Of a stretch of DNA of 64,000 nucleotides, positions 1 through 64,000 are shown in pieces (the first letter of the stretch is position 1; every line of letters starts with the position of its first letter). The DNA lies in assembly GCA_039029135.1 (NCBI GenBank), contig JBCCGT010000002.1, forward strand, positions 86,714-150,713, in the 5' to 3' direction. The translations under genes were made by a program, and so were the position numbers. The notes under the pieces were generated by a model, which saw nothing but the letters and a program-made list of their open reading frames with translations, was not told where the DNA came from and searched no databases. This stretch comes from Pseudomonadota bacterium. Lineage in GTDB: Bacteria > Pseudomonadota > Gammaproteobacteria > Pseudomonadales > Azotimanducaceae.

Positions 1-535
1 TCGGCGCTTCGTTGACGTCCGTGATCGTCACGGTCAGCGTGCCGCTGAACGCAGCACCCGCGGCGTCCTCGGCCACCACCGGCAGCGTCACCGCGGTGTC
101 GGTCTCGAAATCGAACGCCCTACCCGGCGCGAGCGAAAGCTGATCGCCGACGATGCTGAATCGCGGATCCGTCGTGGAGAAGCTGTGCGTGTCTGCACTG
201 TCGACGTCGAGCGCCGACAGGGTGCCAAGAACTGCCCCCGGGGCGTTCTCGGGCACGGAAAAATTGAGAGGGTCGACCCCATAAGGCGGGGAGTTACCCG
301 CCGCGGGGTCCGTGATCACCGTCGCGTCGGCGGTGATCTGAACGCCAGTACCGGCGTTCGTGAAGTTCGCAATGGCCTGGTTGGTGATGGCTATACCGGG
401 ATCGATCGCCCACGCGGACGACGTGCCCACCAGCGCGCCGACGGCGCAGCACAGCGCTCCCAGAAACGACAACAGGCGCCCGCGGCAAAGTGCCGTGGGC
501 GCCCGGTCGTAAGCCTTTAACCAGGCGGCTTCCAT
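1..535 (-). CDS. secreted cadherin-repeat protein (N-terminal part; gene continues beyond the left window edge)
   Basis: Absent from the ORF track because it runs off the edge. I translated the minus strand by hand from the ATG at 535-533. It gives MEAAWLKAYDRAPTALCRGRLLSFLGALCCAVGALVGTSSAWA (signal peptide), then ...FSVPENAPGAVLGTLSALDVDSADTHSF...TLTVTITDVNEAP, a textbook cadherin-repeat pattern. There is no stop down to position 1. Confidence 0.6.
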   Translation of the reverse strand, partial: MEAAWLKAYDRAPTALCRGRLLSFLGALCCAVGALVGTSSAWAIDPGIAITNQAIANFTNAGTGVQITADATVITDPAAGNSPPYGVDPLNFSVPENAPGAVLGTLSALDVDSADTHSFSTTDPRFSIVGDQLSLAPGRAFDFETDTAVTLPVVAEDAAGAAFSGTLTVTITDVNEAP

Positions 536-547
536 GCAGCGAGCGGT

Positions 548-1945
548 CTAGACTTCGCCGTCGACCGTCACGAAGTAGATGACGTAGCCATCCTCTTGCG
601 GCGCACAGTCACCGATCGTCACATCGATCTCCGGGTTGACCTGCGCCGTGTCGATACCGTCCACGACCGTGTCGCCCGAATAGGCGGTCGGCCCCTGAGT
701 GCCTACGCAGTCCTGCGTGTTGACCTGCGCCATGTCGATCGCGCCCGCCCCGCCAAGCGGCAGCGCAAAGGTCACGTTGTTAACGCCGGCACCAGAGTCG
801 ACGTCGACGGTGACCGAGGCCGGGGCGTTGACCGCCACGCCGCTGTTGTTGCCCTCATCGATCGGCTCGGGATCGGCGCCGGTCGCGCCGTCTTCGAGGT
901 TGTCCGCGACCTGCACGTCCTCGATGGTGACGCCCGCAACGGGCTCTGAGTTCTGGAAGCCGATGACGTACATCAAGACGGCGCCAGGGATGCTCTTCGG
1001 ATTGACCGCGGGCGCAACGGGCGCGCCAGCGCCGTCGTACTTGTTGCCCTGGATGGGGTCGTAGATGGCCTCGACCAGCTTGGCGACCTGCAGCTGAATC
1101 TGGGTGATGATGAACGAGCTCGTGTCCGAGTGCTGGCCGTTGGACGCATCGTCCGCCCCGGCGAACGGCGCACCCACGCCCGTCTCGAAGTCGTAGCGCG
1201 TGTCTTCCGGATCTGCGCCCGCAATGTCGGCGAACACGAACTGCTCGACCAGCGGGTCGTCAGCGACATCGTTCGGCGTAATGGCCGTCGTGGACGGCGC
1301 GATGTGGCCGCTGTCGTCACGATTGATGGCGACCTGCAGGCCGTCGTGGTGGGTCGCGACCAGCGTGTAGGTGGCCGCTTCGTCGGCTGCGGCCGCGGCC
1401 GGGACGTCGACGACCAGCAGGATCGTCGAGGTCGCGTCCGCCGCGACAGAGCCGAGATCGTAGTAGTTCGTGCCGCCGACCAGCGGTACGACCGTGTCGA
1501 CGCCGTCGTCGAACACGCCGTTGCCGTTGTCGTCGAGGGCAAGCTGTAGCGCGTCTTCGTCGAAGAAGCCTGTCGGCGAGCCCGCGAAGCCGGTCACCGC
1601 GGTGCCGTCCTTGTCGGCGACGCCGAGCAGGATGTCGGCCGCAGAGTTACCGGTGTTCTGCACGGTAAACACCAGCGCGGGGACGCCGGTCTGACCGACA
1701 AATTCCTGGCCAGTGGTCACGCTGACGTAGTCGCTGTCCGAGCTCGCCACAACGAGCGAGAGCTTACGGTCGACGACAAAATCAACGCTGGTGGTTTCCT
1801 GCAGGGAACCGCCGTTGACCGTGTAGTCGAGGGTCACCGCGTTGGTGACGGTCGCTCCTGCCGCGGTACCGGCGGCGAAGGTCGGCGTGGCGACCAGCGC
1901 TGTCAGTCCGAGGAGGACGAGTCTGAGGGTTTTTGAGTACTGCAT
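548..1945 (-). CDS. secreted surface protein with DUF11-like repeats (465 aa)
   Basis: ATG start. Signal peptide MQYSKTLRLVLLGLTALVATPTFAAG. Thr/Val/Asp/Gly-rich beta-type composition. The N-terminal motif AAGTAAGATVTN is shared with the 379-aa neighbour. Confidence 0.6.
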   Translation of the reverse strand: MQYSKTLRLVLLGLTALVATPTFAAGTAAGATVTNAVTLDYTVNGGSLQETTSVDFVVDRKLSLVVASSDSDYVSVTTGQEFVGQTGVPALVFTVQNTGNSAADILLGVADKDGTAVTGFAGSPTGFFDEDALQLALDDNGNGVFDDGVDTVVPLVGGTNYYDLGSVAADATSTILLVVDVPAAAAADEAATYTLVATHHDGLQVAINRDDSGHIAPSTTAITPNDVADDPLVEQFVFADIAGADPEDTRYDFETGVGAPFAGADDASNGQHSDTSSFIITQIQLQVAKLVEAIYDPIQGNKYDGAGAPVAPAVNPKSIPGAVLMYVIGFQNSEPVAGVTIEDVQVADNLEDGATGADPEPIDEGNNSGVAVNAPASVTVDVDSGAGVNNVTFALPLGGAGAIDMAQVNTQDCVGTQGPTAYSGDTVVDGIDTAQVNPEIDVTIGDCAPQEDGYVIYFVTVDGEV

Positions 1946-2052
1946 GGTGCTCTTCCTGGTTAAAGGTCAAACGCCCGCATGTCTGCGGGCGATCCTGCAC
2001 GCCCCTCGCGGAGCACGCCGCCCCCGAAGGGGCACTAAGCCGGTGTCCCGCG

Positions 2053-2562
2053 CTACTTCAGTCGCACGTTGAAGGACACCGTTCCGGTTTCGCCCGGCTC
2101 GAGAGCGGGCTGATAGACCCAGCGAATCGTCGTGTAATCACGCGCGTTCGCCGGTTCCACGGAATCTCTGCCGTCGTTGCCAGCGACGGTGCGAACCAAT
2201 CCCGCCGGGACGCCGAAGCGCGCGCCGGAATCGATGGAAAAAAAGATGTCACTGCCCTTGCCTCCGGCCGTACCGTCGAGGTACTCGGTGTTCGCCGGGA
2301 TGGGGTTGGTGATCACGACGCTCTTCGCGTCAACGGCCTCGGTGCCCACGTTGCGAAACTCGACCGCGTAGTGGAGTTCGTCTCCGGGCACCACCTGATT
2401 CGGCGGCAGCATGCGGCGCTGCACCTGGCCGTCCGCGTCGACAAAGCGTTCGACCTTGTAGACCACGTTGACGAGTTCGATTCGCGCCTCGGCGGCGGGT
2501 ACCGCGCCGAGGGTGGCAAGCGCAAACAGCAGCATGGCCGCCCTTGAGTAGATCTGGTTCAT
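2053..2562 (-). CDS. DUF11 domain-containing secreted protein (169 aa from the internal ATG)
   Basis: The internal ATG at 2562 is preceded by GAGGAA. Signal peptide MNQIYSRAAMLLFALATLGAVPAAEA. Typical DUF11 pattern: PGDELHYAVEFRNVGTEAVDAKSVVITNPIPANTEYL...PGETGTVSFNVRLK. Confidence 0.65.
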   Translation of the reverse strand: MNQIYSRAAMLLFALATLGAVPAAEARIELVNVVYKVERFVDADGQVQRRMLPPNQVVPGDELHYAVEFRNVGTEAVDAKSVVITNPIPANTEYLDGTAGGKGSDIFFSIDSGARFGVPAGLVRTVAGNDGRDSVEPANARDYTTIRWVYQPALEPGETGTVSFNVRLK

Positions 2563-2672
2563 CGTTGGTTCCTCGTGTGTTCCTCTACGTGTCGCAGCGA
2601 TCGCATCTGTTGTGCTCGTCTGCCTGATAGCCCGTCTCCGGGTCGATTGTTCTGTCGTTCTCAAGACACTCA

Positions 2673-3749
2673 TCAGCGCACCACCGCCTGAAAAGTGATG
2701 GAGTAGCTCACCGGCCCGACCACATCGCCAAAGCGCACTTCCAGCGCCTGGGCGAGCGGATCAAAGCCGGTGTTGTCCACGCCGGCGGGCAGGAAGTCGT
2801 CGTCAAATTCTTCGCCGGCCGGCAGCGCGCTCACCTGCAGCGAGGCGGGCTGATAGGCGAGTTCGACGGGCAGCGGATCAGTAACGGTCAGCGCCGTCGC
2901 GCTGCCACCGACGGGCAGGGTGACGCTGATCTCGTAGTCGATGACGCTGCCCGACACGACGGTGGTGCCGCCGCCGGGGTCCGCCACGCCCAAAACCGCT
3001 TTGCTGATCGACAGCGTCGGGGTCGTGACGAGAAAGTCGTGACTGGCCGCGAACTGGGGCGCGCCGGTGTCGTAGGTCGCGCCGACCATGGCAACGACCA
3101 GGCCGCCGTCCCCCTGTCCCGAGTAGCTGGTGCCCGGCACGGGAAAGGCGGGCTGGGTCGGGTCGCTGGTGCCCGCGCCGTCGACGATCGTGCGGGCGAC
3201 GCCGCGCAGGGTCATGAGGCCGACGTCGTTGTCCGCAAGCCCGGCGGGAATGTCCGCGGTGACATACACGATGAGCGCCTCGTCGGCCGCGAGCAGCGGG
3301 TCATTGCCGCCGGGAACGTAGGGGTCATCTCCTCCCGGACCGGTCTGCAGGCCGAGCTGGCCGTTGCTCTCGATAAACAGGGTCGCAAGCTGCGGGTCGA
3401 AGTCATCGCCCGGCACCGCATCCAGCGCCTGCAGGCGAAACGCCTCCTGGCCGTTACCCAGGTTGGTCAGCCGGTACTGCTGGACGGCGGCCGTCTGGGT
3501 GGCGAAGACGCCCACGGGCCCAACGTCCACGCTGGTTAGCGCGACCTCGAGCAGTTCGTCGACCCGGAACAGGACGCTCGCGCGGGCCGTCGGCTGATTG
3601 ACGCCGCCGATGGTGAAGCTGGCCTCGGCCGAGTTGAGCACAGGCACGCCGGCCGCCGTTCCCGTGGCGGCGAGCGACGGCGAAAACAGCTGCGCACAGC
3701 CCGCCAGCAGGATCGCGTACGCGCCCCGCCGAGTCGAATTCGAATCCAC
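2673..3749 (-). CDS. DUF11-like secreted protein or lipoprotein (start uncertain; ORF maximum extends to 3812)
   Basis: A GTG at 3749 gives VDSNSTRRGAYAILLAGCAQ, which contains a lipobox-like LAGC. It continues AATGTAAGVPVLN... and ends with DUF11-like SGSVIDYEISVTLPVGGSATALTVTDPLP. Confidence 0.55.
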   Translation of the reverse strand: MDSNSTRRGAYAILLAGCAQLFSPSLAATGTAAGVPVLNSAEASFTIGGVNQPTARASVLFRVDELLEVALTSVDVGPVGVFATQTAAVQQYRLTNLGNGQEAFRLQALDAVPGDDFDPQLATLFIESNGQLGLQTGPGGDDPYVPGGNDPLLAADEALIVYVTADIPAGLADNDVGLMTLRGVARTIVDGAGTSDPTQPAFPVPGTSYSGQGDGGLVVAMVGATYDTGAPQFAASHDFLVTTPTLSISKAVLGVADPGGGTTVVSGSVIDYEISVTLPVGGSATALTVTDPLPVELAYQPASLQVSALPAGEEFDDDFLPAGVDNTGFDPLAQALEVRFGDVVGPVSYSITFQAVVR

Positions 3750-4061
3750 GGACGTCGCTTGCAGCCGCTCCTCTGAGCGAGCTTTCTCGACGCACGTCGC
3801 TGTGCACACCACCAGTTACCCCATCGTTGGAGACTTACTGGCAGGACTCTATTGGGACCGGTAGCGGCAACCGTGACGCAGTACACAGTGGCGTCAGGCC
3901 ATCGTAAAAAAGATGGATCAGTGCCAGAACTTTGGTGAATCAGCGCAAATTGCTTTGCATAATCGGCGGAAGAGACAGTTTCCCGGCACCGACTCCGCCG
4001 GCCGGTGTCACCCGTTCCCGGACCGGCTTCGTAAGGGCACTTCGAGGCGAGCTTTGTCGCG

Positions 4062-4295
4062 TCAGGCCGGCGGCGCGTCCTCAGCTCGATACAGCGTCGT
4101 GCTGTCGAGTTCGGCGTCGTAGACGATCACCACATCGCCTCGGCGCAGCTGCGCCAATACCGCCTCGCGCTTGGCCGTCAGCGTGACCCGGTCGGCATCC
4201 GGATCGATACCGTAATCGGTACCCTCGCGCAGCACGAAGTCGTCGATCACGCCCTCGAGCGCGGCGGTGGACAAAAGGTCGTAGGGAATTCTCAT
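4062..4295 (-). CDS. yheU: YheU family protein (UPF0270)
   Basis: 77 aa. IDDFVLREGTDYG...VVIVYD matches the E. coli YheU pattern (ESFVLREGTDYGE...). Confidence 0.7.
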   Translation of the reverse strand: MRIPYDLLSTAALEGVIDDFVLREGTDYGIDPDADRVTLTAKREAVLAQLRRGDVVIVYDAELDSTTLYRAEDAPPA

Positions 4296-4507
4296 AGCGC
4301 GACTGACCGTTTGGTGGCTGCGGCGACTCCTTGTAGCTGCAGCTCCCCCGGAGAGGGTCTCTGCATTGACCCTTTTCGTGAAGTTATCCGCATATCACCG
4401 TCTGGCGGAAGGGTATGCTATTGAACCGCTCGGCATACAATGCCTTACTGGACAGAACAAGACCGGCTCCGCGCAGCGAACGCGGCGGTTCCAACGGGAT
4501 TGGGAAC

Positions 4508-5215
4508 ATGGCAGAACAAGAACACATTCTCGTCGTCGAAGACGAACCTATTACGCGCGAGCAGCTCGTCAGCTATTTCGAAGAGGAAGGCTTTCGCGTC
4601 ACGTCGGCCGCCACCGGTGACGAGGTGCTGCCCGCGCTCGAGAATTCTGACGTCACGCTCGTGCTCCTGGACATCAAGCTGCCCGGCAAGGACGGCCTGA
4701 CGCTGACCCGCGAGATACGCGTGCAGTCGGACGTCGGTATCATTCTCGTGACCAGCAAGCAGGAACAGATCGACCGCATCCTCGGTCTCGAAAGCGGCGC
4801 CGATGACTACGTCACCAAGCCGTTCGATCCCCGCGAGCTGCTCAGCCGTGCCCGCAACCTGATTCGTCGGGTACAGATGCAGCAAAAGCAGCGGCGCAAG
4901 AATCACCTGCGCAAGTTCGACGGCTGGACGCTCGACCTGAACAAACGCGAACTCACCTCTCCCGACGGCAGTCAGCAGAGCCTGTCCGCAGGCGAGTATC
5001 AGCTGCTGCTCGCGTTCATGGAACAGGCGGGTGAGGTCATGAACCGCGATCAGCTCATGAACCGTATCCGCAACCGCGAGTGGTTCCCCGACGACCGCTA
5101 CATCGACGTCCTCGTCGGCCAGCTACGCAAGAAGCTAGGCGAGAAGGCGGCCAACGCCAAGATCATCTCGACCATCCACGGCACCGGCTATCTGTTCACG
5201 CCCGAAGTGGCCTAA
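4508..5215 (+). CDS. OmpR-family response regulator, ArcA/TorR-like
   Basis: ATG at 4508 (MAEQEHILVVEDEP). REC domain with LLDIKLPGKDG. Winged-helix C-terminus ends ...ISTIHGTGYLF. Colinear with E. coli ArcA. Confidence 0.85.
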   Translation: MAEQEHILVVEDEPITREQLVSYFEEEGFRVTSAATGDEVLPALENSDVTLVLLDIKLPGKDGLTLTREIRVQSDVGIILVTSKQEQIDRILGLESGADDYVTKPFDPRELLSRARNLIRRVQMQQKQRRKNHLRKFDGWTLDLNKRELTSPDGSQQSLSAGEYQLLLAFMEQAGEVMNRDQLMNRIRNREWFPDDRYIDVLVGQLRKKLGEKAANAKIISTIHGTGYLFTPEVA

Positions 5216-5282
5216 ACTCCGGGCGAACTCACGCGGGTAACTACCGCGCGCGACGCGCGGGCACCGGTCAGGGATCTTCGAT

Positions 5283-8200
5283 ATGCCGAGCGGCGAGGCC
5301 AGCGGTGGTTCTGACGACCGCACCCCCAGCGCGTCCAAGGGCGCCACCGAGAACACGCGGGGCGGGCACACCCATCTCGATAGCCAAGCCGATCAAGCCA
5401 GCACGGCCACGCCGGACACCGCCGGCGAGCGCCGCGCGACGGTCCTGGAGCGCGGCGAGCCGAGCGCGTTAGCGGACGAGACCATTTACGAATCCGCCTC
5501 GACGATCGTCCACCGACGCACTCAGGACGGCGTCCGCGTCATCTGCAAAGCGCTAAAACCTCACGCCGCCACGCCGACGGCGATCAGTCGCTACTACCAC
5601 GAGTTCGCGATCAACCAGTCCCTGACCTCGGCCTACGTCTGTCGCGCGCTCAGCTTCGACGAGCGTGTACCCGAGATCACTTTGGAAGACGGCGAGGGCC
5701 AGGCGCTGAAGACCCTGATCAGGGACGACGCGCTGAGCTGGGAGGACCGCCTGTTCATCGCGGCAGAGCTGTGCAGCGCGGTGCAGTCGATCCACGACGA
5801 GGGCGCTGTGCATCGCGACCTCAACCCGGCCAACGTCGTCGTCAACCTGACGCGCCAAAGCCTGCACCTGATCGACTTCGGACTCGCGACGCTGTCCACC
5901 CGGGAGTATCCCGAACTCGACCAGCTGGGCGCCCTGACGGGGACGCTGCCCTATATCTCGCCCGAGCAGACCGGTCGGGTGAATCGCGTCGTGGATTACC
6001 GCACGGATCTGTACTCGCTTGGGGCGACGCTCTACGAGCTGTTCGCCGGAACGCCGCCGTTCCCCTTCACGGATCCGCTCGAGCTGATTCACAGCCACAT
6101 TGCTCGCACGCCCACGCCGCTCGCCGAGGCGGATCGCAAGCTGCCCCAGTGGCTCTCCGATATCGTCGCCAAACTGCTCGCCAAGCAGCCGGAGGATCGC
6201 TATCAGACGGCCGGCGCCGCCGGGGTCGATCTGCAGCGGGCGAGTCAGGACGGCGAGGCGCGCAGCGCGTCTTTCGCGCTCGGTCGGACGGACTCGAAGC
6301 ACCAGCTGACCCTGCCGCAGGCCCTCTACGGCCGGCAACCGGAACAGAAGAAGCTGGCGGAGCTCATCGAGCGGGCGCACGACGGCGAGTCGCTGATCGT
6401 CCACATGTTCGGGCCACGCGGTGTCGGCAAGCAGAGCCTGACGCGCAGCTACGGGGCGCAGTTTCGCGACGGCGGCGGCCTGACCGCGCGCTTCGATTGC
6501 TCGATCGGCATGGCCGATATTGCCGAGTGTCAGCTCGAGCTCGCCCGTCAGCTCTTGCGGCAAATACTGAGCAAAGACGACGACACGTCGAACGCCTTTC
6601 TGGCCCGCTTGCGCAATCTGGCGCCGGCGTACACCGAGCAGCTGCGTGCCAACGTGCCCGAGCTGGCCCGCGTGTTTCAGCAGGCCAGTCGACCGGATCC
6701 GCAGCAGCTCGAACGCGACACGCTGCATCAGCTGCTGAAGTCCATCTCCCCGATCAGCGCGCTCGTCGTGCTGGAAAACCCGAATCGCGTCGCACCGGAA
6801 GACCTGCTCGCGCTCATGGACGATTTCATGGCGCTGAACAACACGATCGTCGTGCTATCGATGGAGAACGACTTCGACCTGGGGCTGGACGCATACCGGC
6901 TGCGCACGACCCGCATCGACCTCAAACCCATCGACCGGGCGGCGGTCCGCCTGCTGCTCGCGGAGACTTTCTCGCACAGCGAATCCAAGGTGCGCGAACT
7001 GGCGGCGGAGATCCACGAGAAGACCGAGGGTTATCCGGCGCAGGTGCTGGCGCTGTTGTATGAGCTGCACGCCAACGAGAGCATCTACTACGACGGCGAA
7101 GCGGACGGTTGGTCCTGGCGCCTCGACGCGGTGAAGAGTCACTACTTCACCGACAACAGCGCCGAGCGCATCAGCACGCTGCTGGAACGTCAGTCAGATG
7201 CCGTGCGCAGCCTGCTCGAGGTCGCGTCCTGTATCGGCGGCAGCTTCAACGCACCGGCGCTCGCGCAGCTAACCGGGCTGCCGGAGGCGGACGTCGCGCA
7301 GCTGATACATCAGGCCGCCAGCGCGGGTCTGATCGCCGTCCGCGAGACCGGCTTCGAGGACGGCCCGGTCTACGGCTTTTCTCACGCCGACATCCGCGGC
7401 CGCATCTACGCGGACCTGGATGAAGGACGCAAGAGCATCCTGCACAACGGCATCGCCGATCATCTGATGTCCCGCTCGACCGGCATCGCCACCAATTCGA
7501 ATCAGACCGTGCGGCTCGAAGGCGAGCGCCTGATTCTGATGGCCGAACACCTGAACGCCGCCACCGATCCACTGGACTCCAGCCCAGACAAGCTGCAGCA
7601 GGTCGCCTACCACAACCTACTCGCGGCGAAAGAGCTGATCCGCCAGGCCGACTATCGCGCCGCCTTCAATCTCGCGCACACCGCGCTGCGGCTGTATCTG
7701 CAGGGCGACTTGTCGTCGTCGCTCTTGAACCAGGAGCTGACGCTCTGCGCGGCAGAGGCGGCCTACCTGTGCCCCGACTACGAGCAGCTCGAACGCCTGC
7801 TGGCCGACAACCAGCTGCCGAGCGCGACGCTGGCCGAGTTCGAGATTCGCATGGCGTATGCCAAGGGCGATCTAACGCGCGCGGCGAGCCTGGTGCAGAA
7901 AACGCTCACGGCGCTGCCTAACATCGACGAACTGCGCAGCCGGCCGATTCTTGAGCGCCTGACGGACTTCGGCCAATCCGGCCCGACGCTGCCTCGCCTA
8001 CCCGAGTCGACGAGCGACGCTGCCTACCAGCAGGCGCTGCGGCTGTGCGGCTACGCCCTGCCGGGCGCGCTGCAAACCGGTAATCGTGCGCTGATCCGCG
8101 AGTGGTGCGAGCTGGCCCGGCGCGGCAATCGCTTCGGCTACGCCCCGGAACAGGCCGCACTGTTCGCCGCCGCTGCTGCCGTCGCCCAGTCGCAGGGCAG

Positions 8201-11200
8201 GCGCGGCGCCGGCCTCGCGCAGGCGGCGCGGACCGTCATCAAGCAGTGGCCAGAGGCGATCTTCAGCGCCCGGGCGCGAGGCATCCTGAGCGCGCTCTAC
8301 GAACCCTGGCACACGCCGATCGACCTCGCGGTAAGCAACCTCTCCGACAGCCTGCGCGAACTGCTGGCCAGCCGCGACTACGAGTTTGCCGGCCTGCTGC
8401 TGCACTGGTTCGCGAGCAACGCGATGCTGCGCGGCACCGATCTGACCTCGCTCGCGCGACGCTTGAAGGCGCACATGGAACAGCTCGCCGACTTCGGCGA
8501 GATCACCAACGTTGCAGCGGTGTTTCACCTCGAGCGGATCATTCAAAGCTATATCGGCGACAAGCTCGACGCGGGCGCCGAGGTGGTGCAGCCGCTGTTC
8601 GAAGACGTGCCGCAGATCGACAACCCCGCTGACCGGCTGACCCGCGCAACCATCTACTGCCAGCGGGCATACTACGCGGTGATCTTCAACGATCCGGACG
8701 GCGCCCGCGAGATCCTGCCCGCCGCGCGAGAGTACGCCGACGCGCTCATTGGATCGCCGCTGCTCATCCAGCTCGCGTTCTGCGAAGCGCTGGTGGAGGA
8801 CGGATCCAGGCGCCGTCGCGCCATCCGCAGGCTGAGCCGCTGGGCGCGCGAGACGCCGTTCGCTCGGCCGAAGAGCCAGATCGTGCTGGCCGAGGCGCGC
8901 TGGCGCGCGGGCGATCGCAACGGCGCGCTGGAGCTCTTTGAGGCCGCGGCCGCCAGCGCCCGCGAGTTGAGTCTGGTGAACGACGAGGCGCTCGCCTACG
9001 AGCGCGCGGCGCGGCGCTGCGATAGCGAAGGGCGTCGCGATTTTCTGCGCCTGTTCGCCCACAGCGCGCACCGCGCGTACATGCGCTGGGGAGCCGTGGC
9101 GAAACTGACGCAGTTCGAGGAGGCGTTCAGTGCGGCGCTGCGTGAGGCCGGGCGCGACCCCAGCCGCGGCCTGGCAGACATCAGCGACCTCACCGTGCGC
9201 GACTTCCACAGTCACTCGCACACCTACCACAGCCAGGAATTCAACGAGCGGCTGCTCGATACGACGACGGTGCTGCGCGCAGCCCAGGCGCTGTCCGGCG
9301 AGATTCGACTGGACCACGTGCTTGAGAAGCTGCTCGGTCTGACGCTGGAGCACGCGGGCGCGCAGAAGGCGGCCATGCTCCTCAGCACCGAGGGACGTCT
9401 GTATCTGGAGGCGGTCGCCTCCGTGGACTCGGAGCACACTCGGCGGATCAACCCACCGATCCCGATGGAGGCCTCCAGCGAAGTGCCGTTGAACATCGTG
9501 CAGTTTGTCAGCCGCACCAAGCAGGTGCTGGTGCTGGGCGATGCGACCCAGGACGATGCCTTCGTCCAGGATGCCTACATCGCCCGTAACAAACCGCTGT
9601 CGGTACTGTGTCTGCCAATCCTGCATCGGGGCGAGCTGACCGGCGCCCTCTACGTCGAGCACCGCTGGCTATCGGAGGTCTTCACGGAACAGCGCGTCGA
9701 GGTCCTGAGCCTGCTGTCTTCCCAGGCCGCGATATCGATCGAGAACGCACGCCTGTACGGCGACCTGCAGGGCGCTCGCGACGACTACCGCACGCTGTAC
9801 GACAACGCGATCGAGGGGCTGTTTCGAATCTCGCCCCAGGGTGCGCTGCTGCGCGCGAACCCGACGCTGGCGACGCTGCTCGGTTTCGAAAGCGTGGACG
9901 GGCTGTTGCGCGAGTATCGCGACCTGCTGGACAACGTGTTTCTCGAGCAGGATAGATCGCAGGAGTTCATGCGCCGACTGGACGAGACGACCAGCGTCAC
10001 CGCCTTCGAGGCCAAGGCCGTGACGCGCGACGGGCGAGAGTTCTGGATGTCGATCGCCGCGCGCCTGACCGAGGAGCAGGATGTCGGCGAGTACATCGAC
10101 GGCTCGATCATCGACATCACCTCACGCATCGAAAGCGAGCAGGCCGAGAAACAGCGTCAGATCGCGGAGGCCGCCACCCAGGCGAAGAGCGAATTCCTGG
10201 CCAACATGAGCCACGAGATTCGCACGCCGATGAACGCCATCATCGGCTTCTCCGAGCTCACGCTCGACACCGATCTCGATCGCCAGCAGCGCGAGTACAT
10301 CGGCTCTATCAAGCGGGCCAGCGAATCGCTGCTCAGCCTGGTGAACGACGTGCTGGATTTCTCGAAGATCGAGGCCGGCAAGCTCGACCTAGAGCACACG
10401 CCGTTCAAGCTCGATGCGTCGCTGGAGGAACTGCAGCGACTGTTCCGCACCGAGCTGCACAAGAAGAAGCTGCCGCTCGTGGTGCGTAATCACGCCCTGG
10501 CCCACGCGGCCTATCCACAAAACGGCGTGCTGCTGGGTGACTCCCTGCGCCTGCAGCAGGTGCTGGTCAATCTCGTCAGCAACGCGCTGAAGTTCACGGA
10601 GGACGGCGAGATCAGCATCGACGTCGAGTTCGTGGACGCCTTTCCCGACGCGCGCGGCGAAGAGCGCCTGCGGCTGCGTTTCCGCGTTAGCGATACCGGC
10701 ATCGGGATCGCGCCGGAGCAGCAGGCCCGGCTGTTTGACTCCTTCGAGCAGGCCGAGTCGTCGACCACGCGCGAATACGGCGGCACGGGGCTCGGCCTGT
10801 CGATCTGCAAACGCCTGGTCGAGATGATGGGCGGCGAGATCAGCGTGACCTCGGAGGTCGAGCACGGTAGCTGCTTCGCGTTCAGCGCGGTCTTTGGCAA
10901 GGGCAAGGCGGAGATCGAGCGCGGCACGCCGCGCGCGAAGACGCGCGACCGGAGCGCGGCGCTGTTTGCCAATCGGCGCGTGCTGCTCGCCGAAGACAAT
11001 CCAATAAACCAGCAGCTCGCGCTCGCGTTCCTGCAGCGCGCCGGCGCCACCGTTGACATCGCGGAGACCGGTCGGCAGGCCATGGCGCGGGCGGTGGCGA
11101 ACGCGTACGACCTGATCCTGATGGATATCCGCATGCCCGAGATGGATGGCCTGGCCGCCACCCGCAGCCTGCGCGAACAGGGGCTGGAGACGCCGATCAT

Positions 11201-11798
11201 CGCCGTGTCGGCGGACGCGATCGGCGAGCGTCGCAGCAGCGCGATCGACGCCGGCTGCAACGGCTACGTCACGAAGCCCATCGACTTCGACACGCTGCTC
11301 GCCGAGTGCAGCGAGCACATGGGTGTCGATCTGGCAGAAACACCGCGGCGGCGCGCCACCGACAACGCGGTCGAAGAGCTCGCGGAAGAGCCGTCGGCCG
11401 CCGGTGCCGCGATGCGCGTTCCGGGCATCGACGTCGGCCAGGCGATTCGCAATCACAACGACAACGTCAAGCTCATGCTGAAGCTGATGGGCGACTTCCC
11501 GCGCTACTACGGCGACGCGGGCACGCGCATGCGCGCGCACATCGTCAACGGCGAAATCGAGGAGGCCGAGCGACTGGCCCACAACCTGCGCGGGGTCGCC
11601 GGCTCGTTCGGCGCGGTCGACCTGCAGGAGGCGTCAAAGACGCTGGAGCTCGCGCTCGCGGACGGCGAAGAGACCAACCTGCTGGGGCTCGCGAACAGTT
11701 TCGCCGTCGCGCTGACAGAAGTGCTGGAGGGCGCGGAATCCCTCGCGAGCAAGGAAATCCCGCTGCGCGCGAGCGACTTTAGTGAGGATGCGTCCTGA
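5283..11798 (+). CDS. giant multidomain sensor: Ser/Thr protein kinase, AAA (P-loop) ATPase, helical repeats, GAF, PAS, HisKA, HATPase_c, REC and Hpt
   Basis: 2171 aa. Kinase motifs: [40 protein letters not shown]-loop GPRGVGKQS (nt 6411-6437). GAF around nt 9255-9770. H-box SHEIRTPMN (His codon 10212-10214). G2 box [17 protein letters not shown] motif [13 protein letters not shown] (Asp codon 11124-11126). Hpt motif [12 protein letters not shown] (His codon 11580-11582). Confidence 0.9.
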
Positions 11799-11876
11799 GC
11801 GCGAATGCGTCCTGAGAGAAGTTGCGTCCTGAGAGAAGTTGCGTGCTGAGAGAAGCTGCGTCCTGAGTCGGACGCA
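11789..11876. repeat. five tandem copies of a 17-bp unit (TGCGTCCTGAGAGAAGT) ending in a hairpin
   Basis: Core TGCGTCCTGAG occurs at 11789, 11806, 11823, 11840 (one mismatch) and 11857. The last copy pairs as TGCGTCC-TGAGTC-GGACGCA (11857-11876). The first copy contains the stop codon of the giant kinase gene (11796-11798). Confidence 0.85.
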
Positions 11877-11885
11877 ACTGCAGGG

Positions 11886-12809
11886 TCAGGAAAGCGCGAC
11901 GGTCGGCAGCGTCTTCAGCGCCTCCAGCGCCGCGAAATCGAACAGCGCTTGATCCGCCAACTGCGACGGCGCGATCTGCCCCAGGGCGCGCGCGATGTTG
12001 TCGATGCGACCGGGCTGCTCTACCTCCCACTCCTTCAGCATGGCCTTGACTCTGGCGCGCTGCAGATTGGGCTGCGAGCCGCACAGGTTGCAGGGAATGA
12101 TCGGGAACTCACGCACCGCGGCGTAGCGTTCGATGTCTTTCTCGCGGCAATAGTACAGCGGCCGAATCAACAGGTTTCCGCGGTCGTCCGAGAGCAGCTT
12201 GGGCGGCATGGACGCCAGCCGGCCGCCGAAGAACATGTTCAGAAACAGCGTCTCGACCGCGTCGTCCGCGTGATGGCCGAGCGCGATCTTGTCCGCGCCG
12301 ATGCGCTTGGCAAAGCTGTAGAGAATGCCGCGCCGCAGTCGGGAGCAGACCGGGCAGGTGGTCTTACCTTCCGGCGTCAGCTCCTTGACCACCGAGTAGG
12401 TGTCTTCCTCTAGCACGTGGTACTCCACACCCAGGGCGTCCAGATACTCGGGCAACACGTGCGCCGGAAACCCCGGCTGCTTCTGATCCAGATTGACCGC
12501 GATCAAGCTGAAGTCGACTGGCGCGCTGCGCTGCAGGCTCAGCAGCATGTCCAGCATCGTGTAGGAATCCTTGCCGCCGGACAGGCACACCATGATGCGA
12601 TCGCCGGCGGCGATCATGTCATAGTCCGCCACCGCCTTGCCGGTCAGTCGGCGCAGCTTCTTGGCCAGCTTGTTGTGGTCGTAGACGCGCGCCCGCGCCG
12701 AGCGGGACTCGGGCTGCCAGGTCGCCGCCTGCGCGCCCGGCTCTTGCTCGACCGCGCCTTCGGCGACCGAATCGGCTGCAGGGTCGGATGTGAAAACACT
12801 CGAAGTCAT
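11886..12809 (-). CDS. ttcA: tRNA-cytidine(32) 2-sulfurtransferase TtcA
   Basis: PP-loop motif [19 protein letters not shown] plus the CNLCGSQ cysteine motif. Colinear with E. coli TtcA. I placed the start at the ATG at 12809; a GTG at 12836 is an alternative. Confidence 0.85.
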
Positions 12810-12864
12810 GGTTGGGACGTCGCCGGAAACGGTCACGGATTGTCGGCGTTTGGCGCCCGGGGTT

Positions 12865-14523
12865 TCAAGCGTGATCTGTAGACCAGGGCCTCTCGGCCGA
12901 TCGCAGGTCGCGGAGGAAGGGTTCGAGCTGACCGGCCGGCATCGGCTTCGAGAACAGATAGCCCTGCGCCATCGAGCAGCCGAGGCGCCGCAGCGCCTCG
13001 AGATCCTCCGCGGACTCGACGCCCTCGGCGATCACGTCGAGCGCCATCGCCTGACCGAGGGCGACGATGCCTGCGACGATACCGCGGTTCGCCGGCTCGG
13101 TGGCAATGCGCCGGACAAAGCCACGATCGATCTTCAGCAGGTCGAACGAATAGTCGCGCAGATAGCTGATCGACGAATAGCCGGCGCCGAAATCATCGAG
13201 CGCGATTCTCGCCCCCAGCGCCCGCGCCTGGGTGAGAAAGTCCAGACCGAGCTGATGATCCTCGAGCAGCAGGCTCTCCGTGATTTCGATCGTGAGCTGC
13301 CTGGTCGCGGGCGCCCGCAGCGCCTGCAGCAGTTGCGCAACGTCGGCCGCACTGCGCAGCTGTCGAGGGCTGATGTTCACCGAGATTCGGATGTCGCCCC
13401 AGCCGCTGCGCGCGATCGAATCCAGCAGCTTGAGCACCTCACGCACCGCCCAGAGGCCGATCGGCACGATCTCGCCGCTGTCCTCCGCAATCGGCACGAA
13501 CTCTGCCGGCGATACCGCGCCGAGTTGCGGATGCTGCCAGCGCAGCAGCGCCTCGAACGCGACCAGTCGATTCGTCGCGACCTCGATGATCGGCTGCACG
13601 CTTAAGCCTAGCTGCTCGGCGACGAGGGCCTCGCGCAGAGCCGACTCCACCGCAAAGCGGCGATGCGCCCGTTCATTAAACGCCGGTTCGAAGAACACCA
13701 GCCGGTTACCGCCCGCCTCCTTGGCCGCGCCGCAGGCGGCGTCGGCGCGCTGCAGCAGCTCGCCAACGCCCGCGCCCGCGACCGGCAGCATGGTCACGCC
13801 GATGCTTGCGGTCAGATAGAGCGCGCTGCCCTCCACGTCATAGGCCTGCGTGAGTCTCTCGAAGATGGCGCGCGCCATGTCGCCCCCCTCCGCCGCGGTG
13901 GTCAGCGGCGCGAGCAAGACCGCGAAGCGATCGCCTCCGACCCGCGCCACGGTGTCAGACTCGCGGACCGTCAAGGCCAGTCGGCGCGCGACTTCGGTCA
14001 ACACCAGATCGCCGCTGCGATAGGTCAGCGAATCGTTGACCGTGCCGAAACCGTCGAGGTCGACGCTGACAAGCGCGCCGATCTCGTCGCGCGAGCGGGC
14101 GGCGAGCGCATACCGCCCCAGCCTTTCGCTGAGCAGGTTTAGGTTTGGCAGCTTGGTCAGCGTGTCGTGATGCGCCTGCCATAAGAGCAACCGCCGATCT
14201 TCCGCCTCGCCGTCGCGCAAGCGCCGCCGCAGGCGACGCCGTCGAACCCAGCTCTCCGCGAGACCAGGTACCAGCGCCGGCAGTGCCTCCACCGGCAGGC
14301 GCCTGGGGGCGATCAGCAGCAGCGCCAGCGCAAGCGGCAGCGCGGACAGGAGCACGACCGTACGCGGATCGCTCGCGAGCGTGACAACCAGCAACAGCGC
14401 CAGGGCGCAGCGAGCGAATAGCCGACGTTTGGCAGCGGGAATTCTCAACGCGACATCGGGCCTCTTCCGGACAGCGTGTGCGGTGTGCACGCATAACCCT
14501 AGAAGAGGCTGGCGAGGACGCAA
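12865..14523 (-). CDS. membrane-anchored GGDEF-EAL protein, probably a c-di-GMP phosphodiesterase with a degenerate GGDEF motif
   Basis: Hydrophobic N-terminus. The GGDEF site reads GGDRF. The EAL domain looks intact ([29 protein letters not shown]). Start codon uncertain (TTG at 14523). Confidence 0.8.
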
Positions 14524-14598
14524 TCGACGTCGCGAATATGACGGTGCCGCGGCGTTTGCGCGTCAAACCAACGCGTCCGCCGCGGCGCGCAGGCGGGC

Positions 14599-17088
14599 CT
14601 ACTCGATACCGCGCAGAACCCGCATGGGTGGGGAACTGATCAGGCTGCGCGCGCCGAGCAGGCCCACGACGACGACCAGCAGCGCGCCCGCGACAGGGGT
14701 TGCCAGCCAATACAGCGGATGTGCCTGCGCGGGCAGCGCGAAGACCTCGGTCTGCAGCAGATTGACGGCCAGCTCGGCCCCGGCGATCGCAAGTAACCCG
14801 GACAGGGCGCCGAGCGTCAGGAACTCGATGCTCAGCGAGCCGGCGATCAGCGAGCGAGTACCGCCGAGCGCGCGCAGCAGACCGTGCTCCGCGAGCCGTT
14901 CGTCGCGCGACGACTGAATGCTCGCCAGCAGCACCAGGGCGCCGGAGACCAGCACCAGCAGCAGCACCAGCTCGATGGCCTGCGTCACGCGCCGCGTCAC
15001 TTCCTGCACCTGACGCATGATGTCTTCCATCGGGATAACGCTGACGGTGGGATAGCTGCGCAGAAAGTCGTTCAGCACGCGCTTTCGGTCCGCGCCCAGA
15101 TTGAAGCTGGTCATGAAGGTCGTAGGGACGTCGGCGAGCATGGGCGGCGAGAAGATGACGAAGAAATTTGGCCGCAGGCTGCCCCAGTCCACGCGCCGCA
15201 GATTCGTGACCCGGCCGCTGACGCGAGTGCCCGCAACGTCGATATCCATCACATCGCCAACCGACAGCCCGTGCTGGGCCGCGTACTCGTCTTCCAGCGA
15301 AATCAGGTGTTCGCCCGTGTCCTCCGGCCACCACTCGCCGTCGACCAGTTCGTTCTGCTCGGGAAAACGCGCCGAGTAGGTGAGATTGCGCGTGTTACTG
15401 AGATCGTTGTCCCAGACGTTGTCCTGCTGCGCCATCCAGTCGTCGGCGGTAAGGCCGTTGACGCCCACGACCCGCCCACGAATCATCGGAAACAGCTCGC
15501 CGACCTGCGGGCTGATACGGTCGAGGTGCCGTTCGACGTCGCCGACCTGCGCTGGTGTTACGTTCATAACAAAGTGGTTCGGCGCATCTTCGGGCAACTG
15601 TGCCCGCCACTGGGACAGCAGGGAGGTGCGAACGAGCACCAGGATCAAGAGCAGCATGATCGCGAGGCCAAAGATCAGCATCTGCGAGATGCTGGCGCCA
15701 CGCCGCCGCTGTATGCCAGCCATCGCCAGCCGCCAGGCCGAGCCGGCCTGCATGCCCAGCGCACCCGCGCCGCGCAAGACAAGCCACGCGGCCAGGGCAA
15801 ACACCGCAACCGCGCCTCCGATGGCGCCGAGCGTGTACAGCGTCAGCCGCAGCGAGTCGCTGTACCACAGGATCAGCCCCACGACCCCCACCGCGGCGAA
15901 GACATAGGTCAGCGCGCCCGCAGCGCTCGCGTCGATGTCGCGGCGAATCACCCGCATCGGTGAGATGCCGACAAGCGCAAGCAGCGGCGGCAAAGCGAAG
16001 CTGAACAGACACACGAAGCCGGTGATCAGGCCCAGCGTATAGGGCCGCACCCCGGGCTGGGGCAGCTCGCCCTGAATGAGATCGCCGATGATGAGCAGCA
16101 CGACGTGCTGCAGGACCCAGCCAACGACCAGCCCGAGCAGCGCGCCGACGCCGCCGATAACGAACAGCACGGAAAGGTAGTCGCGCAGCACCGAACGCGG
16201 CGTCGCGCCCAGCGTCTTCAGCACCGCGACGTGATCGTAATGGCGGCGCGCATAGCGATGGGCTGCGAGCGCCACTGCGACGCCCGCCAACAGAACGGCG
16301 AGCAGCCCACCAAGCAGTAGAAAACTCTCGGCGCGATCGAGCGAGTCGCCGATGGCCAGGCTCGCGGACCGCACGCCCTGCCAGCGCATGTGCTCGACGT
16401 CCGCCGGATCGAGCGCCGCGCGCAGCGCCTCGAGCGTGTCGTCCTCGCCCTTCAGCAGATACTTGAAGGTGACCCGACTGCCCGGCTGCAGCATCTCGGT
16501 GGCGGCAAGGTCGGCGGTCGACATCAACGCCCGGGGTGCGAGATCCACGAAGCTGCCGCCGCGGTCCGGTTCCCGGGTCAGCACGCGGGTGACCTTCAGG
16601 CTGGCGAGCCCCACGTCGACCTGATCGCCGAGCGCAATGTCGAGCGCCGGGAAAAGCCGCGAGTCGAGCCAAACCTCGCCCGCGCGCGGGACCTCGAAAA
16701 TAGGGGCGTCGTCGCCGAACGGTTCAGCCGCGACGCGCAGCACGCCGCGCAGCGGATAGTCGGCGCTGACCGCCTTCACCGACGCCAGCAGATTGCGGTC
16801 GCTGCCGGAATACAGCACGGTCGCAAAAGAGACGGTCTCGGCGTACTCGACGTCGAATTCCTCAGCGAGCCGGGCGACGTTCGACACGCTCTCCTGCGAT
16901 CCCGACAGGATCCTGTCGGCGGCGAGGAACGTCGACGACTGCTCGACCAGCGCCAGTTGCAGGCGGTCCACGAACAGCGCCACAGCGGTGACCGAGCTGA
17001 CCGCGATGACGATCGACCACAGCAGCAGTCGCAGTTCGCCGGCGCGCCAGTCGCGCCAAACCAGGCGCAGGGCAAACGGCAGACGCAC
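14599..17088 (-). CDS. ybbP: ABC transporter permease, YbbP-like (double FtsX-type permease)
   Basis: 829 aa with a GTG start. N-terminus [22 protein letters not shown] is typical of YbbP. Many TM segments. Sits downstream of ybbA and divergent from tesA, as in E. coli. Confidence 0.8.
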
Positions 17089-17156
17089 TCAGGTTCGCCC
17101 CGTCCGCAGCGCCGCGCGCCGGCGAGGCCAGGAACGGCCCGGCAGGTGAACGGCGC

Positions 17157-17879
17157 TCACGCGACGATGCGCCCAGCGTCGAGCCGCACGCTGGTCGCAC
17201 AGCGCTCCGCGAGGCGGTTGTCGTGTGTCACGAGCACCAGGGTCGTACCAAAGTCGGCGTTCAGTTCGAACAGCAGGTCCGTGATGCGCGCGCCGGTCGC
17301 GGTGTCGAGATTGCCCGTCGGTTCATCGGCAAACAGGACCTGCGGTCGACATGCGAAGGCGCGCGCGATGGCGACCCGCTGCTGCTCGCCACCGGAGAGC
17401 TCGCGGGGCCTGTGGTGGCCGCGCGCGTCGAGGCCCACGCGGCGCAACAGCTCCGCCGCCCGTTCACCCGCGTCGGCGTCACCGCGCAGTTCCATGGGCA
17501 GCATGACGTTTTCCTGCGCCGACAGGCTGGCCAGCAGCTGAAAATTCTGGAACACGAAACCAACGACGCGACCGCGCAGCAGCGCGCGCGCCTCTTCGTC
17601 GAGCTCGGTGAGCACTTCACCCGCAAGCTCGATCGTGCCGGAGGTCGGCAAGTCCAGGCCGGCGAGCAGCCCCAGCAGCGTGGTCTTGCCCGAACCCGAT
17701 GCGCCCACCACCGCCAGGCTCTCGCCCGGCGCGATCGCGATGTTAATGTTCTGCAAAATCCGCAGCTCGCCTGCGGCGGTCGTTACGGTTTTGTTCACGT
17801 CCGATGTGGATACTATCGGTGTGAGCGTCGGTGCGGGCGTCGCCAGCTCGTGCACGGAGTTTGTCGAGGATTGCGTCAT
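17157..17879 (-). CDS. ybbA: ABC transporter ATP-binding protein, YbbA-like
   Basis: Walker [12 protein letters not shown], signature [14 protein letters not shown], Walker [13 protein letters not shown]. Confidence 0.85.
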
Positions 17880-18156
17880 AGGGACCGTTTGCCGGTCTCG
17901 CGATGGCCGGTCTCGCGAGGATCGATGAATCGATCGGGTGAGTGTTCGGTTGCAGGCGGGCGGGTATTCGGCGCTCGGCCTGCTCGGCGTCCGGCGGCGC
18001 AGAGCGCTGCGGGCCGTCCAGTTTAAGTCTATGCGGGGCCGCGGTGAATGGATCGTGAACCTCGGGCACCGCCGCTGCGTCAGCGCGAGCGGGTCCGACG
18101 CCCAGCCGTCGCGGGGGTCGCCGATGAAAACTCAAAGCTATGTTGGAGCGTACAGG

Positions 18157-18924
18157 ATGAAGCAACTGCCGGGCACCCAGAAGCGAGCGTCCCGCGGCCG
18201 ATCACGCACCTCGCTGAGCCGACGGTTGATGCACGGCCTGGGCGCGCTGCTCGTGATCTGTTGCGCCGCTACCGGCCATGCGGGCACCCCCGACTCCCCT
18301 GCTACCAGTGATCGATTCGTCTCGGCCGATCAACCCGGCCTCAGGGTTCTGGTCTTCGGCGACAGCATCAGCGCGGCCTACGGCATCGATCGCGCGGACG
18401 GCTGGGCCACGCTGCTGGACGCGCGGCTGCGCGCGTTGGACCCAAGCTTCGGCGCCATCAACGCCAGCATCAGCGGCGAGACGACCCAGGGGGGTGCCGC
18501 GCGGATCGCTCACGCGCTGGCGCTGCATAAGCCCGACGTCGTGTTTGTCGAGCTGGGCGGCAACGATGCGCTGCGCGGCTATCCGATCAGCGACACGCGA
18601 GCCAATCTCACGCAAATGCTGCGCCTCAGCCGCGAAGCCGGCGCGAGCCCGATTCTGCTCGGCATGGACATCCCACCCAACTACGGGCCGCGCTATCGGC
18701 GGGACTTCCGCGGCGCGTTTGTCAGCGCCGCCGAAGCCACCGGCGCGTTCCTGGTCCCTTTCTTCCTGGACGGCGTGGCGCTGGTCGACGGCATGATGCA
18801 GAGCGACGGCATTCACCCTACGGCCGCAGCGCAGGCGCGGCTGCTCGCGACGGGCTGGGCGGCGCTGACGGAAACGGCCGGCGAGCGCTTCCCGGCCCTA
18901 CTGGACTGGGATCCAGACCCCTAG
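18157..18924 (+). CDS. tesA: SGNH/GDSL hydrolase, TesA-like arylesterase/thioesterase I
   Basis: The ATG at 18157 has GGAG 8 nt upstream. Signal-like N-terminus. Block I VLVFGDSISAAYG, plus GGNDAL and a DGIHP block. Divergent from ybbA-ybbP. Confidence 0.8.
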   Translation: MKQLPGTQKRASRGRSRTSLSRRLMHGLGALLVICCAATGHAGTPDSPATSDRFVSADQPGLRVLVFGDSISAAYGIDRADGWATLLDARLRALDPSFGAINASISGETTQGGAARIAHALALHKPDVVFVELGGNDALRGYPISDTRANLTQMLRLSREAGASPILLGMDIPPNYGPRYRRDFRGAFVSAAEATGAFLVPFFLDGVALVDGMMQSDGIHPTAAAQARLLATGWAALTETAGERFPALLDWDPDP

Positions 18925-18937
18925 TTTGCGCGGGTAG

Positions 18938-19933
18938 TTAGCCCGAGTCCTCGCGAGACCCGGGCTGCGCGTCTGGCCCGAGGTGCCGCTCGCCGCGCTC
19001 GGCCGCGAGCTCGATCTGCCGCTGCCGTTCGCTCAGCCCCGCCAGCCGCGCACCGCTGACCTCTACCACACAGCGCCGACAGCTCACGCCTTCGCGATAG
19101 TCCGGGTGCTCGCGATCCGAAACGCTCAGCGGTCGCCGACAGGCGTGGCACTGTTCGAAGTCGCCGGCCGCGAGGTCGGGCGTCAGGCTGACCCGCTGGT
19201 CGAAGACGAAACAGTCGCCCTGCCAGCGACTCGTCGCGGGGTCCGCGCTTTCGAGATACTGCAGCACGCCGCCGTCGAGCTGATAGACCCGCTCGAATCC
19301 CTGCTGCAGCAGATAGCTGGACGCCTTCTCGCAGCGAATGCCGCCAGTACAAAACATGGCCACGGGCTGTTCGGGGTCAAGCTGCTCCGCGACGTAGCGC
19401 GGAAACTCGCGAAAGTTGGCGGTGCCCGGATCGACCGCGCCGGCAAAGCCGCCGACCTCGATCTCATAGCCGTTACGGGTGTCGATGACGACCACGTCCG
19501 GGTCGTCGAGGAGCCGATGCCACTCGTCGACACCGACGTGGATGCCGGTGCGGGTGCCAGGCGCCGTCGCCGGACCGAAGCTGACGATCTCGGCCTTCAG
19601 CTTGACCCGCAGCCGGGCGAACGCGCGTCGCTGCGGATGCGCCCCCGAATACTTGGCGCCGAGATCGGCGAACGCCGGCCACGCACGCAGCCACGCCAGG
19701 AGACCATCCAACTCGTCGGGCTCGCCGTCCAACGAGCCGTTGATGCCCTCGGGGGCGAGCAGCACGGTGCCGAGCAGCCCCCGGCGCGCGGCCTCCGCCT
19801 CTAGCTCCGCGCGCAGGCGGCCGAGTTCGGCCTCGCCGAGGGGTTCGGCGACAAACTTGTAGAAGGCTGCCACCGCGCGCGGCGCACTGGCCGGCGACTC
19901 GGGGCGGGCAGACGTTGGTTGGGACGGCTGCAC
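18938..19933 (-). CDS. trhO: rhodanese-domain tRNA uridine(34) hydroxylase TrhO (YceA family)
   Basis: Motifs AAFYKFV...EGINGSL...FCTGGIRCEKAS, with C-terminal CxxC pairs. The ORF maximum (to 20029) overlaps bolA by 88 nt, so I placed the start at the in-frame GTG at 19933, 9 nt after the bolA stop. Confidence 0.75.
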   Translation of the reverse strand: MQPSQPTSARPESPASAPRAVAAFYKFVAEPLGEAELGRLRAELEAEAARRGLLGTVLLAPEGINGSLDGEPDELDGLLAWLRAWPAFADLGAKYSGAHPQRRAFARLRVKLKAEIVSFGPATAPGTRTGIHVGVDEWHRLLDDPDVVVIDTRNGYEIEVGGFAGAVDPGTANFREFPRYVAEQLDPEQPVAMFCTGGIRCEKASSYLLQQGFERVYQLDGGVLQYLESADPATSRWQGDCFVFDQRVSLTPDLAAGDFEQCHACRRPLSVSDREHPDYREGVSCRRCVVEVSGARLAGLSERQRQIELAAERGERHLGPDAQPGSREDSG

Positions 19934-19941
19934 GGGCGGCG

Positions 19942-20280
19942 CTAAGGCGAGTTCGCCTGTCCGGTGGCCGTCGCGCCACCGCCCAGACAGGGCGGCGACA
20001 GCGGTGCCGCACCGAAACGCTCGCGCCACTCGTTCGGCGTGTAGGTGTGCAGGGCGATAGCGTGCACGGGGCCGGCCAGGAATTCCGCGACCGCTGCGTT
20101 GACGGCGCGGTGGCGGGCAATCAGGCGTTGGCCGGCGAAGGCGTCGCTCACCAGCACCAGCTTGAAATGCGACTCCGAGCCGGGCGGCACGTTGTGGTTG
20201 CCGCTCTCGTTGACGATCTCGAGGTGGGCGAGATCGAAGGCGTCCGCCAGACGCTGCTCGATGACCTGGGCGATTTGCAT
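19942..20280 (-). CDS. bolA: BolA family transcriptional regulator / Fe-S assembly factor
   Basis: HFKLVLVSDAFAGQRLIARHRAVNAAVAEFLAGPVHAIALHTYTPNEW...SPPCLGGG matches E. coli BolA almost position for position. Confidence 0.8.
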   Translation of the reverse strand: MQIAQVIEQRLADAFDLAHLEIVNESGNHNVPPGSESHFKLVLVSDAFAGQRLIARHRAVNAAVAEFLAGPVHAIALHTYTPNEWRERFGAAPLSPPCLGGGATATGQANSP

Positions 20281-20338
20281 GCTGTTGGGGCTCCGCGCCG
20301 AAAACAGGGTGCGATCCTACCAGCGACCCGCGGCGGTA

Positions 20339-21034
20339 TCAGTCGGGCACCAGCCAAACTGCACTGATGTTGTCCTCGCCGCCGGCGGCATTGGCGGCCT
20401 CGACGAGCGCGGCGAGCAGCACCTGCGGGGCGTCCGCGTGCTTGCGCACCAACTCCTCCAAGTGCGTCGCTCGCAGCATGTCACTCAAACCATCGCTGCA
20501 GAGCAGAAATCGATCGCCGGGACGGACGTCGAACCTGTGCAGCTCAGCCTCGACCGTCAACTCGACGCCGACCGCCCGCGTAATCACGTTGCGATTCGGC
20601 GCCTGCCACGCCTCGTCCGCCGTCATCACGCCGCTGTCGACAAACTGCTGCACGATGCTGTGGTCGCGCGATAGCTGCTCGAGGCCATCATCCCGCAGCC
20701 GGTAGAGACGCGAGTCGCCGACGTTGGCGCACGCGAGGCCGTCGGCCTCCAACCGGACCGCGACCAGCGTGGTGCCCATGCTCTGCAGCCGCGTCGAGGT
20801 CTGCGCGAGTTCGAACACCCGCGCGTTGGCACGCGACACGGCGGCGTCAAGGTCCGCGCCGGCAACCAGTGCGTCCATGACGACGTCCACCGCCACCTCG
20901 CTCGCCACCTCGCCGGCGTTGAGGCCGCCCATGCCGTCCGCCAGCACGGCGACGCCGGCGCTCGCGTCGAACGCCACCGCGTCTTCGTTGTTGTCCCGCA
21001 CCCGCCCCGGGTCGGTGCGCGCGTAGATCTGCAT
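20339..21034 (-). CDS. PP2C-family Ser/Thr protein phosphatase
   Basis: The internal ATG at 21034 gives MQIYARTDPGRVRDNNEDAV...LADGMGG...CSDGLSD...GGEDNISAV, the canonical PPM motifs. The longer ORF (to 21418) runs through a non-coding repeat region. Confidence 0.8.
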   Translation of the reverse strand: MQIYARTDPGRVRDNNEDAVAFDASAGVAVLADGMGGLNAGEVASEVAVDVVMDALVAGADLDAAVSRANARVFELAQTSTRLQSMGTTLVAVRLEADGLACANVGDSRLYRLRDDGLEQLSRDHSIVQQFVDSGVMTADEAWQAPNRNVITRAVGVELTVEAELHRFDVRPGDRFLLCSDGLSDMLRATHLEELVRKHADAPQVLLAALVEAANAAGGEDNISAVWLVPD

Positions 21035-21178
21035 CGCGGCACTATCGGTCAGGCTCAGCCGTTTTTGCAACGCAAGTCCGATGTGCGGTGTTGATATCCC
21101 TACCGGCGCGCGCGCCGCAGCACGCGCGTCCGCGAGGCCAGGCCGCGCATCACGCATGCCGCGCGTTCCTGCGAAGGG

Positions 21179-21245
21179 ACTCCGAAGACGCTCCGAAGAC
21201 GCTCGAAAAACGCTCCGAAAGCACTCCGCAAACGCCCGGAAAATG
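21179..21245. repeat. about six phased 11-bp repeats (CTCCGAAGACG-like) in the PP2C / yaaA divergent intergenic region
   Basis: The sequence reads actccgaagacg ctccgaagacg ctcgaaaaacg ctccgaaagca ctccgcaaacg cccggaaaatg. A-rich tracts recur with an 11-bp period. Confidence 0.7.
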
Positions 21246-21430
21246 CCGGGCGTCGGGGTCTCCAAAAACCGGACGCCATGGGTTGGCCGGACGGCCTCCT
21301 CTGGACCCTGTGTTATCGTTGTACGGCGCGTTGTGCCTGCAGGAGGCGTGCGTGCTAGCCGCGTGCGCTGGCCGCGAACGCGCAACATTAAACGCAAACC
21401 ATAAAACACCACGGTCACGCTGCTCGCCCT

Positions 21431-22231
21431 ATGCTCGTCATCATCTCGCCGGCCAAACGCCTGGATTTCGACACGCCAACCCCTCGCGCCATCGTCCCGA
21501 AGGCGACGCAGCCGGAGTTCATGGAGGATGCCGAGACGCTCGTTAAGACGCTGCGCGACTACACGCCGCGACGCCTGACCAACCTGATGGGCATCTCCAA
21601 GGATCTAGCGACGCTGAACCAGGAGCGCTACGCCGCTTGGCGCGCGCCGTTCACGCCCGACGACGCCAAGCCAGCCATGCTCGCGTTCAAGGGCGATGTG
21701 TATCTGGGGCTGCAGGCGGGACAGCTCGGCACCCGCGATCTGAACTGGGCGCAGAAGAACGTGCGTATCCTCTCTGGCCTGCACGGCGTGCTGCGTCCAC
21801 TCGACCTGATGCAGCCGTACCGCCTGGAAATGGGTACGGCGCTAAAGACCGGTCGCGGCAAAGACCTCTACCAGTTTTGGGATGACCGCGTTACCCATAC
21901 GCTCAACGCGGTCCTCGAAGGCCGCCGCAGCAAGGTGATTGTGAACCTCGCATCGAACGAGTACTTCGGCGTCGTCCAACCGGCCAAGCTGGCCGGGCGC
22001 CTGCTGAACGTGCGCTTCGAAGACCTGAACAAGGGCAAGTACAAGGTGCTGAGCTTCTTCGCGAAGAAAGCGCGCGGCATGATGACGCGCTACGTTATCG
22101 ACAAGCGAATCAGCGCCCCGCGCGGCTTGCTCGACTTCGACTATGGCGGTTACTACTACGCTGAGGCAGCATCCAGCGACGACACGCTCGTGTTCCGCCG
22201 CGACGGCGTCGATGCCCCGGCCAGCGCCTGA
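21431..22231 (+). CDS. yaaA: peroxide stress protein YaaA (UPF0246)
   Basis: N-terminus MLVIISPAKRLDF compares with E. coli YaaA MLILISPAKTLDY. Length 266 aa. Confidence 0.85.
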   Translation: MLVIISPAKRLDFDTPTPRAIVPKATQPEFMEDAETLVKTLRDYTPRRLTNLMGISKDLATLNQERYAAWRAPFTPDDAKPAMLAFKGDVYLGLQAGQLGTRDLNWAQKNVRILSGLHGVLRPLDLMQPYRLEMGTALKTGRGKDLYQFWDDRVTHTLNAVLEGRRSKVIVNLASNEYFGVVQPAKLAGRLLNVRFEDLNKGKYKVLSFFAKKARGMMTRYVIDKRISAPRGLLDFDYGGYYYAEAASSDDTLVFRRDGVDAPASA

Positions 22232-22268
22232 CAGGCCGCAGGACGCCAACAACCAGCAGGATGACCCG

Positions 22269-22568
22269 ATGACACAAGCCAGCAACCAAGAACTCGAGGC
22301 CGCCGTGTTCCGGCGCCTGGTCGCCCACCTCGACGAGCGCACGGACGTGCAGAACATCGAGCTCATGAATCTGGCGGGCTTCTGTCGTAACTGCCTGTCG
22401 AAATGGTACAAGGAAGCCGCTGCGGAGAGCGGCGCGCCGATCGAGTACGAAGCGGCCCGCGAGATCGTCTACGGCATGCCCTATGGCGACTGGAAGGCAA
22501 AGTACCAGCAGCCGGCGACCGCAGAGCAGCAGGCGGAGTTTGAGCGCCAGAACGCGCACACGGATTAG
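22269..22568 (+). CDS. DUF1244 domain protein
   Basis: ATG at 22269. The conserved FCRNCLSKWY motif is typical of DUF1244. Confidence 0.65.
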   Translation: MTQASNQELEAAVFRRLVAHLDERTDVQNIELMNLAGFCRNCLSKWYKEAAAESGAPIEYEAAREIVYGMPYGDWKAKYQQPATAEQQAEFERQNAHTD

Positions 22569-22617
22569 CGGCGAACGCGCGCGACACGACGCAACCAAGG
22601 CACGCGGGAACGAGCAC

Positions 22618-23346
22618 ATGACGGGACGCGGCATGCAGATCTGGCGAGAGTGGCGCGGTGTGGCGCTGTTCATCGTGCTGATGCTGCTGTTTCGATCGGT
22701 CATTGCCGACTGGAACCAGGTGCCCTCTGGCAGCATGCGACCCACCATCCTGATCGGCGATCGCGTCGTCGTGGACAAGCTGGCCTACGATCTGCGGGTC
22801 CCCTTTTCCATTCGCCGGTTGTCGCGGTTCGACGATCCAGGTCGCGGCGACATCGTGACCTTCGAGTCGCCACAGGACGGCAGGCTGCTCATTAAACGCG
22901 TCATCGGACTCCCCGGTGATCGCATTGCCATGCAGGACAACGAACTGATCGTCAACGGCCAGCCGGCCGACTACCGCCGCGTGGCGGGCGAAGAGTTGAC
23001 GCGACTCGAGCTGCCGGACGCTGAGCGCTTCGAAGTGCTTGAGGAAACCATCGCCGACCAAAGCTGGATCACGCTGCGCCTGAAGCAGTTCAATCGCCAA
23101 GTGAAGTCGTTCGAGGAGGTGCTCGTGCCTGCCGGGCAGTACTACATGCTGGGCGACAACCGCGATCGCAGCGGCGACTCGCGCTATATCGGCCTCGTCG
23201 ATCGCGCCGCCATTCTGGGTCGCGCCCACACCGTGGCGTTCTCGCTCGACTACGACAACTACTTCATTCCGCGCACGACCCGCTACGGCCGCTCGCTCGC
23301 GGCCGCAGAGCGCAGCCAGCAGATGCCGGCCCCGCCTGGCAGCTAG
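22618..23346 (+). CDS. lepB: signal peptidase I
   Basis: One N-terminal TM segment. Catalytic Ser box VPSGSMRPTI and Lys box LLIKRVIGLPGD. C-terminal GDNRDRSGDSRYIGLV. Confidence 0.85.
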   Translation: MTGRGMQIWREWRGVALFIVLMLLFRSVIADWNQVPSGSMRPTILIGDRVVVDKLAYDLRVPFSIRRLSRFDDPGRGDIVTFESPQDGRLLIKRVIGLPGDRIAMQDNELIVNGQPADYRRVAGEELTRLELPDAERFEVLEETIADQSWITLRLKQFNRQVKSFEEVLVPAGQYYMLGDNRDRSGDSRYIGLVDRAAILGRAHTVAFSLDYDNYFIPRTTRYGRSLAAAERSQQMPAPPGS

Positions 23347-23406
23347 GGAACTGACGCCACACCACAACAAACGCATACCGTCAGACGCAACGAGGGGGAG
23401 AGGCTA

Positions 23407-24024
23407 ATGACGACGCTATATGGAGTTTCGGGATCGCGCGCGATCCGTTCGATCTGGGCCATCGAGGAAGTCGGCATCGACTACGAGCACGTGCCCACCC
23501 ACTTCTTCAACGACTCCAAGACCGAGGACTACCTCGCGATTAATCCCAACGGTCGCATCCCGACGCTGCAGGACGACGGGCCCGACGGTCCGATCACCCT
23601 GTGCGAGTCCATGGCGATCAACCTATACCTGGCCAAGCACTACGGGGGCGATCTGTACCCGGCGACCGCGGCCGACGAGGCCCTGGCCTGGCAGTGGAGC
23701 GTGTGGGCGATCTCCGAGATCGAACCGCTGCAGATGCAGATCGTGGTCCAAAAGCTGTTTACGCCGGAAGAGAAACGCAATCCCAAGGTCATCGCCGGCG
23801 CCGAAAAGGGACTGCGGCGGCCGCTGGGCGTCCTGGACGCGCATCTGGCCAAGCGTGACTGGCTGCTAGGCGATGCCTTCACGGTTGCGGACCTCAACGT
23901 CGCGGCGGTCATGCTGCTGTTCGACATGATCGAGCTGGATACCAGCGACTTCAGCGGTGTGTCCCGCTGGCGTAGCACGTGCGGCGCGCGCCCGGCGCTG
24001 GCCCGCGCGCAGGCGAAGGCGTGA
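23407..24024 (+). CDS. glutathione S-transferase family protein
   Basis: 205 aa. GST N-terminal thioredoxin-like fold (INPNGRIPTL...ESMAINLYL) and a helical C-terminal domain. Confidence 0.75.
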   Translation: MTTLYGVSGSRAIRSIWAIEEVGIDYEHVPTHFFNDSKTEDYLAINPNGRIPTLQDDGPDGPITLCESMAINLYLAKHYGGDLYPATAADEALAWQWSVWAISEIEPLQMQIVVQKLFTPEEKRNPKVIAGAEKGLRRPLGVLDAHLAKRDWLLGDAFTVADLNVAAVMLLFDMIELDTSDFSGVSRWRSTCGARPALARAQAKA

Positions 24025-25184
24025 CCGCGGCCGCGCTGACCGTCGCACCGCTGCTGGAGCAGATCGCGGCGGGCGCGGCGAGTGCTGACGTCGAACGCAG
24101 CGTCGATCGCGGCGTCATCGACGCGATTAAGGCCAACCCCGTCATGCGCATGACCGCGGCGGAAAGCATCGCCGGCAGCGACGCCAGCAGCGTCGCCGTC
24201 GCCGCAGAGCTGGCTGCCGTCGCGGCGGCCTGCAGCTCAACGGCCTGGTGCCTGTGGAATCACCTGTGCACCTTTCACCTGTTTTGCGGCCTCCTGGGTC
24301 CGGAAAACGCCGATCAGCTACGTGGCATCACCGAGCGGGCGGAGTGGGTCTGTTTCCCGGCCGGCGCGGGAACGGCGAGCAAGGGCGAACTGGATGGCGG
24401 CGAGGTCGTCATCACCGGGCAGGCGGCGTTCGGCTCGGGCGGCCGCTATGCCGACTATGCCGGCGCGAGCTTTCGGGCGCCGGACAGCGACGGCGTCGCG
24501 TTCGCCCTCGTCGATCTGCACCAGGCCGAAGTACGCATCGATCCGACCTGGCGGGCGATGAGCCTGCGCGCGTCGGCGACAGACGACGTCCACTACGCCG
24601 GCGCGCGCGTCGACGCCGCACGAGTGGTGGCGTTTCCGTTTCGCTATCGCGAGGTCTTTCGCGACCCCGAGCGAGACATGATTCACCCGCGCTATCGCGA
24701 GGACTGGGTGGCGCTGTCTGATCTGTGGCTCGGCGCCATGGCGGCGGGCGTCGCACAGGCGGCACTGGACGAGGTCTGTGACGGCATCCGTGAGCGCGTC
24801 GCGATCGCCGGCGTAAAGGTGGCCGAGCGTCCCACCGTGCACGTCAACCTCGGTCAGGCGCAGGCCGCGATCTCGGCGGCGCGCGACACGGTCGACGCGG
24901 CCTGTCGCGAGACAGATGCCCGCATTGCGGCGCGGCAAATCCCGACCGAGACCGACTATCTGCGGCAAATGGCCGCGGGCATGCAGGCGCTGCGTCTGTG
25001 CGATGACGCGATGCGCCTGCTGCTGCGTATCCAGGGCGGCAACGGGCTGCGCGAGGGCACGAACTTCGAGCGCCGCTATCGCGATTTTCAGGCCATGCCG
25101 CTGCACATCAACGCCCATCCCGACCGGGTGACCGAGCAGTACGGCCGCGCGCTGTTGGGGCTAGCCACAGAGAATCCCTTCTAG
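24021..25184 (+). CDS. acyl-CoA dehydrogenase-fold flavoprotein (ACAD / flavin monooxygenase-like)
   Basis: The GTG at 24021 overlaps the GST stop (GTGA). The C-terminal half (...GGNGLREGTNFERRYRDFQAM...) resembles the ACAD C-terminal helical domain. Substrate unknown. Confidence 0.55.
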   Translation: MTAAALTVAPLLEQIAAGAASADVERSVDRGVIDAIKANPVMRMTAAESIAGSDASSVAVAAELAAVAAACSSTAWCLWNHLCTFHLFCGLLGPENADQLRGITERAEWVCFPAGAGTASKGELDGGEVVITGQAAFGSGGRYADYAGASFRAPDSDGVAFALVDLHQAEVRIDPTWRAMSLRASATDDVHYAGARVDAARVVAFPFRYREVFRDPERDMIHPRYREDWVALSDLWLGAMAAGVAQAALDEVCDGIRERVAIAGVKVAERPTVHVNLGQAQAAISAARDTVDAACRETDARIAARQIPTETDYLRQMAAGMQALRLCDDAMRLLLRIQGGNGLREGTNFERRYRDFQAMPLHINAHPDRVTEQYGRALLGLATENPF

Positions 25185-25607
25185 CCGAACGCCGCGCACG
25201 CGGACGGCACGCGGCGCCGTCTGCGCCAGCAGTCCAGGGACAGATGCCGGGCGTTAGGGGCCTCTAGGCGTTGTGCTCTGCCAACACTGTCTCTTTGCCT
25301 GGTTGGTTCAACCAGCCAACTCTTGAGCGATCTGACCAGCCGCCGAACGGCGCGGCCAAATTCGCTTACCTAGTTTTTTCCTAATGTTTTCAGCCGTTTG
25401 CAACCCACCGTCCGTGCCTGCAGCGGCTGGCACGATTCCTGATTCAGGCCTTGGAGCGCGCCCGAGACGCGGGCCCGCCGGCCGGCGCAACCCAGCCGTT
25501 CGGCACGCAACAGGACAGCGTTAAGTATCGGTACAGGCGGCCCACATAAGGTGGCGCGTCTGGCCTACCGCCATGGAAGGCGCCAAGAAGGTGCAAAGGA
25601 GCTCGGT

Positions 25608-28600
25608 GTGATTCAGACGTTCGCCCGCCACCCGGTAGCCGCCAATCTGACCATGGTGCTGATGATCATGGCCGGCGTCTGGGCGCTCAAGGGCATGCCC
25701 ACCCAGCTCGACCCACCGGCGAACCTGCCGCTGATCTGGGTGGAGGTGTCGTGGCGCGGCGCAAGCGCAGAGGATCTGGAGACGCTGGTCACCCGACCCA
25801 TCGAGCAACAGCTGCGCAATCTGCAGGCGCTGCGCGAGCTGCGCTCGTACACCGTCAACGGCTTTACCCGCATCAACGTCTGGTTCGAATACGACGCCGA
25901 CCGCGGCATGGCGCTCGACGACGTAAAGCAGAAGGTCGCGAACATTCGCAACCTGCCGGGTGACATCGAACCCCCGGTGGTGCGCCCATTCGTGGACCTG
26001 GAGCCGGTCGCCAGCGTGATCGTCACGGCGCCCGGCGAGCTGGCCGAGATGCTGCCGCTGGTGCGCCGCCTGGAGCGGGACCTGCTGCAGCGCGGCGTGG
26101 AACAGGTCACCTTCGACGGCCTGCCGGACGAAGAGATCGCGCTGCTCGTGTCCGGCCAGCGCCTGCAGCAGATGGGCATGAGCCTGGAGGCGTTCGCGGC
26201 CGCCGTGGCCGCGGTCAGCCAGAACGTGCCCGCAGGCACGCTCGGCGTCGGCCAGGGTTCGGTCCAGCTACGCAGCCTCGACCAGCGCCGCGACACCGAC
26301 GGCTTCAACGATCTCGAGCTGGCGATCGGCGAGCGCGTGTACCGTCTGGGCGAGCTCGCCGAGGCGCAGCGGCGCGGCGTGCCCGGTCAGCCCGAGCTGA
26401 GGAAAAACGGTCAGGCGGCCATCGAGATGCAGATCTGGCGCGACGTGTCGGGCGACGCGCTGGCGGCGAATCGCGTTCTCGAGGCGTGGCTGCAGGAGAC
26501 GACGCCAACCCTGCCCGCAGGCGTCGCGCTAAGCATCGACTTGAAGGTCTGGGACATGCTCGGCGCGCAGCTCGGCATGATCCTCAAGAACGGCATGTCC
26601 GGCATGCTGCTGGTCGTGGCCGTGCTTTTCGTGTTCCTGAACGGCCGCACCGCGTGGTGGGTGACCGCCGGCATACCCGTGAGTTTTCTGCTCGCGCTCG
26701 CTTTGCTCTACAGCGGCTTCGGCTACGGGATCAGCATCATCGCTCTAATCGGTCTGATCATGGCGCTGGGGATCGTGGTCGACGACGCCATCGTTGTCGG
26801 CGAGGAGATCGTCACCCAGTTCGAGGCGGGCAAGTCCGCCGAGGCGGCCGCAATAGACGGCGCACGACGCATGTGGGCACCCGTCGCCACCTCGTCGCTC
26901 ACTACCCTCGCCGCCTTCGGCCCGATCATCGCCGTCGGCGGCGTGCTTGGTCCGATGGTGCTCGCCCTGCCCACGGTCCTGCTGTGCGTGATCGTCGCCT
27001 CGCTCATCGAGTGCTTCCTGGTGTTGCCCGGGCACCTGCGCTCGGCGCTAGCACGCACGACGTCGCAGAAGAAGGTCGGCCGCCGCGAGCGTTTCATCCA
27101 GGGCTTCTATCGCTTTCGCGACGATCGCTTCATCCCCGCCGTCCGACTCGCGCTGCGCTATCCGGGCGCGACGCTGACCTGCGCGATCGGCGGGGTCGTA
27201 CTGGCCGCCAGCCTCATTGCTAGCGGCCACGTGGGCTTCAATCTGACCGTCGGTTTCGATTTCGAGTCCATTACCGCGGACGCCGAGTTCGCCGCGAGCG
27301 CGACGCCCGAGCAGCGCGAGCGCTTCGTCGCCCACCTGGAGCAGACGCTCAGCGAGGTCAACGAGGAACTCGCGGCAGACAACGGCCGCCGCAACGTCAC
27401 GGGCTGGACCGTGAAACACAACGCGGCCAGCTTCAATCAGGAACGCGTCACCGGCAAACAGTATGTGTCGCTGCAGGCCGCCTACGCGTTCGAGGAGCAG
27501 CGCTCGGCCGACCCAGCGGCGTTCGAGACCCTGTGGCGGGCCCGCGTGACGCGTCCGCACTACGTCGAGCGCTTCGTGCTCGCCGTGGCGGGTGGCGCCG
27601 GCGGTGGTGATCCGGAAATCAATCTCGTCCTGCGCGGCGACGACACGGCCTCGCTGAAGCGCGGCGCGCAGGAGCTGATCGGCGCCCTGCAGGGCTACGC
27701 GGGCGTTTCAAACGTCATCGACAATCTGCCCTACGGTAAGGAGCAGATCATCTTCTCGCTCACGCCGACGGGTCGCTCACTAGGTCTTTCGGCCCAGGAG
27801 GTAGGCCGCCAGCTACGCGCCGCCTACGCCGGCGCGCGCGTGCAGATCTTCAACGAGGACAATGCCGAGATCGAAGTCCGCGTGCTCTTGCACGACGACG
27901 AGCGACGCGACATCGGTCAACTCCGACGGTTTCCGATCGAGACGGCGGGCGGCTTCGTTGCCCTCGGCAGCATCGCCGAGCTGCACAACCGACGCGGCAT
28001 CGACACGATTCGCCATCACAACGGCCAGATGTCGGTGGCGGTTTCCGCCGACGTCGACACCTCGGTCGCGAATGCGCTGACGATCATCAACGGCGTCAAG
28101 GCCGACGCGCTGCCCGCGATCCTGGACCGGCACGGGCTGCAGTTCGATCTCGGCGGCCGCTCACGGCAGGACGCTCAGATGCTGGACACCATGGCGCTGG
28201 GCGCCGTGCTGACCCTGGTGCTGATCTATCTGATCCTCGCGTGGGCGTTTTCCTCCTACCTGTGGCCCTTCGCCATCATGCTGGCCATACCGTTTGGCTT
28301 TACCGGCGCCGTCTTCGGTCACTGGGTCATGGGCTGGGACTTCGGCGCCATGTCGCTGCTCGCGTTCATGGCGCTCACGGGGATCGTGGTGAACGATTCC
28401 ATCGTCCTGATCAGCGTGCTGCGCGAACGCCTGCGCGACGGCAGCGACATGACCAGCGCGCTGCTCGATGCCGTGCGCTCACGGTTTCGCGCCGTCGTGC
28501 TGACGTCCCTGACGACCGTCGCGGGACTCGCGCCGCTGTTGCTCGAAGACTCGAGTCTCGACCTGTTCTTCACGCCGATCGCGATCACGCTGTGTTTCGG

Positions 28601-28754
28601 GCTGTCGTTCGCAACGCTGCTGGTGCTGATCGTAATTCCCACGATGCTGCTGCAGCTCGAGCGCGCCAAGTCCTGGGGCCGGGCGTTCACAGCCCGCGCC
28701 AAGGCGGGCGTCCCATCACCTTTCGCAACACCAAATTCTGGAGTAAGCCGATGA
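25608..28754 (+). CDS. RND efflux transporter permease (AcrB/AcrD/AcrF family)
   Basis: The GTG at 25608 is preceded by AAGGAG (25596-25601). About 1048 aa. Two 6-TM bundles with large periplasmic loops and typical motifs (LGIVVDDAIVV, GIVVNDSIVLI). Confidence 0.85.
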   Translation: MIQTFARHPVAANLTMVLMIMAGVWALKGMPTQLDPPANLPLIWVEVSWRGASAEDLETLVTRPIEQQLRNLQALRELRSYTVNGFTRINVWFEYDADRGMALDDVKQKVANIRNLPGDIEPPVVRPFVDLEPVASVIVTAPGELAEMLPLVRRLERDLLQRGVEQVTFDGLPDEEIALLVSGQRLQQMGMSLEAFAAAVAAVSQNVPAGTLGVGQGSVQLRSLDQRRDTDGFNDLELAIGERVYRLGELAEAQRRGVPGQPELRKNGQAAIEMQIWRDVSGDALAANRVLEAWLQETTPTLPAGVALSIDLKVWDMLGAQLGMILKNGMSGMLLVVAVLFVFLNGRTAWWVTAGIPVSFLLALALLYSGFGYGISIIALIGLIMALGIVVDDAIVVGEEIVTQFEAGKSAEAAAIDGARRMWAPVATSSLTTLAAFGPIIAVGGVLGPMVLALPTVLLCVIVASLIECFLVLPGHLRSALARTTSQKKVGRRERFIQGFYRFRDDRFIPAVRLALRYPGATLTCAIGGVVLAASLIASGHVGFNLTVGFDFESITADAEFAASATPEQRERFVAHLEQTLSEVNEELAADNGRRNVTGWTVKHNAASFNQERVTGKQYVSLQAAYAFEEQRSADPAAFETLWRARVTRPHYVERFVLAVAGGAGGGDPEINLVLRGDDTASLKRGAQELIGALQGYAGVSNVIDNLPYGKEQIIFSLTPTGRSLGLSAQEVGRQLRAAYAGARVQIFNEDNAEIEVRVLLHDDERRDIGQLRRFPIETAGGFVALGSIAELHNRRGIDTIRHHNGQMSVAVSADVDTSVANALTIINGVKADALPAILDRHGLQFDLGGRSRQDAQMLDTMALGAVLTLVLIYLILAWAFSSYLWPFAIMLAIPFGFTGAVFGHWVMGWDFGAMSLLAFMALTGIVVNDSIVLISVLRERLRDGSDMTSALLDAVRSRFRAVVLTSLTTVAGLAPLLLEDSSLDLFFTPIAITLCFGLSFATLLVLIVIPTMLLQLERAKSWGRAFTARAKAGVPSPFATPNSGVSR

Positions 28755-30166
28755 CGTCCCCGGAAGCAGGCATCGCCGATCCACGCCCGGACAACCAAGG
28801 GCGCGCGCGGCCGGTATGGATCAGCGCGGGCATCGTTGCGGCGACTCTGACCCTCAGCGCGCTGATTTTCGTGACCGGTCCCGACAACGCGCCGACGCCG
28901 CCGGAGGAAAAGGCCTGGTCCGTCTCGACCATGCTGGTGGATCCGCGACCGGCGACGCCCAGCTTTACGGGCTACGGACGCGTGCATTCACGCGCCATGG
29001 CCAAGCTGACCTCCGACATCTCCGCGACGGTAGCGGCGGTGCACGCCGAGGAAGGGCAACAAGCCGCGGCAGGCGCGCTCCTGGTGCAGCTCGACCCCAG
29101 CCAGTTTCGGCTCTCAGTCGCCGAACGCGAGGCTGAGCTAGCACAGCGCCAGGCTAATCTCGCGAGCGTCGAGTCCGAGCTGCTGCTCGCGCGGCGTACC
29201 GACAAACAGCACGCATCCATGCAGCGCATCGCCCGCGCAAAGCAGGCGCGACACGAGCAGCTGTTGCGCGATCGTCTGATTAGCCGCGCCCTGTACGACG
29301 AGGTGGCGCAGGCGACAAGTCAGGTCGACATCGAGTTTCAGCGCCACAAGCAGCAGCTCACACAGCTCCCGCATCGGGTGGCTGCCGCCAAGGCGGAAGT
29401 GAGACGCGCCGAGGCGCAGCTCGATAGCGCCCGCATCGACCTGTCAAAAACCGAGCTGCGTGCCCCGTTTGCCGGGCCCGTCACCGCGGTCAACGCGGCC
29501 GTGGGTGACCGCATGCTGCCCGGAGCCGTGCTCGTCGAGATGGCCGACGACGATGCGTTCGAGCTGCGGGTGCCGATTCCAGACACCTACATCGCGCAGA
29601 TTCGCGGCGCGCTGGACGCCGGCGGTGAGGTCGCGGGCACCAGCCGGCTGGGCATCACCAAGCTGACGCGGATGGCCTCGGTCGTGGCGCCCGGCCAGTC
29701 CGGGCTCGACGGTTTTTTCGCCATCGGCAACGCGACCGAGCGACGCCCGGCGGTGGGTCAGATCGTCGAGGTCAGCGTCGCGCTGCCCATCATCCAGGGC
29801 ACCGTGGCGCTACCCCCGCAGGCCCTGTATGAAAACCGCCGCGTCTACGCCGTGGTGGATGACCGCCTGCAGGCGCTGCCGGTAGAGCGGGTCGGCGAGA
29901 CGCGCGACAACCAGGGCAACTATCGGGTGCTGGTCCGATCCCGGGCGCTCGCCCGGCACGCCGAGATCATCACAACCCAGCTCCCCGCTGCGATGCCCGG
30001 CCTGCTGGTGCAGCCCAGCCGCGACGCCACCAATCTCGTCTTCAGCGGCGACGGCGAGGAAGGGGCACCGCAACTGGACGACGCGCGGCTGACGCTCGAG
30101 CCGCCCGAGGCGGAGCCAAGCAGCACGGGTCGCAACGCCGGGACCCCCGCAACTCGACCATCGTGA
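28751..30166 (+). CDS. efflux periplasmic adaptor (HlyD/MFP family)
   Basis: The ATG at 28751 overlaps the RND stop (ATGA). N-terminal TM anchor, a coiled-coil hairpin segment, and the lipoyl-like motif [16 protein letters not shown]. Confidence 0.75.
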
Positions 30167-30203
30167 TAGCCTCAAGACCACGTTCGAACAACGAGACCCG
30201 GAT

Positions 30204-30815
30204 ATGGCAAAGAGCTTCACCAGCACCGTCGTCGGTCTGCTGAGCCTGTTTACACTCACCGCGTGCAGCGGCGAGACCGAGCAGGCGAGCGCGCAGGCAG
30301 CAAGCGCCGCGCCGACCCCAGCCGCGGCCCAGGCCGCAGCGGCGCCGCCGGCCGCGGACCCGCAGGTGGGGTCGAGCGCGCCGGACTTCGCGCTGCCGGG
30401 GTCCGACGGCAAGACGCACCGCCTCAGCGACTACGCCGGTCGCCACGTCGTGGTCGCGTTCTTCCCTAAGGCCTTCACCGGGGGCTGAACTCTGCAATGC
30501 AAGGCGCTGCGTGACAGTGACCAGGAAATTCGCAACTTCGACGTCGCCTACTTTATGGCGAGCACCGATTCACTCGCGGACAACACGGCGTTCGCGCTCA
30601 AGAATGACGCCAGCTTTCCGATTCTCGCGGACGAAGACAAATCGGCGAGCGCGGCCTTCGGCGTGCTGGGCGGCAGCGGCTACGCGTCGCGCGTCACCTT
30701 CTATATCGATCCAACAGGGAAGATCGCCAGGATCGACCGCGCGGTGAATCCACGCACGGCAGGCGCTGATCTCGTGAGTGCCTTACAGGCGTTGGGCGTG
30801 CCCGCAGCCGGGTAG
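30204..30815 (+). CDS. Bcp/PrxQ-type peroxiredoxin lipoprotein with an in-frame TGA at the peroxidatic Cys position (candidate selenoprotein; otherwise a pseudogene)
   Basis: ORFs 30204..30488 and 30555..30815 share a frame and are separated only by the TGA at 30486-30488. Read-through gives [13 protein letters not shown][U]TLQCKALRD, versus E. coli Bcp FYPKAMTPGCTVQACGLRD. Lipobox LFTLTAC at the N-terminus. Confidence 0.6.
30492..30517 (+). promoter_or_regulatory. candidate bacterial SECIS-like stem-loop downstream of the in-frame TGA
   Basis: CUG(CA)AUGCA-AGGCGC-UGCGU(GA)CAG: a 3-bp lower stem, a 2x2 internal loop, a 5-bp upper stem including one G-U pair, and a G-rich 6-nt loop. It starts 3 nt after the UGA. 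Modest stability, and a little closer to the UGA than canonical models. Confidence 0.3.
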
Positions 30816-30887
30816 CCTCCGGTCAAGCAGAGATCGCGCCTATTGTGTGAGCTTAGGTGCGTCCGGCGCTCGCCTATGGCTTTACCT

Positions 30888-30912
30888 TATGAATGAGAAT
30901 GATTATCATTTG
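30888..30912. promoter_or_regulatory. Fur box
   Basis: The core of atGAATGAGAATGATTATCATTTGt matches the Fur consensus segment AATGATAATCATTATC at 14 of 16 positions. It lies in an AT-rich island about 80 nt upstream of the 30988 gene. Confidence 0.7.
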
Positions 30913-30987
30913 TGAAATCGGGCGTGGCGCATGCACCGTCCACGCACGCGGGCCGGGCATATTGGTTACGCCTTGAGGACTCACTAG

Positions 30988-32157
30988 ATGGAACGATCGC
31001 TGCTGCGCTTCAGACTGCTCGGCCCGGTGACGAATGCCGTGAACCTTCACGCGCGGCGGCTGTTCGCCCGCTACCTGACCGGTCTAACGGCAGCTCTCAG
31101 CGCCATAGCGCTGCTCGCCATGCCCTGCCACGCTGACGAGCGTCAGTACACATTCTCTTGGCAGTTCGAACAGGACGCGGCACTCAAGCCACGCGGGGGC
31201 ACCACCCGCGGCGGCCCGCTGACGCTCGCGACGTCACCCTCGGCCGCCTACCAGCGGCTTGCGGCCGCGCGGGACGCCGGCAAGAGCGCCAAGGTCCTCG
31301 ACCGACTCGCGATCCTGGCCATGGCTGGCGACTACCGGGCGAGCTTCGACTTTCTGGAAACCATCGGCTACACGGCGGACTACAACCCGTCACAGCCCTA
31401 TCAGTCCTGGGGCACCGAGCGGGTTTACGTGCTGGTCGACGAACCGGAGCGTGTCGAGCTGCAGCACGTGCTGGTCATGCAGATGCGCAACAAGGACGGC
31501 AGCCTCACGGAACCCATGGCTATGAAACATTGGCGCCAGGCCTGGCGCTATGAGGATCGGGATCTGCACACCTACCGCGGCGCTCGCAACTGGGAACATC
31601 GCCGCCTCAGCCGCGGCGCCGCCCGCAGCCGCTGGACCCAGGCCGTGTTCCAGGTCGACGATTCTCCGCGCTACGAGGCAAGCGGCCGCTGGACACACGA
31701 CCACGGCGTCTCGAGCTGGACCAGCGACACCACCTGGAGGCCGCTGCCGCGACGCGAACACAGCGTCCGCAAGGACTATCAGGTGCTGATCGGCACCAAT
31801 ACGCACATCATTAACCCGACCGGCTGGGTGCAGCGGGAAAGCAACCGCAAAGTGGTACTGGACGCTGACGGACAACCGTTAACGACCCTCGCCGCCGAAG
31901 AGGGCCTCAATCGCTACGAGCGCCTAGACGGCTTCGACTTCGCGGCCGGCGATCTATATCTGCAGAAGACCGGCTCCTACTGGGCCGCCGTGCGCGACTA
32001 CTGGGACACGACACTGGATCAGCGACGCGACTTTCGACTCGCGAGCCAGGTGGACGGCATGCCGCTCTTCGCCGCGATGTTCGCGGCGGCCGAGGCCGGG
32101 AGCGACGCCGCGTCCCCGGCCAGCGCCATCGCGCCCTACCTGGAACTCGCCAGGTGA
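30988..32157 (+). CDS. uncharacterised secreted protein, predicted Fur-regulated
   Basis: 389 aa. Signal-like YLTGLTAALSAIALLAMPCHA. Trp/Arg/Asp-rich mature part. I recognised no catalytic motif. Confidence 0.6.
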   Translation: MERSLLRFRLLGPVTNAVNLHARRLFARYLTGLTAALSAIALLAMPCHADERQYTFSWQFEQDAALKPRGGTTRGGPLTLATSPSAAYQRLAAARDAGKSAKVLDRLAILAMAGDYRASFDFLETIGYTADYNPSQPYQSWGTERVYVLVDEPERVELQHVLVMQMRNKDGSLTEPMAMKHWRQAWRYEDRDLHTYRGARNWEHRRLSRGAARSRWTQAVFQVDDSPRYEASGRWTHDHGVSSWTSDTTWRPLPRREHSVRKDYQVLIGTNTHIINPTGWVQRESNRKVVLDADGQPLTTLAAEEGLNRYERLDGFDFAAGDLYLQKTGSYWAAVRDYWDTTLDQRRDFRLASQVDGMPLFAAMFAAAEAGSDAASPASAIAPYLELAR

Positions 32158-32342
32158 GGCGCGGCATCGAACCTTTAGGCCAGGCGCCCGGCCTGCAGCC
32201 CCTCAAACCCCAGCCGCACGCGCATCTCAACAAGGGCTACCAGGCACCCAAGGCGCGGTTGACGTCCGCACAGCGCGTGGCGCTGGGCTGTGGCTGGCTG
32301 CTGTTCATGGGCCTGTACATCGGGAGCTGGTGGCTCGTCTGA
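32154..32342 (+). CDS. possible small membrane protein (62 aa)
   Basis: The GTG at 32154 overlaps the preceding stop (GTGA). The C-terminus VALGCGWLLFMGLYIGSWWLV forms one TM helix. There is no homology argument. Confidence 0.3.
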   Translation: MRRGIEPLGQAPGLQPLKPQPHAHLNKGYQAPKARLTSAQRVALGCGWLLFMGLYIGSWWLV

Positions 32343-32427
32343 CCAAGCCCGAGCGGCGCCCGCCATATTCGCCACAGCGCGCTCCACGCGGGCCGCGCTC
32401 ACGCTAACCCCTTCGGGAGAAATCGTT

Positions 32428-33195
32428 TTGCCAGCCCAGTACCAGCTCACCGTCGCACACAACGATTCGCTGACGCCCCACATGCGACGCATACGTCTGA
32501 CCGGCAGCGACCTGCGCGACTTCCCGGCGGATCAGGAGAGCGGCTACGTGAAGCTGCTGGTTGAGCGCGAAGACGGCGAGACCGTGCCACGGTCGTACAC
32601 GATCCGCGCGTTCGATGCGCGCCGCGAAATGCTAACGCTCGACTTCGTCGACCACGGCGACTCCGGTCCCGCGTCCGCTTGGGCACGCCGCGCCGAGCCG
32701 GGCGCCGCGGTGACCATTCGGGGACCGGGCGAAAAGAAGCTCGCCGATCCCGCGGCCGACTGGTTCTTTCTGGCCGCCGACCTCAGCGCCCTGCCCGCGC
32801 TGGCCGTCAATCTGGAGGTCCTGCGACGCGACGCATCCGGCTACGCGATCATCGAGGTGCCGAGCCTGGATGACCGGCAGAATATCGACGCTCCGACCGG
32901 CATAGACGTCCAGTGGATCGTCAACGAGGACGCCGCCGCGCCCAACCGCGCACTGGTCGACACGGTGCTGCGGCAACCGTGGTTGGAGGGACGCGCCTAT
33001 CCGTGGTTTGCCGGCGAGTTCGACGGTATGCGCGCGCTGCGCAAGTACTTCCGCGACGAGCGCGGCATCGATCGCAAGGCCATGTATCTGAGCTGCTACT
33101 GGAAGCTGGGCGACACCGACGAGGGCATGAAAAAAGCCAAGCGCCGGGACGCGGAAAGCGACGCGCAGACGCTCACGGCCGTCGGCGCGCGCTGA
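32428..33195 (+). CDS. siderophore-interacting protein (ViuB/SIP-type ferric-siderophore reductase)
   Basis: The TTG at 32428 has GGGAGA 7 nt upstream. FAD-binding motif RSYTIRAFD. NAD(P)H-domain pattern FFLAADLSALPA...GEFDGMRALRKYF...YWKLG. Confidence 0.8.
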   Translation: MPAQYQLTVAHNDSLTPHMRRIRLTGSDLRDFPADQESGYVKLLVEREDGETVPRSYTIRAFDARREMLTLDFVDHGDSGPASAWARRAEPGAAVTIRGPGEKKLADPAADWFFLAADLSALPALAVNLEVLRRDASGYAIIEVPSLDDRQNIDAPTGIDVQWIVNEDAAAPNRALVDTVLRQPWLEGRAYPWFAGEFDGMRALRKYFRDERGIDRKAMYLSCYWKLGDTDEGMKKAKRRDAESDAQTLTAVGAR

Positions 33196-33249
33196 GCGGC
33201 AGATCGCGGCGTCGGCGCCGGGCGACATCCGTGCTACGGTCGGCCGACG

Positions 33250-33678
33250 ATGAAGGCATCCAGCACACCGAATGCGACGGCGCAGCTGCGCGCCCTGACC
33301 GATCTTGTCCGCGAGACCGGGCAGGCCCTCCCCGAGATAAGCGCCAGCGGCGGACTGGTCGAGACGCTCCGGTGGGGGCAGACGTCATTTATGCCCGCCA
33401 AGGCGCGTGTTGGGACCACCGTGCGCGTGGACCAGCATGACGACGCCCACGTTGCGCTGTACGTGCACTGCCAGACCAGCCTGATCGACAGCTTCCGGAC
33501 GCTGCTCCCCGACTTGACCTACGCGGGCAATCGCGCGGTGCTGTTTCCGTGCGACGAGCCACTGCCAAGCGACGAAATCCGGCTCTGCGTCGAAGCCGCG
33601 CTGCTGTACCACTACAACAAGCGCCGCCCTAGGCCAGCCACCGGCCGGCCGTCGGCGGCGACGCGCCGACGCTCATGA
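33250..33678 (+). CDS. DUF1801 (YdhG-like) domain protein
   Basis: 142 aa. The ETLRWGQTSF...HVALYVHC...AVLFPCDEPLP pattern resembles DUF1801. A weak call. Confidence 0.4.
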   Translation: MKASSTPNATAQLRALTDLVRETGQALPEISASGGLVETLRWGQTSFMPAKARVGTTVRVDQHDDAHVALYVHCQTSLIDSFRTLLPDLTYAGNRAVLFPCDEPLPSDEIRLCVEAALLYHYNKRRPRPATGRPSAATRRRS

Positions 33679-34130
33679 CGACCGTGCCCCTCCCTGATCT
33701 CGGTGCGCGACCGCTTACGGTAGAGTGCACCGCCCGCATCGCCGCGCCGCCCGCAGCCGTGTTCGCCGCCTGGAGCACCGATATCGATCGCTGGTTCGCC
33801 CAGCCGGGCACCGTCGCGATGGTGCCGGAACCCGGCCGACCGTACTTCTTCTACAACCGCGATGACTGGGGGCGACACCCCCACTACGGACGCTTCCTAA
33901 GCGTGCACGAGCACCGCCTGCTTGAGATGACGTGGATCACGGGCAACGGCACCCAGGAGGGCACGGCGGGGGCGGAGACGGTACTGCGGATCGAGCTCGA
34001 CGGGCACGGCGGCAACACCGGGATCCGCCTGCTGCATTCGGGGTTTGTCTCAGAAGCCTCGCGCGCCGGTCATCAGGACAACTGGCCGCTCGCTCTGGAT
34101 GAACTGGCGGCCGCGTTGGCATCAGGCTGA
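33675..34130 (+). CDS. SRPBCC (AHSA1/START-like) domain protein
   Basis: The ATG overlaps the preceding stop (ATGA). FAAWSTDIDRWF...LLEMTWI...TVLRIEL is typical of the Aha1/SRPBCC family. Confidence 0.6.
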   Translation: MTTVPLPDLGARPLTVECTARIAAPPAAVFAAWSTDIDRWFAQPGTVAMVPEPGRPYFFYNRDDWGRHPHYGRFLSVHEHRLLEMTWITGNGTQEGTAGAETVLRIELDGHGGNTGIRLLHSGFVSEASRAGHQDNWPLALDELAAALASG

Positions 34131-34182
34131 GCGCTGCGGGCGAGTTCCACGCCGCGAGCTTCAGCGGGGCGCAAGAAAAACG

Positions 34183-35184
34183 TCAGCAAAAGCGCTCAGG
34201 CCCTGACCACTGGCCCGCGCTATAGCGATCGCCGTGACACCAGCCGACCGGTAGCACGGCCTCGATCCGAGCCAGGTCGGTATCCGTCAGTCGCAGCTCG
34301 GTACCGGCGACCAGCTCCTCGAGGTGCGCCACGGAGCGCGTTCCAGGAATGGGCAAAACATGCTCGCCCTGCGCATGCAGCCAGGCGATCGCGAGCCCAC
34401 CGGCAGGCACGCCCATCTCGGCGGCGAGCCGACGATAGGACTCGGTCGCCGCGAGGTTGCGCTCTAGAGCGATGCGCTGAAAGCGCGGATTCACCTGCAT
34501 GAACGCAAGGCTCTGACAGGTCTCGAAGTCGAGCGGCCGGTCGGTGAGCAGCGACCGGCCGACGGGAGAGAACGCGACCAGAGACGCCCCGAGGTCCCGC
34601 GTCCGCTGCACGAGACCCAGCTCCGGCGCCCGCGTCGACAGCGAATACTCCGACTGCACCGCGGCAACCGGCTGCACCGCGTGCGCGACCTGCAGCGACG
34701 TCGGCGCGATCTCGGAAAACCCGACCTGCCGCGTCTTGCCTGTCTGCACCAACGCACCGAGGGTTTCCGCGACCTCTTCGATCGGCGTGTCGGCATCGCG
34801 GCGATGCACGTAGAACAGCTCGACCTGCTCGACGCCCAGCCGCGTGAGCGATTTGTCGAGCTCGCCTTCCAGGTGGGCGCGCGTGTTGTCGTAGGTGCGC
34901 GCCCCGTCGGGCGTTGTGGTGATGCCGGCCTTGGTAGCGATGGTGAAACAGTCTTGCGCCTGCTTGCCCTGCTGCGCGAGAAAGGCGCCGATGCGGCGCT
35001 CGGATTCCCCCTTGCCGTACGCGTTCGAGGTATCCAGGTGCGTGATACCCAGATCGAGACAGCGCGCGAGGATCGCATGCGACGTCTCGTCGTCGGTCGG
35101 CCCATAGAAGTTGCTGAGCGACATAGCGCCGAAACCCATCGCGGAGACGGGCGTGCCAAGCTGACCCAGTTGCCGTTGTTGCAT
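34183..35184 (-). CDS. aldo/keto reductase
   Basis: MQQRQLGQLGTPVSAMGFGAMSL...LDTSNAYGKGESE...YVHRRD...IPGTRS are AKR family motifs. Confidence 0.85.
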   Translation of the reverse strand: MQQRQLGQLGTPVSAMGFGAMSLSNFYGPTDDETSHAILARCLDLGITHLDTSNAYGKGESERRIGAFLAQQGKQAQDCFTIATKAGITTTPDGARTYDNTRAHLEGELDKSLTRLGVEQVELFYVHRRDADTPIEEVAETLGALVQTGKTRQVGFSEIAPTSLQVAHAVQPVAAVQSEYSLSTRAPELGLVQRTRDLGASLVAFSPVGRSLLTDRPLDFETCQSLAFMQVNPRFQRIALERNLAATESYRRLAAEMGVPAGGLAIAWLHAQGEHVLPIPGTRSVAHLEELVAGTELRLTDTDLARIEAVLPVGWCHGDRYSAGQWSGPERFC

Positions 35185-35223
35185 CGCGCTACCCCTTTAT
35201 CGCTTCTTATCCCTTCAACCTTT

Positions 35224-36609
35224 TTACTGCAGGCCGCCGCGCGTCAGCTGATCGGGATCCAGGATGCGGCGCAGCTCGTCCTCTGCGATGTCCGTCTGCT
35301 CGACCGCGACGTCGAGAATCGGGCGCCCGTCCTTGTAGGCCGCCTTGGCAATCTCAGCGGCCTTGGCGTAGCCGATGACCGGATTCAGGGCAGTGACCAA
35401 GATGGGGTTGCGGTGCAGCGGCCCGGCCAGGCTGTCCGCGTTGACCTCGAAGGTGGCGATGGCGCGATCCGCGAGCAGCCGCGAGCTGTTGGCTAGCAGG
35501 TCGATGCTGCCTAGGAGGTTGTCCGCGATCACGGGCAGCATGACGTTCAGCTCGAAGTTGCCGGATTGACCCCCATTGGTAATCGCCGCATCGTTACCGA
35601 TGACCTGAGCGGCGACCATCGCCGTGGACTCGGGAATCACCGGGTTGACCTTGCCCGGCATGATGGACGAGCCGGGTTGCAGGGCCTCGAGCGTGATCTC
35701 ACCCAGCCCGGCAAGCGGTCCGGAGTTCATCCAGCGCAGGTCGTTGGCGATCTTTAGCAGCGCGACGGCCAGCGTCTTGAGCTGACCCGAGAGCGCCACC
35801 GCCGCGTCCTGGGATCCCAGCAGCGGAAAGTAGTTGGCCGCCGTCTGGAAGGCCACGCCGGTAGCATCGCTGAGATGCTGCGCGAAGCGCGCCCCGAATT
35901 CCGGGTGCGTGTTGATACCGGTGCCGACGGCGGTGCCGCCCAGCGCCAGTTCCTGCACGCCGGGTAGGACCGCGACCAGCCGCGCCTGCGCGTTGCGCAG
36001 TTGGTCGGCCCAGCTGCGCAGGCTCTGCGCCAGGGAAATCGGCATCGCATCCATCAGGTGGGTGCGGCCGGTCTTGTAAACCGTTTCCAGCTTCGCGGCC
36101 CGCGCTTCGATGGTGTCGATCAGGTGGATCAGCGCGGGCTGCAGTCGTTCGTGCACACCCAGCGCGGCGCTGACGTGGATCGTGGTCGGAATGACGTCGT
36201 TAGAGCTCTGACCGAAGTTGACGTGGTCGTTGGCGTTTACTTCGCTGCCCAGCGCGCGGCTCGCGAGCGTCGCCACCACCTCATTGGCGTTCATGTTGGT
36301 GCTGGTGCCCGAGCCGGTTTGAAACACATCGAGCGGAAAGTGGCGCATGACGTCATCGTCGTCGGCAAGCGAAGCACATACAGAGGCGATCGCATCCGCC
36401 ATGTCAGCGGGCAGGCAATCGAGCGCGGCGTTGGTCTTGGCCGCGTTCGCCTTGACGAGCAGCAGGGCGTCGATGAACGCGCGCGGCATGCGCCGTCCAC
36501 TAACCGGAAAGTTCTCGATGGCGCGCTGGGTCTGGGCGCCGTAGAGCGCATCCGCCGGTACCGTCAATTCGCCCATGCTGTCTTTGACAACACGTGTGCC
36601 CTCAGTCAT
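35224..36609 (-). CDS. fumC: class II fumarate hydratase (FumC; aspartase/fumarase superfamily)
   Basis: Signature GSSIMPGKVNP. The N-terminus KDSMGELTVPADALYGAQTQRA resembles FumC more than AspA. AGAGGA lies upstream of the ATG at 36609. Confidence 0.8.
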   Translation of the reverse strand: MTEGTRVVKDSMGELTVPADALYGAQTQRAIENFPVSGRRMPRAFIDALLLVKANAAKTNAALDCLPADMADAIASVCASLADDDDVMRHFPLDVFQTGSGTSTNMNANEVVATLASRALGSEVNANDHVNFGQSSNDVIPTTIHVSAALGVHERLQPALIHLIDTIEARAAKLETVYKTGRTHLMDAMPISLAQSLRSWADQLRNAQARLVAVLPGVQELALGGTAVGTGINTHPEFGARFAQHLSDATGVAFQTAANYFPLLGSQDAAVALSGQLKTLAVALLKIANDLRWMNSGPLAGLGEITLEALQPGSSIMPGKVNPVIPESTAMVAAQVIGNDAAITNGGQSGNFELNVMLPVIADNLLGSIDLLANSSRLLADRAIATFEVNADSLAGPLHRNPILVTALNPVIGYAKAAEIAKAAYKDGRPILDVAVEQTDIAEDELRRILDPDQLTRGGLQ

Positions 36610-36971
36610 CTCATGTCCTCTGTGGTGTTATCGGATCTGGTATTCACTGCGTCGCGTCAGCACGCCACGCTGATGTAGCCGTATAGCCTCACGCGTTTGC
36701 GCCCATTGCGCCAGCCCCGCAGCGCGCGGCGGCGACAGTGCCGGTCGATGGCCGCTTAAGCCAAGCCGTCAGTCCCGTCCTGTCGATCGACAACGGCGCC
36801 AATAGCGGCGTCGGACGCAGGAAGCCGGCAGGATTGTCCCCGGATTCCGGGACCTCGTCGATCGCCATGGCAACGCGCAGCGGATGCCGTCGGTCGCAAC
36901 GCTCGGGGTTTCTAAAGGCTCGGCCGCGCGTCGCCGTGATTTGGCACATTTTTCGTATTCTTAATTTTAAT

Positions 36972-36996
36972 ACTTATGAGAATCGTTTGCATTTGA
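36972..36996. promoter_or_regulatory. Fur box in the fumC / sodN divergent region
   Basis: acTTATGAGAATCGTTTGCATTTGa sits inside the most AT-rich stretch of the window (tttttcgtattcttaattttaatactt...). It shares ATGAGAAT...CATTTG with the other boxes in the window. Confidence 0.6.
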
Positions 36997-37049
36997 TATG
37001 CCCGGGCGCTAGTTTGAAAGCCGTCGTTTTTTGCGGATCCCCTTAGCCT

Positions 37050-37334
37050 ATGAAGCCCATATCGAAAACCACACTCACGACAGCAGCGCTCGCGAGCCTT
37101 GCATTCAGCCCTCTCGCCGCGGCCCATCACCACGCCGAGGCGACGCTCGGCTCGGGTACAATCGGCCTGCTGCTGATGATGCTGGGCGTGCTACTGGCGA
37201 CCGTCGCGCTCGTCCTGGATCGCCACGACGGCTCGCCACCGGATGCCCGTCGCACCCTTCGCAAAAGCGCCGCTCGACTCAACCCGCTACCGCTACTGAC
37301 ACGCGCCTCGAAACTGGGAGCCAACGCACCGTGA
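37050..37334 (+). CDS. small signal-peptide/TM protein with a His-His-His motif at the predicted mature N-terminus
   Basis: 94 aa: MKPISKTTLTTAALASLAFSPLAAA|HHHAEATLGSGTIGLLLMMLGVLLATVALVL... There is an AxA cleavage site, then HHH, then one TM helix. Its stop overlaps the sodN GTG (GTGA at 37331-37334). Confidence 0.5.
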   Translation: MKPISKTTLTTAALASLAFSPLAAAHHHAEATLGSGTIGLLLMMLGVLLATVALVLDRHDGSPPDARRTLRKSAARLNPLPLLTRASKLGANAP

Positions 37335-37801
37335 AACTCTTCGACATGACTCTGCCCAGCGTCCAGGGACACTGCGACGTGCCCTGCGGCATCTACGACC
37401 CGGCCACGGCCCAGATCGCCGCGCACTCGGTCGCACGCTTTCTCGACCAGATCGCAGAGCTGCCCGAAGGCTCGCTCGATCGCGCCGCGCAGGCACGCCT
37501 CGCGCGACTGGTCAGCCAGAAGGAGGCTCACGCGGCCGAGGTGAAGGCCGCGGTCGTGGTCATCTGGGGGGACTACTTCAAGGCACCGCAGTTCGAGGCG
37601 CACCCGTCGCTGCACGAGCTCACCCACAGCATTCTCCTGACCGCCTCGGCGTGTAAACAGGAGATCGATCCCGCCAACGGTCGCAAGCTGGTCGATCTGG
37701 TGAACGACTTTGCCGAGATCTTCTGGCAGACCAAGGACGTCGACACCGAGCGGGTGGTCGCCAAGTACGCGCCGAATCTGGAGATCGTCCGGCCGCGCTA
37801 G
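37331..37801 (+). CDS. sodN: nickel superoxide dismutase precursor (SodN)
   Basis: The Ni-hook motif HCDVPCGIYDP follows a short propeptide (VKLFDMTLPSVQG if the GTG at 37331 is used, MTLPSVQG if the ATG at 37346). Size and helical remainder fit NiSOD. Confidence 0.85.
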   Translation: MKLFDMTLPSVQGHCDVPCGIYDPATAQIAAHSVARFLDQIAELPEGSLDRAAQARLARLVSQKEAHAAEVKAAVVVIWGDYFKAPQFEAHPSLHELTHSILLTASACKQEIDPANGRKLVDLVNDFAEIFWQTKDVDTERVVAKYAPNLEIVRPR

Positions 37802-37869
37802 TCGGCGCAGCGTGCTCGTCGCGTCGTCGCCGGCGCGCGCCCGAGCCTAGACGTCGAGAGGTCGAGAGG

Positions 37870-37894
37870 TCGAGCGACGCGATCCGTCGCTCGA
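37870..37894 (+). terminator. perfect 10-bp stem / 5-nt loop hairpin downstream of sodN (no U-tract)
   Basis: TCGAGCGACG-CGATC-CGTCGCTCGA, preceded by a GTCGAGAG GTCGAGAG GTCGAGCG direct repeat. Confidence 0.35.
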
Positions 37895-37957
37895 TGCTAA
37901 CGGAGGCACCCCGGAGGCTTCACAGACGGTTCACCGGGGTGTTGCCAATCTAACGGC

Positions 37958-38536
37958 ATGACCGCTGGCATGCCCACCGACAGAACCATCACCCCGCGCT
38001 GGGTCCTGTGTCTTGCGCTGCTCGCCTGCCTGATTGCGGCCAATGCGGCCAGTGAGACACACACCATGTTCGACGCGAGCGCAGAAGGCCACTCCTGGCA
38101 AATCGTCAACGACACCGTGATGGGCGGGCGATCGAGCTCGACGTTCGATCACACCGACGAGGGGTTCGTGTTCTCCGGGCTGCTCAACAACAACGGCGGC
38201 GGCTTCGCGTCGGTGCGGGCCAGAGCCCCTTCGGGCGGCATCACCGGCAGCGACGCGATCCGTCTGACCGTCCTGGGCGATGGACGCACCTACCAGCTAC
38301 GTCTGAACAGTCGACGCCATCGCTACAACTACCAGCACAAGTTCGCCACCCGCGCGGGCGAGTGGCAGACCCACACGCTGCCGCTCGACGACTTCCGGGC
38401 GAGCTGGCGCGGCCGCAAGCTCGATCGGCCGGCGCCCGACCCCACCGACGTGATGGGCTTCGGGATTCTGCTGGCCGACGGCAGAGATGGGCCGTTCCGT
38501 ATCGCGGTGGACCGTATCGAAGCGATCCAGCGCTAA
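37958..38536 (+). CDS. CIA30 (complex I intermediate-associated protein 30-like) family protein, secreted
   Basis: Signal peptide followed by WQIVNDTVMGGRSSSTF, the hallmark CIA30 motif. Confidence 0.7.
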   Translation: MTAGMPTDRTITPRWVLCLALLACLIAANAASETHTMFDASAEGHSWQIVNDTVMGGRSSSTFDHTDEGFVFSGLLNNNGGGFASVRARAPSGGITGSDAIRLTVLGDGRTYQLRLNSRRHRYNYQHKFATRAGEWQTHTLPLDDFRASWRGRKLDRPAPDPTDVMGFGILLADGRDGPFRIAVDRIEAIQR

Positions 38537-38540
38537 CCCT

Positions 38541-38567
38541 CTGCGGGCCGAAGTTCGGCCACCGCAG
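38541..38567 (+). terminator. GC-rich hairpin after the CIA30 gene (no U-tract)
   Basis: CTGCG-GGCCGA-agt-TCGGCC-ac-CGCAG. Confidence 0.3.
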
Positions 38568-38793
38568 CCTGGCGGCGACCATTTGCTGTTAGCGATGGCG
38601 CCCCTCTGACATCCCGCTTCGCCTGGATTTACGCAGCTTTATAGCCCTTCTCCCCCGTCCGGTCCGTCTGCGGCCGGACGCCCCCCGTGACGCCGCGCCA
38701 CGCCGGCGCAGAGCGCCTGTGCACCCCACTGGAACATCGCCAAAACCGCCCCGCTAGAGGATTGCGGTTCGATCGGGCCGCACGGTATGATTA

Positions 38794-38820
38794 AATGATA
38801 ATGAGAATAATTACCATTTG
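38794..38820. promoter_or_regulatory. Fur box (best match in the window)
   Basis: GATAATGAGAATAATTACC (38797-38815) matches GATAATGATAATCATTATC at 16 of 19 positions. It lies about 55 nt upstream of the receptor start. Confidence 0.8.
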
Positions 38821-38872
38821 CAGTTTCATCAGCAAAGCAACTCACAAGCGACATAACCAAGGGGAAAGGTCG

Positions 38873-41227
38873 ATGGCAACACAACACCGCCACTGGTGGG
38901 CGCTCGGCTTGGCCGCCGCCTGCACCACCGCGTGGGCACAGGACGACGGCGAACGCCTGCAGGAGACCGTCATTCAGGCGGAACCCACCATTTCAATCGC
39001 GACACGCTCGCTCGGCTCGGAAGAGCTGGTGCAGCAGATGACCGATACGATCGAAGACACGGTGCGCTACATCCCTGGCGTGCAGGTCAACGACAGCGGC
39101 AACCGCTTCAACGACAACGGCTTCAACATTCGGGGTCTGGAAGGCGACTTCGTCGCCGTGACAATCGACGGCGTCGACCAGGGCGAGACCCTGAATCCGC
39201 CTTCCTTCTCTCCCTACGGCTTCTTCGGTTCCAGTCGCGGTGCAATAGAAGTGGAGACGGTCAAGGCCATCCAGGTCACCAAAGGTCCGAACTCGGTCTC
39301 GGTTGGCAACGGCGCGCTGGCGGGCGCGGTTACCTATGTAACCAAGGACCCGAGCGACTTCCTGCAGCCCGACGGCAACGACAGCGCGATCGCCATCAAG
39401 ACCGGCTACGACAGCCGCTCCGATGAGATGATGGTCAGCGCCGCGCTCGCGAACCGCGCCGGACGCGTCGAATCGCTGTTCCAGGCGACCTATCGCGACG
39501 GCCACGAGGTCGAGGCGCACGACAGCGGCGACGACATCAACGGCAGCGCCCGCGGCCAGGCCGACCCCTTCGACCGCGAAGAGCTCGCGCTGTTGGCTAA
39601 GGTCGACTTCGCCGTGCGCGACAACCACACGCTCGGCCTGGTATGGGAAAAGGTGCAGCGCGACATCGATGGCACGCCGCTGTCGAGAGAAGAAGGACCG
39701 ACCTATTTCGACTTCATCACCGACGATCTGAATGACCGTGATCGTATCGGCATCAGCTACGACATAGACGACGCGCAGCTTGGCTTCGCCGACGAGATCG
39801 CCGCGACATTCGACTATCAGTACCTGCACACCCAAGGCATCACGACCTTTGGCTTCAACTCCGCCCGCACGATGGAGCAGTTCCTGCGCCAGGAAGATCG
39901 CGCCTTCAAACAAGAGACCTACCGCGTCGGTCTCGATCTCAGTAAAGAACTGACGCTCGGCAGTCTGGAACACGAGCTCACGTACGGTATCGAGTACGAA
40001 ACTATCGAGGTCAACAACGAGCTGTTCGATAAGCGCTACGTGGGACTGACCATGGATTCGGGTGAACGGTCCTTCAACGTCGACGGCACGTGGGTCCCGG
40101 AAACCGACATCGATCGTTTCAGCCTCTATCTGCGCGATGAAGTCCGTTTCACCGATCGCGTCAGCGGATTCGCCGGGGTTCGCGTCGACAGCACGGAGTA
40201 CTCGCCGGAGGTGGATGACCGCTTCCCTGATCCGACGGGTGACACCTTATTCGACGCGGACTTTACCGCCTGGGCCGGTGAGATCGGCCTGCGCGTCGAG
40301 GTTGCCGATGGCCACAGCATCGCGGCGTCCGTCAGCCAAGGCTACAAGGCACCGACCACGCAGGATCTGTTCCTGGACGTCGGCAGCGGTTTCGTCACTG
40401 ACATCACCACCGGCAACGAGGTGCTGGACATCGAGGAAGTCTCGAATCCGGACCTGGATCCGGAGCGTTCGACCAACTACGAGCTGTCGTACCTGTTCCA
40501 GCGCGGCCGCACGCGTATCGAGCTCACGGGCTTCTTCACGGACTACGATGAGTTCATCCAGAACGTATCGGACGCCGTGCCCTACGCTCAGCCGATCACG
40601 GTACAGGAATTCAGCTTCGCCACCTTCACCTTCGTCAATGTCACCAGGACCGAAGACGCTTTCGTAAGGGCGGAAAACGTCGGTGCGGTCGAGCTGTTTG
40701 GCTTCGAACTGGACGGCCAGTTCGCATTCAACGACCAGTGGTCGGTGCGCTTCGGCTACTCTCACGTCGAGGGCGAGCACAAGTCTTCGAGCCTCAGCCA
40801 GATCAACGGGTTCCAGGATGGCGACGATCTCGTAACAGCGTCGCCGGACTCGGCTCTGCTGTCGCTGCGCTATCAGGCACCGCAAGGTAACTGGGGCGGC
40901 TCCGCCAACTTCGTCTGGACCGACGGCGTCGATGAGTCAACGGATGCGAGCTTCACGTCGCTCAACAACGGCGAAGGTCCCGTGCACTACCCCGACTCCT
41001 GGACGACGCTGGATCTGATCGGCTTCTACCAGTTCGAGCAGCTCGGCGGTCTGCGCCTCTCCGTGGCCGTGCGCAACGTCTGGGACGAAGACTATGTGCG
41101 CTGGGAAGTGATCAACGGCGTGCGTCCCGGCAACGGCGGCTTCTTCGCCGGCGCCAGCGGCAACGGCTTCGAGCGCTTCTCCGATCCCGGACGCAGCGTC
41201 TCAGTCGACCTCAGCCTGAACTTCTGA
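38873..41227 (+). CDS. TonB-dependent outer-membrane receptor (siderophore/haem type)
   Basis: The ATG at 38873 follows GGGGAAAGG. Signal peptide ...ACTTAWAQDD. Plug motifs (TVIQAEP, NIRGLEG, IEVETVKAIQVTKGPNSV) and a terminal ...SVDLSLNF. Confidence 0.9.
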   Translation: MATQHRHWWALGLAAACTTAWAQDDGERLQETVIQAEPTISIATRSLGSEELVQQMTDTIEDTVRYIPGVQVNDSGNRFNDNGFNIRGLEGDFVAVTIDGVDQGETLNPPSFSPYGFFGSSRGAIEVETVKAIQVTKGPNSVSVGNGALAGAVTYVTKDPSDFLQPDGNDSAIAIKTGYDSRSDEMMVSAALANRAGRVESLFQATYRDGHEVEAHDSGDDINGSARGQADPFDREELALLAKVDFAVRDNHTLGLVWEKVQRDIDGTPLSREEGPTYFDFITDDLNDRDRIGISYDIDDAQLGFADEIAATFDYQYLHTQGITTFGFNSARTMEQFLRQEDRAFKQETYRVGLDLSKELTLGSLEHELTYGIEYETIEVNNELFDKRYVGLTMDSGERSFNVDGTWVPETDIDRFSLYLRDEVRFTDRVSGFAGVRVDSTEYSPEVDDRFPDPTGDTLFDADFTAWAGEIGLRVEVADGHSIAASVSQGYKAPTTQDLFLDVGSGFVTDITTGNEVLDIEEVSNPDLDPERSTNYELSYLFQRGRTRIELTGFFTDYDEFIQNVSDAVPYAQPITVQEFSFATFTFVNVTRTEDAFVRAENVGAVELFGFELDGQFAFNDQWSVRFGYSHVEGEHKSSSLSQINGFQDGDDLVTASPDSALLSLRYQAPQGNWGGSANFVWTDGVDESTDASFTSLNNGEGPVHYPDSWTTLDLIGFYQFEQLGGLRLSVAVRNVWDEDYVRWEVINGVRPGNGGFFAGASGNGFERFSDPGRSVSVDLSLNF

Positions 41228-41893
41228 CGCTCGGGCCGCGAGGCCCGACAGCTCAACTGCAACCGCGCGCACGCCGTCCGGCGAGCGCTGCGGACCCGCC
41301 CCCGGCGTCAGCACGCCGTACAGCAAAACCGGCGTCAGTACACCCGCCGCTAGCGTGACAAGCGCCTGCCGACGCCGCTGCCGATTGAACAGAACAATCC
41401 CGAACCCGGTCAGCGCAAACACCAGCATGCCGATCGCCGAGACGTCGATGAAGGCCGACCAGACGCCGCCGCTGCCGCGCCCCTTGTGCAGCGCGTTCAG
41501 CACCGCAAGCCACGAGCCGCGATCGATCTCGATGCTCAGCTCAGCCGGCGTCACCAGCACCAGCGCCTGACCCGCGATCAGATCGTATTCGAGCGAGATC
41601 TCCTCGAAGTCCTCGAACTGCTCGATGCGCTGGGGCGTGCCGAGCGTCGTGCGTCGACTGATCTCGGCCTGCAGCCGGGTGAGGTCCGGCGACCACTGCG
41701 AAGGCAGACCCAGCGCCGCCTGCAGAGGTTCGTCCAGCGGCAGGGACCAGCTCTCGGCCGCGGCGTCCTGCCCGTACCAGCCGTGGTTCAGCGCCACGCC
41801 GGTGACCGCGAAGAACGCGAGGCTGGCGAGCAGCACCGCGGAGGTATACAGGTGAATCAGCCGCAGACAGCGCAGCGCCAGTGCCCGGGTCAC
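41201..41893 (-). CDS. PepSY-associated TM-helix protein (short form)
   Basis: The GTG at 41893 overlaps the upstream stop (GTGA). Motifs LRLIHLYTSAVLLASLAFFAVTGVALNH and LHKGRGSGGVWSAFIDVSAIGMLVFALTG are typical PepSY_TM motifs. Its 3' end overlaps the convergent receptor gene by 27 nt. Confidence 0.65.
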   Translation of the reverse strand: MTRALALRCLRLIHLYTSAVLLASLAFFAVTGVALNHGWYGQDAAAESWSLPLDEPLQAALGLPSQWSPDLTRLQAEISRRTTLGTPQRIEQFEDFEEISLEYDLIAGQALVLVTPAELSIEIDRGSWLAVLNALHKGRGSGGVWSAFIDVSAIGMLVFALTGFGIVLFNRQRRRQALVTLAAGVLTPVLLYGVLTPGAGPQRSPDGVRAVAVELSGLAARASEVQAEVD

Positions 41894-43254
41894 TGTGCGG
41901 TCCGTTCGGCGCGCTGCGCGGCTACCAGGTTCGTCAGGCTATCGATCTGGCCGTCCAGGCCGTGCTCGTCGGGATAGGCGCGGCGCACGTCCCGCAGGGT
42001 CGCCAGCGCCGCCTCATAGTCGCCTCGATCGACCGCCACCTGCGCAACCCCAAGCAGGCCATTGCGACGCACCGATTCCAGCGCGCTCGCCCGTTGAAAC
42101 AGCACCGCCGCCTGCGCCAGCGCGCCGGCGGCGCGCTGGGCCTTCGCCAGCGCAATCAGCGCCTGCCCGTTTGCCGCGTCGCGCTCGAGCGCACGGCGGT
42201 AGGCCGCCGTGGCCGCCGCGGCGTCACCGCGCGCGGCGGCGAGGTCGCCGCGCACGGTCATGAGCGCGGACACCTGCACCGCCGACAGCCCGGCGCGACG
42301 CCGCCACTGCGCGTCGGCCAGCGCCTGCGCCTGACGCAGCGCATCGCGTGCCAGCAGCCAGCGGCACAGGCGGATGAGGTCCGCCGGTTCGACCTCTCCC
42401 GCGCCGACGTTCGCCTCCAGCAGCGCCGCCGCGCGGCTGTAGTTGCCGTTGCTCAGATGCAGCTGGGCCGCCGCCTGCCGATTGGCCGGCGTCGCATCTC
42501 CCAGCCGCAGTGCCGCTTCCAGCGAGGCGACCGCCCGATCGGTGTCCTGCTGCTGCAGGGCGAGGCGCGCGCGCTGCTGCCAGACGCTGACGTTGGTCGC
42601 GGCCTCGCCGAGCAGCTGATCGATCAGCGCGCTCGCCGAGCCCGCGTTGCCCGAGGCCACCAGCGCCGTCAGCAGGCCCTGCTGCCACTGCGGGTTGTCG
42701 GGCTCATGCACCAGCGCCGATTGATAGGCGCTGATCGCGCTCCAGGGATGCGCGAGCTTCAGATTCAAATAGCCGAGCTGGCCGTAGGTCTGCACGTCCG
42801 TCGCGCCCAGGCTCAGTGCCCGCGCGAGCCGATCCCGCGCGGGCCGCTCTTGACCGGTCAGCAGGTAGAGGGTGCCCAGCCCGGCGTTGGCCCGGATGGA
42901 ACCGGGCGCCGCCTCGAGCACGCGGCGGTAGACCTCGATCGCCGCATCGAAGCGACTCAGGATGGCGTGTAGCTGCGCCTCGAGCAGGTCGAGCGCCGGG
43001 CTGTGTGGCGGCGGAAACGCCTGGATGGAGGCGAGCGCGATGTCGTACTGCTCACGGCGCAACAGCGGCCGCAGCTCCTGCGACAGCTCGAACTCTTCCG
43101 CGGCGACGCGCAGATCCTCATCGAGATACAGCTCGCCTTCGGGCGCGAAGCGCCAGGCGGGCTCGCTGACCGCGACCTCAACCGCCGCGGCGCGTTCTGT
43201 CGCGAGCACGAAGAGCGTCAGGGACAGCACGAGACCGACGACGCGACTAGCCAT
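41890..43254 (-). CDS. periplasmic TPR-repeat protein (TtpD-like member of TonB2-type systems)
   Basis: Signal peptide MASRVVGLVLSLTLFVLATERAAA. Ala/Leu-rich TPR-like repeats throughout. Start at the ATG at 43254 (alternative TTG at 43269). Confidence 0.7.
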   Translation of the reverse strand: MASRVVGLVLSLTLFVLATERAAAVEVAVSEPAWRFAPEGELYLDEDLRVAAEEFELSQELRPLLRREQYDIALASIQAFPPPHSPALDLLEAQLHAILSRFDAAIEVYRRVLEAAPGSIRANAGLGTLYLLTGQERPARDRLARALSLGATDVQTYGQLGYLNLKLAHPWSAISAYQSALVHEPDNPQWQQGLLTALVASGNAGSASALIDQLLGEAATNVSVWQQRARLALQQQDTDRAVASLEAALRLGDATPANRQAAAQLHLSNGNYSRAAALLEANVGAGEVEPADLIRLCRWLLARDALRQAQALADAQWRRRAGLSAVQVSALMTVRGDLAAARGDAAAATAAYRRALERDAANGQALIALAKAQRAAGALAQAAVLFQRASALESVRRNGLLGVAQVAVDRGDYEAALATLRDVRRAYPDEHGLDGQIDSLTNLVAAQRAERTAQ

Positions 43255-43894
43255 TAGAGCGAAACTCAATGGGCCAGACGAACCGCGCCCGCACCCGCTC
43301 CCCGTCCTTCTCGGGCGGGCTGAACCGAGCCCGGGCGATGAGCGAGCGTATGCGATCTTCCATCTCGGGATACTCGTTACTCCTGATGCTGCGCAGCCGC
43401 ACGCGACCGGACTCGTCGATCAGCACGGCTAGCTCGACCTTGAAGCGATCGATACCGGCGCGCAGCATGCGGGCCGTGAACTGGATCGACAAGTCCGTCA
43501 ATAGCTGCGGCACGCCGTCCAGCTCGGCCAGCCCAAAGCCGTCGAAGTTGACGGCGAGCAGGTCGTCGAACAGCGGTGTCTCGCGTGGCTGCGCGGGCGG
43601 CTCCAGCGCCTCGAGCTTCAGTTCCGGCGCCTGGACGCGGCTGACGGGCAGCGCCAAGCGAGCGTCGCTGCTGGTCAGCAGATCGAGCGCCATGTCGGCG
43701 TTGGTTGGCGGCTCGCGGACCGCCGGCGGCGGCGGTGGCGGCGGCGCCAGCGCGCTCTCGACCTGCCGCACGACGACGCGCTCCTTGGCGACGAAGGGCG
43801 GCGTGTAAAAATAAAGCGCGAGCAGGCCGACGAGACCGGCCAGCGCCAGCGCCAGGGCGCGCAGCACCGCGAGCGCGGGCTGGGCGGCGATCAC
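43247..43894 (-). CDS. tonB: energy transducer TonB
   Basis: N-terminal TM anchor, Pro-rich spacer APPPPPPPAVREPP, and a C-terminal TonB-like domain. The GTG start overlaps the exbD stop. Confidence 0.8.
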   Translation of the reverse strand: MIAAQPALAVLRALALALAGLVGLLALYFYTPPFVAKERVVVRQVESALAPPPPPPPAVREPPTNADMALDLLTSSDARLALPVSRVQAPELKLEALEPPAQPRETPLFDDLLAVNFDGFGLAELDGVPQLLTDLSIQFTARMLRAGIDRFKVELAVLIDESGRVRLRSIRSNEYPEMEDRIRSLIARARFSPPEKDGERVRARFVWPIEFRSNG

Positions 43895-44307
43895 TGGCCG
43901 TCCTCAGCGACCGTCGCGACGTGCACGGCCTCAGCGCCCGCCAGCTTCGCCTGATCGATCACGCGCACGAGCAGCGCGGTCGGTACGACCGCATCGGCCT
44001 GCACCACCACGGGCTGGCGTCGGTTCGCCAGCAGCGGTTCGAGCGTCGCCCGCACCCCGGCAACGCCGATCCGCGTGCCGCCGTAGACCACCGCGCCGTC
44101 GGCGCCGATGCCGATCAGGAGGACGTTGCGCTCGATCTGTTGGCTGCTGAGCGCGTTCGGCTTGTCGACCTCGATGCCGGTCTCCTTGACGAACACGGTC
44201 GAGACGATAAAGAAGATCAGCAGGATGAACACCACGTCGATCAGCGGGGACAGATCGATGCGGGTCTCTTCCCGGGCCGCCAGCCGCGATTCGAGACTCT
44301 GCCTCAC
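43891..44307 (-). CDS. exbD: biopolymer transporter ExbD/TolR
   Basis: The GTG at 44307 overlaps the exbB stop (GTGA). IDLSPLIDVVFILLIFFIV is the canonical ExbD TM segment. Confidence 0.85.
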   Translation of the reverse strand: MRQSLESRLAAREETRIDLSPLIDVVFILLIFFIVSTVFVKETGIEVDKPNALSSQQIERNVLLIGIGADGAVVYGGTRIGVAGVRATLEPLLANRRQPVVVQADAVVPTALLVRVIDQAKLAGAEAVHVATVAEDGQ

Positions 44308-44681
44308 GCCGCGGCCTCCCGACGTACCGCGCCGCCGAGCAGCGCGAGCAGCACCCAGCCAGGGATCGCGGTGAGCAGGCCGATCTGCGTGGTGACCAGC
44401 GCATCGGCGATGCCGCCGCTGACCAACAGCGATGGGTCGAACCCGCGTTCGATGCTCATCTGCCGAAACGTCGACAGCAGACCAACGATGGTGCCAAGCA
44501 GCCCAAGCAGCGGCAGCACGCTGACCAGCACGCGCAGCGTGGGCAGCACGTTCTGCGTGCGCTGCAGCCAGTCCGCATCGCGACGCTCGAGCAGCAGGTA
44601 GGCGGCCCACGCGAAGGCGGCCAGCGCGGTGCCGAGGATCGCCCAGCAGACCGGATTGCTCAGCGTCGCCCACTTATCCAC
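44304..44681 (-). CDS. exbB: MotA/TolQ/ExbB proton-channel protein (short ExbB)
   Basis: 125 aa. LLGLLGTIVGLLSTF...GGIADALVTTQIGLLTAIP is the ExbB signature. Confidence 0.8.
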   Translation of the reverse strand: MDKWATLSNPVCWAILGTALAAFAWAAYLLLERRDADWLQRTQNVLPTLRVLVSVLPLLGLLGTIVGLLSTFRQMSIERGFDPSLLVSGGIADALVTTQIGLLTAIPGWVLLALLGGAVRREAAA

Positions 44682-45966
44682 GGCGGGCGACCATGTCGAT
44701 ATCGGTTAGCGTAACCGCCGTTTGCTCCAGAGCGCCGGTGTGCGCGCTGGCCCGGCGGCTCAGCAGCGCGTGCAGCACCAGCGCGGGAATAGCGACGATG
44801 AGTCCCAGTTCCGTCGTCACGAGCGCCTCGGAGATGCCGCCCGAGACGACGCTGGGATCGTTGCCGCCGAACAGCGTCATCATGGAAAACGTATTGATCA
44901 TGCCGGACACCGTACCGAGTAGACCCAGGAGCGGCGCCACCGTGGCCGTGACGGCGATGGCGCCGAGAAACCGCTCGAGCCGCTCGCGCTCCGCCACCAG
45001 CGCGCCAAACAGGCGGTCGTCGCGCTGCTCCACCGTGGGCGCTGCGCGCACGATCTCGACGATCTCGGCGCCGATCGGCGGCAGATCCCCCAACCAGCGC
45101 TGCATGGCCGGCTGCTGCCAGGGATCGGCGTCGCCGCTGACGCGCGGCGGCGTCACGATGCGCGGCAGGCGCAGGAACTGCCAGGCCTTGCCCAGCGTGA
45201 TCAGCACGGCGAGACAGGCGAAGCCGAGAATCGGCAGCACCCAGATCCCGCCCTGACGCAGATGGTCGACGATGCCCTGACGCTGACCGCGCGCCGCCAG
45301 GACGCGCCGAATCGTGGGGTCGAGCTGCACGCTCGCGACGCCGTCCCGGCGCAGGGCGCGTAGCGCGTCGAGGTCGCCGCCGCTGAACGGCAGCGCGGCG
45401 AGCGGCAGATCGCCCTCGCGCTCCAGCAGCAGCCCGCCGCCCTCGGCGTCCAGGTACCAGGCGATCGGACCGAGACGCAGCCGCTCGCCGTCCGTGAGCT
45501 GGCCGTCGTCGCGCACGTAGCTCGCGCGCGCGAACGATGGCGCCAGCGCGGTCTCGAACCGGTCGATCGCGTTCGCCAGCACCTCCTGCGCCGGCTGGTC
45601 GACCGCGTCGGAATCGAACTCGCGCAGCAGGTTGGCCTGATACGCCGCCTGAGCGCGCCAGCTACGCACCCGCGTTTCGAGCTGGCCGATGCTGAGCGTC
45701 CGCTCATCGGCCGCACGCCGAGCGGCGGCGGCGGACGCCCGCAGGCGCAGCACGTCCGCATTGACCGCGTTGACCCGCTGCGCCTGGGCGGCCGCCGCGC
45801 GGCCGATATCGCGGGTTTCCCGATCGAGCGCTCGCTGAGACTTGGCGATGTCGTCGCGCAGGCCGGCTAGCAGCGCCGCGTCGCCGTGAGCCCCGCTCGC
45901 GCTCGCTATGAGGAGTGCGGCCAGCAGCCACCGCTCAGACGCTCGCAGCGCTCTCGCGGCCGTCAC
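44674..45966 (-). CDS. large MotA/TolQ/ExbB-family protein with a periplasmic N-terminal domain (TtpC-like)
   Basis: The GTG at 45966 overlaps the DUF3450 gene stop (GTGA). Signal-like WLLAALLIASASGAHG and a coiled-coil region. The C-terminus PLLGLLGTVSGMINTF...GGISEALVTTELGLIVAIPA is ExbB-like. Confidence 0.75.
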   Translation of the reverse strand: MTAARALRASERWLLAALLIASASGAHGDAALLAGLRDDIAKSQRALDRETRDIGRAAAAQAQRVNAVNADVLRLRASAAAARRAADERTLSIGQLETRVRSWRAQAAYQANLLREFDSDAVDQPAQEVLANAIDRFETALAPSFARASYVRDDGQLTDGERLRLGPIAWYLDAEGGGLLLEREGDLPLAALPFSGGDLDALRALRRDGVASVQLDPTIRRVLAARGQRQGIVDHLRQGGIWVLPILGFACLAVLITLGKAWQFLRLPRIVTPPRVSGDADPWQQPAMQRWLGDLPPIGAEIVEIVRAAPTVEQRDDRLFGALVAERERLERFLGAIAVTATVAPLLGLLGTVSGMINTFSMMTLFGGNDPSVVSGGISEALVTTELGLIVAIPALVLHALLSRRASAHTGALEQTAVTLTDIDMVARRG

Positions 45967-46748
45967 GGCGCGACGATCTCGGTCGACACGGGCAGGGCCA
46001 GAAGCTCCAGCCGGCCGCGGCTGCGCTGAGCGTCGACCAGACGTCGCACGGCCGCTGGCGACGCGCCAGCCGGGTCGCCCCAGCGCCAGCCCTCCTGCGT
46101 CGAGTGGCCCACGCCGGCTAGGGTATCGCCGCGGCTGACGTAGTAGCCGTGGCTGAGGCCGATGAAGACCTGCTGCACCTCGACGGTGGCCACGCCAATG
46201 GGCATCTGGGTCTCGTGCAGCGCGATTCGCTGATCGAACTCCGCGAGCGCGTCCAACAGCGCCAGGACGCTGCGCAGCTCGCCGCTGGTGTCGGCCGCGG
46301 CCGCGGCGTTGTCGAGTTCGGCCTGGCAGAGGGCCCGCAGCGGCGGCGGCAGGCGCGGCAGCAGGGCCTCGAGCCGCTTCACGACCGGCGGCAGCGCCGC
46401 CGTCAGCACAGCCGCGTCTGCCTCCAGCGACTCCTGTTCCGCCAGCAGTTCGCCGCGGCGCGCGGACACGTCGTCCTCGACGGCCGCGCGCTGCTCGATC
46501 AGGCGCTCCAGATCGGCCTTCTCGCGTTCCAGCAGCGCCTGCTGTCGTTCGCCCGCGACGCGGCGCTCGCGCCAGTCGGCGTCGAGCTCGCTGCGCTGGC
46601 GCTCGATCGCGCTCCAGCGCCCCACCAGCGCGTCGACCTCGGCGCCGATGCCCGCACCGGGCGCCACGGCGGGTACGCACAGCATCAGGAGACCAAGCGT
46701 CGCCGCACGAGCACGCGTGAACCGGGGAATCAGGCGGGAAGTTGTCAT
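45963..46748 (-). CDS. DUF3450 family protein (TtpB-like first gene of the TonB2-type operon)
   Basis: ATG at 46748 (alternative at 46763). Signal peptide TLGLLMLCVPAVAPGAG. A long coiled-coil is followed by FIGLSHGYYVS, typical of DUF3450. Confidence 0.65.
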   Translation of the reverse strand: MTTSRLIPRFTRARAATLGLLMLCVPAVAPGAGIGAEVDALVGRWSAIERQRSELDADWRERRVAGERQQALLEREKADLERLIEQRAAVEDDVSARRGELLAEQESLEADAAVLTAALPPVVKRLEALLPRLPPPLRALCQAELDNAAAAADTSGELRSVLALLDALAEFDQRIALHETQMPIGVATVEVQQVFIGLSHGYYVSRGDTLAGVGHSTQEGWRWGDPAGASPAAVRRLVDAQRSRGRLELLALPVSTEIVAP

Positions 46749-46902
46749 ATTCAAATTGCGCATCCAGACTGTTTTCTGCGGGCTTTTGCGGGACAAGCTG
46801 CCGCCCGACGAGGCGTCCGACCGCGTCGCTGTCGCAGCTTGCACGCGTCGCTGTCGGGACCGCTGCCGGACGCCTCGGTCCAGCCGTCAGCCTCTCTCAA
46901 AC

Positions 46903-46925
46903 GGCAATGATTCTCGTTTGTATTT
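46903..46925. promoter_or_regulatory. Fur box in the divergent TonB2-operon / EF-hand gene region
   Basis: GGCAATGATTCTCGTTTGTATTT shares the motif AATGAWTCTCGTTT with the box at 56184. Confidence 0.55.
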
Positions 46926-46976
46926 AAACCGCCGGCTGACGATAATCCAAGTGATCGGGACAACGGAGACGAATCG

Positions 46977-47960
46977 ATGTTGGGAGTGAACAACACCAAG
47001 ACCAGCCGGCGCGCTGGGCACCTGACGACGGCCATCTGCGCGCTGTGCTGCACGGCCGGCGCGGTGGCAGGCGATCAGGACGATTTCTGGAGCGATTCCT
47101 ATCGCGAGGTCCGGCGGGTCCAGTTCATCGATCGCTATGACCGCGACGCGGACGGCCGCGTCAGCTCCATTGAATTCGAGCAGGCGCGCCGCGACCGCTT
47201 CGACATCACCGACGAGGACGCAAGCGGCACCGTGTCGCGTGAGGAATACGTCTATGAGTGGGAAGACCGGCTCGACGCGCAGATGATCAAGGACCGAGCG
47301 TCGGAGGTGAAACAGACGCAGGTGCGCTTCGGCGCGCTGGACCGCAACGACGACGAGCGCATGACGTGGCGCGAGTATCAGGCCTCCGGCAAGCGCATGT
47401 TCAAGGCCCACGACGGCAACCGGGACGGCAAGATCGACGCCGAGGAGCCGAATCGCCCGCGCGAACGGGCCCGCACGGCGCGCAAGATCGATCCCGAGCA
47501 GATGAAGGCCTGGCAGCTCGCCCGCGTCAATCGCATGCTGCGCATGCCGAGCACGCACCGCCGCTCGGGCGTGATGGTGCGCTACGACACCGACGGCGAT
47601 GAGCTCGTCACGCGCAAGGAATTCAACGCCCAGCGGCGCAGCGACTTCGACCGTACCGACGCCGACGGCAACGGCTGGCTGAGCGCCGACGAGTACCTCG
47701 CCGAATACGAGGACCGGCTCGACGCCGAGATCGAAATCCAGCGCCGCGAATCGGTCGAGCAGGCAGGTCGACGCTTCGCTGCCCTCGACGATGACGAGGA
47801 CGCCGCCATGACCTTCGCGGAGTATCAGGATTCGGGGCACAGCATGTTCGCGCGCCACGACGCCTCCGGCGACGGCTACGTGACGACCAGCGATCCGCTG
47901 CCGGCGCCGCCGACCCAGGTCGCCGCGGTCACGACGACGAACGACGCGCAGCAGAACTAG
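46977..47960 (+). CDS. secreted multi-EF-hand calcium-binding protein
   Basis: GGAG 8 nt upstream of the start; signal peptide. At least eight DxDxDG-type loops: DRDADGRVSSIEF, DEDASGTVSREEY, DRNDDERMTWREY, DGNRDGKIDAEE, DTDGDELVTRKEF, DADGNGWLSADEY, DDDEDAAMTFAEY, DASGDGYVTTSD. Confidence 0.8.
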   Translation: MLGVNNTKTSRRAGHLTTAICALCCTAGAVAGDQDDFWSDSYREVRRVQFIDRYDRDADGRVSSIEFEQARRDRFDITDEDASGTVSREEYVYEWEDRLDAQMIKDRASEVKQTQVRFGALDRNDDERMTWREYQASGKRMFKAHDGNRDGKIDAEEPNRPRERARTARKIDPEQMKAWQLARVNRMLRMPSTHRRSGVMVRYDTDGDELVTRKEFNAQRRSDFDRTDADGNGWLSADEYLAEYEDRLDAEIEIQRRESVEQAGRRFAALDDDEDAAMTFAEYQDSGHSMFARHDASGDGYVTTSDPLPAPPTQVAAVTTTNDAQQN

Positions 47961-47964
47961 TCGC

Positions 47965-49503
47965 TTGCGCGCGCTCCCCCGCCCGGCGGATCGCGCCGCC
48001 CGCGTCCTGACGCTCGCTCTCACGCTGCTGCTGCTGGGCGCCGCGCCCGCGCGCGGCGCGCCAGGCGAACAAGGCGAGCAAGGCGCGCTCGTCACCGAAC
48101 GGCTGACCGCGAACGGCGTGCTCGGCAGCCAGCTCACCATGGCGGTCACGGGCGCCGACAGCGTGCGCGCGCGACAGGCCATGAACGCGGCGGTCGAAGA
48201 GATCAAGCGGCTTGAGGCGCTGCTATCGAGCTATCGGGACGACAGCGAGCTGAGCCGCCTGAACGCGAGCGGCGAGGTCGAGTCGGCATCCAACGATCTG
48301 CGCGCCGTGCTGGCGCTGTGCCAGCAGTACGCGGCCCGCCTGGACAATCACTTCAGCTGCGCGCTCGGCGCTCTCCGGCAGCGCTGGCAGACGGCCGAGG
48401 CGAACGCAGAGCTGCCCGACCGCATCGAGCAGCGCCGGCTGGCGCGCGAGACGCGCGGCGCCGCGATCGACCTGAGCAACGGCGGCGCGCGCATCGAAGC
48501 GCCCATCAAGCTCGACGTCGACGGCCTGGCGAAGGGCTACATCATCGACGCCGCGTTCGCGACGCTTGAGGCGCGCTATCCGACCGCAGCCGGCGCGTTC
48601 GTCAATATCGGCGGCGACGGCCGCTACGGCGGCGTGCGGGCGGACGGCCAGACCTGGCGGGTTGCGCTGCAGGGCGCCGACGCGCCGGGTACGCTGCAGC
48701 TGCCGGCGAGCGGCGCGGCCATCGCCGCGAGCGGCTCGAGCAGCCGCAGCTACACAGTCGGTCGCCGGACCTTCAGTCAGGTGCTCGCACCCCGCGACGG
48801 CTGGCCCGTCCATCAGCCGCCGCACACCTACGTCATGGCGCCCACCGCCGCGCTGGCGGACGCGATCGCGACCGGGCTTATGGTGATGCCGCCCGCGCGC
48901 AGCCTGGACTGGCTCGGCCAGCAGAGCGACGTCGAAGCGCTGCTGGTGCTGGTCGACGGCTACCAGCTGACGACCCCGCGGTTCAGATCCGCGCTCGTCG
49001 CCGCCGACGCTGCGCCGCCGGCACAGGGCTTCAGGCTCAGCTATGAGGTACCCGATATCGACGCGGGCGACTACCGGCGACCCTACATCGCGGTGTGGAT
49101 CACCGGCGCCGATCGACGCGTGGTGACGCAGCTGTTGCTGCGCGGCGACGCGGAGCGCTGGGCGCGCGAGAACACGCGCTGGTGGTCGGCCATCGGTCGC
49201 AGCAACACGGCGCTGTTCGACGCCATCGCCAGACCGACGCAGCGTCCGGGCGCGTATCAGGTCCACTGGGACGGCCACGACAGTCGCGGCACGCCGGTTG
49301 GCGACGAGCGGCTGATCCTGCACGTCGAGGCGGCGCGGGAATATGGCGACCACGACTACGTTCGGCTGCCGCTCGATCCGATGGGCGAGGCCATCGAGTT
49401 TCCGGGCAAGGGCGAGATCGGCCCGCTACGCCTCGAGTGGACCGCGACGCGCAGCCCCGCCATGGCGGCCGCGAGCGCGAATCGCAGCAGCGCCCCGCCG
49501 TAG
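47965..49503 (+). CDS. apbE: ApbE-type FAD:protein FMN transferase fused to a C-terminal DUF2271 domain
   Basis: TTG start; signal peptide. The ApbE pattern (LSRLN..., DVDGLAKGYIID, AIAASGSSSRSY) fills the first 350 aa or so. The C-terminal PYIAVWITGADRRVVTQLLLRGD...RWW...WDGHDSRGTPV resembles DUF2271. Confidence 0.7.
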   Translation: MRALPRPADRAARVLTLALTLLLLGAAPARGAPGEQGEQGALVTERLTANGVLGSQLTMAVTGADSVRARQAMNAAVEEIKRLEALLSSYRDDSELSRLNASGEVESASNDLRAVLALCQQYAARLDNHFSCALGALRQRWQTAEANAELPDRIEQRRLARETRGAAIDLSNGGARIEAPIKLDVDGLAKGYIIDAAFATLEARYPTAAGAFVNIGGDGRYGGVRADGQTWRVALQGADAPGTLQLPASGAAIAASGSSSRSYTVGRRTFSQVLAPRDGWPVHQPPHTYVMAPTAALADAIATGLMVMPPARSLDWLGQQSDVEALLVLVDGYQLTTPRFRSALVAADAAPPAQGFRLSYEVPDIDAGDYRRPYIAVWITGADRRVVTQLLLRGDAERWARENTRWWSAIGRSNTALFDAIARPTQRPGAYQVHWDGHDSRGTPVGDERLILHVEAAREYGDHDYVRLPLDPMGEAIEFPGKGEIGPLRLEWTATRSPAMAAASANRSSAPP

Positions 49504-49804
49504 CTTCGGCGTTCGTTGGGCGCGGCGATCCCGCCTCCGCCGTTCGACTGCGAACCTCACGCGGCGTTTACTCAAGGCGCCCTACCCTGTATTTCGACAC
49601 GGTCTGTTGCGCGGCGGCGTGTCGGCGTCGGGCGCCGGCTGATCCGCGACCATCCGAACGAGCCGTCGACGGGCTGCTACAGTTGCTTCGCGACGTCGGC
49701 GCGAGGAACAGCAGGTCGAACGCAAGATCCCGCGCGACAGGCGCACGAGGGAGAGAAGCGCGCGCCTGAGCGCACCAGAGGCTGGTGTTCGCGGCGCGAC
49801 TGAT

Positions 49805-52468
49805 TTGCCCAGGGCTGACGGAAGAACGGTGCCAGCAAGCTCAGCAGCACGACGAACGACGACTCCCGCCGCCAGCAAGGTGCTCTGCCTGCTGCTCTGC
49901 GCGACGTTTGGCGGCGGAGCGCGCGGCGAGAGTCAGGCCGCGCCGGCAGCATCCGATCCGGCAGCAGCGAACGCTGAGCGTGCCGAAGAAGAGCTGATCG
50001 AGGTCGTCGCGCAGCGACTGCGCTTCGGCGCGGGGGGCGCCATCGACCCGGAACAGTCGTTCGACCGCGACACGATTAGGGCGCTGGGCGTGAGCAGCCT
50101 CGACGAGCTGATCAGCGAGCTGGCGCCCGAGCTGCGCAGCGGCCGGGGGCGGAGCTCCGGTCCCCCGGTTGTGCTGGTCAACGGCCAGCGCATCGGCAGC
50201 TTTAACGAGGTCCGGCGCTATCCGCCGGAGGCCGTAGAGCGAGTCGAAATCTATCCGGAGGACGTTGCACTGCGCTTCGGGTTCCGACCGGAGCAGAAGG
50301 TCATCAACTTCGTGTTGCAGCCTCGCTTCCGCGCGGCGCCCGTCGCCACCAAGATCGCCGCCGCCAGCGACGGGGGCGCGGAGACAGCCGCGCTGGAGGC
50401 GGGCTATCTGCGCCTGCGCGATCGGCGCCGCCTGAACCTGACCGCACGTGTGTCCCGAGACCGACCGCTGCACGACTCTGACCGCAGCGTCGCGGTCCCG
50501 ACCGATCGGCCGGCGGGGCTGACAGGCAATCTGTTCCCGGCCGGCGAGCGCGCCGAGCTTGATCCCGCGCTCTCGGCACTCGCGGGCGAGCCGGTGTTCA
50601 GCGCCGCGATCCCGGTCCCGGCGCTAGCCCTCTCCGACTTCGCGGCTACCGCCAATCAAACCGCGACGACCTCGCAGGCAAGCGCCAGAACGCTGGTGCC
50701 CAAAAGCCGCGAAGCGCGGTTGACGGCCAGCCTCGCCCATCCGGTGGGCGAGCGGCGCTCGGCGAGCTGGTCCGCCGAGGTGTGGCAGTCGAGGTCCCGG
50801 GCAGAGCTCGGCCTTGCAGGCCTCACGATCGACGTGCCAAACGACCATCCGCGCTCGCCGTTCGCCGGCGTCGTCACCGCGGAGCGCCTGCTGCCCGAAA
50901 CGCTGCTGCGCGAAACGCAGAGCCGGCGCGTCAGCCTCAGCGCGACGCTCGCCGGCCAGCGCGCCGGCTGGAACTGGCTGGGGACGGCACGTTTCGACGA
51001 TCTGGAGCGGGACACCGAAACCGGGACGGGCGTCGACGCCGCCGCATTCGAGGCTGCGGTTAACGCGGGCGACGCGTCGATCGATCCCTTCGGCCCGCCC
51101 GCGTCGTTCACCATCGAGCCGCTGCGCGACCGCACCCGCCAGACCCAGTCGGCGCTCGAGCTGCAGACCAACGGCACTGCGTTCGGCGAGCGCCTGTCCA
51201 CGACCATCGCCGCCAGTCTGCGGCGCGACGAGATCGACAGCGTCACCGAGAGCCGGCTGGCGAGCGCGGCCGTGCAGCTCGAGCGCAACGGCGCGGCGCT
51301 CACGACCAGTTTTGACCTGTCGCTGTTCGAGGGCGCGCGACTGGGCAGCCTGTCGCTGAACGCCAATACCGGGCTGACCGGGTTGAGCGACTTCGACGCT
51401 CTACACCGACTCGGCGCGGGACTGGTCTGGCGGCCGAACTCGGCGCTGCGCGTCGTCGCGTCCTGGAGCAGCGAGGAGGACGCACCGACGCTGCCGCAGC
51501 TCGGAGACGCGATCAGCCGGAGCCCGAATCGACGCGTGTACGACTTCGCGAACGGCGCCGCGACGAACGCGATCCAGATCACCGGCGGCAACCCGAACCT
51601 GCGCGCGGCCGAGCGCCGGTTGGCGAGCGTCGCGCTGCGCTTGGAGCCGTTCGATGCGCACGATTTGTCGCTGTCGCTAAATCTGCTGCGACGCCGCACA
51701 CGGGATCCGGTCGTGACGCTGACTAATCCGAATGCAGAGGTCGAGGCTGCGTTTCCCGAGCGCTTTACGCGGGACGCGGCAGGAACACTCCTGAGCTTTG
51801 ACAGCCGCCCCATCAATCTGCATGCGAGCCGGCGCAGCGAGTTCGGCTGGACGCTGCGCTTCAGCCGCGCCGTGCGCTCGGAGGCCGCCGGTCCGACGCG
51901 CGGCCGCCCAGGCAGAGGGGGCCAGGCGTCGGCGCCGCGCCGCGGCGAGCGCCCGTTCGGCGGCGGCTGGCGAGGCTTCGGCTCGGGCCGCGGGCGCCTT
52001 GGCTTCTCGCTCGGTCACCGCGTGACCCTGCGGGACGACGCGAGATTCGGCCGCGATCTGCCGCTGCTGGATTTCGTCGGTCACACGGGCGCGGGGCGGG
52101 CGGACGGCGCGGAGCACGAGGTCAATCTGCGCGCGTTCTACGCCTATCGCTCGTGGAGCGGAAGACTGCAGTCGAGCTGGCAGAGCGCGACGACCACGCT
52201 GCCCGATCCGCTCGCCCCTCAGCTGAAGCGCGCCCCGCTGCTGCGCGTTGATCTCAGCGCGGCCTACACGGTATTGCCCCGCAGCCGGCTGGCACAGCGC
52301 TGGCCGCTGCTGGGTGGCACGCGCATTCGGCTGAGCGTCGACAATCTGTTCAACGCCCGACCGCAGGTGCGGGACGAGTTCAATCAGACGCCGCCGGGCA
52401 GTTCCAGGGCAGAACTCGATCCGCTCGGCCGATATTTCGGCCTGGAACTCCGCAGCGTGCTTCGTTAG
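49805..52468 (+). CDS. TonB-dependent-receptor-like outer-membrane protein with an Arg/Gly-rich insert (start uncertain)
   Basis: Plug-like region: IEVVAQR...SLDELISELAPEL...VVLVNGQRIGSFNEVRRYPPEAVERVEIYPEDVALRFGF. A long beta-rich remainder follows. The C-terminus is GRYFGLELRSVLR rather than a terminal Phe. Alternative starts: GTG at 49829 or 49880. Confidence 0.65.
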   Translation: MPRADGRTVPASSAARRTTTPAASKVLCLLLCATFGGGARGESQAAPAASDPAAANAERAEEELIEVVAQRLRFGAGGAIDPEQSFDRDTIRALGVSSLDELISELAPELRSGRGRSSGPPVVLVNGQRIGSFNEVRRYPPEAVERVEIYPEDVALRFGFRPEQKVINFVLQPRFRAAPVATKIAAASDGGAETAALEAGYLRLRDRRRLNLTARVSRDRPLHDSDRSVAVPTDRPAGLTGNLFPAGERAELDPALSALAGEPVFSAAIPVPALALSDFAATANQTATTSQASARTLVPKSREARLTASLAHPVGERRSASWSAEVWQSRSRAELGLAGLTIDVPNDHPRSPFAGVVTAERLLPETLLRETQSRRVSLSATLAGQRAGWNWLGTARFDDLERDTETGTGVDAAAFEAAVNAGDASIDPFGPPASFTIEPLRDRTRQTQSALELQTNGTAFGERLSTTIAASLRRDEIDSVTESRLASAAVQLERNGAALTTSFDLSLFEGARLGSLSLNANTGLTGLSDFDALHRLGAGLVWRPNSALRVVASWSSEEDAPTLPQLGDAISRSPNRRVYDFANGAATNAIQITGGNPNLRAAERRLASVALRLEPFDAHDLSLSLNLLRRRTRDPVVTLTNPNAEVEAAFPERFTRDAAGTLLSFDSRPINLHASRRSEFGWTLRFSRAVRSEAAGPTRGRPGRGGQASAPRRGERPFGGGWRGFGSGRGRLGFSLGHRVTLRDDARFGRDLPLLDFVGHTGAGRADGAEHEVNLRAFYAYRSWSGRLQSSWQSATTTLPDPLAPQLKRAPLLRVDLSAAYTVLPRSRLAQRWPLLGGTRIRLSVDNLFNARPQVRDEFNQTPPGSSRAELDPLGRYFGLELRSVLR

Positions 52469-52619
52469 TTGGACGCCTCGCGCAACCAACGCAAGTGAAC
52501 GCCGCGACGGTGCGCCGGGGCACAGCAGACTTGCACAGCAGACTTGGACACCCACGCTCGGCGTCAGCCCTTTCGAGGAACGGCTTGGTAAACTTCTGAC
52601 GCCAAAGGGAGGAAGCGCC

Positions 52620-54068
52620 ATGAGCAACCAGCAGGGTACAGAAACAAGCAAGCAGGACATCGACCGCGTCCTGGAACTGCAGCGCAAGAGCTATCTTGCC
52701 GAGGGCGTCGTATCCAACGCGACGCGACACGAGCGACTCGAGCGCGCGATCCAGGTGCTCAAGCGTAACGAGAACAAATTCGTCGAAGCGATGAGCGCCG
52801 ACTTCGGCCATCGCAGCGACCACCAATCTCGCTTCACCGACATCGCCGGATCGATTGGTCCCCTGCGCCACGCGCAGAAGCATCTGAAGTCCTGGAACCG
52901 ATCGGAAAAGCGCAAGGCCGGACCCTTCCCGCTGAATTTGCTGGGCGCCAAGGCGCGGGTCGACTACCAGCCCCTCGGTGTCGTCGGCGTGATCAGCCCG
53001 TGGAACTTTCCGGTTAATCTGACCTTCACCCCGCTCGCGGGCATCCTAGCCGCGGGCAACCGCTGCATGATCAAGCCGAGCGAGTACACGCCGGCCACGT
53101 CGGAGGCCATGCGCGAGGCGATCGGCAGCGAGTTCGATGAGGCCGAGATCGCCGTCGTCGTCGGCGGCCCGCAGACCGGCGCGGACTTTGCCGGTACCGC
53201 GTTCGATCACCTGCTGTTCACCGGCGCGACCTCGATCGCGAAACACGTCATGCGCGCGGCCTCAGAGAACCTGGTCCCGGTCACGCTGGAGCTAGGCGGC
53301 AAGTCGCCGGTCGTGGTCAGTCGCAGCGCGGACATGGACAAGACCGCGAGCGCGATCATGACCGGCAAGATGCTGAACGCCGGGCAGATCTGTCTGGCGC
53401 CGGACTACGTCATGGTGCCGCAAGAGCGCATGCCGGAGTTCGTCGAGTCGAGCCAGCAGGCGGTCGCAAAGATGTACCCGACCCTGCTCGACAACCCGGA
53501 CTACACCTCGATCGTCAACGAGCGCCACTTCGAACGCCTGAACGGCTACATCGAGGAAGCCCGCGAGAAAGGCCTCGAGGTCGTGGAGCTGAACCCGGCC
53601 GGCGAGGACTTCCGCCAGCAGCCGCACCACAAGATTCCCCCGACGCTGATCATGGATCCGGACGACGACCTGGCCGTGATGCAGGACGAGATCTTCGGGC
53701 CGGTGATGCCCGTCAAGGGCTACGACCAGGTCGACGACGCCGTCGATCGCATCAACGCCGGCGCCCGACCCCTGGGGCTGTACTACTTCGGCGAAGACAG
53801 CGCCGAGGAAGCGCGCGTCTTGGACCACACGACCTCGGGCGGCGTCACCGTCAACGACGTCGTCATGCACGTCGCGCAGGAAGACCTGCCATTCGGTGGC
53901 GTCGGCCCTTCCGGGATGGGCGCCTACCACGGCTACGACGGCTTCAAGACGTTCAGCCACGCGAAGGCCGTGTTCACCCAGTCGAAGCTGCCAGTCGCCG
54001 AGCTGGCGGGACTGCGGCCGCCATACGGCGAAAAGATCCTGAAGGCGATCAAACAGCAGATGCGCTAG
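52620..54068 (+). CDS. NAD(P)-dependent aldehyde dehydrogenase (coniferyl-aldehyde dehydrogenase-like, ALDH3-type)
   Basis: Strong RBS AAGGGAGGAA. Motifs ELGGKSP and the catalytic Cys in GQICLAPDY. The N-terminal region is CalB-like. Confidence 0.85.
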   Translation: MSNQQGTETSKQDIDRVLELQRKSYLAEGVVSNATRHERLERAIQVLKRNENKFVEAMSADFGHRSDHQSRFTDIAGSIGPLRHAQKHLKSWNRSEKRKAGPFPLNLLGAKARVDYQPLGVVGVISPWNFPVNLTFTPLAGILAAGNRCMIKPSEYTPATSEAMREAIGSEFDEAEIAVVVGGPQTGADFAGTAFDHLLFTGATSIAKHVMRAASENLVPVTLELGGKSPVVVSRSADMDKTASAIMTGKMLNAGQICLAPDYVMVPQERMPEFVESSQQAVAKMYPTLLDNPDYTSIVNERHFERLNGYIEEAREKGLEVVELNPAGEDFRQQPHHKIPPTLIMDPDDDLAVMQDEIFGPVMPVKGYDQVDDAVDRINAGARPLGLYYFGEDSAEEARVLDHTTSGGVTVNDVVMHVAQEDLPFGGVGPSGMGAYHGYDGFKTFSHAKAVFTQSKLPVAELAGLRPPYGEKILKAIKQQMR

Positions 54069-54193
54069 CAGCCGGTAGCAGGAGGAAGACCGCAGGAGCG
54101 AACGACGGGCCGACGGACGGTTGCGGGCCTGCGTGCAGGACCATGATCGAAACCCGCACAACCAGACACCCAGCGAACGAAGATCGATTCGTC

Positions 54194-54961
54194 ATGCGCG
54201 ATCGCGTTCTGGTCGCCTACGCCAGTCAGACCGGCCGCGCCGAGAAACTCGCGCGGCAGCTCTGAGAGCGCAATCCCGAGCGCTGCGACCTGTTCGCGCT
54301 CGGCGAACTCGACCCGATCGCACTGACCCGCTACGCGCGCCAGGTGTTTATCGTTTCGACCCACGGCGAAGGCAAGCCGCCAACCCGCGCCGTCGCTTTC
54401 TTCGCTTCCCTGCAGAACGCCGCGATCAATCTGGCCGGGGTGCAGTTTGCGGTCCTCGCACTCGGCAATCGCAGCTATGAATACTTCTGCGCCTTCGGCA
54501 AGGCGCTGCACGCGCGGCTCATCGGGCTGGGCGCCGCGGCGCGGGTGCCGCTGGTCGAGGTACACAACCACGACATGGCCGTGATCACGCACTGGCGTGA
54601 GAAGCTGCAGCTGACCTTCGAGCTGCGCACGGAAGAATCCACGGACTGGGTCATCGCGACCGTCATGGAGGCGCAGCCGCTGCCGGAAGCGGCTGCGGTC
54701 GAACTCGCGCTCTACGTGCAGTGCCTGGAGCAGGCGGAGGCCGCGGCGCTCGCCGTGCGCACGAGCCGCCATCAGCCGGAGGCCGAGGCGTTCATCGCCC
54801 GCATCGTCAGCGATCCGCAGAGTCCGTTCACCAGCATAAGGGTACCGACCGATACGGCGAGCGGACGCTACGCGCGATCGCTGCAGAAACTGGCCGCCAC
54901 CGAATCGGGCGACAAGTGGCTGGTGAAGACGCTGGAGCAGATGCCGGACGGCGGCGCGTGA
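54194..54961 (+). pseudogene. flavodoxin-like (CysJ/P450-reductase FMN-domain) gene interrupted by an in-frame TGA at 54263-54265
   Basis: The ATG at 54194 gives MRDRVLVAYASQTGRAEKLARQL[TGA]ERNPERCDLFALGEL...VFIVSTHGEGKPP...LALGNRSYEYFC. The FMN phosphate loop (SQTG) lies upstream of the stop, so the annotated 54344 ORF alone would be truncated. Confidence 0.45.
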
Positions 54962-55134
54962 CCGCGTCAGACCCGGCTCCGTCGTCGCGGACGGTGTGAA
55001 AGAGCCCCGCCACGACCTCGCAGCATGACGGCCGAGTTAGCGGCAGCCGCCGCAGCGCGTCCCCGGAATCGAATGAGATCGTTTAGGCTTGATCGCAATC
55101 GGGCCACACTCGCGGAGGCGGCGCGCCGACTGCC

Positions 55135-56160
55135 ATGGAACACGAACTGACAGACATCGACGCCGTTCAGGAGGCGGTGGGCCGGCTCGCCGGACCGCGC
55201 GACATGAAGGTGATCGACTTCATGGACGAACACGCGATTCGCTGGCTCGCGCACGCGACGCTGGGGATGCTCACGTCCGGAACCAATGCAAGCGATGCAT
55301 CGCAGGCGACTCTGGCCGCGACGCTCGCGGGCGGTCCTGCGGGTTTCGCCACGGCCGTGGACGCGACCATGCTGCAGGTGCCGGGTGCGCTCGTCGACGA
55401 CCCCGGGATCATGGTCGCCGGCAACGCCTTCGCCTCGCTGTGGCTGCTGCCCGGCATGACGGAGACCCTGCGGATCAACGGCCGGGTCGCCGACGTCGGC
55501 CCGGAACGCATACTGGTCGCGGTCGAGGAATGCTATCTGCACTGCGGCAAGGCGCTGATCCGCTCCGACTTCTGGGCGCCGGACGGCGTGTCGCCCGCGC
55601 CCACCGAGGTGACCGACTTCATCGCCGCGAGCCGGCTGCTGGGGCTTGCCACCCTGAGCGCGGACGGCCGAGCCGATCTGAGCCCAAAGGGCGATCCCGC
55701 CGGCGCGCTGCTGCGCGAGGCCAACGGTCACCTGTGGTATCCGGATCGACCCGGTAACCGTCGCATCGACAGCTTTCGCAACATCGTCGACCAGCCCCGG
55801 GTGGCGGCCATCGCGCTGATTCCCGGCAGCATCCATGCGCTGTACGTCGAGGCCGGCGCCCGCGTCAGCCGCGACCCCGAGCAGCTCGCCGCCTTCGCCG
55901 TCGGCGACAAGACGCCGCATCTGGTCACGCGCCTGCAGGCGACGCGGACTGACTTGCGTTCGAGCGCGGCGCTCGAACGCGCCGCGCTATGGCCCGCCGC
56001 GGCCGCGCCGACCGGTCTGCGAGCGGCGGAGATCTTCAAGACCCACGTCAAGCTGAGCAAGGAAAGCGGCCTGGGCGCCACCCTGACCCGGGCGGCGATC
56101 TCTATCCCGGGGGCGATGCGCCGCGGGCTGGAGAGCGACTACGAGAAGAACCTCTACTAA
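55135..56160 (+). CDS. pyridoxamine 5'-phosphate oxidase-related FMN-binding protein (tandem split-barrel)
   Basis: ETLRINGRV...HCGKALIRS and LSPKGDPAG...YPDRPGNRRIDSFRNI...ALIPG are characteristic of the PPOX-class FMN-dependent family. Confidence 0.6.
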   Translation: MEHELTDIDAVQEAVGRLAGPRDMKVIDFMDEHAIRWLAHATLGMLTSGTNASDASQATLAATLAGGPAGFATAVDATMLQVPGALVDDPGIMVAGNAFASLWLLPGMTETLRINGRVADVGPERILVAVEECYLHCGKALIRSDFWAPDGVSPAPTEVTDFIAASRLLGLATLSADGRADLSPKGDPAGALLREANGHLWYPDRPGNRRIDSFRNIVDQPRVAAIALIPGSIHALYVEAGARVSRDPEQLAAFAVGDKTPHLVTRLQATRTDLRSSAALERAALWPAAAAPTGLRAAEIFKTHVKLSKESGLGATLTRAAISIPGAMRRGLESDYEKNLY

Positions 56161-56183
56161 ACTGCGCTACCCGCCCGGTCGCT

Positions 56184-56208
56184 ACAATCGAGAATGAATC
56201 TCGTTTAG
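56184..56208. promoter_or_regulatory. Fur-box-like operator upstream of the DUF3649/PepSY unit
   Basis: acaatcGAGAATGAATCTCGTTTAg matches the 19-bp consensus at only 11 of 19 positions, but is near-identical to the 46903 box core (AATGAWTCTCGTTT). Confidence 0.5.
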
Positions 56209-56240
56209 ACTGAGTCTCCGATCGACCGGAGTTGTGCCTG

Positions 56241-56543
56241 ATGGCCACGGCGAAACGCTCGCGCCACAGTCGCTGGACGATCGCGGGCCGCGCCGCGACC
56301 GCGATTCTGCTGGGCTATGTGTTCGCCAACAGCGCGGGCCTGCTGCTGGCTCTCGCGCTGCCCGTTGACCGCATCACCGGTGTGCTCACCGGCACGATCG
56401 CCTCCTTCCTGCTTTGGGGCGCGGCCATAATGTGGGCCTTCTCGGTCACCAAAACCCGCACGGCGCTGCTGGGCTTAAGTTCGAGCATCACACTCTGCGC
56501 CGGCGGCGCGTACGGACTCTATCTGCTGGGAGGCACAGCATGA
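56241..56543 (+). CDS. DUF3649-like small membrane protein
   Basis: ATG at 56241. Three hydrophobic helices. Its position immediately upstream of, and overlapping, a PepSY_TM gene is typical for DUF3649. Confidence 0.55.
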   Translation: MATAKRSRHSRWTIAGRAATAILLGYVFANSAGLLLALALPVDRITGVLTGTIASFLLWGAAIMWAFSVTKTRTALLGLSSSITLCAGGAYGLYLLGGTA

Positions 56544-58147
56544 ACGGCGCGTTCCGTCAGTCGATGACCTGGCTGCACACCTGGTCCGGCATCGTCGTGG
56601 TTTGGCTGCTGTACTTCATGTTTGTGACCGGCACCATCGGCTACTTCGACGACGAGGTCGACCGCTGGATGAAGCCCGAGCAGGGACCGTCCGCGCAAAT
56701 GCCGATCGAAGCGGGCTTGGAGGCGGCCCAGACGCGGCTCGAGGACATCGCCGCCGGCGCCGACCGCTGGTTCATCTATCCGACCATCAAGCGCAGCAAT
56801 CCGCACCTCTCGACGTTCTGGCAGATGCCCACGGTGGAGGGCGAGGACGTCGTGCGCGGCGACGAGGAGCTGGATCCGACAACCGCGCAGCCCTTCACGC
56901 CTGCCGCGCGCGACACCGGCGGCGGCCAGGTGCTGTACCGCATGCACTATCTGCTGCACTACCTGCCGGGTCGCAGCGGCTACTACATCATGGCGATCGT
57001 GACGATGTTCATGTTCGTCGGCCTGATGACCGGCGTGGTCGCCCACAAGAAGATCTTCAAGGACTTCTTCACCTTCCGCTGGGCGCGGGGGCAGCGTAGC
57101 TGGCTCGACCTTCACAACCTGGCGTCCGTGGCCACCCTGCCCTTCCAGTTCATGATCACCTACAGCGGCCTGCTGTTTACGCTGGCGCTGTTCTGGATGC
57201 CGTTCGTGGTACTGGGCGGCTACGGCTTCGACATCAAACGCATCTCTGCGCTCGCGATCGAATTTCAGGGCCAGCAGGCCGAGCGCTCCGGCGACGCCGT
57301 GCCCCTCGTGCGGCTTGCGACGCTCGCGCAGCAGATCGAGGCGGACTGGGGTCCCAACCAGATCGCCTTCGTGCGCGTCGAGTACCCGGGCGATGCGAAT
57401 GCCCGGGTCACGTTCCAGCGCGAGACGACGGGGCGCACGAGCGCAGAGTCCGTCCTGTTCGACGGCGCGAGCGGCGAGCGCCTGACCAAGCCGGCCGGCG
57501 GACTCGACTTCGACGCCAACCCTGCGTTCGGCTTTGCGGGCGTCATGTTCAGCCTGCATGAGGGCCAGTTCGCCGATACCGTGCTGCGCTGGGTGTACTT
57601 TCTGTCCGGCTTGCTCGGCACCATCATGATCGGCACCGGGGCGATCTACTGGGTCGAAAAACGCCGCCCCCGACGCGCCGGCGATCCAACCAAGTGGAGC
57701 TTTCGCGCCGTGGAGCGCGCCAACGTCGCGGTCATCGCGGGTCTCATCGGCGCGGTTGGCGTCTATCTGTGGGCGAATCGGCTGCTGCCGGTCGGCCTGG
57801 CGGAGCGCGCCGACTGGGAGGTCCACTGCATGTTCCTCGCCTGGCTTGCGTTCTTCGCGCACGCGGCGCTGCGCAGGGCGCCGGTTGCCTGGATCGAGCA
57901 GTGCACGGCCGTTGGGCTGATCTTCCTGGCCGTGCCGATCGTCAATGGACTCACCACGTCGGCGCATCTGGGTAACAGCATCGCCGCGGGCGACTGGGTG
58001 CTGGCCGGCGTGGATCTGACGGCCATCGCCACCGGCCTGATTGCGCTCGGCATCGCCCACGCGATGCGCGCCAGGCGGTCGCGCCTTGATGCGATCGACG
58101 TGCCCGCGCTGGACGGCGGCGATGCCCAGCCGCAGCTCGGCGGCTGA
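56540..58147 (+). CDS. PepSY-associated TM-helix protein (PiuB-like iron-regulated membrane protein)
   Basis: ATGA start/stop overlap at 56540. The N-terminus MNGAFRQSMTWLHTWSGIVVVWLLYFMFVTGTIGYF is the canonical PiuB start. 535 aa with multiple TM segments. Confidence 0.8.
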   Translation: MNGAFRQSMTWLHTWSGIVVVWLLYFMFVTGTIGYFDDEVDRWMKPEQGPSAQMPIEAGLEAAQTRLEDIAAGADRWFIYPTIKRSNPHLSTFWQMPTVEGEDVVRGDEELDPTTAQPFTPAARDTGGGQVLYRMHYLLHYLPGRSGYYIMAIVTMFMFVGLMTGVVAHKKIFKDFFTFRWARGQRSWLDLHNLASVATLPFQFMITYSGLLFTLALFWMPFVVLGGYGFDIKRISALAIEFQGQQAERSGDAVPLVRLATLAQQIEADWGPNQIAFVRVEYPGDANARVTFQRETTGRTSAESVLFDGASGERLTKPAGGLDFDANPAFGFAGVMFSLHEGQFADTVLRWVYFLSGLLGTIMIGTGAIYWVEKRRPRRAGDPTKWSFRAVERANVAVIAGLIGAVGVYLWANRLLPVGLAERADWEVHCMFLAWLAFFAHAALRRAPVAWIEQCTAVGLIFLAVPIVNGLTTSAHLGNSIAAGDWVLAGVDLTAIATGLIALGIAHAMRARRSRLDAIDVPALDGGDAQPQLGG

Positions 58148-58197
58148 TTCAACGCGCTCGCCGCCCCGACGATCTCAACGGCCACCCAAAAGACCAT

Positions 58198-58473
58198 ATG
58201 GGAGAACTCGGATTGATCGGCCTGCTGCTGTTCGCGAACGCGACCCTGTGTTTCTCGATGCGTCGACACCAGCGGCTGGTGTTCAAGGAGCTGCTGGCGC
58301 GCCGGGTCGAGCTCGCGCTGCGCGGCCTGGGGTTTGCGCTGCTCGCCGTCGCCGCCTGGGGCTTCGTCGCGCGCGACGGGGCGATGGTCGGACTGGCCGC
58401 GTTCGTCGGCTGGTTCACCCTGTGCATGCTGGTTGCCGCCGGTACCGTCACCGCGCTATCGACGCAGCGTTAA
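58198..58473 (+). CDS. DUF3325-like small membrane protein
   Basis: 91 aa with three TM helices. It directly follows a PiuB-like gene, the usual DUF3325 context. Confidence 0.5.
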   Translation: MGELGLIGLLLFANATLCFSMRRHQRLVFKELLARRVELALRGLGFALLAVAAWGFVARDGAMVGLAAFVGWFTLCMLVAAGTVTALSTQR

Positions 58474-58486
58474 CGCGCCTTCCGCT

Positions 58487-58873
58487 ATGCTTGGTGTCCC
58501 TCGCAGCCGACAGGTGACGCCCCAGCCGATGCCGCGCCGTCCAAGCAACGATTTCGATCGCTATCACGCCCACGTGTACTACGACGCGGCTTCCGAGGCC
58601 GCCGCCCGCGCGCTGTGCATCGGCGCCTGGCAGCACGCGCAGATCGCGCTCGGCCGGTTCCACCGCAAGCCGGTCGGCCCACATCCCGAGTGGAGCTGCC
58701 AGCTCAGCTTCGACGCCGACGAGTTCGACCGCGTCGTTCCCTGGCTCGACGCGCATCGCGGCGATCTCAGCCTGCTGGTGCATCCAATAACGGGGGATGC
58801 GCTCGCGGAACACAGCACCCACGCGAGTTGGCTCGGCGAGTCTGTGCCCATGAATCTGGACATCTTCAGGTGA
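58487..58873 (+). CDS. DOPA 4,5-dioxygenase (DODA) family protein
   Basis: YHAHVYYDA...GRFHRKPVGPHP...LSLLVHPITG matches the bacterial DODA-family pattern. The ATG at 58529 is an alternative start. Confidence 0.65.
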   Translation: MLGVPRSRQVTPQPMPRRPSNDFDRYHAHVYYDAASEAAARALCIGAWQHAQIALGRFHRKPVGPHPEWSCQLSFDADEFDRVVPWLDAHRGDLSLLVHPITGDALAEHSTHASWLGESVPMNLDIFR

Positions 58874-58907
58874 GCGCCATGCGCAAACTGTCCGTTACCA
58901 AGCCAAT

Positions 58908-59588
58908 ATGCTGAAGCTGTTCGTCGATCTCTTTACCGCGCCCGGTGCGGCATTTGCGACGCTGAAGGCCAAGCCGGGCTTCCTGCTGCCGCTGCTGCTG
59001 CTCGTCGCCGCCGCGGTCGGGCTGAACGCGGCCTACTTCGCTTTGGTGGATCCGGAGTTTCTGGTCGAAGACATTCTGCAGCGCGCCGGCGACGACATCA
59101 CCGCCGAGGAGGAGCGCGGCATTCGCGAGTTTGCGAACGCAGAGGGCCGCGGGGGCCGCTGGCTGCCGACCATCGGCGGCGGCTTCTTTTTCATCGTGAT
59201 CCTGCTCGTACACGCGACCTACTACAGCCTCGTCTCCATGGCGCGCGGCCACCAGATTCGTTTCCGCCAGTGGTTCGCGTTTGTTTCGTGGAGCTATCTG
59301 CCGAGCCTGCTCGCGCTGCTCGCCGGGGCCATCGCGCTAGCCATCGCGCCGGGCTTTGAGCTCAGCCTCAACGACCTCAATCCACTGTCGATCGCGAATC
59401 TGTTGAATGTCGACGGCCTCAGCGGCAACGCGCGCGTGCTGCAGCAGATCGACGTGACCCAGCTATGGACGCTGTGCCTGCTGGCCCTGGGCTACCGCGC
59501 CTGGACGGGCGCGCGCTGGGCCGTCAGCCTCCTGGTTGCGCTGGTGCCCTTCATTGTTGCCTACAGCCTGCCGCTGCTCTTTGCCTGA
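58908..59588 (+). CDS. Yip1-family integral membrane protein
   Basis: 226 aa with five hydrophobic segments. The N-terminus MLKLFVDLFTAPGAAFATLKAKPGF is typical of the bacterial YIP1 family. Confidence 0.55.
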   Translation: MLKLFVDLFTAPGAAFATLKAKPGFLLPLLLLVAAAVGLNAAYFALVDPEFLVEDILQRAGDDITAEEERGIREFANAEGRGGRWLPTIGGGFFFIVILLVHATYYSLVSMARGHQIRFRQWFAFVSWSYLPSLLALLAGAIALAIAPGFELSLNDLNPLSIANLLNVDGLSGNARVLQQIDVTQLWTLCLLALGYRAWTGARWAVSLLVALVPFIVAYSLPLLFA

Positions 59589-59600
59589 CGAGGTATCCCG

Positions 59601-60767
59601 GTGAACGCACGCGCCCTCATTCTGCTGCTCATCGTTCTGGCCGTCGTCGCGGTCCCCTTCATCACCCGCGACGGCAGCGGCCGCGGCGCGTTTGTACAGC
59701 TCGCCAACCCGGACATGCGCACCATCCGCACGTCGATCCTCGCGTCCGGCAGCCTCGCGCACGCCAACGAGGTCACGCTGACCGCCGAGGTCATCGGCCG
59801 GGTCGAAGCGGTGTACGTCGAAGAAGGCGACGTCGTCGAGACCGGCAAGCTGCTGCTGCAGATCGACGACGAGGCGCTGGCGGCTCAGGTCGCGCAGAGC
59901 GAGGCGTCCGTGCGCATGCAGGCAATCGACATCGAGCGCACAGAGCTGCGGGTGAAAAACCTGCGCCGACGTCTGGAGCGTGCAGAAGCGCTGAAGGAGC
60001 GACAGCTGCTCGACGAGGGCGCGTTCGAGGACGCGGAGCTCGAATATCAGGTGGCCGAGGTCGACCTGCGCTCGGCGCGCGAGCGTCTGCTGCAGACCCA
60101 GGCCGCGCTGCAGCAGTTCGAGGACCAGCGCGACAAGACCCGCGTGCGCGCGCCGATCTCCGGCGTGGTGACCTCGCTCGACATCGAACTCGGCGAGACC
60201 GCGGTGTCGAGCACGACGAACATCCCGGGCAGCGGCCTGATGACCATCGCCGACCCGAGCAACATCATCACAGAGGTCTACATCGACGAGGCGGACGTTG
60301 CGGACATCGCGCTCGGCCAGCAGGCCGAGATTGTCGCAATCGCATACCCGAACCAGCCGCTGACCGGACGCGTGCAGTTCATCGCCAATACGGCGAAGCA
60401 CGCGCCACATCGCTCGGGCCTGTCTTTCCTGGTGCGCATCAACATCACCGACACCAACGGCATCGAGCTGCGCCCGGGCATGTCCTGTCGCGCCGCGATC
60501 TACACGCGCGGCGAGGACGAGATGCTCGCCGTGCCCGTGCAGGCCGTGATCACCGAGGAAGATCCCGAGACGCGGCGACCGCGCCAGTTCGTATGGGTCA
60601 TGCGGGACGGCGAGGCGCACAAACTCAGCGTCGACACCGGACTGTCTGATGACGCCTATCAGGAGATCGCGACCGGGCTGGATCCGATCGACGAGGTGAT
60701 CATCGGTCCCGGCCGCGTGCTGCGCCGCCTGCGCGAGGGCGACCCCGTGCAGCCCGAGCAGTCTTGA
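59601..60767 (+). CDS. MacA-like periplasmic adaptor (HlyD family)
   Basis: GTG start; TM anchor, coiled-coil hairpin and [16 protein letters not shown] lipoyl motif. Precedes a MacB-type ATPase and permease. Confidence 0.8.
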
Positions 60768-61474
60768 GCGTGGCCGCGCTGATCCAGATGCGCGGTATCG
60801 AGAAGCGCTACGAGCTGGGCGATGAGACCGTCACCGCCCTGGCGGGCGTCGACCTCAACATCGAGCGCAACGAGTACGTGGCCATCGTCGGTTCGTCGGG
60901 TTCGGGTAAATCCACCCTGATGAACATCCTGGGCTGCCTGGATCAGCCCACCGCCGGGCACTATCAGCTCAACGGCGCGGACGTGGAGCGGCTGGTCGAC
61001 GATCAGCTCGCCGACATCCGCAATCGCGAGATCGGCTTCGTCTTCCAGAGCTTCAATCTGCTCAGCCGCGCATCGGCGCTGAACAACGTGGTCCAACCGC
61101 TGATCTATCGCGGCGAGTCCGTCACAGCGCGCCGCGCGCGGGCCGCCGAGGCGCTGGACCGGGTGGGGCTTGCGAACCGCGCGGACCATCTACCCAATCA
61201 GCTATCCGGCGGCCAGCGCCAGCGCGTCGCCATCGCGCGGGCGCTGGTGACCGAGCCGTCGATCCTGCTGGCGGACGAACCCACCGGCAATTTGGACTCC
61301 GAGACCACCGCCAACGTCATGGCACTCTTCGAGGAGCTGCATGCAGAGGGTCAGACCCTCGTCATCGTGACCCACGAACCCGACATTGCGGCGCGCGCGC
61401 GGCGCGTCGTGACGCTGTTCGACGGCGCGGTGCACTCGGACTCGCGGACCGTCGCCGAGGCCGCGCCGGCGTGA
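60764..61474 (+). CDS. ABC transporter ATP-binding protein (MacB/LolD type)
   Basis: Walker [13 protein letters not shown], signature [14 protein letters not shown], Walker [13 protein letters not shown]. Confidence 0.9.
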
Positions 61475-62697
61475 TCGGCGCGATCATCGAAGCCGGCCGC
61501 GCCGCCTGGCAGTCGATCGTCGCCCACGGCTTTCGCAGCCTGCTGACCATGCTCGGCATCATCATCGGCGTGGCGTCCGTGATCGCGGTGATCTCGCTCG
61601 TGCAGGGCCTGCGCGAATCCATCACGGCAGAGTTTCAGTCGCTCGGCTCGAATGCGCTGACCGTGCGCTCGTACACCCCCTTCAAGCGGCGCCTCGAGGG
61701 CCAGGTGTCGCGGATCACCGTCGACGACTATCAGCTCATCGTCGATCGGGTCAGCGACGTGGAGACCATTACGCCCGTGCTGTTCTCGGAAGGCGCGGCC
61801 GGCGAGCTGAGCTGGGGCAGCCAGACCACCTTCAGCCAGGTGCAAGGCACGACCCACAGCTTTCAGGACGTCGCCAATCTATACGCGGCCCGCGGCCGCT
61901 TCCTGTCGCCGGCGGACAACTCGACGCGCAGACGCGTCGCGGTGCTCGGACCGCAGGTTGTGGAAGATCTGGAGATGACGCAGCCGGTCGGCGAGTTCCT
62001 GACGATCGGCGGCGAATGGATCAAGGTGGTCGGGGTCATGGAAGCGCGCGGCGAGCTGTTCGGCCGCAGCCAGGACGACTATGTGCTGCTGCCGTTCGAG
62101 ACGATGCGCAGCATGAACGGCGTCCAGGTCGAGCCCGACATCGTCATGCAGCTCGCGGTGGCGTCGAGCGAGGCGATGGGCGACGTCACGAACCAAATCC
62201 GCGCCTATCTGCGCAAGTCGCACAACCTGGCGCCGACGGCGGACGACGACTTCCGCATCCAGACGCCAGAACAGATCGCCGAGTCGCTGGATCAGATCAT
62301 CAACACGGTAACCGTCATCATCGGCGGCATCGTCGCGATCTCCCTCTTGGTCGGCGGCATCGGCATCATGAACATCATGCTGGTATCGGTGACCGAACGG
62401 ACTCGAGAGATCGGCATCTGCAAGGCGCTGGGCGCTCGCCGCCGGGACATCCTGCTGCAGTTTCTGATCGAGGCCCTGCTGCTGTCGCTGCTCGGCGGCG
62501 TGCTGGGCTTGCTGCTCGGCTACGGCCTCGGTGCGCTGGTGGCGTCGCTGGTACCCAACTTCCCGCCGGCCACCGTGCCGCTGTGGGCCATCGCGCTGGC
62601 GCTGGGATTTTCCGGCGCCATCGGCGTGCTGTTCGGTCTCTTACCCGCCTCAAAGGCCGCAGACTTGAATCCGATCGACGCGCTGCGCTATGAGTAG
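61471..62697 (+). CDS. ABC transporter permease (MacB-like: periplasmic core domain plus FtsX domain)
   Basis: GTGA start/stop overlap. One N-terminal TM, a large periplasmic domain, and the C-terminal FtsX motif [19 protein letters not shown]. Confidence 0.85.
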
Positions 62698-62743
62698 TCG
62701 AGACGAATAACGATCAGCGCACAGCGGACGCGGGGGCACCAAC

Positions 62744-63481
62744 ATGGATCACAGCGACGATCAGGGCTACGTCTATCTGGCGGCCGGTCTGTTCAACCTC
62801 GGCACCAACTTTCAGAACGCCTATATCGCGAACCGGCTGGAGGAGCACGGCTATCGATGCTTCCTGCCGCAGCGGGACGGTTTCGAGGTCGCGCGCTTCG
62901 TCGAGTTCCTGCAGCAGGCCAAGGACAACGACGCGACCCGGCGCTACGCCTCGGAGATCGCTCACTTCGTTCCCTACTATCTGGATCTGGGCTACTTCCT
63001 GAGCCGCTCGATCGCGGTCGTCGCGTCCCTCGACGATCCGCTCGACAGCGGGATGATCGTCGAGATCAGCTATGCCCGGCTCAGCAATCTTCCCGTGATC
63101 GGCTTTCGCTCGGACATCCGCTCGCCGCTCGGCAACGTCAGCGAAGAGATCGCCATCAACCCGTTCCCGGTGCGCCAGTGCGACGTCTACATCAAGGCGG
63201 CGACCCCCACCGGGGACCTCGCGAGCGTCTACCGCGCCACCGACGCGTTCGTCGAGACCATCGAGAGCGAGCTACGCGCGCGGGTGCCCCTGAAGCACAA
63301 CCGCATGGCAACTAGCGACAATCCCGTCCTGCAGGACATCGTCAAGGGTGCCGCGATCCTGTTCGACGGCCTGTCCCGCCCCTTCGGGACCGACGCGATG
63401 CGCGAAATCGCGAACCGCTACGTCCAGCACAAGGACTTCTTTGACGCCCAACAGCCGAAGTTTTTGGCGATCAACACCTAG
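62744..63481 (+). CDS. nucleoside 2-deoxyribosyltransferase-like domain protein with a C-terminal extension of about 90 aa of unknown function
   Basis: VYLAAGLFN near the N-terminus and DDPLDSGMIVEISYARLSNLPVIG resemble the NDT/Rcl fold motifs (YLAGPLF ... DxGTxxEiGyA). Confidence 0.5.
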   Translation: MDHSDDQGYVYLAAGLFNLGTNFQNAYIANRLEEHGYRCFLPQRDGFEVARFVEFLQQAKDNDATRRYASEIAHFVPYYLDLGYFLSRSIAVVASLDDPLDSGMIVEISYARLSNLPVIGFRSDIRSPLGNVSEEIAINPFPVRQCDVYIKAATPTGDLASVYRATDAFVETIESELRARVPLKHNRMATSDNPVLQDIVKGAAILFDGLSRPFGTDAMREIANRYVQHKDFFDAQQPKFLAINT

Positions 63482-63523
63482 CTCTAGATCGGGCCGCACT
63501 AGTGTCCGACATTACCCTCTAAC

Positions 63524-63548
63524 CTAAATGATTGTGATTCCCATTTGC
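63524..63548. promoter_or_regulatory. Fur box upstream of the terminal TonB-dependent receptor
   Basis: cTAAATGATTGTGATTCCCATTTGc matches the consensus at 12 of 19 positions and shares the trailing CATTTG with the boxes at 30888, 36972 and 38794. Confidence 0.6.
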
Positions 63549-63594
63549 GATATTCCTGCTATGCTCGCGCGCCTTTCGCATCTGGGGATTTGTT

Positions 63595-64000
63595 GTGCAC
63601 TTACTTGCGAAAATCGGCTGCCATGGCGCCGTGGCAGCCGCGCTGCTGCCTTGGGCGCTGCCCGCCTTCGCCGCAGACAGCGAGCGTTCGGAGATCGAGG
63701 AAATCATCGTCGTCGGCACCAAGCAGGGTCTGTCCGTGCAGGACACCGTCAGCTCGGTGTCGGTCTACGACGAGGAACGCATGGCGCGCGAGGTGGTCTT
63801 CGAGCTGGACGACATCTTCCTGCGCTCGGCGAACGTCAGTTCCTCTGGCTTCACCGGCGGGCTGTCCATTCGCGGCGTCGCCCGCAACGGCGTCGGATTC
63901 TCGGGCAGCGGCAACACGTCGAACATCTACATCAACGGCGCGCCCATCTCCGACCAGGCGACAGGCGGCATTGAGAGCCTCTGGGACGTAGCCCAGGTGG
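63595..64000 (+). CDS. TonB-dependent receptor (N-terminal part; runs off the right edge)
   Basis: Hand translation from the GTG at 63595 (GGGGA 6 nt upstream) gives VHLLAKIGCHGAVAAALLPWALPAFAADSERSEIEEIIVVGTKQGLSVQDTVSSVSVYDEE...GLSIRGVARNG, a signal peptide plus TonB-box/plug motifs. Absent from the ORF track because there is no stop inside the window. Confidence 0.75.
   Translation, partial: MHLLAKIGCHGAVAAALLPWALPAFAADSERSEIEEIIVVGTKQGLSVQDTVSSVSVYDEERMAREVVFELDDIFLRSANVSSSGFTGGLSIRGVARNGVGFSGSGNTSNIYINGAPISDQATGGIESLWDVAQV

What the first reader, a model, noticed from the sequence alone, without database searches (positions are those of the whole stretch)
46977..52468. EF-hand protein, ApbE-DUF2271 fusion and atypical outer-membrane receptor: candidate extracytoplasmic flavin-based iron-reduction/uptake unit
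Three exported proteins are transcribed divergently from the TonB2 operon, from the region holding the Fur box. The first is a protein of eight EF-hands. The second fuses an ApbE flavin transferase to a DUF2271 domain; in other genomes ApbE, DUF2271 and PepSY-like membrane proteins occur as separate genes in clusters proposed to reduce extracytoplasmic iron. The third is an 887-aa TonB-dependent-receptor-like protein. The matching PepSY_TM partner lies just across the TonB2 operon (41201-41893). I have not seen described either the enzyme-plus-substrate-domain fusion or the association with a Ca-binding EF-hand protein.
Basis: inference. Interest (0 to 1): 0.6.

Follow-up and report, generated by a model that had tools for sequence, protein, structure and literature searches.

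The report
Iron-regulated periplasmic flavin reductase module
This is a real, widely conserved iron-starvation gene set (calcium-type binding protein, a flavin-attaching enzyme fused to its own target domain, a membrane cytochrome and a TonB motor) of an already proposed kind; its eight-EF-hand partner and its altered flavin-attachment site appear undescribed.

Summary
The first protein has eight EF-hand loops. The second is an ApbE–DUF2271 fusion (Pfam 7.7e-48 and 5.4e-28). The third folds as a TonB-dependent receptor. A PepSY_TM_like_2 gene ends the divergent TonB2 operon.

The iron-reduction reading matches the published PepSY-like flavinylation systems. The fusion itself is not new: it was reported in 2020 and 2021, and it is induced by iron limitation in Alteromonas.

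- **EF-hand partner:** the eight-EF-hand gene sits next to the fusion in 39 of 79 non-redundant fusion loci, and in 3 of 3 contexts reached from the EF-hand side. I found no paper that discusses this.
- **Attachment site:** 78 of 79 fusions, including this one (DAIARPT), replace the canonical [S/T]GA[S/T] flavinylation site with x-R/K-P/A-T. The acceptor Thr/Ser is always kept. Stand-alone DUF2271 proteins keep [S/T]GAT.
- **Receptor:** the 887-aa receptor is not the module's conserved receptor. It is absent from 20 related genomes and belongs to an unrelated divergent family. The true ortholog is a PhuR-like receptor at 38873–41227, behind the window's strongest Fur box.

No experiment on this locus was possible. 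I rate it a new variant of a known kind.

The parts
38797..38821 (.). Strong Fur box pair upstream of the PhuR-like receptor gene (GATAATGAGAATAATTACC, overlapping GAGAATAATTACCATTTGC).
   Evidence: Matches 16/19 and 14/19 of the Fur consensus. The 16/19 match is the best in the 64-kb window.
38873..41227 (+). PhuR/TbpA-like TonB-dependent receptor. It is the ortholog of the receptor that follows the fusion gene in other genomes. The likely start is the ATG at 38873; the ORF as listed opens at 38795.
   Evidence: Pfam Plug 1.7e-17 and barrel 1.5e-49. It matches PhuR (8THE) at 5e-52 over its full length. It is the best hit in this genome for all 25 'slot' receptors tested, at 52-56% identity to the closest ones.
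41201..41893 (-). PepSY_TM_like_2 membrane protein, the last gene of the TonB2 operon. It is the presumed haem-b electron conduit.
   Evidence: PF16357 at 4.1e-35. His14, His37 and His136 are invariant or nearly so in 41 partners of the fusion. It holds the same operon position in L012, L013, L015, L034 and L079.
41890..43269 (-). TPR protein (TtpD-like) of the TonB2 operon.
   Evidence: TPR_19 at 1.2e-22.
43247..43894 (-). TonB.
   Evidence: TonB_C at 5.7e-5, just under the Pfam cut-off. Its position in the operon is conserved.
43891..44307 (-). ExbD.
   Evidence: PF02472 at 2.5e-27.
44304..44681 (-). Short ExbB.
   Evidence: PF01618 at 6.3e-18.
44674..45966 (-). Large MotA/ExbB-family protein (TtpC-like).
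   Evidence: PF01618 at 2.4e-27.
45963..46748 (-). DUF3450 protein (TtpB-like), the first gene of the TonB2 operon.
   Evidence: PF11932 at 4.2e-21.
46903..46921 (.). Fur-like palindrome in the divergent promoter region, 56 nt upstream of the EF-hand gene.
   Evidence: Matches 12/19 of the consensus, and by my own reading 15/19 of this genome's own strong box at 30895. The equivalent palindrome is present upstream of the orthologous operons.
46977..47960 (+). Exported protein with 2 x 4 EF-hands, belonging to a dedicated family.
47965..49503 (+). ApbE::DUF2271 fusion. It starts 4 nt after the EF-hand stop codon.
48778..48780 (+). Gln272 codon, at the position of the ApbE general-base histidine (His257 in V. 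cholerae numbering).
   Evidence: Alignment to solved ApbE structures. Across 80 aligned sequences the position holds 58 His, 11 Gln and 11 other residues. The role of this histidine is taken from PMC12052999.
49219..49239 (+). D419-A-I-A-R-P-T425, the non-canonical counterpart of the D-x-x-[S/T]-G-A-[S/T] flavinylation site. Thr425 is the presumed FMN acceptor.
   Evidence: The stand-alone DUF2271 of the same genome carries VDAVTGAT.
49805..52468 (+). Sequence-divergent TonB-dependent receptor. It occupies the receptor slot of the module but is not orthologous to it, and is probably a recent acquisition.

Best explanation
The region 38.8-49.5 kb is one Fur-controlled iron-acquisition unit of the PepSY-like flavinylation class. 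The steps below are inferred unless marked otherwise.

1. **Import.** A PhuR/TbpA-like outer-membrane receptor (38873-41227) imports an iron source. This could be haem, or weakly bound or protein-bound Fe(III). Import is powered by the adjacent TonB2 motor.
2. **Electron supply.** The last gene of the motor operon encodes a small PepSY_TM_like_2 cytochrome-type protein with three conserved histidines. It carries electrons from the membrane or cytoplasm to the periplasm.
3. **Electron acceptor.** The acceptor is the DUF2271 domain of the exported ApbE::DUF2271 protein. Its own ApbE domain loads it with FMN on Thr425. Because the substrate is tethered, the usual recognition residues Gly and Ala have been replaced by Arg and Pro.
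4. **Reduction.** The flavin then reduces periplasmic Fe(III) or ferric haem, so that the iron can be taken up as Fe(II).
5. **EF-hand protein.** The eight-EF-hand protein is co-translated just upstream. It is a dedicated periplasmic metal-binding partner of this sub-type. It is most likely Ca2+-loaded and structural or scaffolding. Less likely, it holds the incoming hard cation.
6. **The 887-aa receptor.** It is a later insertion into the receptor slot, and its substrate is unknown.

**Shown here:** domain content, gene order, conservation, and the sequence of the attachment site.
**Inferred:** flavinylation, the direction of electron flow, the substrate, and iron regulation in this organism.
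For: - **Domains:**
- **Module conservation:** [DUF4198]-EF-ApbE::DUF2271-TBDR recurs in Parahaliea, Stenotrophomonas, Psychrobium, Colwellia, Pseudoalteromonas, Paraglaciecola, Gilvimarinus and others. It lies divergent from a TonB2 operon in many of them.
- **PepSY link:** PepSY_TM_like_2 lies within 10 kb of 52 of 79 fusions. In the SAR86/Pseudohongiella type, PepSY plus the fusion is the whole unit.
- **Only DUF2271 in many genomes:** the fused DUF2271 is the only DUF2271 in 17 of 30 genomes tested, including all 7 minimal PepSY+fusion genomes. It must therefore be the working redox partner there.
- **Attachment site and active site:** the acceptor Thr/Ser is kept in 79 of 79 fusions. The ApbE Ser and Asp positions and the AKG, GGD and ADAxAT motifs are also kept.
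- **Fur-type palindromes:** found upstream of the orthologous operons and at 38797 and 46903 in this window.
- **Published experiments on homologs:**
  - Caulobacter CC_2193 (EF hand/DUF4198) is induced 65- to 168-fold in low iron or in a fur mutant, beside the receptor CC_2194. CC_3059-3063 (PepSY/DUF2271/DUF4198/ApbE) is also Fur-regulated (PMC3751524).
  - Caulobacter PepSY-locus mutants lose fitness in EDTA (PMC12004947).
  - The Alteromonas ApbE-DUF2271 fusion MASE_18630 is induced by iron limitation (PMC7190382).
  - A stand-alone DUF2271 is flavinylated by its ApbE (PMC8238504).
Against: - The canonical [S/T]GA[S/T] site is missing. Published single substitutions at the Gly or the Ala already halve flavinylation (PMC12052999), and Arg-Pro is a much larger change. 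Flavinylation of the fused domain is therefore unproven.
- In this protein the ApbE general-base His is Gln272.
- The Fur box at 46903 is only 12/19.
- This locus has no DUF4198 gene.
- No inner-membrane Fe(II) importer lies in the unit.
- Nothing shows what the EF-hand protein binds.
- The receptor type (PhuR-like) points to haem or protein-bound iron, not to a classical siderophore.
Confidence: 0.6

Rival explanations
1. This is a haem-uptake accessory system. The module's conserved receptor is a PhuR/HutA-type haem receptor. On this reading, the EF-hand protein, DUF4198 where present, and the flavoprotein handle haem in the periplasm (reducing ferric haem, or reductively releasing the iron), not free or siderophore-bound Fe(III).
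For: - The slot receptor of Parahaliea matches PhuR (8THE) at 6e-75 over its full length. The window's ortholog matches at 5e-52.
- In Caulobacter the EF-hand/DUF4198 genes sit beside CC_2194, which the authors annotate as a hemin receptor (PMC3751524).
Against: - The same receptors also resemble TbpA, which imports bare Fe(III).
- The window receptor has no FRAP box, only NPDL.
- I found no haem oxygenase or haem ABC transporter in the unit.
- The PepSY/DUF2271 class is linked in the literature to ferric reduction (PMC8238504, PMC12004947).
Confidence: 0.2
2. The fused DUF2271 domain is not a flavin carrier. It is a degenerate docking domain. The ApbE domain works in trans on the canonical stand-alone DUF2271 encoded elsewhere (contig C12 in this genome), or it acts as a periplasmic FAD pyrophosphatase or flavin-trafficking enzyme.
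For: - 78 of 79 fusions lack [S/T]GA[S/T].
- This genome has a PepSY2-DUF2271(TGAT)-DUF4198 triad with no ApbE beside it.
- The same complementarity (a triad without ApbE, plus an EF-fusion locus without PepSY) is seen in Parahaliea, Neptunicella, Aliiglaciecola, Paraglaciecola and Pseudoalteromonas.
- In Colwellia and two Pseudoalteromonas genomes the two loci are only 6 kb apart.
Against: - In 17 of 30 genomes the fused domain is the only DUF2271, with a PepSY gene next door.
- The acceptor Thr/Ser is universally conserved, which would be unexpected for a dead site.
- This genome has two further ApbE genes that could serve the stand-alone protein.
- The two readings are not exclusive: cis and trans activity could coexist.
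Confidence: 0.15
3. This is a lanthanide or other non-iron metal system. The EF-hand protein would be a lanmodulin-like binder that works with a TonB-dependent receptor.
For: - The best structural match per target length is lanmodulin (8FNS and 8DQ2, TM 0.57-0.62, against about 0.29 for calmodulin).
- Paired loops are 12 residues apart, as in LanM (my reading; the LanM spacing is from my own knowledge).
Against: - The NCBIfam LanM score is 51 bits against a cut-off of 135.
- No loop has Pro at position 2.
- The operators are Fur-type, and the homologs are iron-regulated (PMC3751524).
- I found no XoxF or lanthanide-utilisation genes in the unit.
Confidence: 0.03

Closest known systems
PepSY-like flavinylation systems (PepSY_TM/PepSY_TM_like_2 + ApbE + DUF2271 ± DUF4198), Meheust et al. 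2021, eLife (PMC8238504); Caulobacter CCNA_03155-03159
   Same: It has the same three core Pfam families. It is extracytosolic. It has Fur-type operators. It is associated with TonB components. The proposed role is periplasmic ferric reduction.
   Different: - ApbE and DUF2271 are one polypeptide.
- The flavinylation site reads A-R-P-T instead of [S/T]-G-A-[S/T].
- The PepSY gene is the last gene of the divergent TonB2 operon.
- The locus has no DUF4198 gene.
- An eight-EF-hand gene precedes the fusion.
Alteromonas macleodii MASE_18630 (COG1477 + DUF2271) with MASE_18640 (DUF4198), beside an iron-responsive TonB-dependent transporter (Manck et al. 2020, PMC7190382)
   Same: It has the same fusion architecture and the same neighbourhood type. 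Induction by iron limitation was shown experimentally.
   Different: The authors do not discuss an EF-hand gene or the attachment site. I did not retrieve the Alteromonas locus itself.
Caulobacter crescentus CC_2193 (CCNA_02274 EF-hand protein / CCNA_02275 DUF4198) beside CC_2194, a TonB-dependent receptor annotated as a hemin receptor
   Same: An EF-hand protein, a PhuR-like receptor class and strong Fur/iron regulation occur together (PMC3751524, PMC10715135).
   Different: The alphaproteobacterial EF-hand proteins found beside fusions in this study are single four-hand halves of 157-188 aa. In C. crescentus the ApbE/DUF2271/PepSY genes are at a separate locus and are not fused.
Lanmodulin (LanM; PDB 8FNS, 8DQ2)
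   Same: It is a compact four-EF-hand unit with short spacing between paired loops, and it is a periplasmic metal binder genetically linked to a TonB-dependent receptor.
   Different: - The EF-hand protein here has no Pro at loop position 2.
- It scores below the family cut-off.
- It has eight loops in two halves.
- It carries family-specific EYVxEWEDRLD motifs and an invariant His in the MPSTH linker.
- Its regulation is iron-linked, not lanthanide-linked.
Vibrio TonB2 system (TtpB, TtpC, ExbB2, ExbD2, TonB2, TtpD)
   Same: The gene order and the families are the same. The Vibrio gene names and order are from my own knowledge.
   Different: A PepSY_TM_like_2 gene is appended to the operon.

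Membership tests
PepSY-like flavinylation system (Meheust 2021) | Extracytosolic ApbE | tested here: met
   PF02424 at 7.7e-48 on residues 66-327. It aligns to solved ApbE structures 5MGY and 4XGW. The signal-like N-terminus was judged by eye only.
PepSY-like flavinylation system (Meheust 2021) | DUF2271 substrate domain | tested here: met
   PF10029 at 5.4e-28, 97.8 bits against a cut-off of 27.3.
PepSY-like flavinylation system (Meheust 2021) | Conserved [S/T]GA[S/T] flavinylation motif in DUF2271 | tested here: not met
   The site reads DAIARPT. Of 79 fusions, 78 carry x-[RKQHM]-[PAS]-[TS] and only L089 carries SGAT. Stand-alone DUF2271 proteins carry [ST]GAT, with SGPT or TGPT in two of them.
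PepSY-like flavinylation system (Meheust 2021) | PepSY-like membrane protein in the cluster | tested here: met
   PF16357 at 4.1e-35 at 41201-41893. It has three conserved His. Its placement is conserved in five relatives.
PepSY-like flavinylation system (Meheust 2021) | Covalent FMN on the substrate domain | not testable with these tools
   This needs protein expression with UV-fluorescence gels or mass spectrometry.
PepSY-like flavinylation system (Meheust 2021) | Iron/Fur regulation | tested here: inconclusive
   The Fur-like box at 46903 matches 12/19, and a strong box at 38797 matches 16/19. The palindrome is conserved in orthologous loci. Experimental regulation is known only for homologs (PMC3751524, PMC7190382).
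ApbE FAD:protein FMN transferase | Ser241-His257-Asp285 catalytic positions (V. cholerae numbering; PMC12052999) | tested here: not met
   The Ser and Asp positions are present, but the His position is Gln272. Across 80 aligned sequences the position holds 58 His and 11 Gln. A published H257G mutant keeps reduced activity, so this does not prove the enzyme is inactive.
ApbE FAD:protein FMN transferase | Conserved AKG, GGD and ADAxAT motifs | tested here: met
   K190, G191, G216, G217, D218, A298, D299, A302 and T303 are invariant in the family alignment. Their role in FAD/Mg binding is from my own knowledge.
TonB-dependent receptor (the 887-aa protein) | Plug domain inside a beta-barrel | tested here: met
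   The AlphaFold2 model (pLDDT 80.5) matches PirA, Cir, FepA, PhuR and BtuB at Foldseek E 1e-19 to 1e-22. The Pfam barrel scores 33.3 bits, above its cut-off. The Plug scores 19 bits, below its cut-off.
TonB-dependent receptor (the 887-aa protein) | Orthology with the receptor that follows the fusion gene in other genomes | tested here: not met
   phmmer finds none of the slot receptors. It is absent from 20 related genomes. Three other family members lie in unrelated contexts.
Lanmodulin | Family score and Pro at EF-loop position 2 | tested here: not met
   NF053806 scores 51 bits against a cut-off of 135. None of the eight loops has Pro at position 2.
PhuR/HutA-type haem receptor (38873-41227) | Full-length similarity to a characterised haem receptor, plus haem-receptor motifs | tested here: inconclusive
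   It matches 8THE (PhuR) at 5e-52 over its full length, but it also matches the TbpA plug region. It has NPDL but no FRAP.
TonB2-type energiser operon | DUF3450, large MotA/ExbB, ExbB, ExbD, TonB and TPR genes in that order | tested here: met
   The same order is seen in L001, L002, L125 and L126.

The most novel reading that the evidence does not exclude
The eight-EF-hand protein is not a calcium protein in function. It would be the periplasmic acceptor of a hard metal cation (Fe3+) delivered by a TbpA/PhuR-like receptor, and it would hand that cation to a self-flavinylating ApbE::DUF2271 reductase. The tethered substrate site x-R-P-T would be a second, previously unrecognised ApbE recognition sequence. 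Together these would define a siderophore-independent, reductive route for iron uptake across the periplasm that is widespread in marine Gammaproteobacteria.
Probability: 0.15. Interest if true: 0.75.

Novelty: new variant of a known kind. Interest (0 to 1): 0.45.

Why it matters
PepSY-like flavinylation systems are among the most common uncharacterised iron-starvation genes in Gram-negative bacteria. They matter for marine iron cycling.

- **Attachment site:** this sub-family offers a natural enzyme-substrate fusion whose attachment site departs from the motif used to predict flavinylated proteins and to engineer flavin tags. If Thr425 is flavinylated, motif-based searches for ApbE substrates miss a whole class.
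- **EF-hand partner:** the conserved eight-EF-hand partner gives a concrete, testable candidate for the missing periplasmic metal-handling step. It also raises the question of why a calcium-type protein belongs to an iron regulon.
- **Receptor assignment:** identifying the correct receptor prevents the wrong protein from being studied.

Tried and rejected
- A profile-based locus search with the 29-sequence alignment failed, because no stretch was conserved enough. It worked with a 10-sequence alignment.
- My first iterative HMM script timed out and was simplified. The DUF4198 and ApbE HMMs built that way pick up antisense high-GC ORFs and stand-alone DUF2271 proteins. I ignored those labels and classified by length and strand.
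- I searched the text-held supplements of Meheust 2021 for EF-hand Pfam codes and for RUL87804, and found nothing.
- No sigma-70 promoter or convincing terminator was found between 46.6 and 52.7 kb. Whether the 887-aa gene is co-transcribed across the 300-bp gap therefore stays open, and no Fur-like box was seen in that gap.
- The contexts of the two other ApbE genes of this genome gave no clear Nqr/Rnf link, so I could not say which ApbE serves the stand-alone DUF2271.
- Look-ups of earlier findings by sequence returned nothing.
- The lanmodulin reading was considered and rejected.
- A pseudogene reading of the 887-aa ORF was rejected, because the model folds confidently and its C-terminus matches that of its closest relatives.
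- Both structure-prediction jobs went to the EF-hand protein and the 887-aa receptor. The tool also returns no coordinates. Docking of Thr425 into the ApbE site could therefore not be examined.

Full report
**Observation**

- **EF-hand protein.** The 327-aa product of 46977-47960 matches the Pfam EF-hand families. It has exactly eight canonical 12-residue loops in two homologous halves. An AlphaFold2 model built on 26 relatives (pLDDT 87.9) shows eight helix-loop-helix units.
- **Fusion protein.** The 512-aa product of 47965-49503 starts 4 nt after the EF-hand stop codon. It carries ApbE on residues 66-327 (7.7e-48) and DUF2271 on residues 358-486 (5.4e-28).
- **Third protein.** The 887-aa product of 49805-52468 scores poorly in Pfam. 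It nevertheless folds with pLDDT 80.5 into a plug-and-barrel structure that matches solved TonB-dependent receptors at Foldseek E about 1e-22.
- **Minus-strand operon.** It is a TonB2-type operon: DUF3450, a large MotA/ExbB protein, ExbB, ExbD, TonB and a TPR protein. It ends with a PepSY_TM_like_2 gene at 41201-41893 (4e-35).
- **Fur site.** The site in the divergent promoter region (46903-46921) matches only 12/19 of the consensus.

**What is already known**

- Meheust et al. 2021 (PMC8238504) describe 3220 PepSY-like clusters with ApbE, DUF2271 and often DUF4198.
  - They show that a stand-alone DUF2271 is flavinylated at a [S/T]GA[S/T] site.
  - They state that some genomes encode ApbE and DUF2271 in a single gene.
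  - They argue for a role in iron reduction and assimilation.
- Manck et al. 2020 (PMC7190382) had already noted an ApbE(COG1477)-DUF2271 protein in Alteromonas macleodii. It is induced by iron limitation and lies beside a DUF4198 gene and an iron-responsive receptor.
- In Caulobacter, the PepSY/DUF2271/DUF4198/ApbE locus and an 'EF hand protein/DUF4198' gene pair beside a TonB-dependent receptor annotated as a hemin receptor are among the most strongly Fur-repressed genes (PMC3751524). PepSY-locus mutants lose fitness under EDTA (PMC12004947).
- The fusion, and the iron-reduction idea, are therefore not new.

**The module is conserved, EF-hand gene included**

- **Spread of the fusion.**
  - It forms about 70 protein clusters in the large protein database.
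  - A scan of one genome per species found relatives in 323 stretches.
- **Neighbours of the fusion.** Of 79 non-redundant fusions:
  - 39 have an EF-hand gene of this family next door;
  - 52 have a PepSY_TM_like_2 gene within 10 kb.
- **Architectures.** They fall into types.
  - **Window type:** a divergent TonB2 operon, then [DUF4198]-EF-fusion-receptor. The PepSY gene lies at the end of the TonB2 operon (L012, L013, L015, L034, L079), immediately upstream, or downstream.
  - **Minimal type:** only a PepSY-fusion pair, in SAR86 and Pseudohongiella.
  - **Alphaproteobacterial and planctomycete types:** fusion followed by PepSY, sometimes with a four-hand EF protein, DUF4198 and a receptor.
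- **From the EF-hand side.** Three arbitrarily chosen family members (Gilvimarinus, Planctobacterium and a 'Pseudomonas sp.' record) all lie in DUF4198-EF-fusion-receptor units.
- **Size and conservation of the EF-hand family.**
  - It has about 120 clusters at 90% identity and 38 representatives at E below 1e-30.
  - Seven of the eight loops are conserved across the family.
  - It also carries family-specific EYVxEWEDRLD motifs and an invariant His in an MPSTH linker.
- **Literature check.** No paper in the library holds both 'EF-hand' and 'DUF4198'.

**The attachment site is systematically altered**

- **Site in the fusions.** In the window the site reads D-A-I-A-R-P-T425.
  - Of the 79 fusions, 78 carry x-[R/K/Q/H/M]-[P/A/S]-[T/S]. 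The commonest forms are ARPT (22) and TRPT (20).
  - Only one, from a planctomycete, keeps SGAT.
- **Site in stand-alone proteins.** Stand-alone DUF2271 proteins carry [S/T]GAT. This includes the one on contig C12 of this genome.
- **Acceptor residue.** The acceptor Thr/Ser is never lost.
- **Fused domain as sole DUF2271.** In 17 of 30 genomes the fused domain is the only DUF2271. These include all seven minimal PepSY-fusion genomes. The fused domain must therefore be the working partner of the PepSY protein there.
- **My inference.** The fused domain is flavinylated in cis, and tethering has relaxed or changed the recognition sequence. This is not shown.
- **Cautions.**
  - Published Gly-to-Ala or Ala-to-Val changes already halve flavinylation (PMC12052999).
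  - In the window's protein the proposed general-base His is Gln272. Across 80 aligned sequences this position holds 58 His and 11 Gln.
- **Neighbours.** No neighbouring protein carries a canonical site.

**Possible two-locus arrangement**

- This genome also has a PepSY2-DUF2271(TGAT)-DUF4198 triad, followed by a ZnuABC-type transporter, with no ApbE beside it.
- The same complementarity occurs in Parahaliea and several Alteromonadales. A triad without ApbE sits in one place, and an EF-fusion locus without PepSY sits in another.
- In Colwellia and Pseudoalteromonas the two loci are 6 kb apart.
- The fused ApbE may therefore also act in trans.

**The receptor**

- **The 887-aa protein is not the module's receptor.**
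  - It finds none of the receptors that occupy the same slot in other genomes.
  - It belongs to a divergent family of about 70 clusters, found in Brevundimonas, Caulobacter and sphingomonads. Three sampled members lie in unrelated contexts.
  - One member lies 3.9 kb from a fusion gene in Phenylobacterium.
  - It is absent from all 20 nearest genomes, including four of the same genus.
- **The slot receptor of other genomes.** It resembles PhuR, the Pseudomonas haem receptor (6e-75), and TbpA.
- **Its ortholog in this genome.**
  - For all 25 slot receptors tested, the best hit in this genome is the gene at 38795-41227, with 52-56% identity to the closest ones.
  - That gene is itself PhuR-like (5e-52).
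  - It lies behind the best Fur box of the window (16/19).
  - It ends convergently against the PepSY gene.
- **Extent of the unit.** The functional unit therefore spans 38.8-49.5 kb. The receptor sits on the far side of the TonB2 operon.
- **Origin.**
  - The EF-fusion pair is also absent from the 20 nearest genomes.
  - The block from 41 to 52 kb has 5-7 points more G+C than the genome average.
  - Both observations are compatible with horizontal acquisition.

**Regulation**

A CAAATGA-N3-TCATTTG palindrome lies 5-90 nt upstream of the first + strand gene in most orthologous loci, at frequencies well below chance. The window's site is a slightly degenerate copy.

**EF-hand protein**

- Fold search returns only generic EF-hand proteins. 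The best match per target length is lanmodulin (TM 0.57-0.62).
- Paired loops are 12 residues apart, as in lanmodulin.
- The protein has no Pro at loop position 2 and scores far below the LanM cut-off. I do not file it as lanmodulin.
- Several orthologs begin their mature chain with runs of His, which hints at handling of transition metals.

**Verdict**

- The third gene is mis-assigned.
- Three things appear undescribed: the conserved eight-EF-hand partner, the non-canonical acceptor site of the fused domains, and the two-locus complementarity.
- All functional statements about this organism are inference.

Noticed in passing
G000 contig C12:141741-143740 (L009:7741-9740): A second, canonical PepSY_TM_like_2 - DUF2271 (VDAVTGAT) - DUF4198 triad lies in the same genome. 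A ZnuA/ABC/ABC-3 transporter follows it, and no ApbE gene is adjacent. It could be served in trans by the fused ApbE of the window.
   Followed up: partly
EF-hand orthologs P0166, P0167, P0169, P0172, P0187 (alignment A3): Several close orthologs begin their predicted mature chain with runs of 2-4 histidines (for example AAAHHH and SAHHHH). The window's protein lacks such a run. An invariant His sits in the MPSTH linker between the two halves (His194 in the window).
   Followed up: no
window 49805-52468: The divergent receptor is unique to this genome among 20 relatives. It has a disordered Arg/Gly-rich insert at residues 692-728. It ends in ...RSVLR; its closest relatives end in ...RKLFR, whereas more distant members end in F or Y.
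   Followed up: partly
window 41201-41227: The 3' ends of the PhuR-like receptor gene (+ strand) and the PepSY gene (- strand) overlap convergently by 27 nt.
   Followed up: no
L127:1-7007: In one record (labelled Pseudomonas sp. CGJS7) the DUF4198-EF-fusion-receptor unit directly follows genes typical of salicylate/pyochelin-type siderophore synthesis: isochorismate synthase, a CM_2 lyase, an AMP-binding enzyme, a thioesterase and an Irp3-like reductase.
   Followed up: no
L021, L028, L042 (Colwellia, Pseudoalteromonas): The canonical PepSY2-DUF2271(TGAT)-DUF4198 triad and the EF-fusion-receptor unit lie on the same strand, about 6 kb apart. This looks like an intermediate between the one-locus and two-locus arrangements.
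   Followed up: no
window 41000-52500: G+C is 70.6-72.6% for the TonB2/PepSY block, the fusion gene and the 887-aa gene, and 67.2% for the EF-hand gene. The genome average is 65.1%, and the PhuR-like receptor gene is at 62%.
   Followed up: partly
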